From NCBI GenBank assembly GCA_964106645.2, contig OZ067038.1: a stretch of 64,000 bases of DNA; one strand, written 5' to 3'. Of the stretch, positions 1 to 64,000 are shown piece by piece. The notes beneath the pieces were generated by a model, which was not told where the DNA came from, did not search any database, and saw nothing but the letters and a program-made list of their open reading frames with translations. The position numbers and the translations under genes were made by a program. The DNA comes from Podarcis pityusensis. Its lineage: Eukaryota. The first letter of the stretch is position 1. Each line of letters starts with the position of its first letter.

Positions 1-12372: not shown

Positions 12373-13915
12373 ATTTAGTTCTTCATTTTCCCTGCTGTGT
12401 TTTAGAATCTGAAGAGGGGAGGAAATGATGAGCACAGTAAACAAGGACTGGGCATGGGGGGGGGGACAGAAAAGTCTTGCCACTTCTGGGCTGTTACCAT
12501 GGCTTTCGGGGGTGAGGGCCTCTCCCTGCTTAGTCTGTTCACAATTCACAGGCTTTGCTGTCAGTCCCAGACACTTGGATAGTGTGCAAGGAATCTAGCT
12601 TAGCTTTGAAAATATAAAGGAAGGTTCCCCCCTCCCTATTCTATAGTATACACCATGTAATCACCACAGTATGTTTTTACATGCCTAAAAAATTAAATGT
12701 TTGCATTTAGACTGAATATTTCAGGTAAACGAGACTACTAATAATTCCAAATCACATGCATGGTTGCCCTATTTAAGTTTGTTTTAAGGTGTGTGTTAAC
12801 TGTGTGTGTGTTTGTGTATGTGTGTGTATATTTTTCTAATATTTTCCTGAAAGTGTGTGTATACGAAATTCCAGATGGGATTGGTTTATTCGGTTATAGA
12901 AAGCTCAACATTCAGTGGGAAGCACAGAAAAAAAAGAGTTTATGATCAAAGCAAAAGGATCTAAGTGTTCGTTTTTAGGAAGGTTTTGAATTCAAAATAT
13001 TTTGGATTTCTATTTCCAAAACTAGTTCCACTGAAAAACATTGGTGCCATTCTTTACAGAGCAAGTGAAACACAGACAGCAGTAGGGAAAAAGTTAATTG
13101 TAGCATAAATATATGACTTCTAGTTTTAAATATTTAGCTTAACTAGTACTTTGTGCGAGAGTGCTAAAAGGTATAAAACAGTTGCATCTCTTGTAGGAAA
13201 AACAGGTTGCCACAACTGCCTCTATAAAATACTTTTCTGCTTTTGTTGGGCAAGCTAAATGACTGATGTCTTTCCATGTCTTCAACTTTCTCTCACTACA
13301 GTCCCTATTGTTGTACACTCATGTGCTCATGCATCAACTAATTCATTCAAACAATATAACAGGACAGGGACTATCTCCAAAAGAGTTTCCAGATGGGAAA
13401 AGAATGATAATTTAGTTCACAGTATTTGCAAATAAAAACAAATCTAAGATGTTTTATGTCTTTCCCTCTTCTGCTTTCTTTTATGCACAGACAGGAACAC
13501 AGACAAATCTTAACTCTAATCAAGCAGTTGCTCCTACCTGCTGGGAAGATAGAGAGATGTTATTGTTATGACTTTGTTAATTACTTGGGAGGTGTCAGAC
13601 ACTGTGGTGAGGAGCAGCAGTATAATCAGAACTTGGATAGACATCCAGGAATAGATAGCCAGAGGGAGCACTGGATCACTGCTGATTCAACAGAAACACT
13701 CAATCTTCATTTATATTGTTTTGGATTGGATTTACCACTGATGCAGCTACAATGGAGATACAGCACAGACACTTTTTCTCAGTAGATCTCCTTAGAACTC
13801 TAGAGAGATGTTCCCAGAGTCTTTGGAGCCAAGTACCCAATCTACAACAAGGGCAGGGATGTAGCTAGTAACTTTGATGTGTGTCTTGGTAACTTCCAGC
13901 TTTTAGCCTTTAAAG

Positions 13916-14460
13916 AGGGTTAGGAACCAGACATCCATGTTTCCTGGGGACAGTCACCGGATTTACAAATCTGTCCCCGGACAAAATCCATCCCCAGAAT
14001 GTCCCCGGATTTCAATTAATGTCCCTGGATTTATATTTTAAGTGTTGTAGATTTATTATTAGGGAATGAATGTTGCGTGATTGGTTCAATGGCACAAGAC
14101 ACATCATATGGGGACTTCCAGCGAGGCAAAATGGCAGGTGCCATGGCAGTGAGCAGCTCCTGAAGCTAGCCAGAGCCAACTGCACTACTAGGCTGGCTCC
14201 GGGCTGCTGAGACTGCAGCCACCGCCACTGCTGAGAGGGAACTGGGGGCATCCGGCGCGTCAACTGGGGGAACTGCTGACCCCCCCACAACCCAAATCGA
14301 GCCGGGAGCGAGAGCACCTGGCCACCTGGCCGACTGCCCAGCAGCGCTCCGAGGCCAGGAAACACTGGAGCTGACACAGGGAGGAGGAGGAGGAGAGGAG
14401 GAGGAGAAGGAAGAGAGAGAAAGAGGAAGGAGAAAAAAGAGGGGAGCCCCAACCTTGCCG
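13916..14460 (+). mobile_element. Probable hAT-type transposon left end with a GC-rich internal segment
   Basis: Terminus resembles TAGGGTGACCAGACGTCC, followed by repeated GTCCCCGGA subterminal motifs, a GC/CpG-rich stretch and a GGA-rich tract. No right TIR found. Confidence 0.45.
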
Positions 14461-14741
14461 TTACTTCACATGGCACATAGTTACACTATGGAATTTAGTC
14501 CCAGTAAGATGTAGTAATGGCCATCAACTTAGGATGGCTTTAAAAGAGGATTAGACAAATTCATGAATTACTAGCCATGATGACCATGTACTGCCTTCAC
14601 TGTCAGAGGCGGTATGTGCCTGAATACCTGCTGGGAATCACAAGTGAGGAGAGTGCTGTTATACTCAGGATGTTGAACTAGATTGGCCTTTCCCTTGATT
14701 CAGTATGGTTCAGAACCACTGGTGCTTCATATATTCTTATG
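14461..14741 (+). mobile_element. CR1 LINE 3' end
   Basis: GATGTAGTAATGGCC..GGCTTTAAAAGAGGATTAGACAAATTCATG (typical CR1 ORF2 end) and a TTCTTATG tail unit. Confidence 0.75.
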
Positions 14742-16446
14742 ATGTTGATTTTAGTGTAAGATTTCACTAAAATGCATTATTTTCCTTCCACTTTCAGTTA
14801 AATCTTACATATTGCTTACTGGAATATTTTAATTTTGTGATCTTCCTGTTTCTCATTTTAAGGCTATAAACTCTTCTCACATTATTTAACTTTTACTTGT
14901 CTGACCACATTTCTATTTAATTTGCTCTTTATTGGCTTGCTTTCCATTTTGCATTAAACATGAATAATGCTTCATGAAATGTTGACTGAATTTGATAAAA
15001 AACATTCATATTAATGTTATATTCTGTAAGAGGCCTCTCTGATTTCTGAGAAGCAACCATAGGTTACTTACAGACTAAAAAAGAGCAACTATATCAGGAT
15101 CTAGGATTAACATACAAGTATGAAGGTAAGATTTGGAATTGTCATTTTAGATTTATGTCAAAAATTGTGTTTGCATGATCCATCTATCCAAAGTTACACT
15201 TACAAGAGTAATGTATACTTAAATCAGTATCAGTATTATTTACCTTTGTTCACTAAATCTAAACATCATACATTATTGCACATTATGTTGTAATGGTAAT
15301 TACTCTGGTGTTCATGCTTACCTATAACTCTATAACCTATTTTTTAAAATTCTTTTATTTAACTGTTATATTAACACGCAACCAAACTTGTCTGTGCAAC
15401 TATGCTTGTAATATTTTTTTTTAAATGTAAAAAATCAATAAAAATAATTTCAAACGAAACACAAAAGCAAGATAAATATGTAACTGGGTGAAAGAAATGG
15501 AAGCTAAGGCTTTTAAATGGCTACAAGAGCCCCATGATATTTGAAGCCACAGATTTCTGAACACTTTTCAACACATTCAGTCATGGTTTGGGATCAAATG
15601 TAACAGCTAGTTCTCATTAGATGTCTTAATTTGTTTGCTGAAACTGCAATTTATCATTTGGTAACCACAAGTAAGTACATGTTTCATTTGCACATTAGAT
15701 CTGGTGCAAAAGAAATGTGAGTAATGCAGTTTAATAGACCAATTCAGACTTATGATTCCAAACTGCTACATCAAGAAACTAAATTTGTCACAAAATCTGA
15801 TAACCACTAAACAGAGATAGTAAACCAAAATAAATTATTTGCCTCTAAACAACCATTGAAAGCTGCCTACAACTCTCGGTTAGACCCTACCAGGGCGGCA
15901 GAGCTTTTCAACCTATAGGCCTGTCAAAGGTTAGCATATATAGAACTGCTGTTTATTGTAATTGGAGGCAGCCGTTCATTTATCTTAAGGAAGGTTCTTT
16001 CCAATCGTATGATCAGAGATTTTTTAACTGCAGATGCCAGCAACTGAGCCAAGATCTGACACATGCAAAATAAGTGCTCCACCAATGAGCTATGGTCTCA
16101 CTTCACAAGCCCTCACAGACAGGTTACATGAATAAAAACTGTCTTATGATGAGTCAGACCACAGGTCCTTCAAATCCACTCTTGCTTACCCTGACTGGCA
16201 ACAATTCCCTAAGCCTCAATTGCGGTCTGAAATCCTTTAACGGCCAGGTATTGAACATGGAGTCTTTTGCATGCCAGTCATGTACTTCAACATTCAGCTG
16301 TGGGTTGTCCCTACTGTACAAGGAAAGTTGTAGAAATATCAATGATCGTGATGCACAGTAGCAGTTGGAGAGTTAGTGTCACTTTTGACAACAAATATTC
16401 TCGCCCCCCCTTTTTTTTAGCTGATGGGGCAAGAATTTGATTTGCA

Positions 16447-17596
16447 GGGGGCCACCAGGGGGCGCATTGGAAGATGGCCGACAATAACATCTCTCCGACC
16501 CACACGAGGTAATTAAGAGGCTGCTATGGGAAGTATGCAGCCTTCCCGCCCCCCCAAGGGGATGGGGGGGGACTGCCTTGCCAGCGGTGTCCATAATTCA
16601 CCCCCGGATTCGAAAGAAGGGGGTGTGGACACTTGGCACAAGCCCTTGTGTGAAGTCGGCTCTTCCTGACGCTGTCTCCAATTAGCACACTGGTTGCTTT
16701 GGCTCGAAATATATAATTGGAAATACATAATTGGAAAGAAGCTAAAGCACATACATCAAGCGAGGATTGGGAGTTAAGACTGCTGATTAATGGATCTCTG
16801 TGGGCGGAGCGAAGGGCGGGACAAATAAATCAAGTGATGAATCACCATTAAAAGACTGGTACGTTTGGAGTGAAACGGAAAGGGGGTGGAGGAAAAAACT
16901 TTTCTTTCTTTTTGCCCTATGTGATATTAATAACCCTCCACCCCAGAAAGAAGAATCGTTGCAACTTATTAATCACAAGCAGGAATTTAAGAACTGTGTG
17001 GAGTGAATTATTGATCAAGGAGAGGATTGGTAAACATCGGAGAACGGAGGAAAGTTTTATGACGCAGTTTCAAATGGAGTCTCGCCAAGACAGGCTTGCC
17101 TAAGAAGGACGGGGGGAGGAGGACCAGGGTCATCAGAATGCGAATGATTTTCGGAATGTGATCTAGACCTGGCAGAGCCCTCTGAGATATGTTTGGCAAG
17201 CCTGGGGAAATCAACGGACAGACTGAGGGAAAGTTTTTTACGGAGGTCTGGAAATGGCGTCTGTCCTTATGTGATATAATTTTTGGAGAGTGTAAAACCC
17301 ACACAGAGGATGTTTGTTTTTAAACCGCTTGTGAAGATTATCAGAGATCGCAAAGAAAGGAATATATGATAACAACAAGAAGATGAGAAAAGTAACAAAG
17401 AGACTATCTGGACAGAACTAGATAGAACTGTCTAATTAAATCAGTAATATAAGTGATGTTTGGACCCCTTTTCGGAGCTTGAAGTATGGGTACCCCCAAC
17501 AAAAATTTAAAAATCTGGCTGTATAATTTGGAACTAATGTGATTTGGAAATAATGTGATTTGATTGGCCTGTTAATAAAAATTATATTTAAAAAAA
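16447..17596 (+). mobile_element. Full-length non-autonomous (ORF-less) L1-type retroelement, 1150 bp
   Basis: Perfect 16-bp TSD AAGAATTTGATTTGCA (16431-16446 and 17597-17612). Starts with a G-run and AAGATGGCCG (L1 5' YY1 motif). AATAAA at 17574-17579 followed by a short poly(A). CpG-rich, with no ORF of 100 aa or more. Confidence 0.85.
16452..16480 (+). promoter_or_regulatory. CTCF consensus motif and YY1 motif at the retroelement 5' end
   Basis: CCACCAGGGGGCGC (16452-16465) matches CCASYAGRKGGCRS at 14/14. AAGATGGC at 16471-16478. GC boxes GGGCGG at 16802 and 16814. Confidence 0.65.
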
Positions 17597-18483
17597 AAGA
17601 ATTTGATTTGCAAGTTGAAGATGATTTTGGATCACCAACTGCAGTTGAATCAGCTCACATCTTGACTAAAATTGCAAGCAATGTTACGTGAGTCTTCTAA
17701 CACAAACACATACCCATTCACTTATTATAAGTGAAGTACAAACATCTGCAAAATGTTAAAAAAAACTTTTAAAAAGGAGAGGGAAAGCTCTTTTCAGAGA
17801 TTCATCTGGCAGCTGGCCCACACAAAATACCACTGCTAGTAACAGAGCTGCCTATTCTCCTTGTAAAGACTTCTAATTTGCATATTTAAATAAGTGCATG
17901 ATTGCAATTGTCCATTGCCTATCACTGAGGTTACCTAGCCAATGCTAAAACAAGGCTCATATTATCCTCCTCATTCTGAGCATACATATTGCAACCCTGT
18001 TGTTACATTCCATTTGTATCCAACTCTTTCTTCTTTGAATCTTAGTTATCACCACCTCATCGAATAGATTAAGAGGTAGCAATTGAGGGAGGGCTAGTGA
18101 TTACTCACATCATTATGTATTTCAAAGTGTGCAAAATCTGGATCAGCAATATTATTTGGAAGTATCCTTTGGCATTTGTAGAAAAAGGGCCACGTTATAA
18201 GGTTCTTGACATTTGTCTCTTCCTTGTAACTGCTGTTTTATTATTATACAGCACTAGTCTGGTTATAAACATCAGAGTATTAATAAAGGAAAATAACACA
18301 TGCAAGGTTTACAAACATTATATCTATGTTATACACTTCCTAGCAGTCCTTATTTGAGTTGCCTATTACAGTGAAAGTTTGGGGAACAAAGATCAGCCAT
18401 TATAAATTTGTGCCTAAATGCACTAAGTAAGACGGCTCGTTCCTGCAACATATTGAATACTAGAGCTCAGTTCTAGATGAAGT

Positions 18484-18485
<2 letters not shown>

Positions 18486-18514
<29 letters not shown>

Positions 18515-18620
18515 AAATTTGCATACCACCCTTCACTCAAAGATCACAGGCCAATTCATCACATAAAAATTAAAAATGAGAACACAAAATATATAATAAA
18601 AATAGAAACAAACCAATGGA
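18486..18620 (-). mobile_element. LINE/SINE 3' tail remnant with (ATT)n
   Basis: (TAT)n followed by ATTTGCATACCACCCTTC..GATCACAGG, the reverse of a typical squamate LINE 3' end. Confidence 0.45.
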
Positions 18621-20073
18621 TCCCCCTTTTTTTAAGATCTGGGGAATGTTTTTGCGACAAGCAAGGGCAAACTTTACTTTTATTTTTAATACAGCTGTTT
18701 TGTGCAAGAGAGGTTCTGTGCAAATGAGCTGTTTTAAAAATAAAAATACAAAAGCATGCCTTCAGCAACAACCAATGGGAAAAGGCAGGGTACATCCTTT
18801 CCTTGCAGCTGATGGAAACAAAACAGAAGCAGGGTGTGTGGTGAAAACAGCAGCTAGTGAAATGTCACCACAGATGTAAAAAAAGCTCACCCACACAATG
18901 TGCTTCAGTGTGTCCACAGTTGGGTAACATGCAATTTTATATTGGATTTTCTTCCCTTATCCAATTATCCCTGGATTGGGGGAATCCACAGTTGGCAGGG
19001 CTGGTGGTAAAGTGCTGGCTGCCACTTGAACGAAGACATTGTGTGGACACCACAAAAAGCAACAACAGACACACAAGCAGCTTTAAGTCCATATTAAACT
19101 CCAGTGTGGATGAGCCCTGACATAAGTATAGTTTTTACAATAAAACATAATAATCCTATTTCCCATCCAACCTCTATAAATGCATGACTTTAAAAGAAAG
19201 TTAATACTTCCTATAAATAATATCAACAAAATTCATTTAATGTGAATCAACAGAACTTTGTTCAGAGGAAGTATGTTTAAGGTGGAAAATGGGAGCATTA
19301 AAACAAGTAAATTCAATTTTGTGTGTGTGTTTGAATTTTAGAGACATAAAATATTTTACCTTTTGTTTTTTTGCAGCTGAGCATTGGGGGAAATGACATA
19401 AACATATTGTACAGTGAGGAGCAGGGGTGCTCAAATGAACATTCTGCCTACAGGCCTCTCAGTCTTAAAAAGACCCTTAGCCCTTACATCATCCACCTGT
19501 TTTGTCCTCAGATTTCCCTCAGCACATGTGTGGGTGTGTGTGCGTGCATCCTCAACAGCTACTATTGAGAACAATAGATCTTTATTTGCTATATACAGTT
19601 TTCAAAATTAGACACTGTTAAACTTTTAAATATATTCTTAAAGTTTTAAAATATGCTTTATTTTATTTTTAAATGTATTGTTTTTGCTACTTTGTTGTGT
19701 GCTGCTCTAGGCTCAATTGGCAGGAAGGGTGCAATAGAAATTTAACAAATAATAATGCTGAAATAATACATGCAAACTACATCAAAATGCAGTTTATAGA
19801 AGACTGGTTTCATACATCAGTGAGGGTTTTGTGTGTGCTAACTTTCCCCCCACCATCACAAAAGTGAAACAGCTTTCATGCAAATGACACTTGGGAAGTC
19901 ATTAGTATAACGGAAATCATCTAATTTTGCAAACAGAAAATCAAAGCATGTGATAATATTCTGTCTGTAACTGCCACAGAACAGGGGCAGTCCAGGAACT
20001 ACTTGCTGTAAGCAGACAGTATCATTAAGCTGATCAGAGGTGCCATTCCTTGGCACACAAGTGTATAACAGAT

Positions 20074-20160
20074 TCATAGAATCATAGAATTGTAGAGTTG
20101 GAAGGGACCATGAGGGCCATCTAGTCCAACCTCCTGCAATGCAAGGTTTTTTTGCCCAAC
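20074..20160 (-). mobile_element. CR1 3' end
   Basis: CATAGAATCATAGAATTGTAGAGTTGGAAGGGACC..CATCTAGTCCAACC is the reverse complement of the CR1 terminal hairpin and (TTCTATGA)n tail. Confidence 0.8.
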
Positions 20161-20585
20161 GTGGGGCTAAAACCCACGATCTGGAGGATAAGAATCTCAT
20201 GCTCTTCTGTCTCAAAATGCTCCATAAATCAAGTATGATACCACAGCTGCAAGAGCTGTTTGTTGCAAAAAAGGGAAGCATTAGTCCTCTCTGCATTCTA
20301 AGAAGGCCAAGTGACAATACCAGAGCTGTACTCTAGGTTCAAAACAAACCAAAAACCAGAATACATTTCAGGGGCAAATGGAATAATCTATCTCTGAAGC
20401 GAAACTACGGAGTTCATGAAAGGCGGGAAAGCTCTGGATAATAGCAGAGAGGAGAATAGTTGGCACTAAAGAGAGGTTATACTGCATTGTCAATTTTAAA
20501 TAAATAATTGGAGCAAACTCCCTCCAGTCTAGTAGGACCTTTAAAGACTCTACTTTAAGGAGAATGATTCCATCACATTAAAAAT

Positions 20586-20837
20586 TTAGCACTACAGTGG
20601 CTAACAGGTTAAGTTAAAACTGAAAAGCCCCTGGCTCAAAATGTCACCTCTGCCATAAGCCCCATGTGTGGCTTTAGATAAGCAATTATATGTGAATCTC
20701 AACTTGCCCCCCCCCCACCTCCACCCTTAGCTGCTAGACTGGGATAATATTAGTGACCTGCCTTACATATTTGTTGTATTGGTTTACAGAGAAAATGCAC
20801 ATGATGTTATTTGAAAACTAAAGTGCTATATAAATGT
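20586..20837 (+). mobile_element. MIR/CORE-type SINE, old
   Basis: Degenerate B box, CORE-like TGTGTGGCTTTAGATAAGC and GGGATAATATTAGTGACCTGCCTTACA..TTGTTGT, and 3' end AAAGTGCTATATAAATG. Confidence 0.55.
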
Positions 20838-21023
20838 GGAGCACCATTTCATTTCTAATCTGCAATTTGGTGTTTTATTCCTTTTAAGACGGCAACACAA
20901 AATACACAAGGTATCATTCTTGTGTGCCTAGTTCATTAGATTGGGCTAGTCTTCCTGAGTTGTATCATGTTATAATTCTCTTCAAAAATATCTAATCAGA
21001 ATAAAGTGTTTGATTCCTTAGCA

Positions 21024-21159
21024 CAGGCATAGGCATACTCGGCCCTCCAGATGTTTTTGGCCTACAACTCCCATGAGCCCTAGCTAACAGGACCAGTGGT
21101 CAGGGATGATGGGAATTGTAGTCACACAACATCTGGAGGACCGAGTTTGCCTATGCCTG
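21024..21159. mobile_element. hAT-type palindromic MITE (same family as 6676, opposite orientation)
   Basis: CAGGCATAGGCA..TGCCTATGCCTG with a perfect 8-bp TSD CCTTAGCA. Confidence 0.92.
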
Positions 21160-21305
21160 CCTTAGCACTGCAGGCATGTTTGACATGTAGATGTGATCTA
21201 CATGCACTTCTGTAGTTCCTGCTCTCTGCCTAGCCAGTCCCCTAGGCACCAACACACATGTGAGACTCATTTTCTTGACGCCTTGTGCTTGATGTCATTC
21301 TATAC

Positions 21306-21441
21306 CAGGCTTCCTCAACCCCGGCCCTCCAGATGTTTTGAGACTACAATTCCCACCATCCCTGACCACTGGTCCTGATAGCTAGGGATCATGAGAGTTG
21401 TAGGCCAAAAACATGTGGTGGCCTGAGGTGGAGGAAGCCTG
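21306..21441. mobile_element. hAT-type palindromic MITE, variant TIR
   Basis: CAGGCTTCCTC..GAGGAAGCCTG with a perfect 8-bp TSD TTCTATAC and the same internal core as 6676. Confidence 0.9.
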
Positions 21442-23585
21442 TTCTATACAAACCCAGAATGGGACTCCCTCCATAGCAACAGAATGCTGGTTAGGCAGGG
21501 TTCCTGTCCTGCTGAAGAAGCCCTATGCATGTGTATTCCACATGTACTTGCACAGAACCCTTCAAAGTGATGCTGAACGTGCAATCTTATAAGAACCTGA
21601 GTGATGTCGTCATCCAGATTAGCGTCCACATTTTCACTGCCCCACTTCATGCATTAAGTACCCACAGAGTACTTGAGGCATACTTATGGTAGGGATTGTG
21701 TCAGCAATCCCCTCTCACTCATCGATGTGAGTGCCCAGGGGTGTCCCTTTTAATCTGGCAAATGCTGTATGCTAAGGAAGTGGCCGAGGCCTGCACTTCC
21801 ATATTGGCCTTTGCAGAATAATGTGGTTTCCCTGAAGTTTTTGCCTGTTGTATTTATAATAGACTTTCATCCAAGCTTGCTTTGTTGGTAACTTTTACAC
21901 TGCTGGGTAACAGTTCTGAGGTGGTAACAAACAGCTTCAGTGCTTGTGTCAGGAGAAATAAAACTGTTATTATTTAAAAAACTTCAAAGGCCACACATGA
22001 ACTCCACAGCTCTGCAGAGTTGTCGTGAATAAAAAACAACAACCAGGCTGTAGAACACCAGGCTGCCCCCTCAACAATAAGCTGTCTTCTCTCCAACTTA
22101 CTTTTGGATTCCTGCCAGTTGCCCATTTGCTTTACACCATCAATTTATATTCACTGAGATGGTGTAAGGTTCTAGAACAGAAATTATTATCAAATTTGCC
22201 TGCCAAACATATGAGCAGCAAAAGCTGGTCTTTCAGAGGCCTTTGTGCACAATCCAAGGACCCAATTCTGTAAATACTTTCTGCTATGTATTCAGTACTT
22301 TTAAAGACTCAGTAAAGTCAAAGGTACTACACCTGCTAGTAAAAAACTAAAAGCAAAGTGAGATTATGATGTTCTTACCTTCATCATTTTAAGTTGTTCC
22401 ACTAGCACTTTTTTTTTTTTAAAGAAAACTCCAGATGGGTAAAAATGCAACAGAATTAGTTAGCATTTGGGGCATTATCCTTTTATTTTATTTTTGTACA
22501 CTAACTGTTTGTCAACATTTATTATCAGTTACAAAATGTGCTATTGTTTTAACAAGTTGCACACTAGAAGAGGTATACTGAGAATACCTCACATGTTTTG
22601 TATGGAGCAATAACCCCTCTGTGTCTGAGGTGAGTCTGAATTCTCTTTTCAAAATGTGGGAAGTCCTGTAAGAATGACAGGTTTCAGTGGAACTATGTGA
22701 TTATACTTTAACAGTGGAGCATTGCTCCACTGAGTTTGAAGGGATTTACTCCTAGATAAGTGAGCATAGGATTTCAGGTTAAGCATGCAGCTTCATCATC
22801 TGAGAGAAGAGATCAGACACATAAATGGCCACAGACAGATCAGAATTTAGCTGGCCATAAGCCAAAACCACTTCCCAAGCCATTTTCCTCCCAGTAGGTT
22901 CTGAGATTAGATATAACCTCCAACACCCGCTACACACACACACACACACACAGGAAGAAAAAACACCTGTGGAGAAGTGGTTTCAAGGGAAAGTGAATGC
23001 AGGAGAATAATTCAGCACCACATTCTATGCTTTAGTTTGTCCCCACACTACTTTAGTGAAATTTTAGCAGGCAGGGTACGCCACCATAAAGTGTAATTAA
23101 AGCACAAGTTGAACATCAGATTGCACTAGAAACAGCAGACTCCAAAACGTAAGTCCACTCCATCCCATTCTCTCTCCTTTTCCAGCCACTTCTGGGTTGC
23201 GGTGATGCACACAAAAAGAGAATTGCCTGTACACAAACAAATCCTTGCAAGATGTGGAGGCTATGCACAGAGTCAAATGTATAACTTGATGTTGTTGTAA
23301 TTTAAATTTGTATGCTGCCCTTTATCCATAGATATCATGGCAGTTTGCAACATCTTATTGTAGATGTGTACAAAGAGCTCTTAGGGAGCAGAATCATTGC
23401 TTTGAGATTTTACTTGGAAAGTTCAGAAATGCAGAGAAGTATGTAGACAAGCCCTTCGGGGACACAGTAGAAAGACAGAGAGGTCTGTTTCGGAAAACAA
23501 GGGTTTTAAGCTAAGTCAGTTCATACTGATGTAGTAGGATACCATTCATGAAAAAGGAATACACCTCTCTGGTGTTGCATCCATA

Positions 23586-23688
23586 GCAGGGGTGAGGAAT
23601 GTGTAACCTGTCAGATGTTGTTGGTCTACAGTTGCTATAATCCCTGCATTGGCTACTCTGGCTAGGGCTGATGAAAGCTGGAATCTAG
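23586..23688 (+). mobile_element. Old, degenerate copy of the hAT MITE family
   Basis: CAGGGGTGAGGAA..CAGATGTTGTTGGTCTACA..TCCCTG..GGCTAGGGCTGATG; no TSD recognisable. Confidence 0.5.
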
Positions 23689-24499
23689 TTCTCTGAGCTA
23701 TAGTCTCTCATGCCAAGGATGAGAGGGGGAATGCAGTCACAATGGGAGTTTGCTACAGAGAGATGTGTTTGCATGTGTGACATACTTATCTAGTGAAAAA
23801 GTTGTGGACAACAGTCACAATCTAGATGGGAAATTAATGTTAATTCATGAGAGGCGTCAGTAGTTTTGTAGCACACCAGTTCCTATAACATCAGTAAATA
23901 TAGTTCTGTAGTCTTGGAAGATAAATTTAGGTTACAATGTTGAAGGAGTGGCTCTTCAGAAATTCTACCCGTTCCATATATAGGGCAAGCTAGACCAGTA
24001 GAGCTAAGGGTTTTTGGTATTTGAATAAGATAGTGGGAAAGAGCTTTAGATTTACTGTACACTGGGCAGCTTTGGGAGAAAGGCTGAGCTATGCAAACAA
24101 GAGAGGCTCCATTTGTGCTACAATGGAACCAAACTGCTGGTTCTTAAAACAGTAGTAGTAGTACTGTAGTAGTAGTAGTAATAAAGTTTGCATAGCAGTT
24201 TTATAATTGACATGTAGAACAAAGTTGATAGTAGAAGTATATGGGTGTGAGATAACCACAGTTAGTGGTTATCTGAGTGTTCTGTGTCCTAAAAGAGAGG
24301 ACAGGATAGACCTCAGTCCAATAGATGTTATTGACATGTGAACCAAAACAGTGGAGGATGAATCAATAGCAAAATCCCCATGAAAAGGACACATAAAGAA
24401 GAACTATATAGATAGAGAGGAGTGTGTGTGAGTGCTCGCATGCTATTGCTGGAGGTCTTAAAGCAAGATGGGTGAGTTCCAAAACCTACTATCAGAACA

Positions 24500-25240
24500 G
24501 AATGTATAGGAGGGATATCAGAAACCTGATAGAGAAGTGTTAATCAATGGGATGCAATTATCCATAATTATAAAATTTACAGAAAATGTAGAGCAGATTG
24601 AAGTGGCAATGTTATTGCTTTATATGTCAAGGAGGCTATTGTATGCAATAAATTAGAAACCCATGGGAAAGTAAATTAAATCACAAAAATCCCCCTAATG
24701 AACGCTCCAATTGTAATCTTGAGGCGGGGAGCAAGGAGGCAGCCAAATAAACCCCAGTAGTCTTCTGATAATGTCTCTCAATTTACATTATTATGATTCA
24801 GTAAGTTTTCTAGGGTCTAATATTTTGTCCTAAACATCTCCAGTCAAATAGCTTGATGGAAAATGCGATGAAAATTGTAAAAACAACTGATGAGAAAAGC
24901 ATCAGACTCAAAAACAGATACATATTTTGTATTTTCATTGACAGGCAACACAATTAAAGCCATGGAAATTGCTGAAGATCTGTTCCTCAACAGAAAAACC
25001 AGGAGCATGAAGGGAAGAACCACAATGCAGTGCCCCCAAATAACCTTTAAAGTTCAAACTCATAAATTGCATAAGAGAGTGAAACAAAAATAGCTAAGTA
25101 ATGTGTATCACTATATCAAAATTAAGTGACAAATCATGATTGCATCCTGGTAACAAGTGGGTGCAGAAAACTGTCATTAAATAAAGAGGTTGCAGCTACA
25201 TCTTATGAAAACTTCATCTCTTACAAATTTTGAAAGATGA
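24500..25240 (+). mobile_element. Degenerate CR1-like LINE endonuclease region
   Basis: Translation remnants ISET..NQWDAIIHNYKIYRK..GNVIALYVKE resemble the APE endonuclease motif ITETW..GYKLYRRDR..GGGVALYVK. Confidence 0.55.
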
Positions 25241-28200
25241 GAGGAAATACTAAGAAGGGGGGGGGGGACAGTCAGAAGCATCAGAAAGCAATCCAACATG
25301 CAAAGTGGAGGGGTGTCTAGAAATGAAACTACAAAGGTATAGTCACTTCTGGAGTGAAGGAATTCCAGAGAACAGTGTTAATAACCTGGGGCTAAAATGC
25401 TAAATGGCTAGAATGTTCGCTTACTAAGTAAAAGGGGAGTTGCAAGGATTATAGGTATCCATGGAAACATGTGACTGTACTCTAACGGCACCATCCTTAT
25501 AAAAGAGAAAGTGGTTGGACACAGAAATATGGGCAGGCTCTTAGTCCAGGAACTAGGGTAGATACATAGCAAACCACCTTAATAAATAAACCTTTCATTC
25601 TGATAAAAGACTGCTTGCAGGTTCCTTCTAGTAGAGATTACAAAACATTACACCACCTACTGAGAGTCTTATCCTAAGCTTTCCTTGAAAGTAAATGCCA
25701 CTGAGTCCAGAGGGATTTAGTTCCTAATAAGTGTGGTTAGAATTGTAGTCATGTGGCATGACCCTGCTTTGTTTACTCAAAAGTAAATCTGGACACCTAA
25801 TGCTGCAGTCCTAAGCATATTTATCTCCAGCAAAATTGTATCAAACTCACTGGTACTATTTTCTGATTAATTCTAATATAATTTTTTGGGGGCAGGGAAG
25901 CTGCACACATATTTTGCATGGATAGTTTGCATTTGTTTTGATGAAATTCATATCATCAACTTAGTTCAGTTTTGCCATTTAACTTCCAGGATGGTGGGCT
26001 TGATTATTCCATAAACAAGTTTATGTGTTGTACAGGACCTCAGAACCATGGAGACACTTGTCACAGGAACAGGCTCTGTGAATCAATATAACTGCCTCTG
26101 CGAAGCAAACTGTCCTTTAGTTCACAGCTATATAACTGTGACAATACACAAGGAACAAACACAAGAAACATTTCCAAATGTTCTTGTTTCAGCTCATGAA
26201 GGCAGGCTTCAGACTGCTTAAAAACTTGCCACCTGGTGGCTCCAATCATCCCCAGTGAAGCCTGAAGCCTTTAATTACTACCACCACCATTGGACTTAGG
26301 GAGTCCTTACACAAGACACAAATGGAGCTTCTCAAAACTCATGTACAAGAAACTGATTTAATTTCCCCATCTCCTTCTCTTGCTCCAACCTAATATACAG
26401 GATATCAGCTGGAACCAGCACTTGCTGTGATTATGTTAGCAGAAAGCAGCTCACACAACTGATCCTTCTCCTCCTCTTCCCTTTAGCATCCTGAAATGCC
26501 CCTCCAGAAGGTCAGGGGACCCTCCCAAGCAATGAAGTTGTATCACATGGGGCACAGGGGGAAATATGGGGAAGGAAAGAGAAACATCAATTCTGCAAGG
26601 TGTCCTCTGCTCATGCAACTACTGGATACAACAGTGAGTGCCATTTTGTCCCAAATATAGACAGAATCAGGACTGCAAATTTTTTTTGTTTAGTTTAATA
26701 TGAATAAATTACTATAAGCAGTGGATAAGCAGCATGAGCCTATAGTTATAGTTATGAGTGTGATTTACTCCCAAGTAAGTCTACACAGACAGCATGAACA
26801 GAAAAGGGAATTTAATCTCCAACTGTGCCCAAAAATTCAGCCATGCAACTTATTCCTATGCATGTCTACTAGAAGCAAGGCAGACTAGAGTTCAATGGAT
26901 TTACTTCCAGGTGAGAATACAGCCGATTTCAGCTTAGTCATTGTAAGGTCATTCTTGCCAATTCAGATCCTTCCCTGATTATTATTCTCCATAGTAATAG
27001 ACCACATGTACTTCCACATACGACTACATTCACAAAGTGTGGTGGGGCTGTTTATGCCATTCTACCCTATCAGTGCACTGAGGTTGAATCTACGAAGCAC
27101 GATTCTTCATGCATTAATATTCAGCCAAGCACACTAAGAATCCCCCTTCACATTTTCCTGCTCAATGTGGACACTGGGAGTGGGGTTGGCATGTAAGACC
27201 TCTTGCCCCTGCATGTTCTTTGAACACTTGAATAGGACTTATGATATCACCTGGGGTTACAGGCGCTTACCCAGGGTTGGTGTTTCCTTTGGGGAATGAG
27301 GCACAGTAGAGACTGAGGTGTCTTTATGATATATGGCCTATTTACACATATATACAACCTGACCCTACGATGGAGGGCTTCACAGCATTAACACCCCAAA
27401 GGGGTCTTGTTTCTCCCATAGTTGCAGCCTTCCATTCAAACAGAAATCAAAAATTGCTCTCGAATGTTGCCCTAACACTCTCTCCAGCTTGCTGCTTTAC
27501 CTCAAGGTCATATCATTTCACTCACCACTCCAAACTCTGGCTTCATTCTTCTAATTAATGGCAACTATGAGCTGGGGGGAGGGGCCTCACCCATTTGGCA
27601 TCTCACAGAGAGCCTGTTTCCTTTATTTCCCTTAATGGCCCATCACCCAGGCAATTACCTCAACACAGGAAGCTAGCCTGGCATATATGTTAACACTTGC
27701 TGGATCCAGGGGTTAGAAGGATCTTGCATACAGCCTATTTCTTCCCCCTCAAACTCACAGCAATAGTTATTTCCTTTATGAATCACTTCTCATGAAGCAT
27801 CCCAAAGCGATTTACAATATATTACAATCAAAAATCGATTTGAGTTATTCCTTAGACACCAATGAGAAACCTAGATATTTCTGTCTTTGTTTATGAAACA
27901 TATGCAGGTTTATTCAGTACTATGTTACTATACTTAGGATGCCAGCTTTAGATAAATGAAGATCAGGAATTGAGAACTTATGTATAGTACAGCATATTTT
28001 AGTTACATGCCAAAACCGAGTCCATCTTTTTAATTAAAAAAGAAAAGAAAATTAAGAAAAAGGAGGGAAGATCAATTTATTACTTTATTAATATTTATCA
28101 AAAAAATTCTAGTCACACTGGCATCACCATTTCTTGCATGTCAATACAAGTGGCCATACTGATTTCTTCAGCACAGTGTAAGAAAGTGGTTCAGATGAGA

Positions 28201-28879
28201 CAATTCTTCTAACTCTTGCCCTTACTGCCTGTATCATAAATCCATAAAGGGGGAAGTATGGTGAAACCAACTGGCAAGTTCAACTGAGAGATAAACATCA
28301 ACACCTTTTTAATGACTTGTGTACACATTGTAAACCAGAGAATCTTTATATAAATAAACCAGATAAATCAAACATGAGGTGAGGATTAGAGAGAAGCAAT
28401 TAAAGCTTTATGGTGAGGTTGATGTAGGAGGGACCTGTAACACATTAGAGCATATAACAGAAAATGTGTTAATACAGACTACAGTGTGTGCAGTTAAATT
28501 AATTAGTTTTTTTGGGAAAAAATTATAAAGCAATATGTTCATAGACAGGTAAGTTGCTAAAGCACATGGAATAAATAAACATTTAGTTTACTTATTTATT
28601 AGAGGAGTGATGAAACTGGGAAGGGCAGAAAGAGAGATCAAACTTTTTAAAAGACAGATGCAATAAATTCATAGCTAACTTAGGTATTTTTAAGTTGATG
28701 GTTGCTCCATGCTAGAGACAGAAAATAAAATTCATAATGAGATGAAAAACACCCTACTAGGTTGTATTTCATTGACTACAGTTAGGGTCCACCAATCTTT
28801 TGATGCATATTTGGAATTTTGAGAGAATTTTGAGTAAACCCCTCTACTTCTGGTTACTTCTCCCCCTTCCCTCCCACCC

Positions 28880-29480
28880 TCCCTTGCAGCAAAAAGGGAG
28901 AGTGCATATGCATACATACAGTTATATTGTTTTTCTAAGATATTCTTGAATTTGCATGATTTTATATGGGAGTTTATAAAACCCACCAGCAAATGAAAGC
29001 TTATGGTGGTAGACTATAAAGTAAAAATCCCAAATCCAGTGTTTTCCAGCACCACAAATCCACTGATTTAAGGAATGGATCCTCATCATTTTTACATTGG
29101 ATGAGAACACCAGCAAATCATGGGACACATTTGCTTACACAAATGTGACCTATGATCTGATTATGGTTTTGAGAGGATCCTTTGTAAACATTATGAGGAT
29201 CCGTAAGGGAACTGTGCTTCAGATTATATATTTGTGCTACAGCGCCTTTTGAAAGCACCATATCTGTGCTTTTTACAGTTTAATCAATGGAGACAGTCCT
29301 GATCTGTGATTTGATGGTGGAGGGAACCTATGAAAAAGTCATGCAATTTCAATGTTTGTTTTATTGCATTCAAGTTGTGTGTGCCCATGCTCTGTCCCAG
29401 TAGCTTGCAGAAGCAGCGTGGGTTAGACAGCAGTGTTTTCTGTTATTTGACACATATGTCAACAAAGGTAGATTGATGGG
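28880..29480. promoter_or_regulatory. Candidate conserved intronic enhancer
   Basis: TE-free. Octamer ATTTGCAT (28950), FOX TGTAAACA (29183), paired TGACA half-sites (29447-29462) and PBX-HOX-type AGATTGATGG (29470-29479). Conservation not verified. Confidence 0.45.
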
Positions 29481-31287
29481 CCCAGATACTTTAAGACCTA
29501 GAAAATAATATCCAGCAACTTGTTATAAAGCTCAAGTTAAGAAGTAGTAGTCAGGGTCAGGTCTTACCTTTCCTGGTCCATCTAATGTTTTGAGAATCCT
29601 TATCCTTTAAACTGTGCTTAATACGCCTCAAATGTAACTCCATTACTTTTTAACTTTATTATACCAATTGCTCAACAAAACATACCGGTACTAGCGGTAG
29701 GTCTGGTAATATATGTGAGGATGCTGTTTGCTACTTGTAGTATGAAGAACTAGGGCCCCAAAAAGGTAGGGGTGTGTGTGGGTGTGTGTGTGTTTAGTTG
29801 CTTGTTCTGGCAATAGCAGACTTTCCTTTATGCATCTCCAAAGCGATAAGAACTTTGCCATCATAAAACAGAATGCTTTTAAGTCTTTCCCAAGGGAAAC
29901 AGTATATGCATAGTTTATGTAAAAAGGAGAAGAAAGTAAACGTAAGAATTCTAGTAAGGGGTAAAAAATTAACAGTTCTTTAACAGCCTAAGAAATACGC
30001 ACCATTGCTTTCAATGAAAATACATAGGGGACTATACATTCTGCTAAGCTAGATCTTTTTGTAACTGTTTGATGGAATATGGCTCATCTCATCTTGTCTA
30101 AATGAAACTACTATACATCTACTTATGAGTCTTCACTCCATAAGAGCATTTTAGTCAGCTTCATCCAGAATCATGCAATTAGAAAATATCTGGTAAAGAA
30201 AAAGGCGAAGAGAACAAGATTTGGAAGAACCCAGACAGAGCAAATAACATTGACTCTAGAATGAAAAGCTTGGAAATATTTTTAGAACATTGGGCACACA
30301 CACTGAAACTGCCCCAAGCAGCTTTATGTTGTGTGACTGGATGATTTGCTGCTAGTATACTGCTGCCAAAGTCTCACTAACTTTGGCATGATCTCAGAAG
30401 TATTCCTTACATGAAAGAACACTCCTCACCAACAATTTCTGCTGTAATATATTAACCACAAACATATTTCAGCCAAGATCAGACTTGGAAGTTCGGCTGG
30501 ATCCCAAAACCCATTTTCATAAATATGGCTTAAATCCATTGGCCTCAACCATGTTTTTACAGATTTGTAATGCTGAGAATATCTGGTCTTTATTTTCTCA
30601 CTCTCAGGTGAATATATTCAAAGCAAAATTCCCACACCATATAGCAGATCTCATTACACTTCATTGTGTGTGTGTGTGTGTGTGTGTGCAACTGAAATCT
30701 AGAGGAATTACTTCCAAGTAATCACTGTAACCCAGATGCTGCTGCAAAATACATATGGAATGCTTACATTAATAATCTTCCACATTCAGTTAAAAACAGA
30801 GAAGACAGATCCATGTGTGCATCCTCCTGTACACACATTGCTTCCACCTTAAGAAAGGTCACAGACAATGTATTTCATATATGACACTATACTTAGATTT
30901 CAATAAGGGAAAATTAGAAGGGATGGCAGTCAGGGAAAAGAGAAGCAGAAAGAGCCAAAGTTAGGTGGGAGAGCCCCTTGTGTAACTGGGATACCCAAGC
31001 AGCCCCAGCTATACAAGATGGATAGAAAGCTAGTCAACACTACATTCCAGTATTTACCTATTACCCCTTTTTTGAACCAGACATAGGGCTAGCCCAACAA
31101 CAGAGACAAATATGATAACTACATGAGGTGCCAGGTATATGACTCAGCCCTGCAAATGTATTGGGTGGAGAACTGTTGTCTGCACTTTAGGAAGAAGTGC
31201 ACATAAGCAGCTTTAGCAGCTTGTAACTGCATGAATCCAATTAAAGGATGGAGGGAATGGGAAGAGGAAGTTGCCTTATTTCTAAGT

Positions 31288-31380
31288 AAGGATTGCACAG
31301 GTAGGCTGCAATTCTATATATATTTAGCTGGGTGTAAGCCCCACTGAACTTAGAAGTAGACAAACATAGGATTGTGCTAC
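31288..31380. repeat. Short palindromic squamate interspersed repeat (further copies near 22720, 25670, 26850, 44990, 45250, 56910)
   Basis: Shared pattern GCAATYCTA..GTAAGYCCCACTGAA/GTTCAATGGRACTTACT..ATAGGATTG. Confidence 0.55.
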
Positions 31381-32079
31381 TAAGGTACTGTTGTTTCACT
31401 GCTGTGGACAGAGTATATGAGCGGGGAAACAATTATAAATTGCCTAATACAGCAAAACACCTTGGGCCGGCTCTGATAAGACAGACTTTAGAAAGCTGGC
31501 AAAAGAGGACTTTGGATGGCTTTTTTGCTTGTGAGTCCATTCAGCAAATCAGCAACTTTATGTACTCTCACTGTTTCCTCATATCCACCTAGGTGCTATT
31601 TTGTCCACAGGATTCCTTTACCCACAAGAGGAGTGCCCCACTCCTATAACTGTGGAAGGAACAGGGAGCATAAGCCGGGAGGTGCTGCATTTGATTGGTT
31701 GACATTCACAGTTATTTTATTTCAATCTCACCCCACAAGGGGATCGGGGGTGGAAGAGGAATGATTTAAACCTACACTCCCCTTCTGCGCACTCTCAATG
31801 TAAAATCCTGGGACTAAAACAGAACCTAAACCATTTGAGCCCCTGTGCTTCTAGGCTAAGAAACTAGCCACAGAACTTCAGGATTCATTTTTACTGCTTT
31901 CCCGCAAGTTGGCTACAATCAGCTGCATGACACAAAAACAACAATCATTATTTGCTTTGCAAAGAAGCTACTTGGTGGATTACAACCAAAGGAATCAGCA
32001 GATCTTTAATGACTTTAACTAGTGCTTTTTTTCTAGAAAAAGAGGTGCAGGAACTCCCACTTTTTTATGGACAACCTTA

Positions 32080-33552
32080 AGTTGTTGAGCTTATTTTAGG
32101 GTGGCGCAATGTGGTGGTGCAAGCCACAAAGAAGAATCATTTATAGCTTGCATTACATCCTCTAGTAACTGGCTAAAGGAGTTATTTTGGACCAGTTATT
32201 TGGAGGTTACTGATTCCCACTGTGGAGGAAGGGCCTCTGGAACATTTGAGGACTCACTGTGATCAACTGGCTACACATTTTAAGAATAAAGTCACTCAAC
32301 TTCAGAATGACCTTGACTCTAAAGCTGTTGCAGCTGCAAATGAAGTACCCAATGCTAGAGTCAGTGATGTGTTGTGGGATAAATTTCAGCTTACAAAGTC
32401 AGCTGAAGTGGGCAAGGTGCTAGTGGCGATATGCCTGACCACAGGCCGTCTTGACACCAATCCTCTTGGTTTATTAAATCTAACAAAGGGGGTTGACTGG
32501 TTGAGTTCAGAGTGTGGTCACTGTGTGAGGGGGTGGTCCCTGCTGCCTTGAAAGAGGTAGCATTGGGAGAGGGTTTTTTAGCCTCCTGACAGTTATGCTG
32601 TGGGATGCCACAGGGCACTACTTTATTCTCAGTGCTATTTAATATCTATATGAAGTGGCTGGGAATGGTCAGTAGGGGTGTGGGGGCAAAGTGCCATCAG
32701 TGTGCCAATGCCACAAAACTCTATTTCTCTATAACATCTAACTCAAGAGAGATCAAGCAGGCCCTGGACCAATGCCTGGATGCAATGGTGAGATGGATGA
32801 CGGAAAATAAGCTGAGCTTGAAACCTGGCAAGATGGAGGCACTGTGGGTGAGTAGTCCCTGTGTCCAAAAATTGGTCAATTGTCTTCCCTGAATAGACAA
32901 TTGCATTCCCCTTGAAGGACCAATTACTCAGTCTGGAGGTGCTTCCAGATCCAGTTTTGTCACTTGAGGTTCAGGTAGCCTCGGTGGCTAGAAGTGCCTT
33001 TTACCAGCTGTGTGCCTTATGACTGTTACTGGACAAGGACAGCTTGACAACAATAATTCAAGACTGGATTACTGCACTGCATGCTATGAAAAGGTTTCCC
33101 TTGCACTTGACTTGGAAACTGCAGTCAGTGCAGAATACTGTAGCACAGTTGCTGACAGGAGTGAGCATAAAACACCTCTGGGCCCAGTTCAATGTGGGAC
33201 TGTCTCACCCCATATGTGCACACTTGACAGCTTTTATTTGTGGAACTGGCACTGTTACACGTATAATACTTGTTCCACAGTAATAAGAAATTGAACTTTT
33301 AGTGTGGCAGCACATACACTTTGGAACTTCCTGCCTGTTGACATCAGGCAGGTGCCTCTGCTGTACTCTTTTCAGCACCTACTTAAAACATGTTTGTTTG
33401 GGCAAGCTTATCCAGACCTGTTATCCAGTATTTTAATTTCTTTTAATTTCAATTACCTTTAAATGTTTTCATTTATAATTTTAATACTTACTGTAAACCA
33501 CTTAGAAGTTTTACTGCAATCAAGCAGTATATAAATTTTGTTAAATAAAAAT
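32080..33552 (+). mobile_element. L2-clade LINE relic with an intact 3' end and an internal RT deletion
   Basis: CDQLATHFKNKV..WDKFQL; GMPQGTTLFSVLFNIYMK..CHQCANATKLYFS (degenerate YADD); WMTENKLSLKPGKME; SRLDYC; KLQSVQNTVAQLLTG. Ends TGTAAACCACTTAGA..AAGCAGTATATAAAT..AAATAAAAATA. Confidence 0.85.
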
Positions 33553-36500
33553 AGTAAGTTCCTTTAAAATTTTAGGGAACGCTCTGATCAGAAGTTGCCA
33601 AACTCCTGCTTCACCTTTAGCCTGGCAGAAAGATTTCAAAGCACTGCACACATTATAAGTTCTAAATAAATTACAAGCAGAGTTGTACGTACATTTGCAG
33701 CATGGTTTCGTAAATAATATTTTATCTAACTCAATTCCCCTTCACTCTTTTGACACTGTCCCCCACGTACAGTCATTCAACATATCCTCTCACACATCCT
33801 TTAGCTACCCCTCTCATACGTAACTTCTCACACATACTCCTAAAAGTTGGCCAGCATTTTAATAAAGCTGCCTGCTCTCTTTTTAGCTGAACCCACTCCC
33901 ACCAATACATACATGTAGGACTTATGTGGCAACACAACGTTTTTTAGAAAAAAACAACACAACACTTGAGCAGTTGCATTGTTAATAAACACTTCACAGC
34001 ACCTCAGCAACTGAGCCAATAACTAAGAAGGCCTCACTTCAGTCAGCTGAACTCAGATATCTTACAGTCAATTGCTATGGAAGTTGCATGGGTTGGGGAA
34101 TAAATTGTGGTTATGATAATATGGAGGTTTCAAAGCCACTACATTTAAAGCATTGTAGAAGTGTGTAAAAACATTTACTGGGACTCGTGGAAACAGGGAT
34201 GTGGGAAACCTCAGTGGGAAATTTTGCTAGCTTTGTAATTCCTGCTATGGGGGGTGATTCACATTTATGTTTTGCTCTAGGCAAAACTCAGTAAGGTCTT
34301 TGTGAAAAACTCCAAACTGACACTCAATTTTTGCTTCAGGTGAAGTTCAGTGGTAATACTACTAGTTCTTTAAAAGATATGGAGCCCCTGTATTTTACAA
34401 GTCCCGCCCCCTGACCCCCTAGTATAGTTAAGTCATGGGCCCCCAGTAGTCTTCCAGAAAGAGTAGCTAAAGAAGCCCTCTCTCCCCAATTTGAGTATTC
34501 AGAAATATTTGTTTCAAACCTTACTGAAGCACTTATTGTCCTAATTATTACAGAGAGAAGGATAACAAGAATTAAGAAAAAATAGGCCTGCATTTGAATA
34601 AGTATGCTTATTCATTAATGTCACTGAGTATATTTATTCTCTAATGCAGAAAGTAACAGTTAGCAAGGTTTTAAGGCATTCTGGAATTATAACTGCCTGA
34701 CCAATACAGACCCAGCACTATATATGCTAAAATATTACAGAGATCAAAACCTTAGATTTTTTTAGTTAACAGTTGCAGTAAGTACAAACCCATTCTTAAG
34801 TCCCTGACACATTTTGAACAAAGTTTTCTTTAAAAGACTGTAAGGAGGAACCAATATATTGATTATTAGGACTAGTGTTGAATCAATGAACGGAGCATAT
34901 TAATTTGTACAATAAATCTGAACATAAGAAACTACCACTCTTTTCCTATCAGTTTTAAAAATACAGTAGTAATACAAAATGATAACAAAGAGAGGCCAAA
35001 GCCTGAGGGACTCCATTCTCTTCCCATGAAATGCAATGGCAAATAAAAATAAATCATTCACAGTGAGGCTCTGAATGGGCAGTGGGACTTAACTATGCTT
35101 GCAGCCATAAGGGAGGGTCTCTATGACTGAGGGTTCAGGCTGGCAGGACATTGTAGGAAATGGTCACTGGCACTGCTCATAAGCTAAGCTTTCCGTCTCT
35201 AGGGCTATCAATCTCGCAACTTTCACAGGCACTAAAAATCACACACACAAAAATTAAGTGAAATATATAGGAAAATATTGCAGTGTCAAGATATATTTAA
35301 AGTAGAGTTTGGAACTGAACTTCTGTGATGTTTCCTGCAGCTTGCCTGAACACTTTTTTCCATTCAATACATTAAAGAGCTATGATCAAGGCTAGAAGAC
35401 CTAAAATTAGACCTGCCAGCTGTGTTTTGGTTAGTGAATATTCACAGGCCCTGCTATCCCTGTGGCCAGCCTGTCTTGTCCTTTCGAGTAAACAGAATGC
35501 TGATTTGTCTAATCGATTTCATTATCCTATTGGCTAAAAAATAATAATCTGGAGATCAAAAGACACAGAGAAGACCATATCTAGGCAAATAACTGTCAAA
35601 GCAAACCAACTGTCTACAATGTATTTAGAATTATATCTATTTTACAGATCTTTCTTGGAGTGGTGGCCAGAATGAATGTATTCAAAGTTTAAGAAATTAA
35701 GATAAATTACTTAAAATTAAAGTTCTTTATTGCAGAAATGTACAGTGAGAAAATGCATAATAAACTTGTTACTAATAAGTTGCAGATAAATCTTAGGACT
35801 ATTAAATTTCTAATCAGTGGTTGCCTGAAACCAATTTTTTGTTTTGTTTTATGAAACAGCTTCTAGCTACATAATCCACAGGTATTAATGCCCTTTACAT
35901 GTGTAAATATATAATTGAGCTAAGGATCTCCAAAATTAGATGACCCAAAGTAGAGGCAACATTGGACAGCTTGATTATTTAAAATTACCAGATGAGTTCT
36001 GTTCTTTCTAAATATCTAACAATCATCAAAATGAGTCAGTCAGATTCATGTGTGAGTGTTATTGCCCTGTAATTACAGGTTGCAAGGGGGGATTGGCAAC
36101 CTTCAAAATAATTGGAAACATATGTATCAATGCTTAATAAAAGGCTAGGCTGTACAAAAAACAAGTGTAACAAGAAGAGAACAGACTCATATCACTGCAA
36201 TATACTGTACACTCAAATGTTTGTTTTTAAAATATCTTAGATTATTCCTTTACATATAAAAACATACACATGTACAAAGTATTTGGTAAGATGACAGCCA
36301 CATCAGAATCTCTGCACGGTGCTTCCTTCCACATTTCCCCTAAAAGGGTAGAATCTACCTGTAAGTAGGTAATGGTCCATGATTAAAAAGAATTAATGGA
36401 AGCTAAAACATATTGCATCTCATACAAATCATTGTCCCGTCTTGTCCAATCTATAAAATAAACGCTCCTGACTCTCTCAAAACCTCATCTCAGAAACTTT

Positions 36501-37859
36501 ACACCACTTTTCCACTTTAACCTTCCAGCAGATCCCTGGAACACACTACTTGAGTTGCTACTATCAATGCATTTAACACAATCGATGCTTCCTTTTGATT
36601 AAGGCTGCCTACAAAAACCTTTAAGGTACAGTATGAGCACCACCAGATGTCCAGGATGAATTATAGTCTTAGACTAAATTTATGTTAGCTCTGAGGAGAT
36701 ACGATAAGCTTTCTCCACATAGCTGTCCAGTCACCACTTCCTCCTCATGTGGTCCAGCTCTGGTAGGCTTCAGGCAATGGTTCTCTGATAGGAAGCTGTA
36801 ACTGCCGTGAGGTCCAGGGTCCTGCAAAAGCCACAGGAACTCTTGTGGTACTTACATTTTTTGTGCAGTCATAATGGCCAGGGTTGTCTGTGGGAATCCT
36901 AACAGTCATTTGACTTAAAGTAGAAAATGTGACAGACCTGCTGTCCACATTTAAAAGCCTTCACAGGACGTAATACTATGCTGCTTTATCCAAGGGAATT
37001 TGGAGAATTGGAGTATTGGAGTACTGGAGAATTTTGGGAAGAGCTTATGGTGGGCAAGCATATATTTGAAATGAAACTTGAATAGAAAGGGGGAAACTGC
37101 CTTTTCCGCTTGTAGTAGGAGGTATAAGCTGGTGAACTGAGCTAGGCTTGGAGAAGAAGGGTACTTAGCCCTGCTATGGGATACAAATTCAGAAATGGTT
37201 CAGGGGGAAAACAATAATCTAATACAGTGTTAAACAGACAGGTCTCTGGTTTATTCTTTTAGGGGGCTACCGCAGAGGTAGGGAAGGATTAAGAATGGAA
37301 AGGAGTACTAATTGTCTTTCATTTCACAACAAATCGCAGAGCAATATATTCTCAGGGAGTATTAGCCAGGTTTAACTGTACAGCTTCCACAATGATATTT
37401 CTGAAAATTGTTACTGCAAGAGGTTGGGGAGAAAGAGTGGATTGTGAAGGGCTAGAGACAGTCAGTTAAGGGTGTGATAGGCAGAATGAGATTCGGCAGG
37501 AAAGAGAGGAAGTCCAGCACAGAGATTGGCAGGAAGCAAGTCATCACAGAGGTCAAAGCCTTCACTATGCCCATTCCCCAGCTCCATAAATCTGCCTTCA
37601 AGCTTTGTAACTAACCTACCTCAAGTACTCAGAAAGCAAATCTTGCCTTGGTCCTCATCACTCCATAACATAGGTGTCCAGTCTTTGCTTTTCACTGCCT
37701 CTCCCTTGCCTGCCTCTTCCATGTCATTTACATAGCAACCACTGGGGCTTGGACACACTGCTTATGCTTAACAATGGGATCAAGGTTATCAGAATCTCCA
37801 CTCCTACACAATTACTTCAAGATGTATTTTTGCACCCTTACTTCGGCACCCCTTTGTCT

Positions 37860-37995
37860 TCCCTTAGCTTCCCTATGTTCCAAGATATCCTGAACAATTG
37901 GTTTTAATTGTTGTAACCTACCCTGGGACCTTAGGGTGAAGGGTGAGTCAATAACAACAACAGCAGCAGCAACAACAACAACACCACAGCAATAA
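37860..37995 (+). mobile_element. LINE 3' tail remnant with a CAA/CAG-rich tail
   Basis: TGTAACCTACCCTGGGACCTTAGGGTGAAGGGTGAG followed by (AAC)n. Confidence 0.5.
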
Positions 37996-38595
37996 CACAA
38001 GCTATTACAAAAAAAAATATTATATACCGTGTAAAGAAACAGTGGCAAAATGATGCATACTTATTTGTCACAAAATATGTCAACTTGCCAGCTATATCAT
38101 GTAATAAGAGTATTTTTATTATTTATTGATGATGATGATTTTGACACAGCTGTGTGTGTTTCTGCTATTGGTACCATCACATGCTGTTTATCTGCGTAAA
38201 CAAATTTGCCATATGAGTAGTGTAGACAAATAAATATTCAATATGTAATAAAGTCATATGTGATATTTTTAAATCATATGTGAATGTTCTCTCTCCTATT
38301 ATACTTAAGATGGATGGCTACCCACACACAAACATGAAGACAGACAATTCAGCTCCCTATTTCTAAATGTATTTATATATGAATGTTTGAGTGCATGTGT
38401 ATATGTGTGCTCACAAGCTCCCATGTGTTCCAGAGCTTTCCTTTTACTGTTTTTCCTGAACCTCTACATGAGTAATATCCAACATCATGGACCTTGAACA
38501 CTGATGATTCTGGCTAACGCTTTTATCCTTTGCTTGAAATTACAGGATCAGTCTAGCCAGAATTTATGAGAACCAGACCCTAGACCTCACATAGC

Positions 38596-38751
38596 NNNNN
38601 NNNNNNNNNNNNNNNNNNNNNNNNNNNNNNNNNNNNNNNNNNNNNNNNNNNNNNNNNNNNNNNNNNNNNNNNNNNNNNNNNNNNNNNNNNNNNNNNNNNN
38701 NNNNNNNNNNNNNNNNNNNNNNNNNNNNNNNNNNNNNNNNNNNNNNNNNNN
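38596..38751. other. N-run, 156 nt
   Basis: Direct count. Confidence 0.95.
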
Positions 38752-39516
38752 TACAGAAATCTCATTGCTTCACAATGATGCAACTAATATCTCTCTTGTC
38801 CATGCTGAGATGGGGTTGTAAAGAAAATCAACACTTAAATTTCAGGAAATTAGCTGATGGGTTATTTGCTGTTCATACTTATAGATTACTTAATTAAATA
38901 TTCATGGTTCTTTATGGGTGTCTGGGTACATTTGTGCACCCTTTTAGTTTTATATGCACACATACAAATCACGAAAGTGTAATTTAGCTTTTCTAAAAGC
39001 TAAATTATATGATATTATAACAGCATATGATATTAATTGCTGTTGCACTGTAAATAAGTGGGAAAATACCCTTGACCCTAAAACAATTTAAAATATTTCT
39101 TGATACCTTGCGATGTGGAAGAAAATGGAATATCTACTCTAAATGGCATTTAGCCTCTCATTGTCACTTCTTAGCAGTGAGTGTTTCTAGCCAATGAGCC
39201 TACTTTGTTTGAAGTAGCCAGACCCGTCTTTTACTAATTCTACTTTGGTTGGTCAGAAGGTTGCAACTTTTTATTTCAGATTCAGACATAATAACAGTTA
39301 TTCAGCTCTTCATGCCCTCAAAGCTACTACTATACATGATGTTGTTGGCATCCGTCTGTCTCAGTTGACAATGGAAGAGTGCGCCATCAGGGGTAAAGTC
39401 AAACCACTGGAGAGTTACAGCGCCTCCATCTACCACTTTCATTATTCCAAACTACAGGTTTTGAAAAATTCCTTCTTTGTTTCTCTGTGGCACAATGAGT
39501 CAGCGTGTCTGGCTGT

Positions 39517-39596
39517 TAACCAGGGATGGTTGTGGGCTGGATTCCTATATTCCAGGGGTTGGTGACCCTCAGGATGCCTTCGAACTCTATGATTCA
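39517..39596 (+). mobile_element. CR1 3' end fragment
   Basis: GGATTCCT..CAGGGGTTGG..GACCCTCAGG..CCTTCGAACTCTATGATTC. Confidence 0.6.
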
Positions 39597-42152
39597 TTGC
39601 TCTGGGCTCCATTAAAACCAAATGACTTATTATGTAAGAAATGCATTTTTAACTAAGAATCTGAAGTGGCTGTTAGAAATGGTATCTTTAAAAAATATGC
39701 TGTTATACTTAGCCCAAACTAAAGAGCAAACAACGAATGGTGAGATCCAGGTAAAAGTAAGAATTTCTAAATTTCATTGATTTCAGGGAGAGAAAATTAA
39801 GCATGTAACCCAGCTCAAATGTGGCTGGATCATGCCCTAATGGAACATATATATCTTAGGCAGATATTTTCAGTACAGGTGTTCAGAATGCTCTCTGATT
39901 TACAAAAAACAAGCACAATGATTTTTAGTTACTATGTGCTGTATAGCTGGGGATCTGATTAATTTTAAGTTCACATAATATATATATTTCACTAGCCACA
40001 CCAGAAACCGACAGATATATGTTTAAAGTACCATGTGCCATGATCCTGCAATGTGATGAGTGTCTGTTGCTACTTACTCATCTGAGGAATCTGAGAACAG
40101 GCAGCGCCTCACAGGATGCACTTCACACCATACAGAATTGGACACTTGTTCTAACTAAAACAAACAGTGTACAAAAGGTCATCAGTCCCAATGACTAAAA
40201 CAGTTTTGATGGAGACCAGTCTTTGACCTTGTTGACATGTGTCTCTATTCTTTTCAGCAGCCCTTGGTGTCCACATCAGAGGAATGCAAAACAATCATCC
40301 GCTGAGGTGGCCATAGGTCTCTTTGTGCAATATATAGAACACACACTCTTTAATGCACAGTAAGGCAGCTATTTTTTGCACTCTATGTAGTAGTAACTAG
40401 CTGATTTAACCAAGTTATCAGCTACATACTTTGACATGTCAACAGTGTATACGAATAGTGTCTATAGTGCCAGTATGCATGCCCCTGAAGAATTATTCTG
40501 GCTTGAGGATCAAATGAATGCCTTTTACCCTTCTTTAATTCTAGGCTTTGTGCCTCCTGCCAGGTCTCCCAGGGCTAAAAGATGCTCCCATTTCAACTGA
40601 CCAACCCTCGGGTTGTATCTAAGAAAATTATAGTCAGAGCAGACCCACTGAGATTAATGGGCCTAAAGTTATTCATATCCATTATTTTCAATGGGTCTAC
40701 TTTGAGTACTATTAATAAGGCTATTGCCCCATCTTCATTATTTCCTCTCTTAAGTCCCTCCTCAAAACCAAATTTAAATAATGCCCTTGACTGCCCTTAT
40801 GCCACCTTTCAGGGACTCCTTCTTTTTATTTATTTTATGAGATTTTTATCCAACCCTTCAGTCTGTCTGGGTTTGTAGTGTTTTACATTATCATGGCCTC
40901 ATCATCTTGCTTTATTGGTGTCTCATCTTAACAAAATTAAATTCTCTAGCCAATGAGGGTTTTTCTTCTGTATAATACCTAACATTCTGTTACCATTGAA
41001 TAAATGTTTAATAATAGTAATTCTAAATAAAACTGTGAGGTAAATCTCTTCCCTCCATAAAAATTGTCCAAAATTGTTTCTTCCTGTAAATCCAAAAAAG
41101 GGTTTATTCATTTGTATTTTTATACTTTGTTCAACAGGACAAGTAAGTCACAACTGGAAACTTTACCTCATAAACTAGCCATTATCATTAGCCATTGAAA
41201 AGATAAAATCACTTGATTTGGTTGTGAACCACATATTAGGTTTAAAGACACTCCAATGATACTGGGAGATGACAACTTTGTATGGATTAAGAAAACAGAA
41301 TTTATGAAAGAATGACGGTTTAATTTGCAGTTACAGCAACCTTGGCATTCCATGCCAGCTGACATGGACACTGATCTTAGGTTAAGGAAGAGAATGAAAA
41401 TTTGCGTACTTGGGCTGAATAAAAATATTTTTTTCTTTTCTTCTCTTTGAAAGATCTAAAGCCTTCTATGGGCAACATTGGCTCAAAACGAAAGACCATA
41501 CTAGACATGTGGGGTAAATACTTGGCCCAGATTCAACTAAACAGTTGGGCTAGCAGGAGCCAGAATAACATGTCCACTAGTACAATGGAGCTTTCCCCAC
41601 CTTTTCTCTCCCATATGCTCCACCCTCCCAAATCAACTCGGGGGGTGGGAAGTCAGAAGAATCAGTTTACCATTTACTTAGAAAATGGGATGGAAGAGTC
41701 TACTTCCTACAAAACTGCCTAGGTAGCATTGCCTATCAGAATGTCCCCCTCAGGGCTCCATACATAGAGGGATCACCAAGGCCATTCTGGTGGCTCAACC
41801 CCTGAATCTCAATGTACACGCAATGTGCATGGTCATTGTTGACGTCTGTACAAGTAGAGCTCTACATATGCAGACATCTATACAATCTGGAACCCCAACT
41901 GAATGCTTTGAGATAGGTTTTCCTTATGCAGACATCCACACACAATGCATCAGCTTTGAGCACTGTATTTGCCTGGAAATATCATGTTGGAGCCAGCAGC
42001 CTGGCTCCACTGCTCCTTTCTTGGAGGTCCGTTCACATGAATATCATGTGCAAGAGACTACAGTCAACTTGTTAAACAAGGACAATATAACTTGATGTGA
42101 CCTTATCATATGCTTGAGCAAAATGCAGCCTCGCAGTTAAGGGGAGTTAGAG

Positions 42153-42290
42153 GAGGGGTACGCAACCTAAGGCCTGTGGGCCGGATATGGCCCAGTCACA
42201 TTCTCAATCTAGCCCACGGATGGTCCGGGAATCAGTATGTTTTTACATGGGTAGAATGTGTCCTTTTATTTAAAATGCATTTCTAGATAA
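42153..42290 (+). mobile_element. hAT (Charlie-like) left-end fragment
   Basis: GGGGGTACGCAACCTAAGGCCTGTGGGCCGGATATGGCCC terminus typical of Charlie-type ends. Confidence 0.55.
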
Positions 42291-43510
42291 GGTTTGACCA
42301 TATGAACTAGTGAAACATCACTAGCTGAGCAAGCGGCCTACGGAGGGACAAAGAAGGTTGGTATTTTATAAAAACTCTTTACTGAGCTCTAAACATTTTC
42401 AATAGCATAGCAATGAGAGATACTGTTGTACTGTGGAACCTTCATGGTGAAAGTCTGTAGTACTTTTATTGGAAGAAGGCCAAGCAGGGTCAATCCTTCT
42501 AAAGAACTATAATCATAAAGTGCATATATATCTAGAAGTCACTGCCTCATAAACACAATGTTTTTTCTGTAAGATATACTGAGTTACTGAGTTTAATCCA
42601 ACAGTGATGTAAATCAGAACTGCCTGTCAAGGTTCTGACATTGGTGGCTTACCAATAAACCTCTTTCTTGATCCTTGTGTGGTAGATGCTACACAGAGGA
42701 AATTTTGGTATCACTGAACAACAGTGTGTACCATGGCAACTCTGCCCAGGTGCAAGTTCACAAAGGTGGACGAAAGGGTAGAATTGAGACGCGGGTTTCT
42801 CTAAGATAGGATAACAACTCTTGAACTCAGTTCAACCTCTGGTTGAGCTAAACTGAAAAAGAGTCAACAAACCCTAGGAAGATCAGGGGTTCTTGGTTCA
42901 CTATTTTTCTATCTAGACTCATGAGCAAATAAACAACAGTGGGTTCTTATCTCTTTCGGGCAGAATTTACCTTCCATAAGTAAACAAAGCAAGGACTGGA
43001 AATCTTTCTTAATAACCCCTTGTTTATTTAGATTCAGACTGTTATCAGACTATAACATTCTATATCTTTATGATAAATTGGTAGTGTCTGCTCTGTTCAT
43101 GTGTCCAAGAAAGGGAATATAATTGTATTTGATATTTCCCTAATGATTTAAATGAGTCTCTGTCCAAAATAAAACATTAAATGATGGGCCCAACAGTACA
43201 TATAAAGAAATTAAATGGACCCTGGGTTTTAATTTCAGTGAGTATAAATGTTCAAAAACATCTTTGGAGGGCCAAATTAGACATGATACTAAAAACGTAG
43301 AAACCAGCAATATCAGGGAGGTATAATCTTTTCTTCTTCAAAGTCCTGATGCAAAGTTTTCATCCCCTACCACAGCAATGAGCCTTCTCTCTAAAGATTC
43401 ATAGCCACATGCGTTGAGCGGTAATTTTCACTAGTACTGTGGCTGGAAAGTGTTAGTAAATATCCCTTCTTCATGCACTGCATTCCTAAGGGAAATAACC
43501 CCCTTGAACC

Positions 43511-43547
<37 letters not shown>
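43511..43547 (+). repeat. (TAA)12 microsatellite
   Basis: Read directly from the sequence. Confidence 0.95.
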
Positions 43548-43548
<1 letters not shown>

Positions 43549-46500
43549 TTGATAAAGTTGACCCAAAGCAACACTCACTAATGGCACCTTTAAAGTCACA
43601 TTTACTTTGGCCCTGAGACGTAGAAGTTTGAACACCCTCCATTCTTGCATAACCCTTCCCTGTGTGTACGACAACCTTTTCATTTGTGATAAAGTACATA
43701 AACTAGACAAAACCAGAGCAAGCATTACAAGCTAGATTTAGTCTGCAAATCAATTGATTCAATATGAATGTAGTGATGTGCCATGTGATTATAACAAACC
43801 TGTGAATTCTGGCTTGAAGTGAAGGTTATTAGAAAAGTCATGAAGACACATTGAACTGGAATTCAGAATACCTAATAACTAAACTCCCTTATAATAAAAA
43901 AAATTAAGATTGAAGATTCTGAAAAGATTCTGATTTGGACCACTATCTGTATGATCTCAGTATTTGGAAATAAATAATTTCCTAATTAATATTTTGTAGG
44001 CAAATATATTGTTATGCCAAACAAAACTAAGTATAAGAAAGGAAACAGATGAATTTCCTGGAGAAGTGAAGATGGGAAGATGAGAGAGCAAGAGAAGAAT
44101 TCAGCTCTATTTTTGTCTCTTCCCTACCTACAGCACCTTTACCCATTTTAGGCAGTCAAAAAAGATGGAAGGAGAGAAACCACTCTCTTGAAAAAAAGGA
44201 GCATTGGCAACTGGAGAGTCACATAGTACTCCTGAGATAGCCAGATTTGGCCTAGGGGGTGTCAGTTGCTAATCCCTAATGTCATATGTATGTTTTGTGC
44301 ATGCAAATTCCACAACATTCACTTGGATTTTTAAATTGCCACCTATAATGTCTCAGTAACTATCAAGAATAGAGATTATTTAAATATATATACTATGCAT
44401 ATATGCTGTCATGAATTTGAATGATTATATGCATCTTAATTTCTGGATGGTACAGGATGACTACAGTTACTAATATTTCACCATGAGATTCTATTGTATA
44501 AAGTGTTCTTAGATGCTTAATAATAAATGCACGCACACATTAACACTCAGCTTAACTAGTGTTACAGAAACATATTGTACCATCTGTTTGGCAGAACCCA
44601 TCCAAGGTTTATCAAATCTCCTTGTAGCTAGAATTTATACAAAATTTTATAAAAGTGTATCAGTGGACAAAATGAGCTCTTCTCAAACTCTCATATATCT
44701 CTGGTTTGATTCTAAACCAACTGGGTAATTAGTCCTAGCTGACGCAAATAGTCTATAGAAATGGTGGTTTTCTATCTTATTTTTAAGACCAAACACAGAC
44801 TTTCAGCTATCACTATCTGAAACAGATTTTCACTTTAGAACACATAGCAACATTCTATACTATTTAAAATATTTCTAATTAAAACATTATCCTAGGGAAA
44901 GGTTTCCTCTGGACAAGATACACAGTACTGGCAATAAACTTAATCAAAATAAATAAATGAGAAATCATGTTTATTTAATAGCACATTATAGTTGCAATCT
45001 TAGACCCACTTCCCATGGAGTAAACCCAACTAAACTGAGTGGACTTACTTCTGAGTAGTCATATACAGCATTGCACTGAAGTTCTTTGAATGAGCTTTTG
45101 ATTTTCTGCCAAATCTAAATAGGTTTGCTTAAAGTAGCTACTATTCCTATTTTAATCGTTTTTGTTACAATGATCAACAGAAGCAGAATTATGAAAACAA
45201 AGATCTAGTTCTAAACAATCATTTCCATGGAAACTTTTCACTTACTTTATACCTAGATAAGGAATAAGCCTCATTTAGCTCAATGGGACTTACTTCTGAG
45301 CAAACAAGACATAGCACTTATAATTCCCACTGATTTAAATGAGGGTAAACTTAACTTTCTCCGGCTGAAAGCAGTGGGCCATAAAACAGGCTGGGTTGTG
45401 CCCACAGTCCTCAATTAATTTCATTTCATTTTCTATTTTCCCGTTCTTATGAAGAAATTGTTTTGGTTGTTCCTGTTTGTAGCCTAAAAACATGTCTTTA
45501 ATGTTTCGATTTAGGGGAAAATCCTTAGCAAATGATGCATGCAAAAACAGAGTTATGTTGATTGAGCAGCTGTGTTCTTGGAGTGGGGGGAAGGAAGGAA
45601 AGATGGGAGAAAACATTCCAGATGTTTCATCCATGTAGCAACACCTTGCATAATATTGTCTCAAAATATCTTGGCCTAGTCCCACCTCATCATATCCTTC
45701 GCCTGGAGATTTCTGCCTAAAAGTACCCATCATTATAAAGTTAACCTTAATGATTTTATGACCTAACTCCCCATCTCCTTTTATAATTTAAGCAAGGTGC
45801 TCAGGCAAACTGCTAACATCTGTTATCAATATGTTATATTTAGAGGCTTCTATTTATCAGATATATAGTTTCCTACACATGGAAGTATTTCTAATAGCTT
45901 CTATCTACTGGCAGTCAAATAAGCTACATGCATACAAAAGTATGTAGCTGATCTGGTAATACTGTGGATCAATTTAAGAGTAATATGAGGAAAAAAGAAT
46001 TATTCTCTCACATCCTGGACAGGATATCTTGTTTCTTTAATTATTTTAATGTCACTTTTATGACCATATGGCTTGAAATTACTTTGTCTCACTTGGGTAA
46101 ATAAAAGGTGATACTTCTCTTCCAGAATACATACACAACTAAACTAATCTAAGTTTTACATCAGTGAAGTCAATCGACTAAAACTAATACCAGAGTTTTC
46201 TTTCTGTAGCACAAAGCAGCCAATGGCCTCAGTGCAACTTGATTTTAATGGATCTTGCACATAACATCTCCAACGTATTCTAGAGTCTTTAAGATAAGTG
46301 GACAGTCTTCACAGTATCATATGTGTATCAAGCTTGCACTATGAAGGAGTGAATTGAGGTTTCAAACAGCTGTGAAATTATCTTCTCCTGGAATCCTGTC
46401 AAAGTCTGAAAATTTCTGCAAGCACTGTCAGTTTGGTTTGCCTTTTAATTGCAGTTAAGGGACATCTTTATTTCTGATATTTAGCATTAAATGAATATTT

Positions 46501-47859
46501 TATTGATAAGTTTAATGAAATTTCTATTTTAATGCTGTTACTTATTCTGAGCTTTAGGATAGTGTTGATTAGAACACCAACTAGTCAGTTAACTAAATTA
46601 AGTCAAGAATTTATTTTGTTGTTTTGTTTCTTGTCTTAACATAACAAAGCAACACCATACAACCTATTTATTTATTTAATCATTTATAAGCTGTCTTTCG
46701 AAACCAAGTTCACCCAAGGCAGCAAAAAATAAATAAATGAGCATAAGAACACCATGATAGTATAATTAAAGTATATGAATTCAAACAAGCAACAACAACA
46801 CACATTAAAACATAATTCAGCCAATAAAACATAGCTCCAAAGCAACAACATGGCCAATAAAACACACACCTATCAAAAGTGGGGTAGTTTTAAAGCCTTT
46901 TTAAATAGAGCAAATGAGGGGGCCAAATGCAGCCCTAATGCACCATTACTGTAGTCTAGTCTCAATGTAACTACCGCATGCATGACTGAAGCTAGATTCG
47001 CTATGTACAATTGTATAGTTGAACAAATATGCAAATATTTCCTCTCTCTCAACTGTCACCTAGCCACGACCATTGTATCAGCAGAGGGAGAGAAGGGAAA
47101 CAGGGTCACTCCATCAGATCTGCAGAAAAGAGCTCCACTGGGCTTCTCTCCCCATCACCTGTCATCTGGTAGCAACCATTCTATCAAACTGCAGCAGAGG
47201 AAAAGATAGGAAGCAGGGCCAGCCGATAAGAGACCAACAACTTTTAGCTTTTTCTTGCTTTGAACTTTTTTTAATCCAGCTGATAATAAGAACTTTGTGA
47301 CTCAGAATAGTGCCTGAGTTTGCTTACCTCCCTTCTCTCCCCTCCCCCCGACTCTTTTCCTTTTGTGACACATACACCTGGGAGCAGGCATTTACATAAT
47401 TTCTAAACATGGGGTCCCATGATTAACCTCCCTTAATTTTGATAACAAAAATAATTTGGAGTGTCTTTCATAATTTTCAGAATGGGAATAATCTATTTTG
47501 GCACAAAACATTTTAAAAATTGGAAGAGTTTCAATCTGTTGTTCAACTTTTAATCTGGAAAAAATTGCCATGTGCTATGAACAAAATCTCTACAAGGATA
47601 TGCTTGAATCTGGTAAATCTTATAATCAGAAGTATGCCACACGGGCAGAGTAGGTTTCCTACAAAAGACAACCACTTTAGTCTTCTTGTAATTCACCTTT
47701 GCAAAAATTTCTTAAGGCAGTTATGTCTGAGACATGCTATCTGCTCATAAGAAAGCAAATCATATTATTTGCATAAAACAGTACTGATTATATTCTATTT
47801 CTCATTGCAACTGAAAGCAAAACCCTAGGCTCCGAAACAATAGCAATGAGATAAAATTT

Positions 47860-48125
47860 AAAATCAAGAGACATGCAAATATAACCCCCTGTTGAACTCC
47901 CAGTATACTTTTGCCATTCTCACAGGAGTACATGGATCTAATGTAAAATAACAACCTTTTGTCAATATTGGCATGCTGTATTTTTGCCCATAACCTGTCT
48001 CTATCTATGGAACTGAAATCTGCCTTTAGGTCAATAAAAAGTGTATACATGTAGCCTTCTTTAATGGAATATTTGTTAACCAAATGTGTAAAGGTAAATA
48101 TGCTGTCTAATGACACGAAAATTGT
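47860..48125 (-). mobile_element. Non-LTR retrotransposon RT fragment (RTE/RTE-X-like)
   Basis: ORF 47802-48116: YTLFIDLKADFSSIDRDRLWAKI..LLFYIRSMY..GVQQGVIFA matches RT motifs FIDLKxAFDSI and GVxQG, with an internal deletion. Confidence 0.7.
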
Positions 48126-48984
48126 CGTGGACCATGTTTGTTCCTTACATAAAGTAATATTTATCTAGGTGCACTCCTGTCCTACCAAACAGACATTTAG
48201 CATACAATATTCTGATTTTAAAAAGATTATACTGATAATATTCATGTTCTGACCACCTGCAATTTCCCCTGAAATACCAGAAATAAATTTTGCCTATTAA
48301 AAAGGTAGTCACCAAATTAGGTTTTGTTTATAAACAATAGTTTGGGTGGTATGTCATTTTCCCCAGGGGTGTTCTTGCTGACCAGGGAACACCCCTGCTC
48401 CTCATATACAAATTTACATAGACTGCTTGTGACACTGCTTGTGACACTTAAGGTTGGTACTCATTGCTGAAAACAGGAAAAGCAGCTCTCTCAGGCACTA
48501 TTTGGACTATGTGCCATATCAAGAGATAGACGAAACCTTGAGAATCCATAATTGCTATTTTCCAATGCTGACACTGTTATTCCTGGCTGATTCTGTGATT
48601 ATTCCACAGTCCAGCCCTGATAATGATATTTCCTGGCTTTAAAAACCCTCTTCTATTTCTTTTAATAAAATTTTGAACTTGCTTCCCTGAGTTAGACGGA
48701 TTAACCTAGCTGGCTGGGTGCCTTACCAGTTCTTTGGCTGCTTTATACTACATTCTTGAAATCATTCTTTCCCCCTCATGAATCAGAGAAGCCAACAAGC
48801 TGGAAGAAGCAAAGAAAGGTTCAAAACTACTACTGAATGTAGGAAAAGCTTGGTGAATTAAATTGGAGGAATTCTAATCCATGAATTGACTATAGCTGCT
48901 ACATCTTGGACATGAGTTTGTGCTTCAGTAGTTAAAGCCACATCCTAATTCTATCGAGAGGAGCAGAAGTGTCCTGCTCAAAAT

Positions 48985-49211
48985 CTATTGCCCACAAGAT
49001 GTAGTGATGGCATCCAACTTGATTGGCTTTAAAAGAGGAGTAGACAATGCCTCTGAATACCCTTTTCTGGGAATCACATGTGGGGAGATTGTTGTTGCAC
49101 TCCAACCTCATGTGGGTTTCCCATGGGCATTGGGATGGCCACTGTGAGAATAGGATGCTGGGCTTGATAGGCCTTGGCCTGTTTCAGCAGGGCTCTTCTT
49201 ATGTTCTTATG
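48985..49211 (+). mobile_element. CR1 3' end
   Basis: GATGTAGTGATGGC..GGCTTTAAAAGAGGAGTAGACAA..CCACTGTGAGAATAGGATGCTGG and tail TTCTTATGTTCTTATG. Confidence 0.8.
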
Positions 49212-50039
49212 TCATTCAATCACTTACTAACAGAGAATAATGGTGTCAGGTGTGATACTGTTCATGGCTCTAGGAAGATTCAGAATACAGTTACCTACAT
49301 TCACATCCATGCCCATAAGCATTCTCTGCAGCAATTTCCCTTACCTAAACAGGAATAATCACCTGGTTTTGCCAGTGCATTAACCTATCATGATCTGGAG
49401 GCGTCTCATGACCTGTTCTGTGTTTAGGACCTCTTGGGGAAGTAACAAAACTGGAATCTTTGTAGGGGCAGCAAGATAGTCAGGTCACAGAATCTGAACA
49501 AGAAGCAATATGAAACCTTTGGTTGGAGATGCAAGTTGAGTTCAGTTAAAGAAAGGTTAGGAAACAGATGCAAGTACAAGGAGAGATGTAGGTAGCAGAA
49601 TCACTGCAAGTGACAAACCAGGAGAAAGTCTGTAGGACCAAAGACCAGAGCAAAGCAGGAATGGCAAAGAGAACAAGCTTCTTATCAGTATGAACTCAGG
49701 CGGTTGTGTGGACGAAGTCCGACTACAGAAAGGGGAAAGTTATGTAGGCACAGGTGAAGGCAATAGCTAGTTATAGCAGGGACAGATAGGATAAGGCTGT
49801 GAAGATCTTCAGGGGACAACCTCAAGCAGATTGGCTTCATGATGGCTCTTTTAAGAAGGCCCCAGTTCACCTCTATAGGAGTGGGACTACAATACAGTTA
49901 GCCCAGCCAAGAGATGTATGGAACAGGGAACAGCAGCTATCATTTGGGACTAATGAAGAGCTCTTGAGCTTAAATAGGTTAAGATTTGGACAGCTCAGCT
50001 TTTCATACCAAGTAGGCCACAACAGTACTTTGACATGGA

Positions 50040-50380
50040 ACCCATGGGCTGCACACTGCCTTGTCACAGGGTGGGGTGGGGTTGTGGTGGTGGAAATCGA
50101 GACCAAAATTTGACACACCCACCCAGCCCTCACTGCCTTCCCAAAGCAGGGCTCTACAGATTCCTAGAGTCCATCCCCCTCCTTCCCAAAGCCTGGTAAG
50201 TGCTTTCCCAGCTTTGGGAAGGAGGTGGGAGGGCTCTAGGACCCAACCAGAGCCTCACTTACCTGGCTTTGGGAAGGAAATGCAAGGGCAGGGTGGGGAG
50301 GGCATCAAATGTTGTTGTGGCTGCCAAAAGATGCCTCAAGGGTCCCATGTGGCCTTCAGGCCACACGTTTGATCACCCTG
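50040..50380. mobile_element. hAT-type non-autonomous element; right end visible
   Basis: Ends GGTCCCATGTGGCCTTCAGGCCACACGTTTGATCACCCTG; GC-rich interior with inverted CTTCCCAAAGC/GCTTTGGGAAG repeats. Confidence 0.5.
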
Positions 50381-53047
50381 GCCTAAATGCAGTTTGGACT
50401 TGGATGTTGGAGAAGAAAAGAAGTGAGCAGAGACCTAAGGAAGTGACCTCTCTTGGCCCCCACTGCACTTTCTTCTTCAGCCCACTGGGAGGTGCAGAAC
50501 ATTCTGATAAGAAGCTCCCTCTACTCTTCTACTACTATTCAAGTAGTGGGATCTCCTAAAAAGGGGCCAGCAAGAAGCCCATTAAACCTATTGACCCATA
50601 AGCACTATAGCTCTGGGAAAGTGGACCACTGGGGTCCTATGTACCCCACAAGCTGGGGAGATCCTGCGAAATTTACTGGAACTGGGCTGAATTCCTGTAG
50701 TCTATAGTTAATATTAAGGAAGAAGACCCCAGCCTGAAGAAAGGCAAGTTAGAAATCCTTGGGAAGAACTCTGAAGCCTGGAGGAAACCCGGGTTTCTTT
50801 TGCCCCAGGAAAGGACTGTGAGAATAGGGACCTAATGAAACGGAGGTTCCTGTACTTTAGACTATATTGTTCTTAAGCAGGGTGCCCCTTTGGTCCCATT
50901 CCCCATAGGAACCAGGACCCATGAATCACAGGGCTTCCAAGGTGCCACTCTGCCTTGGTGAAGCTACTTGTCCCACCCACCTACCCCTCGCAAAAAAGTA
51001 TAAGTATCAAACTACATGTAACACACAGTTTCCAGATTTCTGGGGTTCTCTGGGGTTCCATTCCAGAAGCAAAGAGGCTAAAGGGTGATTTTTGAAAAAC
51101 CTGCCCACAGGAAAGCATCTAAGCATCCCTTTCATCAGCACCACTACTGAAATCATATTTGTAGTACTCCCCAACCTGCGTTTCCCTTAAAAAAAAAATA
51201 AAAAAAAATCAGGAAATGAACCATGAATCCCCTGCATCTTTTTCACTTTGGCTATAAGTGTTTTGCATACAGATGCCATAGTTCAAATAAGACTTCCTAG
51301 CCCTTGGGGAGGGAACCTACAGCCCCCAGATTAATTTCAAGTTGCCCTCAGCATCAAACCCCCCCCCCCCCCCGGTGATGCATGTATTGCTCTCCGGATA
51401 ACCCTTCTAGCAATTGCTTCCTTTTCTGTTTTGTGTGTGCATCCATACTCTGCAAACTCCACCCACTATTGGCTCTGTCTTCACCAACCATCAGCTGTAG
51501 CCCCAACTGAATTTTCCCATGGGTTAACTGGACCTTCATAGCAAAAAGGTCCATTACCCCTGAGCTAGCCCAATGCCTGGAGGGCCCATGGTTTTACTCC
51601 AATCATGAGTGATAATGTTTGGCAAAAGTAAGGTAAATTCCCTGTGGAGGCTCTTGAGGGAATGTGCTAGGATTCCTATATGCATCCCAGTCAGCTGTAG
51701 GTTGGAATCGGACAAAAAGAATATACTTCCAAAATTTCTCGAATGCAATAACCGCATGGAATGATGAATTCATTATATTTTACCTGCTCCAGGTGCATGA
51801 AAAATGAGGGAGAATGAGAACAAATAATTGAGTTCTTTTTTTCTGGGGGAAATGAATTTTATTCACACAAATCTACTTAATGTTTATAACAGAAATGTGA
51901 TGGCAATGTTTTAAATACTATGAAATGTTGAGTGAGATAGTTAGCGAGCTAAAAACTTCCACTTATACTAATATACTGTCAAATTGATTTTAAATATTTC
52001 TAAAAGTTTTAACTGCTAAAAGAAAAGTTTGCCAATTAGATATAAAAAATGAAGCTTATGTGATATAGACACTAAAGATAGTGATTAAAAATATGTATAA
52101 AGATATTTTTAAGTGGAGCTCCACAGAAGTGCAAGGTGACATATATTACAAGAATAAATATGCAAAGTACATAATGTTCTGCCTTTTATGTAATACGGAA
52201 TTTTTAAAATGTGTTTTCAGAATGCAGTGCATAGACTAAGCACATGAATAGACTACCTTCCTTATTTTCCCCTGCAATTTTTCCAAAGACAACTGCTATC
52301 TGAAGCAATCTCAGAAAATCACAAAAGTTGTTACTTTTGCATTCTTTTCAAGCATTGCACAAATGTGACTACAGCACAGGTACACAGCAAATATATTGTG
52401 AATGGAGGGTCATGGCTAGTTTACATGTTTAGCTGCCCACATATAATACAATTTGCATATTATTTTCTAATTCATGCTTGATGCCATACCATAATTTATG
52501 AACATGCTGTGCGTATTCTATAATCATTATTCTCAAATATGAAGAACTTGAAATTGCCTCTAAAAAGATTTTGACACATAATCTTAAAGCCTAATCATAA
52601 GAGCTGCTGCTGCAGGACAAAAGTTCATAGGATGAGATGTTAAGAGTCCTGATGCCAATCTTGTACTATTATCAACAGCAAACAAAGACCACAGTATTGC
52701 CATAGAAAGAGCTACTGGTACTGCTGCAATAGTTGTGATCCAGTGCCTATGCTCAGGCATAACAGTAATACACAGGAATATTGGCATGGGTGGGTAGGAA
52801 GCAGGAGCAATCGCTGGCCCTGCAGCATGGCATGCTAGTGGCCAAATGCTACTAGGAAAGATGGTGAAACTTTGTGTCCAATTTTCCAGATACTAATTGC
52901 CTGGGAACAGGAGTAGAACAGCCAAGGGGCAAAGTTGGCAAGATCTCTCCTGCTTTCAACATGCAGCATACTGGTTTAGCTGCAGCAGGATGAAAAGCCA
53001 CATTTCAAGCAGAATCAAAGGACTGGGACATCACAAATTAGTGTTAA

Positions 53048-53050
<3 letters not shown>

Positions 53051-53087
<37 letters not shown>
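53051..53087 (+). repeat. (TC)n microsatellite
   Basis: Read directly from the sequence. Confidence 0.95.
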
Positions 53088-53091
<4 letters not shown>

Positions 53092-53394
53092 GTAAAAAAA
53101 AAAAAATCTAATAGACCAAACAAAATCCATACATCTTGGCTGTATGTGGCCTGGAAACTGGCAAAGAATATAGTATCCAAGATTCTTAGTTTTCTATTTT
53201 TAAAGGCAACTTTCTAGATCCTTTTAAATATCTGGGAAGTGGGTGCTTTCAGATGTCACAATAAAGTATGATTTATCATTATGGGAATGAGCCTTGGTCT
53301 CCTGTACTCTTTCCTCCCCTCTCTTTCTCTGGCATGGCTTCAAGGAGGAAATTGAAAGCTTTTGCTTCCCTTTATGATTAACCACAGTTTAATG

Positions 53395-53530
53395 CAGCGT
53401 TTCTCATACTTGAGTCTCCAGCTGTTGTTGGACTACAACTCCCATCATCCCTGACCACTGGTGCTGCTAGCTAGGAATGCTGAGAGTGGGAGTAAAACAA
53501 CGGTTGGGGACCCAAGTTTGAGAAACACTG
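53395..53530. mobile_element. hAT-type palindromic MITE, third TIR variant, nested in an older palindromic repeat (~53240-53795)
   Basis: CAGCGTTTCTCATACTTG / CAAGTTTGAGAAACACTG with a perfect 8-bp TSD GTTTAATG and the shared core GACTACAACTCCCATCATCCCTGACCACTGGT. Confidence 0.88.
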
Positions 53531-54807
53531 GTTTAATGTTACATCTGTACACTAAACTGTGGTTAATCTTAATTGTGATTTGTTAGAACAGACCACCTTT
53601 ATAACCCATGGTTTGAAAATGGCTACTTTCAAACAAAGCATAATTAAGATGAATCACAGTTTGTCAGGTTCAGACAAAGCACTAAGCTACAGTTAATCAA
53701 AAACAGAAGTGAAGGGCTTCAGAACTCCTCCTCTGCTATGCTGGGACAGGGGTGGATGGCAGGTCATCCCCATCACAGTAAGCCACAGTTTGAAGCCAAT
53801 GACTGGTCAAATCTCTGAAGTCAACTGCTGGGTTTCAATGTCCTGCATGGCACTTTGCCTCTTCCCTTTATTATTGTAAGTAGCTAAGTAAATTATTTAC
53901 ACTGATGGACTAGATGGAACATACATATGATAAAACTGGACAGTTCTTGTGTTCACCATGGTGTGAGTTGCCAGCATTCTTTATATATCAACAGCTTGGA
54001 AGGTGTTCATTTTTCCCAACATAAAGTGTACACGCTATAAAAAGCAGACTTGGTAAGCATCTTGGTTAGCAGATTCAGAAAAAGTAGTGGCACACACAAA
54101 ACATTATGGGAAAAGTGGAATATATGTTAGTGCATTAAAAAATCTCATTCTGCAACTAATCCTCAGTTATTAGCTGCAGAATGAGATTTTTTTTTACTCA
54201 GAGCAGCTATAAGGCTCTTACTATGAGGTTAACAAAGAAACTCTAGTGTGAACCAAGGTAGGTGCTCTCATAGTCATCTTCAAAGATTTCTTTGATTCTA
54301 AGGGCATGCTTTAAAATTGGCAATTTAAGCAGATTTAGAGACTCAACATTTGACATGCAACTCTCAAATATAATATAGAAGGGCATCTGTAATGACAATC
54401 CCCAGAATACATTGTAATAAAGAAACTTAATGTACAGTTACACAGATTTGTACCAGCTTAGAATCTGGCCCACACGATTCTATGTGCATGCATAATTTGC
54501 ACATTCTATGTGCAAATGCAAAAGGGCATTGTGAGCCTTTGTTAGAAACCAATCATCTGTGCTTATTGCTGCATGTTAAAAAGCCCCATTGCGCATTTGC
54601 TTACATCTTATTTTAAACCTTTCATAGATGCCCATCAGTAGATCTTTAGCACATAGATGTGAAAATGATAGATGAGATCTGATTCATCTGTACATGTTTA
54701 TTAACACTACGATTTTACCTTAGGCTGTTGGCTGAAATGCTGGTTTGGTAATTCTTATTCAAAGCAGATTGATATGCTGCTATAGAGAGCTCTACTCGCT
54801 GATGCAG

Positions 54808-54963
54808 NNNNNNNNNNNNNNNNNNNNNNNNNNNNNNNNNNNNNNNNNNNNNNNNNNNNNNNNNNNNNNNNNNNNNNNNNNNNNNNNNNNNNNNNNNNNN
54901 NNNNNNNNNNNNNNNNNNNNNNNNNNNNNNNNNNNNNNNNNNNNNNNNNNNNNNNNNNNNNNN
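54808..54963. other. N-run, 156 nt, in TE-free CNE-like context
   Basis: Direct count. Confidence 0.95.
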
Positions 54964-55771
54964 CCACGAATTTATATGGGCTGGACCAAAGAAAAATGGA
55001 ATTTGATTATTAAAACAACCCTATTCCTCAAGATTCTAGTGGCATAGTATGTTCAAATTAAATACAAAGAAAGCAATATCCATAATACCTGCCTCTGTTG
55101 GCTCATGTAATGTTTCTTTTGGGGGAACAGTGTATCATGTTAAAAGATATCGCATTGCCACAAACAGATTTTTTTCCTGGTTTTTCAGTATTTCTGTTGT
55201 AAAACACAAACCTGTATTTTGGCATTGCTTATTTTTTGTTGTTGTTTTTTTTAAAAAATATCTGTGTATCAACGTACTCTAAAAATGTTAGCTGCACTGC
55301 ACACTGACACAAATTCAGATTAACCCTTAATTTACCATTCAGAATACACTAAGAAGCTAGATCCATATAATTCACTAAAATGTTCAGTGCTTTTCTTCAT
55401 TTGAATGGACTCCAAAAGCAGCTTTTCCCAGCATAGTATATTTTTCACAATAAAACCACAAATAATGCTGCTAGTTTCCTTAACCACATTAGTTCCATCA
55501 CCCAATATCTCTAGTTCTCCGCTTGAAATCTACCACAGGCTGGCCCCTTTCATGCTATCTTTCTCTGCCCTCCTTTTGAGCATATCAATGTTCATTGTTA
55601 TTGGCTAGTACTGTGTACATCCTACAAAACATGTCTTCAGGTTATGAAATTTATCAGGATTTTTAATTTGTTTTGTTTTGATATGTATTCAGATTTTTCA
55701 GAATGTTTAATGAGCTTCATGCTAGAAAGCTAAATTGTGTGCCATAACATAGCTGTGCTTGACACATTATA

Positions 55772-56014
55772 CAGTCGTACCTTGGTTCTCAAATGCCTTG
55801 TGACTCGAACGTTTTGGCTCCCGAACGCCGCAAACCCGGAAGTGAGTGTTTAGGTTTACAAACGTTCTTTGGAACCCAAACATCTGACACAGCTTCCAAC
55901 TGACTGCAGGAAGTTCCTGCAGCCAATCCGAAGGTGCGCCTTGGTTTTTTGAATGTTTTTGGAAGTCGAATGGACTTCCGGAACGGATTCTGTTTGAAAA
56001 CCAAAGTATGACTG
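55772..56014. mobile_element. Tc1/mariner MITE
   Basis: TIR CAGTCGTACCTTGGTT / AACCAAAGTATGACTG with TA TSD. Confidence 0.85.
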
Positions 56015-56439
56015 TACTCAGTCTGAGAACCTATACATTATTTTTCTTGGGAATAAAGTAAATGACATATATGGAGCAAATGAAAAAAGCACCACATTAC
56101 TCAAGGTTTCTTCTCACATTGCTTTTCCTAACATGCATTCTGAAGATACAGAAATAGAGAGAAGGTGCTGCATATCTTTGAAACCTGACAACAGACAACT
56201 GTGCCTCTCAAACATAGGTTTGGTAAACCTCCCGGCAAAATGGATTCATGTAGGTTACATACATCAAACTGTTTTCAGGTTATGACAACACACAAGAATA
56301 TCGAGTCAGAAATCCGCCATAAGCAACAGTCCATCTTAAGACCAAATAATTGTTGCTTCACTTTAATCAGGTGAGCATGTGTGACTTTGAAGCATGTCCA
56401 CCTCAAAAGTGAAAGAAAAGTAGAAACACTGTGAACTAG

Positions 56440-56875
56440 ACAGTTAAGAGTGCCAGCTCCATGGCTGCTAACTATTGCTGTAGAATCCTTATACAGTGGT
56501 ACCTCTGGTTGCGAATGGGATCCATTCCAGAGGCCCGTTCGCAACATGAGCAGAACGCAACCCGCATCTGCGCATCTGCGGGTCGCGATTCACCACTTCT
56601 GTGCATGATGTCATTTTGCGCATCTGCGCATGCAGCAAAACCCGGAAGTAATAGTAACCCTTTCCAGTACTTCCGGGTCGCCGCAGAACGCAACTTGAAA
56701 ACGCTCAACCTGAAGCAAATGTAACATGAGGTATGACTGTACATTTGTGTTACCAGGTTAAAAAACGGGTTTCTAAAGTTCCATTTAGTCAACAATGTTA
56801 GTATATACTTCCAATCCACTTTGTCAAATGCTTTTATGGAATCCATTGCTATTAATGCAACTAGATTTTTAATGC
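56440..56875 (-). mobile_element. L1-clade RT fragment
   Basis: LVALIAMDSIKAFDKVDWKYILTLLTKWNFRNPFFNLVTQM, continuing after MITE removal as YKDSTAIVSSHG. Matches the L1 pattern DAEKAFDxVxW..LYxxPTAxIxxNG. Confidence 0.75.
56494..56739. mobile_element. Tc1/mariner MITE inserted in an L1 RT relic
   Basis: CAGTGGTACCTC / GAGGTATGACTG with TA TSD; CpG-rich interior. Confidence 0.85.
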
Positions 56876-59077
56876 TATATATAAACTATAGACAACTCAC
56901 AACATACACTGGGATTACATTCTGGGGATAGTGCGTAAACCCCAAATTGTGTATAGTCACAACACATTGAGTTCAATGGTGGGTGGGATTGCCAAAGTCT
57001 TTTTTCCTGGATGCCCACCCCGTTTCTTTTTAAAAACTGCCAAGCATATAAAGCTGAATGGACACAACTGAAATGCACATAAGTTGTGAGTTACTTGTAT
57101 GCTATGTCTAACCTACCCCCCTTTAACAAAAAGGAACCAGCCCTTCCACCTCAGCTTGCATAGACTGGCACTTCTTAACTATGACTATTGTTACCCTCCT
57201 TGATTTAAACATGCCTGGGGCACAGAATTGATCCCCTCAATCCATATGCTGTTCAGTAAGTTATGTGTTAGCAATTTTTGGTGGATTTCCTGCAACAAAA
57301 TTATGCCTTCTCAAACATATGACATAATTCTCATGCATTTAACCGGGAAGTTCGGCCCTTTGATATTTATCAACAAGGCCTTTAGTAAGTTCTGGCTTCG
57401 TGGAATTACCATAGTTTCATGCTGTTGAGAGTCTAGGAACTTGAACCATTCTGTCTCATAATTTGAAGTGGGAGAGCATTGGACTCTGTCGGAACTAACT
57501 TGAATGAATACAGTTAATTTGGAAAGCTTTTGTTATTTGATCTACTCTTGTATTAGTCTGCCCTGTTAAGGACCTGAGTGTAGAGTTCTCTCAACACTTC
57601 TGTACTTCATAGAACAGAACCATAGAATTGTAGGTTGTTCAAAGGATGTAAAACATTTCATACTCTTCCTTTGGCTTTCTCTTTGAAACTATTCATACAA
57701 GGTGACAATTCACATCAATAAAGATAACTGGCTTTGCCTGAACCACCAGTTTAGCCTACCTAATGAAGGTATGTTGGCTCCATAAAAATATTGATAGCTG
57801 GTGTGATGTGTTCCTGGAGAGTATGGCCTCTTCAAGACATCTAACTTAGCATTTTCTTTTTCTTTTTCTTCTGGTCCGCAGAGACTAATCTACTGGTTCT
57901 TCATTTAGTGAGTAATTTGATCTTTAGCTAGTGCCTCAACTCCAGGTTTATTGCTTCTTCCATTTTTTTTGAAATATCCATCAGTTCTGATAAAATACCT
58001 ATTTTGCTTCCAGAGCGGTCAGTGCTGTTGTCAGCACGGCTGCCCAGGCTACCAGCAGGTTGCTTCTCACCTGCTGACTCAGTGAGGTGATACCTCAAGC
58101 TACTGACATGGTGTTAGTCAATTTCACATCCTTAAACATTTTAGCACTTTCTTTCACCATTATAGTTTCCTTCTCCTCCCTCAAGTATTCTGAACTGTCA
58201 AAAAAGTTTTCTCTGGTGATATTCCATTTCAGAACTTTATTGGCCTTTCATTGTATCCTTCCATCAACTGGACCTATGCTTTTAGAAGTTTAACCTTGCT
58301 TTAAAGATTCCCTTTAAAAGTTGTAGCCCTTTAAAACTTGGAGATTTGTGGAGCCCAATGATTAGGCTGCCATTTTGCCTGATAGGCCACACACACACAG
58401 CCTCTCTCACACAACCCTTCTGGTTACTGCTCCCTGGGATGTGCTTGCATGATGAAACACATTTGTGATGAAGCTTCAGATGTGACCCTATACACAATTT
58501 GTGTGCATTCCATCTATAACAAGTTGCCTTCAATTATGTGGAAATCTGAAAATCCTGAAGTAACTGCCCATTGATAAAGTCTGCATTCAGAAACCCAGAT
58601 TTATCTATCAGACACAATTCTTGATTTTCCTGACTTTCCTAATGAGCAGGATATAATACCGTAGAAATAAACAAAACAAAAAATAAAATGTTCTTGGGGG
58701 ACAATATAGTTTTTAAGAATTATTAATCCTTATGGAATAACGTCAGTCAGAAAATAAAAAAAGGATTCAGAAGACCAGGCAAAGCAGGTTTAAAATGATT
58801 ATGAAAACTCATGCTAACAATCAAATGATTTACACTGAGGAAAGGAGGGAGTATTAGCTGTATACATAAGTATACAAATTTGTGGCAGTGATGCTAGTTT
58901 TAGACAGAATAAAGTACTGTGAATTTGGCAGTATCAGTCTCTGAACCTTCCCAGCAGCATAAGAAAATTCATATATCACAGGGCTACTGAGATAAAGTAA
59001 TGCTCAGCCCTAGAGGGCACAGATTTCGTCTTTATGTAAATCAGTGCCTGTCACTGCATGCATGATTCACTGCTCAG

Positions 59078-59209
59078 NNNNNNNNNNNNNNNNNNNNNNN
59101 NNNNNNNNNNNNNNNNNNNNNNNNNNNNNNNNNNNNNNNNNNNNNNNNNNNNNNNNNNNNNNNNNNNNNNNNNNNNNNNNNNNNNNNNNNNNNNNNNNNN
59201 NNNNNNNNN
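59078..59209. other. N-run, 132 nt, in TE-free CNE-like context
   Basis: Direct count. Confidence 0.95.
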
Positions 59210-59361
59210 TAAAACTGTGGATAATTACAATTTTTCTTTTTTTCCTCTTTGTTTTTTTTTTAATGGAAGGAAAGGCTTCTGAGGCCACCGATAACTGTAT
59301 CATGCTAGGCTGTTACCAAAATAAAGCTGCAGTCTTCTTCACAGTATGGAGGAAAGAAAAT

Positions 59362-59363
<2 letters not shown>

Positions 59364-59400
<37 letters not shown>
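59364..59400 (+). repeat. (AG)n microsatellite
   Basis: Read directly from the sequence. Confidence 0.95.
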
Positions 59401-59405
<5 letters not shown>

Positions 59406-60944
59406 TAGGATGCTGGTAGAAAAGGAGGAGCAATGGCATTCATGAATATTCATAGCCAGACACATTGCTTTCTACTTTTTCCTTGGTAGTTCATAGACTA
59501 TAACCATGAACCAAAAAAATGTGATTATGCTGTTTCATTAGGTTTCAGGTTTAATATATTTTCAAAGTATCATGGAGAAGTCTTAAATTCTACCCATCCC
59601 TCAATGTAAATGCCTTTAATAAAATAATGTACTGTTTTCTTTAATTTTATGTTTAAAAGTTTTTGTTTTGCTTTTCTATATCAAATGAATGTAAAAAGGA
59701 AAAAAAATCAGTTGCCAAAAAAACATGGTTTGTAAACATGCAGAAAATTCATCAAATATTATCTGACCAAGAAAAAAAGAAAAGAAAGATGTTCATATAC
59801 AGAGGCCTGGAGGAATATTACTTCATAAGAGAAACCAAAGTGAAAATGCTACTACAGAAAAATAAGAATGACTGATAAATTTAGCAGCCTCATGTTCAAT
59901 TTTCAAACAGCACAGCAAAGATTTATAGCCCTGCTGCTTCATATGGCAAATGAAACAGCACATAGAAAGCATTTATGTTTTTTCACATATTACAGTGTTT
60001 TATACCTTTCTTATATCCCAGTGCTATTGATTAGCATTGAGATCACGGTCTCAATAATGTCATTAGAGCCTGTATATGGCAGACTGTGATTAACAGAAAT
60101 GGTAGCAGTTTCTCAATAAGGCCTTTAGCAGTTTCGAAGAGGCTGCAAAGAGAAGTGTATGGTGTCTGCAAGAATTAATACCAAAAATTCAAATTTGCAC
60201 ATGGGGAGACTTAAATCCAAGTTATGTAATTCTTTCAACTGGAATATAAGATGGATAGTTATTTTTAAAATGCACTTCCAAATAAATGTATTCATGGGAC
60301 TTTGTTTTCCCAAGACAATTAGAAGACTGTGGCAGGTATGGGGATTAGGTAACTGGAATGATTCTTTTGATGCAATACAAGTCACATCAAACACAAGTTT
60401 CTCCAGCCTTTGAAATATCTAAGCTACCTTCAGGACTGACAAATCTTTGACAATATAGATGCATAAAAGGGTTCGTTTTCAATTTGGAATTTGTAACACT
60501 GCCAGACTCATTCTGCATAAACATTAGAGACCAATAAATACATTTTTTTTCCAGACTTCACCTTCTTTGGTTGGCTATCCTGTATTTCAAATTAGCTATT
60601 TGGCAATTAATTCTTACTTTGAATTAAAGGGGCCAGCAAGGTTACTACTGCTCAGTGAACCACTCTCATGAAAGCCAAAATACAACGCAGGACCCCTTAA
60701 CCCACCCCTCCAAAGCATACACAGCAACAGAAGCTTTGGAAAATCCTTTCTTCTGCACCTTGACTGCTCCCTCCCATCTTCCTTGTCATGGCACACAAAT
60801 GAGGGTGAGGGAGCAGTCAATGTACCTAAAAAGTGGACTTTGGTAAAGCTTCTGTTGTTTTATGATGGGGATGTACAGAAGAAAACAACTCTCTGTGACT
60901 TGAAATGTAGAATGTGCCTAATATGCATAATAAATTATTGTCGT

Positions 60945-61285
60945 TATTATTTATTCAATTTATATGCCGCCCTTTATCAAAAGATCCAAGGGCGGTGTAC
61001 AACATTAAGAACACATTTTAAAGAGCATAATTATAAAAACAATAAAAAGCATAATAATAGATAGCATAATAATAAAATAACCATAATAGCAGTTCCCCCT
61101 AAAAAAAAACTTGAGCAGGCCATTGATCATTTAATGGCCAAAGGCCTGGGCAAAGGGGATGTTTTGCCTGGCACCTAAAGACAAGTAATGATGGCACCAG
61201 ATGAGCCTTTCTGGGGAGAGCATTCCATGGAAGAAGAGCCACCACAGAAAAGGCCTGTTCTCATGTTGCCACCCTCAGAACCTCT
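60945..61285 (-). mobile_element. L2-like LINE 3' end
   Basis: TTTATATGCCGCCCTT..AGGGCGGTGTACA terminal hairpin, then AAAGGCCTGG..TTTTGCCTGGCACCT..GGGAGAGCATTCCA..GCCACCACAGAAAAGGCC (reverse of RAFSVVAPxLWNxLP). Confidence 0.7.
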
Positions 61286-62603
61286 TGAGGAGGGGGGACA
61301 TAGCTCTGGTGCTCCAGCATTGCGGCAGCGACTAGGCTGGGGCCTGTGCCTCCGCCATGGGGACTCTGTTTGGGCCCGCTGTAGCCACAGAGGTGCTTCC
61401 GGGTGCATCTGTGGCAGCTACAGGTCCCCAGAGGACATGGGGTAAGAAGGCCTCCCTAGCAACTTGAAAGGGTGGGAGTAGAGGGTGGGCTACCCTGGCC
61501 CTTTGCAGGGCCAGGTCTCCCAAGTTTTGGTGATTAGTTACACCTTGTTCCCCCGGCCTATACAGATCAGGTCAGGGTTTATATATTTAAATAAATGTGG
61601 ACCAGTCAACCTTTTGTGCCTTGCCTCTCCCCCCCCCCCATGTGTGGCCACAATCCCTGCTTGTCTATCTAATTACAATTATAGGCTGGTGGGTCACGTT
61701 TCAGGCTGAGTGTCTTTCCCAAAGTGGGCCCTCCCGTTTTGAATTCTGTAAAATAACAGGATTAGGAGGAGAGGAGCACAGGAAGTTCTTTCTGTCACCC
61801 ACATTCTTCTAGTTTTCATACTGAGCTACTTTTTAGCCAGAGGGGATATAGATGCTAATTATCATCCTCACCTGTTCCTTTATTTTTCCTGAAGCAGAAA
61901 GGTGTGGCTGGGAGAAAAATTCCAAGAAACTGACGGAAAGACAGGTGGGGTGAGACAAAAATTACTGCCTTCTTTGCCTTTCCTAACTCCATTTCTTCTA
62001 AGCAGTTTCAGAAAGCCCAGAGGATGATATTCATATTGTGATTATTATTGCTATATTTGCTGTCACTAATTTGATTTCTTACCCACCCTGCACTCTAATG
62101 TCCCAGGCCAGTTAAAGCAATGTAAAATACATTAATAGGGATAGGGTGGGTCCTGAAAATGTATATTTCAGGTGTTGGTGTGCATGCGTCCTCATGTGCA
62201 ACCTGGGAGCTACTAATTATCAACCTTCAACTGTAAACATTCTGAGCAGGAATTGCATTATTTCCATGTTCTACAAAACACAAAGCAGCCTGCTAATGCC
62301 AAATTAATATGCAGTAGAGGAATTAAAGGTGGTGCCATAGCCAACCAGCCCATGAAGCAAGAGGAGGTGGACACCTCAGGGCCTGAGGACTGCCCCACTC
62401 ACCACCACTGCCTCCTATGCAGACATGCCACTATGCCTCCTCCAAGACCTGCCTCCTCCACTGCTGTCAGCATCCCACGCCACTGCTGCCTGCACTGCTG
62501 TAGATGCATCTGTGGTGGCAGTCAGGTGTGGTGCACTTGCAGGGTAGAAGGCAGTGGCACTGGCAGGCAGGGACTTTTGCCTTAAGTAGCAAAAGGTCCC
62601 AGG

Positions 62604-62774
62604 TTATCTACTTGCACTCTTTTTTTTTTTGGCATGCTTTTGAACTGCTAGGTTGGCAGGAGCTGGGACCGAGCAACGGGAGCTCACCCTGCCACAGCGA
62701 TTCGAACTGCTGACCTTCTGGCTGGCAAGTCCAAGAGGCTCAGTGGTTTAGACCACAGTGCCACCTGCGTCCCC
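62604..62774 (-). mobile_element. Sauria SINE 5' half (tRNA-related Pol III region)
   Basis: Minus strand GGGGACGCAGGTGGCACTGTGGTCTAAACCACTGAGCC (A box) ..AGTTCGAATC (B box)..CTCCTGCCAACCTAGCAGTTC..GTGCAAGTAGATAA, then breaks off. Confidence 0.88.
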
Positions 62775-63062
62775 TTCATACATGAGTAGAACGCAGCTAA
62801 GTGGGGTGATGCCCGTACTGCAATATCGTATATATAACCCAAGCTGCAACTATGTCAAGATGAGTCCAGTTATGTAGTAAACATCAAATCACATGTACCT
62901 ATTATACATTTGCAGCAGATGAAGCAATTAAGCACTGCGGAAAACATGGGGAACTACAACCAATCAGTTAATCCACAGCAAACCTGCATCAAGAGATTTC
63001 CCAGCATTTGTTGTTCTCCTAAGAGCAGCAATCTGTGATCTACAAACGGGAATTAGCCATGT

Positions 63063-63295
63063 CATTTGTGCCTCATGGTTATCCCTGCTTCATCTCCACT
63101 CCCACAGGCATTTTGCCCACTCCCTTCTCCTTTTTCCCAGTACCACTTTTAGAAAGAAACAACTCCCTGTTTTACTTACAGCATCACCCACTGTGACCCT
63201 GGAAACCTCCATTTGTGCCTCATGGTTATCCCTGCTTCATCTCCACTCCCACAAGCATTTTGCCCACTCCCTTCTCCTTTTTCCCAGTACCACTT
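63063..63295 (+). repeat. 86-bp direct duplication (63063-63148 and 63210-63295), 1 mismatch
   Basis: CATTTGTGCCTCATGGTTATCC...CCCAGTACCACTT occurs twice, separated by 61 bp. Confidence 0.95.
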
Positions 63296-63503
63296 CCAGC
63301 GGGAAGGTAAATGGCGTTTCTGTGCGCTGCTCTGTTCTCGGTGTCCCGTTGCGCCAGAAGCGGCTTAGTCATGCTGGCCACATGACCCGGAAAAACTGTC
63401 TGCGGACAAACGCCAGCTCCCTCAACCTGTAAAGCGAGATGAGTGCCGCAAACCCAGAGTCAGCTGTGACTGAACTTAACTGTCAGGGGTCCTTTACCTT
63501 TTA
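63287..63503 (+). mobile_element. Sauria SINE 3' half
   Basis: GTACCACTTCCAGCGGGAAGGTAAATGGCGTTTC..GTCATGCTGGCCACATGACCCGGAA..GTCAGGGGTCCTTTACCTTTTA, with an ACCTTT-type tail. Confidence 0.9.
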
Positions 63504-64000
63504 CTCATGTATGACCGCTTTTATGCAGGTCACTGTGAAATAAACAAACTGCTGCCTGGAAATTGCTCTCAGACGCTCACTCACTCACTCACTGCAATGG
63601 AGGAGGGGACTGGAGGGAAGGCTCGGGGCAGCAGCCCCAAGTGAGGGAAGGCACGCTGGGCAGTGGCCCCAAGCCAGGTAGTGGCCCCGAGCGACTTCAA
63701 GACAGCAGCCCTCGTGGTATACCTCTCTCTCTACTCCCCATGTGCCCATCCTATTAAAGTGGGATGCTAACCACTTTACATGATTTCAGTTTTGTGTGCG
63801 GAATGTAACCCTTGCGTAAGAGGGGGGACACCTATACACCACCTCACCTGACTGAACTGGTGTGAAAATATTTCTCTGATGCTGTTTATATTTCCCGTTT
63901 CATAACCCTTATTTTATTTTGAATATTTTATGCTTCAGTTGTTCAGGGTAGTGTTTTACTTTTGTTGCTGTTTTAATTATTGCACCATTTTGGGGGTTTG

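What the first reader, a model, noticed from the sequence alone, without database searches (positions are those of the whole stretch)
16431..17612. Complete ORF-less 1.15-kb L1-type retroelement: a candidate undescribed non-autonomous family
Seen: a perfect 16-bp TSD; a 5' end GGGGGCC..GGAAGATGGCCGAC resembling the L1 5' start (human L1 begins GGGGGAGGAGCCAAGATGGCCGAA); GC boxes; retained CpGs; AATAAA plus poly(A); and no ORF1/ORF2 or tRNA/7SL head. Known: TSD plus poly(A) are products of L1 target-primed reverse transcription, and short L1 copies are normally 5'-truncated. Inference: this copy keeps both ends and lacks the whole coding middle. It would be a Pol II-promoter, SINE-like parasite of L1 (5'UTR fused to 3' tail), recently inserted antisense to MEIS2.
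Basis: partly seen in the sequence, partly recalled or inferred. Interest (0 to 1): 0.8.

Follow-up and report, generated by a model that had tools for sequence, protein, structure and literature searches.

The report
Non-coding poly(A) retroposon family copy
This 1.15-kb insert is one young copy of a real, multi-copy, protein-less jumping element that almost certainly borrows the copying enzyme of LINE-1 elements; that is a known lifestyle, but I found no published description of this lizard family.

Summary
Window 16447-17596 is a 1150-bp insert between perfect 16-bp direct repeats. It ends in AATAAA plus a short A-run. It has no ORF over 83 codons on its own strand and no Pfam, Rfam or tRNA match.

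Public read sets settle the main question.
- A related organism carries the exact empty site with a single copy of the 16-mer.
- Two other read sets carry the filled site.
- About 1150-2300 contigs per genomic run match the insert at 88-100%, against single-copy flanks.
- Dozens of contigs start at the same first base behind unrelated flanks.

So it is a family, not a processed pseudogene or a one-off L1 deletion. The first ~105 bp and last ~150-280 bp are roughly 15-20 times deeper than the middle, so head and tail are shared with more abundant relatives.

Not shown: that head and tail come from an autonomous L1, that RNA polymerase II transcribes it, that it is expressed, or that Dfam/Repbase lack it.

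The scan's first readers noted at least three other ~1.15-kb copies with the same head in this genome (s1-717134, s1-722554, s1-732245), plus 1.8-2.4-kb RT-less relatives. I could not check those notes.

Verdict: new member of a known kind, of moderate interest.

The parts
16431..16446 (+). left copy of the 16-bp target-site duplication
   Evidence: Identical to 17597-17612. Present once in the empty site of a related organism (joint 16430->17597).
16447..17596 (+). the 1150-bp non-coding retroposon copy
   Evidence: Absent from the orthologous site in run X5 and present in X1 and X3. About 1150-2300 contigs per genomic run match it at 88-100%. No ORF, Pfam, Rfam or tRNA match.
16447..16551 (+). 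head module: G-run start, GC-rich, the most abundant part of the family
   Evidence: Summed word depth about 78,000-81,000 against about 22-25 in the flanks in X1, with the same pattern in X3 and X5. Loose ends at exactly 16447 in 39 (X1) and 27 (X5) contigs with non-agreeing upstream letters. GC 0.58. Folding is no better than shuffles, z -0.25.
16452..16465 (+). CTCF-type core motif CCACCAGGGGGCGC
   Evidence: The only match to CCASYAGRKGGCRS in 64 kb; 0.03 expected. A family variant reads CCACTA at the same place (loose ends at 16459). Binding was not tested.
16471..16479 (+). YY1-type box AAGATGGCC, 25 nt from the first base
   Evidence: Sequence. Not enriched in the window. Any role in fixing the start site is inferred by analogy with human L1 (PMC11602158).
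16802..16819 (+). two GC boxes (GGGCGG at 16802 and 16814); a third, CCGCCC, at 16546
16552..17310 (+). middle body, specific to this ~1.15-kb family
   Evidence: Summed word depth 2,700-6,200 in X1, roughly 110-250 times the flank and 15-20 times below head and tail. Contiguous 388-bp and 332-bp matches occur in contigs of another organism (X16), and deletion variants are seen.
17031..17083 (+). first copy of a ~55-nt internal direct repeat (second copy 17208-17262, period ~177)
   Evidence: Local alignment score 30 against 13.5 +/- 2.4 in 300 shuffles, none reaching it. Each copy holds an AAATGG(A/C)G box.
17208..17262 (+). second copy of the internal direct repeat
17311..17589 (+). tail module, AT-rich and as abundant as the head
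   Evidence: Depth 11,000-74,000 in X1, highest at 17449-17586. GC 0.31. Contains a 16-bp unit repeated 2.3 times at 17526-17562. Folding is no better than shuffles.
17574..17579 (+). polyadenylation signal AATAAA, 10 nt before the A-run
17590..17596 (+). A-tail (7 A; 9 with the two A that also begin the duplication)
17597..17612 (+). right copy of the target-site duplication

Best explanation
The insert is one fairly young, full-length copy of a non-coding, non-autonomous retroposon family. The family is shared by a group of related lizards.

Proposed mechanism:
1. The element is transcribed from its own first base by a promoter carried inside its GC-rich head (inferred; probably RNA polymerase II).
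2. The RNA is cleaved and polyadenylated after its own AATAAA.
3. A LINE-encoded endonuclease/reverse transcriptase, most likely that of L1, copies the RNA into a nicked chromosomal site by target-primed reverse transcription. This leaves the A-tail and the 16-bp duplication.

Head and tail are the conserved, widely shared modules. The middle is specific to this ~1.15-kb family.

Shown: that it is an insertion, that it belongs to a family, the common 5' terminus, and the lack of coding capacity. Inferred: the polymerase, the L1 driver and the origin.
For: - Insertion: there is an empty site with one copy of the 16-mer in run X5, whose flanks differ by about 2-4%. Filled sites with 0-2 flank differences occur in X1 and X3, which come from two studies.
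- Family: 1946, 1154 and 2326 contigs were laid in X1, X3 and X5. In X1, 367 of these were at >=99% identity, 690 at 95-99% and 754 at 90-95%. Insert-to-flank depth ratios are of order 10^2 for the middle and 10^3 for head and tail. Runs of six differently coded organisms (A-F) each hold 0.36-0.57 of the sampled words.
- Common 5' terminus: 39 and 27 contigs match from exactly 16447 behind unrelated flanks.
- L1-type hallmarks: a 16-bp duplication, AATAAA plus an A-tail, and a nick site reading TTCTT/G on the primed strand.
- Non-coding.
- Not Pol III: no tRNA or Rfam head, and eight runs of four or more T on the sense strand, including T6.
- Youth: CpG observed/expected 0.60 against 0.19 in the flanks, and perfect duplications.
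- Unchecked scan notes describe other ~1.15-kb copies with the same head.
Against: - No autonomous L1 with the same head or tail was found, so the driver rests on hallmarks only.
- The nick site is only a loose fit to TTTT/AA.
- The A-tail is short.
- The depth ratios come from summed contig depths, which the tool warns are not copy numbers.
- No contig spans the whole 1150 bp, so I did not directly see that other copies share the full architecture.
- Transcription is not shown. The only RNA-labelled runs are guesses, and low-coverage DNA would give the same picture.
Confidence: 0.8

Rival explanations
1. Origin by internal deletion. The family is an L1, or one of this genome's 1.8-2.4-kb 'mini-L1' derivatives, that lost its whole coding middle and kept the L1 5'UTR start and 3'UTR. 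This is the reader's reading, and it mirrors RIME, which is ingi without its central 4.7 kb. It refines the best explanation rather than opposing it.
For: - Head and tail are 15-20 times deeper than the middle, as expected if they are shared with other elements.
- The YY1-type box lies near the first base, as in human L1 (PMC11602158).
- Scan notes describe many RT-less elements of 1.8-2.4 kb in this genome, said to keep L1 ends (unchecked).
- The four listed family variants inside the sense frame 17186-17320 all fall on third codon positions, and three are synonymous (my count). That frame stops where the deep tail begins.
Against: - The 45-codon frame has no relative among 1.84 billion proteins and no Pfam match.
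- The only L1-like fragment in the window (56475-56885, minus strand) shares nothing with the insert.
- The head is as deep as the tail, whereas L1 copies are usually truncated at the 5' end.
- The codon pattern has p about 0.01 before correcting for about five frames examined.
Confidence: 0.4
2. Independent origin. A host RNA polymerase II transcript, a lncRNA or UTR-rich mRNA with a downstream-acting promoter, became retro-competent and founded the family. It would then have no sequence kinship to L1.
For: - There is no recognisable L1 coding remnant.
- No similarity to the window's L1 fragment.
- The head looks like a CpG-containing promoter with GC boxes.
Against: - A transcript normally loses its promoter on retroposition. 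Hundreds of copies with one exact 5' terminus need an internal promoter, which is typical of LINE 5'UTRs.
- Head and tail behave as separate, more abundant modules.
Confidence: 0.2
3. Single-copy processed pseudogene of a cellular RNA, or a one-off internal deletion of a single L1 copy.
For: The duplication, AATAAA and A-tail also fit a processed pseudogene. The insert is single-copy within the window.
Against: - Thousands of matching contigs appear in each of three organisms.
- Depth is 10^2-10^3 times that of the flanks.
- Dozens of independent 5' junctions are seen.
Confidence: 0.02
4. A long Pol III SINE, or an element mobilised by a non-L1 LINE (CR1, L2 or RTE/Bov-B).
For: Squamate genomes hold active CR1, L2 and Bov-B elements with partner SINEs (established knowledge). 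RT fragments of non-L1 type occur in the window.
Against: - No tRNA, 7SL or 5S head.
- The sense strand has T4-T6 runs that would stop Pol III.
- Partners of CR1, L2 and RTE end in short repeats, not AATAAA plus an A-run, and make short duplications or none (established knowledge).
Confidence: 0.05

Closest known systems
RIME/ingi and NARTc/L1Tc pairs of trypanosomes (PMC2323293, PMC3383444)
   Same: A short, non-coding partner carries the 5' start (an internal promoter) and an A-rich 3' end. It has its own duplications, a copy number like or above the autonomous element's, and a 5' signature shared by otherwise unrelated families.
   Different: Different LINE clade and host. RIME's identity with both ends of ingi is demonstrated, whereas here no partner has been seen. 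This element has a 760-bp body of its own.
SVA and its gibbon relatives LAVA/PVA/FVA (PMC3287187, PMC5753468)
   Same: An ORF-less, kilobase-sized element with AATAAA, an A-tail and L1-type duplications. It is not a Pol III SINE, is mobilised in trans by L1, and is restricted to a lineage.
   Different: SVA is a composite of a hexamer repeat, an Alu-like part, a VNTR and an ERV part. None of these occurs here; there are only 14-bp and 16-bp micro-duplications and one ~55-nt internal repeat.
HAL1, the 'half-L1' of mammals (PMC5753468), and the 1.8-2.4-kb RT-less elements noted in this genome (scan notes, unchecked)
   Same: Non-autonomous, poly(A)-ended L1-type elements lacking reverse transcriptase.
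   Different: HAL1 and the 2-kb elements keep one ORF. This element has none.
CTCF-motif-carrying SINEs such as rodent B2 (own knowledge, not checked here)
   Same: A dispersed retroposon carrying a strong CTCF-type core in every full-length copy.
   Different: B2 is a tRNA-derived Pol III SINE. CTCF binding to this head is untested.

Membership tests
L1-mobilised non-autonomous poly(A) retroposon | Insertion flanked by a target-site duplication of about 7-20 bp, with an empty site elsewhere | tested here: met
   Perfect 16-bp duplication. Exact empty site in run X5.
L1-mobilised non-autonomous poly(A) retroposon | 3' end formed by a polyadenylation signal and an A-tail | tested here: met
   AATAAA at 17574-17579 and an A-run at 17590-17598. 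The tail is short, 7-9 A.
L1-mobilised non-autonomous poly(A) retroposon | Many copies at different sites | tested here: met
   About 1150-2300 matching contigs per genomic run. 39 and 27 independent 5' junctions at 16447.
L1-mobilised non-autonomous poly(A) retroposon | No reverse transcriptase or endonuclease of its own | tested here: met
   Longest sense open stretch is 83 codons. No Pfam match. No protein relatives.
L1-mobilised non-autonomous poly(A) retroposon | Nick at an L1 endonuclease site (TTTT/AA type) | tested here: inconclusive
   The primed strand reads TTCTT/GC at this copy. Upstream flanks of other copies are A-rich, but their consensus agreement is low at 0.41.
L1-mobilised non-autonomous poly(A) retroposon | An active L1 in the same genome | not tested
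   Only an old L1-like RT fragment lies in the window (56475-56885, RVT_1 E 0.0095). Scan notes mention intact L1 frames elsewhere (unchecked).
Internal-deletion derivative of L1 (RIME-like) | 5' and 3' ends alignable to an autonomous L1 | not testable with these tools
   There is no access to the source genome. The collection scans found nothing.
Internal-deletion derivative of L1 (RIME-like) | Remnant of L1 coding sequence at the deletion junction | tested here: not met
   No Pfam match for any open stretch. The 45-codon frame next to the tail has no relative in 1.84 billion proteins.
Pol III SINE | Head derived from tRNA, 7SL or 5S RNA, with no internal T-run terminators | tested here: not met
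   ARAGORN found 0 genes. Rfam gave 0 matches at E<=1. Eight sense-strand runs of four or more T.
SVA-like composite | Hexamer repeat, SINE-derived part, VNTR, LTR-derived part | tested here: not met
   Only two 2.3-copy micro-repeats and one ~55-nt repeat.
HAL1 / ORF1-only L1 derivative | An intact ORF1-like frame | tested here: not met
Processed pseudogene | Single or few copies derived from a spliced parent gene | tested here: not met
   High copy number and a shared 5' terminus.

The most novel reading that the evidence does not exclude
Related lizards, said by scan notes to be lacertids, carry a family of protein-less L1 parasites driven by RNA polymerase II. Their ~105-bp head, a CTCF-type core 5 nt from a YY1-type box, is a portable promoter shared by several non-autonomous families. 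It has been spread to roughly a thousand sites, making it a squamate counterpart of SVA or RIME that also seeds CTCF/YY1 sites.
Probability: 0.2. Interest if true: 0.65.

Novelty: new member of a known kind. Interest (0 to 1): 0.45.

Why it matters
ORF-less retroposons that are not Pol III SINEs are well studied only in apes (SVA and its relatives) and in trypanosomes (RIME, NARTc).

A young, abundant family of this sort in lizards has several uses.
- It offers a second vertebrate system for asking how an RNA with no protein of its own gains access to the L1 machinery, despite L1's preference for its own RNA.
- Together with the RT-less 2-kb elements noted in the same genome, it suggests a graded series of L1 parasites in one genome.
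- Every full-length copy carries a strong CTCF-type motif at its tip, so recent insertions such as this one, in an intron of a developmental homeobox gene, are candidates for lineage-specific changes in chromatin looping.
- The insertion is itself a clean presence/absence marker between related species.

Tried and rejected
- Other copies in the window: none; BLASTN with word size 9 gave only chance hits.
- Rfam at E<=1 and ARAGORN: nothing.
- RNA folds of head and tail on both strands: z from -1.26 to +1.18, so no thermodynamic sign of a structured RNA.
- Tandem repeats: only two 2.3-copy micro-repeats. A self-BLAST found no large internal repeat. A ~55-nt repeat showed up only by direct alignment.
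- Fetching other copies through spurious ORFs: word protein searches with the 98-aa antisense ORF and the 77-aa sense ORF were blank.
- Fetching lizard L1 loci through the window's old L1 RT fragment: blank. No other L1 piece lies in the window.
- The big HMMER search with the 45-codon sense frame 17186-17320: 0 hits at E<=0.001.
- Exact-pattern scans for the head in metagenome contigs (twice) and in bacterial/archaeal genomes: 0, as expected for animal DNA.
- Findings search by sequence: blank.
- Literature: four searches for a lizard or lacertid L1-dependent non-coding family found no description.
- The bacterial-type promoter scan is irrelevant to this genome.
- A 208-codon open stretch at 710-1333 looked like it might be one of the scan's 2-kb elements. 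It shares nothing with the insert and was dropped.
- I built no consensus of the family and left the N stretches untouched.
Full report
**1. What is in the sequence**

- AAGAATTTGATTTGCA occurs at 16431-16446 and again at 17597-17612, 16 of 16 identical.
- Between the two copies lie 1150 bp (16447-17596).
- The insert begins with a G-run and a GC-rich 250 bp (GC 0.58).
- It ends with AATAAA at 17574-17579, ten further bases and an A-run at 17590-17598.
- It holds 31 CpGs, observed/expected 0.60. The 2-kb flanks and the whole window stand at 0.12-0.19.
- GC boxes lie at 16546, 16802 and 16814.

The insert shows no sign of coding or of a known small-RNA head.
- The three sense frames hold 60 stops, and the longest open stretch is 83 codons. 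The longest ORF on either strand is 98 aa, on the antisense strand.
- No open stretch matches a Pfam family.
- Rfam gives nothing at E<=1 and ARAGORN finds no tRNA.
- Within the window the insert is single-copy.

**2. It is an insertion, and it belongs to a family**

I laid the contigs of four public runs on 16000-18050.
- Run X1 has contigs with zero differences that run from the left flank 29 nt into the insert, and from 17574 into the right flank.
- Run X3 comes from another study and another organism code. It shows the same two junctions with 0 and 2 differences.
- Run X5 comes from a third organism code, and its flanks differ by about 2-4%. It has one 2726-bp contig that joins 16430 directly to 17597. 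It skips 1166 bp, with 16 letters that fit either side.

The X5 contig is the empty site with a single copy of the 16-mer. The direct repeat is therefore a true target-site duplication, and the insertion is younger than the split between these organisms.

The same call shows that the insert is repetitive.
- X1, X3 and X5 gave 1946, 1154 and 2326 matching contigs at 88-100% identity. In X1, 367 were at 99% or more, 690 at 95-99% and 754 at 90-95%.
- Summed word depth over the insert is 2,700-81,000 in X1, against 22-25 in the flanks. X3 and X5 show the same contrast.
- The tool warns that summed depth is not a copy number, so I use it only for order of magnitude: about 10^2 for the middle (16552-17310) and about 10^3 for the first ~105 bp and the last ~150 bp.
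- In X1, 39 contigs start to match exactly at 16447 behind long, mutually unrelated upstream sequence (consensus agreement 0.41). In X5, 27 do.
- A further 22 contigs in X1 and 16 in X3 diverge at 16459, because their head reads CCACTA instead of CCACCA.

The family therefore has a defined 5' terminus at many different sites.

Runs of six differently coded organisms (A-F) each hold 0.36-0.57 of the sampled words. The family is as abundant in the organism with the empty site as in the others. It therefore predates that split and stayed active after it.

**3. Anatomy**

The depth profile divides the element into three parts.
- A head at 16447-16551.
- A body at 16552-17310, which is 15-20 times less deep.
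- A tail at 17311-17589, deepest at 17449-17586.

There are two possible reasons for the profile. Head and tail may be shared with more abundant relatives, or they may be much better conserved than the body, so that more copies pass the 88% filter. In both cases the ends are the constrained parts.

The head carries CCACCAGGGGGCGC at 16452-16465. This is the only match to the CTCF core consensus in 64 kb, where 0.03 is expected. Five bases on lies AAGATGGCC, a YY1-type box. That box is not rarer than chance as a motif; only its position is suggestive.

In the body, a ~55-nt stretch at 17031-17083 recurs at 17208-17262. The alignment scores 30, against 13.5 +/- 2.4 in shuffles. Each copy holds an AAATGG(A/C)G box. 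Deletion variants of the body exist in other copies (joints).

Neither head nor tail folds better than shuffled sequence.

**4. How it most likely works**

Shown: the insertion, the duplication, the A-tail after AATAAA, the lack of any enzyme gene, and many copies with one 5' end.

From established knowledge of target-primed reverse transcription, an RNA was copied into a staggered nick. The primed strand reads TTCTT/GC here, a loose fit to the L1 preference TTTT/AA.

Among vertebrate LINE clades, L1 is the one that leaves A-tails after a polyadenylation signal together with 7-20-bp duplications. CR1, L2 and RTE partners end in short repeats. This is why I name L1 as the driver. It is an inference: I could not fetch an autonomous partner.

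An element that keeps an exact 5' end through hundreds of retropositions must carry a promoter downstream of its own start site. Two observations speak against RNA polymerase III: there is no Pol III head, and the sense strand has eight runs of four or more T, including T6. The CpG-containing head with GC boxes and the YY1-type box suggests Pol II. In human L1, YY1 binds near the 5' end and sets the start site (PMC11602158).

Expression is not shown. The runs labelled RNA are guesses. Coverage of the repeat without coverage of the flanks (X16) is also what low-coverage DNA would give.

**5. Origin**

I could not test this directly.

In favour:
- The head, body and tail depth profile.
- Scan notes describe many 1.8-2.4-kb RT-less elements in this genome, said to keep L1 ends and an ORF1::ORF2-tail fusion. 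Follow-up agents called two of them a real family in wall-lizard relatives. I have not checked any of this.
- The four best-supported family variants inside the sense frame 17186-17320 (17212, 17236, 17248, 17278) all fall on third codon positions, and three are synonymous. That frame stops where the deep tail starts (my count). The chance of this is about 0.01 before allowing for the roughly five frames I looked at.

Against:
- That 45-codon frame has no relative among 1.84 billion representative proteins and no Pfam match.
- The window's only L1-like fragment shares nothing with the insert.

I put the deletion origin at about 0.4 and an independent origin from a host transcript at about 0.2. 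The rest is undecided.

**6. Setting**

A 26-residue exon on the minus strand at 5244-5321 matches the TALE Homeobox_KN domain at E 7e-12. The host gene therefore runs on the minus strand, and the insert lies antisense, upstream of that exon in gene orientation, presumably in an intron.

The peptide does not tell MEIS2 from MEIS1.

**7. Comparison with what is known, and novelty**

- In architecture the closest parallels are RIME/ingi and NARTc/L1Tc of trypanosomes. These are short non-coding partners that keep the 5' promoter signature and the A-rich end of the autonomous element (PMC2323293, PMC3383444).
- In lifestyle the closest vertebrate parallel is SVA, an ORF-less, kilobase-sized, L1-mobilised element (PMC3287187, PMC5753468). 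None of SVA's component parts is present here.
- HAL1 keeps ORF1 (PMC5753468). This element keeps no ORF.

Four literature searches found no description of such a family in lizards. Dfam and Repbase could not be consulted, and automatic libraries may already hold it as an unclassified repeat.

The scan itself noted at least three other ~1.15-kb copies with the same head in this genome (s1-717134, s1-722554, s1-732245). Four notes in about 602 windows of 64 kb scale to roughly 140 copies per 1.4 Gb. That agrees with the depth ratio of the body, but it rests on unchecked notes.

**8. Verdict**

The reading as a complete, ORF-less, non-autonomous retroposon family is supported. Derivation from L1, Pol II transcription and "undescribed" remain open. 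It is a new member of a known kind. Interest is moderate (0.45): this is a useful second vertebrate example of a protein-less L1 parasite and a carrier of CTCF-type motifs, but the mechanism would not surprise a specialist.

Noticed in passing
window 16452-16465: The CTCF-type core at the tip of the element is the only match to the core consensus in the whole 64-kb window (0.03 expected). A common family variant, CCACTA, keeps the motif. Every full-length copy would carry it.
   Followed up: partly
window 17186-17320 (+): The four best-supported family variants listed in this 45-codon sense frame all sit on third codon positions, and three are synonymous. The frame's stop coincides with the start of the deep tail. 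No protein relative was found, so this is unexplained or chance.
   Followed up: partly
window 14100-14500: A GC-rich island (GC 0.57-0.68) lies about 2 kb from the insertion, inside the same intron-like stretch. Long open stretches on both strands look compositional. Nature unknown.
   Followed up: no
window 5244-5321 (-): A TALE homeobox exon (Homeobox_KN, E 7e-12) of a MEIS-type gene. The adjacent homeodomain exons were not found and may lie in the N stretches.
   Followed up: partly
window 3949-4735, 8608-8739, 38596-38751, 54808-54963, 59078-59209: Five runs of N. Four of them, at 132 or 156 bp, are exon-sized.
   Followed up: no
window 56475-56885 (-); 32590-32889 (+); 47805-48164 (-): Old reverse-transcriptase fragments. 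The first is L1-like (RVT_1, E 0.0095). By eye the other two look like non-L1 LINE reverse transcriptases. None shares sequence with the insert.
   Followed up: partly
window 16400-16419: A C8-T8 homopolymer pair (…CGCCCCCCCCTTTTTTTT…) sits 12 bp upstream of the target site. Its relevance to target choice is unknown.
   Followed up: no
run X16, joint 16546->16775: In the runs guessed to be RNA, the deepest contig (depth 433) joins the head directly to 16775, skipping 228 bp. A shorter family variant may be the abundant or expressed form in that organism.
   Followed up: no

Follow-up and report, generated by a model that had tools for sequence, protein, structure and literature searches.

Transposon-borne CTCF sites have been documented by ChIP in mammals (PMC3368268), and the B2 element is reported to spread a CTCF word (PMC7786948; PMC3368268). 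The other system with which the locus described here has to be compared is the 5' end of L1. According to a study of vertebrate L1, the 5' end is the most conserved part of the UTR and begins with a G-run or a factor motif, the mammalian L1 5' end begins with G2-6, and a YY1-type word comes after the factor motif in mammalian and lizard clade 1 L1s (PMC5381506). It is also reported that the start position of human L1 is set by YY1 (PMC7778262) and that CTCF supports the promoter activity of human L1HS (PMC6004460). In the full-text literature, with subscription papers, Dfam and Repbase outside the scope of the search, we found no description of the family reported here or of any squamate retroposon that spreads CTCF sites.

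The element lies in a window of 64,000 nucleotides from Podarcis pityusensis, which is the whole stretch of DNA that was analysed, and the features to which the text refers are as follows.

5244..5321, minus strand: coding exon of the MEIS2 homeodomain, 11.1 kb from the element (tblastn, 100% to the MEIS2 proteins P0064 and P0104)
16431..16446, plus strand: left target-site duplication of 16 nt, identical to 17597-17612 and present as a single copy at the empty site of relative X2
16447..17596, plus strand: complete copy of the non-coding poly(A) retroposon, which lies antisense to MEIS2; family copies align with it end to end
16447..16451, plus strand: G-run at the 5' end, variable in length and like that of L1 (0-9, mostly 5-7, in the 68 copies with a called duplication)
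16452..16465, plus strand: match to the CTCF core as we take its consensus to be, in forward orientation, with one CpG at motif position 12-13
16466..16470, plus strand: 5-nt spacer, here ATTGG, whose sequence differs by lineage (ATTGG in 61 of 100 copies, different 5-mers in the others)
16471..16480, plus strand: YY1 word, predicted to act as the start-site element in an internal Pol II promoter (95 of 100 copies keep the 8-mer intact; it matches the YY1 word of L1 5' ends)
16481..16510, plus strand: conserved part of the 5' block outside the CTCF word (0.16 backbone substitutions per site vs 1.24 in the body, a conservation to which the copy-collecting anchors contribute in part)
17574..17596, plus strand: polyadenylation signal and A/T-rich tail, common to the active L1 of the genome (the 16 terminal nt equal the L1 3' ends in loci L062, L067 and L103)
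17597..17612, plus strand: right target-site duplication, identical to the left one
26226..26239, minus strand: second CTCF-like site from the core scan, with one mismatch, convergent with the motif of the element and 9.8 kb off

Positions 16447-16480, the first 34 nt of the element, read as the G-run, CCACCAGGGGGCGC, ATTGG and AAGATGGCCG, and the YY1 word proper occupies 16471-16478, being written AAGATGGC(CG) when it is taken to 16480. All cores were scored against CCASYAGRKGGCRC, which we take to be the CTCF consensus, as a plain consensus word and with no weight matrix. On this scoring the core is perfect at 14 of 14 positions and is separated by 5 nt from the YY1 word, just as a preliminary description of this DNA had claimed. 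That description had also read this place as the 5' end of a retroelement in a MEIS2 intron, and both readings hold. The element is 1,150 nt long, is flanked by a perfect 16-nt duplication and ends in an A tail, with AATAAA at 17574, and its orthologous site is empty in both of the relatives examined (runs X1 and X2), where contigs bridge it. Since neither relative has the element there and the flanks are only 3-4% diverged, the insertion is recent. The MEINOX exon of the host gene is 100% identical to MEIS2-named proteins and 94% identical to MEIS1-named ones, and tblastn places the element antisense in a 79-kb intron, between the homeodomain exons at C1:40135929 and C1:40057321. Two further observations concern the 5' part of the element: a splice-donor-like word at +62 (16506-16514) is kept in most lineages, with no matching joint listed in the RNA of a relative, and the predicted fold of the first 274 nt (16447-16720) is more stable than that of shuffled sequences (z -3.3, 0/200).

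When 264 kb of MEIS2 was scanned with at most one mismatch allowed and the CC and GG positions required, three cores were found: a perfect one beyond the last MEIS2 exon and in the same orientation as that of the element, the core of the element itself, which is the only perfect one inside the gene body, and the one-mismatch reverse site at 26226-26239. By the loop-orientation convention, loops anchored by a forward core at this place would extend in the direction of the MEIS2 promoter. The MEIS2 introns also contain short palindromic repeats, likely MITEs, at 6673-6811, 10440-10676, 12032-12264, 21021-21446 and 53390-53530. Taken alone, the MEIS2 copy is probably of little consequence.

From base composition about 0.7 exact CTCF 14-mers would be expected per genome; 120 were observed, and the reversed control gave 2. 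The 27-mer that spans the CTCF core and the YY1 word was found 72 times and its control not at all, and a chance match of the CTCF word was rejected on these counts. An anchor just 3' of the YY1 word had 927 exact matches genome-wide (control 0), which sets a minimum of 927 for the 5' ends of the family; DNA searches with the two ends of the element returned 1,436 and 1,583 first-look candidates. When 30 copies were gathered through their 3' ends, 6 of them had no 5' part within the flank retrieved, and insertions interrupted a further 2. The CTCF word is inherited from the founder sequences of the family and is not specific to this copy; a copy-specific gain was rejected, and the preliminary description, for which the family consensus was the place to look, is upheld in this; the family has scattered consensus cores through the genome by the hundred. 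Strict CTCF cores number 2,605 genome-wide (control 36), and 415 of these are followed by the ATTGG of the family (control 0); the family thus supplies at least 16%, or about one in six, of all strict cores. At least 77 of the 120 exact 14-mers come from the family, namely the 72 above plus 5 from a sample of 39 other sites, in which 9 more lie in a second repeat and 25 in unique sequence; 9 of the 120 were not among the sites listed. In mammals bound CTCF sites number tens of thousands. The share of the family among real CTCF sites would be much lower than its share of strict cores, because strict cores are a small part of all bound sites.

Three side observations belong here. The second repeat, which is small and older, also bears the perfect 14-mer, at about 50 nt from one of its ends (loci L113, L114, L123, L126, L131, L140, L143, L145 and L146); L114 shows terminal inverted repeats, and it is likely a DNA-transposon MITE. 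At another locus (L342, G000:C2:90679117-90679158) an inverted short 5' fragment has brought two perfect cores into a back-to-back arrangement with 9 nt between them. In the relatives X1 and X2 the summed contig depth over 16473-16569 is about 5,000 times that of the single-copy flank, which is not a copy number but suggests that the family is larger in these relatives.

The copies of the family have the features of L1-driven insertions. Of 85 copies, 68 had a target duplication that could be called, 10-24 nt long with a median of 16; at the insertion sites of these 68, a T or C precedes the cut (position -1) in 53, and positions +1 to +4 are mostly A. The final 16 nt of the element are those of the 3' ends of the L1s of the genome, which holds intact L1s (ORF2 with EN and RT domains; 124 ORF1 matches) that begin like the anole clade 1 consensus. 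Because of the duplications, the cut site, the tail, the L1-like 3' end and the presence of intact L1, the presumed mobilisation of the family by L1 is well supported by its hallmarks. The element does not appear to encode anything itself: no reverse transcriptase of its own and no long shared ORF were found in the family copies, no Pfam domain matched over the cut-off in the three element frames tested, and coding capacity was rejected, as the short frames of one subfamily are not common to the others. A Pol III SINE or a structured RNA family was likewise rejected, since a search of the element found no small-RNA head with A and B boxes, no tRNA and no Rfam match.

Whether the element also descends from L1, as the preliminary description had it, is a different matter. 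When the proteins of one L1 family were compared by tblastn with 167 copies, no ORF1 or ORF2 homology was seen (best E 0.91); 30 L1 upstream regions gave no match with the element, nhmmer gave no L1 UTR match for two L1 families, and the body compared with two L1 5'UTRs and one 3'UTR gave z of -1.1 to 2.9 over 24 tests vs 23 for an L1-L1 control. At the 5' end, one L1 family carries AGGTGGCGC at +11 and ATGGC at +29, and one element lineage carries them at +11 and +28. The shared 9-nt run was reached in 201 of 138,231 shuffles, a post hoc figure for one of four variants and a single element lineage. The L1 derivation is only hinted at by the terminal motifs, no match of the body having been seen to the proteins of the one L1 family or to the UTRs of the two compared. 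In an intact L1 family (L081-L110) the 3' half of the CTCF core and ATGGC were seen at the offsets of the element among the 26 of 30 5' ends listed. An autonomous partner with the same 5'UTR was looked for in the long copies L061, L062, L063 and L067, which hold later insertions instead; in L062, L063 and L067 there are L1 copies inside the family copies. It was also seen that contig C19 (38 Mb) holds 16 of the 30 best L1 ORF1 loci and four family copies with common flanks; this contig is possibly a non-recombining chromosome with duplications.

To count variants of the motif, the 927 anchor matches were sampled regardless of the CTCF core by taking the first 100 (contig C1 and the start of C2). 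The core was perfect in 46 copies, had one mismatch in 15, was one base shorter in 35 and was otherwise broken or cut in 4. The loss of one base breaks the CTCF register, and this short variant has 271 exact occurrences genome-wide. Because 35 of the 100 copies have the short variant while the YY1 8-mer is intact in 95, the CTCF core is, judged from these counts, dispensable to the family. The spacer has taken 4 backbone substitutions in its 5 sites, and no length other than 5 nt was seen in any lineage of the family. A tree of 166 full-length copies consists of several concurrent lineages, and because its backbone is up to 0.6 substitutions per site deep while the tips are mostly only 1-3% long, it suggests that several long-lived or fast-evolving source lineages were active at once. 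The backbone counts, like those of the duplications, were made on 85 of the first 100 anchor copies, the 15 left out all having perfect cores. Backbone substitutions per site were 0.29 in the CTCF motif, where 2 of the 4 counted sit at an indel and may be alignment artefacts, 0.16 at positions 33-64 and 1.24 in the body, the anchors used for collecting favouring part of the first 64 nt. In these alignments, what is shown is conservation of the first 64 nt between lineages as one block, in which the CTCF word is not singled out.

Decay after insertion was scored on the terminal branches of 143 of the 166 aligned copies, chosen regardless of the motif. In inserted copies the decay rate of CpGs is about ten times that of other sites, and from this excess we infer that family copies are methylated in the germline. 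The CpG of the motif had decayed in 14 of 139 cases and CpGs elsewhere in 619 of 4584 (p=0.31), the latter being 63 of 438 within about 120 nt and 556 of 4146 beyond; at non-CpG sites decay was 18/1398 in the motif vs 1912/142931 in the body (1.3% vs 1.34%; p=1.0). With the motif decaying like the element body, there is no sign of a methylation shelter or of host selection on inserted motifs in this test, which sees only germline and only large effects and so rules out full protection, not partial or somatic protection. Low decay of the YY1 word was dropped as a signal of constraint, being an artefact of the copy-collecting pattern. The window copy itself has lost 5 of 35 CpGs vs 27 of 1066 other sites, and the decayed CpGs include +180, +201 and +240. 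Methylation at position 12 of the CTCF motif is reported not to block CTCF (PMC11514455), and the only CpG in the core of the element is at position 12; position 2 is not a CpG. Because this sole CpG is at a permissive position, methylation need not prevent CTCF binding, and for the same reason a methylated site is a weaker refutation than the preliminary description stated.

The bulk RNA of a relative (X23, about 12% read) gave 231 reads that lie on the element, and its flanks received none. Over the 5' part these reads were mostly in one direction (mean depth 41 vs 8), which fits sense RNA if the library is stranded. Fourteen reads extend upstream of 16447, and in the 12% that was read no pile of read starts is listed at the first base of the element; the pattern fits read-through from host transcripts. 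The element has one feature of an L1-type promoter, a conserved YY1 word shortly after the 5' G-run. It seems to us fairly probable that the motifs are the L1-type start block of an element transcribed by Pol II and mobilised by L1, with a dispensable CTCF word and with any effect on the host as a by-product. Pol II would start at the G-run, placed by YY1 as in human L1, and the full-length RNA would carry its own promoter. The poly(A) RNA is inserted by target-primed reverse transcription, as the hallmarks show, presumably by the proteins of the intact L1s of the genome. About 60% of the copies have a perfect or one-mismatch core, and about one third have a broken core and have spread too. 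After insertion the CpGs decay, and the motif decays as the whole element does. CTCF may bind to some copies, as there is no CpG at the blocking position, and their chromatin effects would be incidental. With 5 nt between the words, CTCF might compete with YY1 instead of cooperating with it, an idea that comes from footprint sizes. The MEIS2 copy is a recent and probably neutral insertion.

Against the dispensability of the CTCF word stands a hint from the tree that CTCF binding is beneficial to the element. Both clear backbone substitutions in the motif (C>T at position 5 and G>T at position 9) hit degenerate positions and keep the consensus, and the short-variant clade regained the full register twice, apparently independently (support 0.98 and 0.73; midpoint root); it is because of these two observations that a benefit can be suspected. 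CTCF or its paralogue BORIS would then be used by the element, in that binding at +6 opens chromatin and lifts germline transcription and the motif is selected in the source copies. The literature is in keeping with such a use: the human L1 5'UTR is reported to be a CTCF target whose promoter is less active once CTCF is knocked down (PMC6004460), BORIS makes start sites of clustered CTCF sites (PMC10832218) and is broadly expressed in a lizard (PMC2515639), and CTCF has been proposed as a survival aid for transposons (PMC3368268). We consider it unlikely all the same. Short variants make up 35 of 100 copies and the tip lengths of their lineages resemble those of the others, CpGs at or near the motif are not sheltered, and the two register returns could be explained by slippage in the G-run or by the uncertain midpoint root. 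BORIS, moreover, is reported at clustered sites, and the element is without a second good core, the next best having 3 mismatches. The opposite possibility is that the match is incidental, the G-rich start block being read by another factor and the copies sitting in silenced chromatin, never bound. The L1 family that has AGGTGGCGC, the 3' half of the core, at +11 has 3 mismatches to the CTCF core in its 14-mer, which favours this, as does the tenfold decay of CpGs; but the word is strongly over-represented outside the family too (25 of the 39 other sites are unique sequence, against 2 sites for the reversed control), the commonest CTCF words are reported to be the best bound in mammals (PMC3368268), and a methylated position 12 is reported to leave CTCF able to bind (PMC11514455). 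An incidental match is in our judgement quite improbable.

The preliminary description also claimed a mobile insulator or looping cassette, and this we could not sustain, considering that the YY1 word is at the L1 start-site position, the short lineage is abundant, the motif shows no constraint in inserted copies and the MEIS2 copy is young and missing from both relatives. Its form at this locus would be a copy co-opted by the host, which binds CTCF, stalls cohesin and re-partitions the MEIS2 enhancers in a lineage-specific way. The perfect core, the sole one in the MEIS2 gene body, and the convergent site 9.8 kb away are what such an insulator would be built from, and MEIS loci lie in conserved regulatory blocks that are depleted of CTCF sites and SINEs, where a new site could matter (PMC5585340). 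The same depletion argues that a functional new boundary is more often removed than kept; besides, the insertion is missing from both relatives, there is no family-wide constraint on the motif, the CpGs at +180, +201 and +240 have decayed in this very copy, and the YY1 word is already explained by the start block. Co-option by the host is thus very improbable indeed. The start block with a dispensable CTCF word is what we prefer, and to the wider proposal, that this is an active lizard retroposon with a methylation-tolerant CTCF site in its promoter, which spreads bound CTCF sites and whose recent insertions, as in MEIS2, are species-specific loop anchors, we would give only little credence. 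In this family hundreds of young insertions retain an intact core and hundreds of sister copies are one base short, and together they amount to a natural controlled experiment, which could show whether a new CTCF word gets bound, alters 3D contacts or aids the element. If the family does spread bound CTCF sites, it would be a non-mammalian case with the short-variant lineage as a built-in negative control.

Compared with known systems, the family is like the rodent B2, dog and opossum SINEs in being a lineage-specific retroposon with the CTCF word in its founder and over-represented genome-wide. Those SINEs are short, with binding proven by ChIP and up to >10,000 sites (PMC3368268), whereas the lizard element is 1.15 kb long, is without Pol III boxes, has the motif at its extreme 5' end, and has hundreds of sites and putative binding. 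In the L1 start block as described in PMC5381506, the mammalian form is G2-6...CAAGATGGC (YY1) and that of lizard clade 1 is GACTTCCGG...ATGGCG. The element shares with L1 a G-rich start, a factor motif and a YY1-type word within 30 nt, together with the same 3'-terminal signal and insertion hallmarks, but it has no ORF1 or ORF2 and its body cannot be aligned to the two L1 5'UTRs tested. In the upstream slot it has a CTCF core where L1 has CTTCCGG, presumably an ETS-like motif. CTCF and YY1 sites are also found together in one retroelement promoter region in human L1HS (PMC6004460). L1HS is autonomous and its binding is measured; the lizard element is non-coding, with a perfect core 5 nt before YY1 and putative binding. 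HAL1 and plant Sadhu are long non-autonomous elements mobilised by L1. Like these and SVA, the element is non-autonomous, polyadenylated, flanked by target duplications, not tRNA-derived and likely a Pol II transcript, and unlike them it has no VNTR, composite structure or ORF1, a distinction drawn from descriptions. Squam1/Sauria, Squam2 and Squam3 are short tRNA-related SINEs. These too are non-autonomous retroposons of squamates, and the lizard element differs from them in its length of about 1.15 kb and in having no tRNA head. The family is not a classical SINE and, on sequence so far, is not assignable as an L1 derivative or an insulator, and it looks unusual as an element that is long, non-coding and not tRNA-derived and yet has an L1-type start block.
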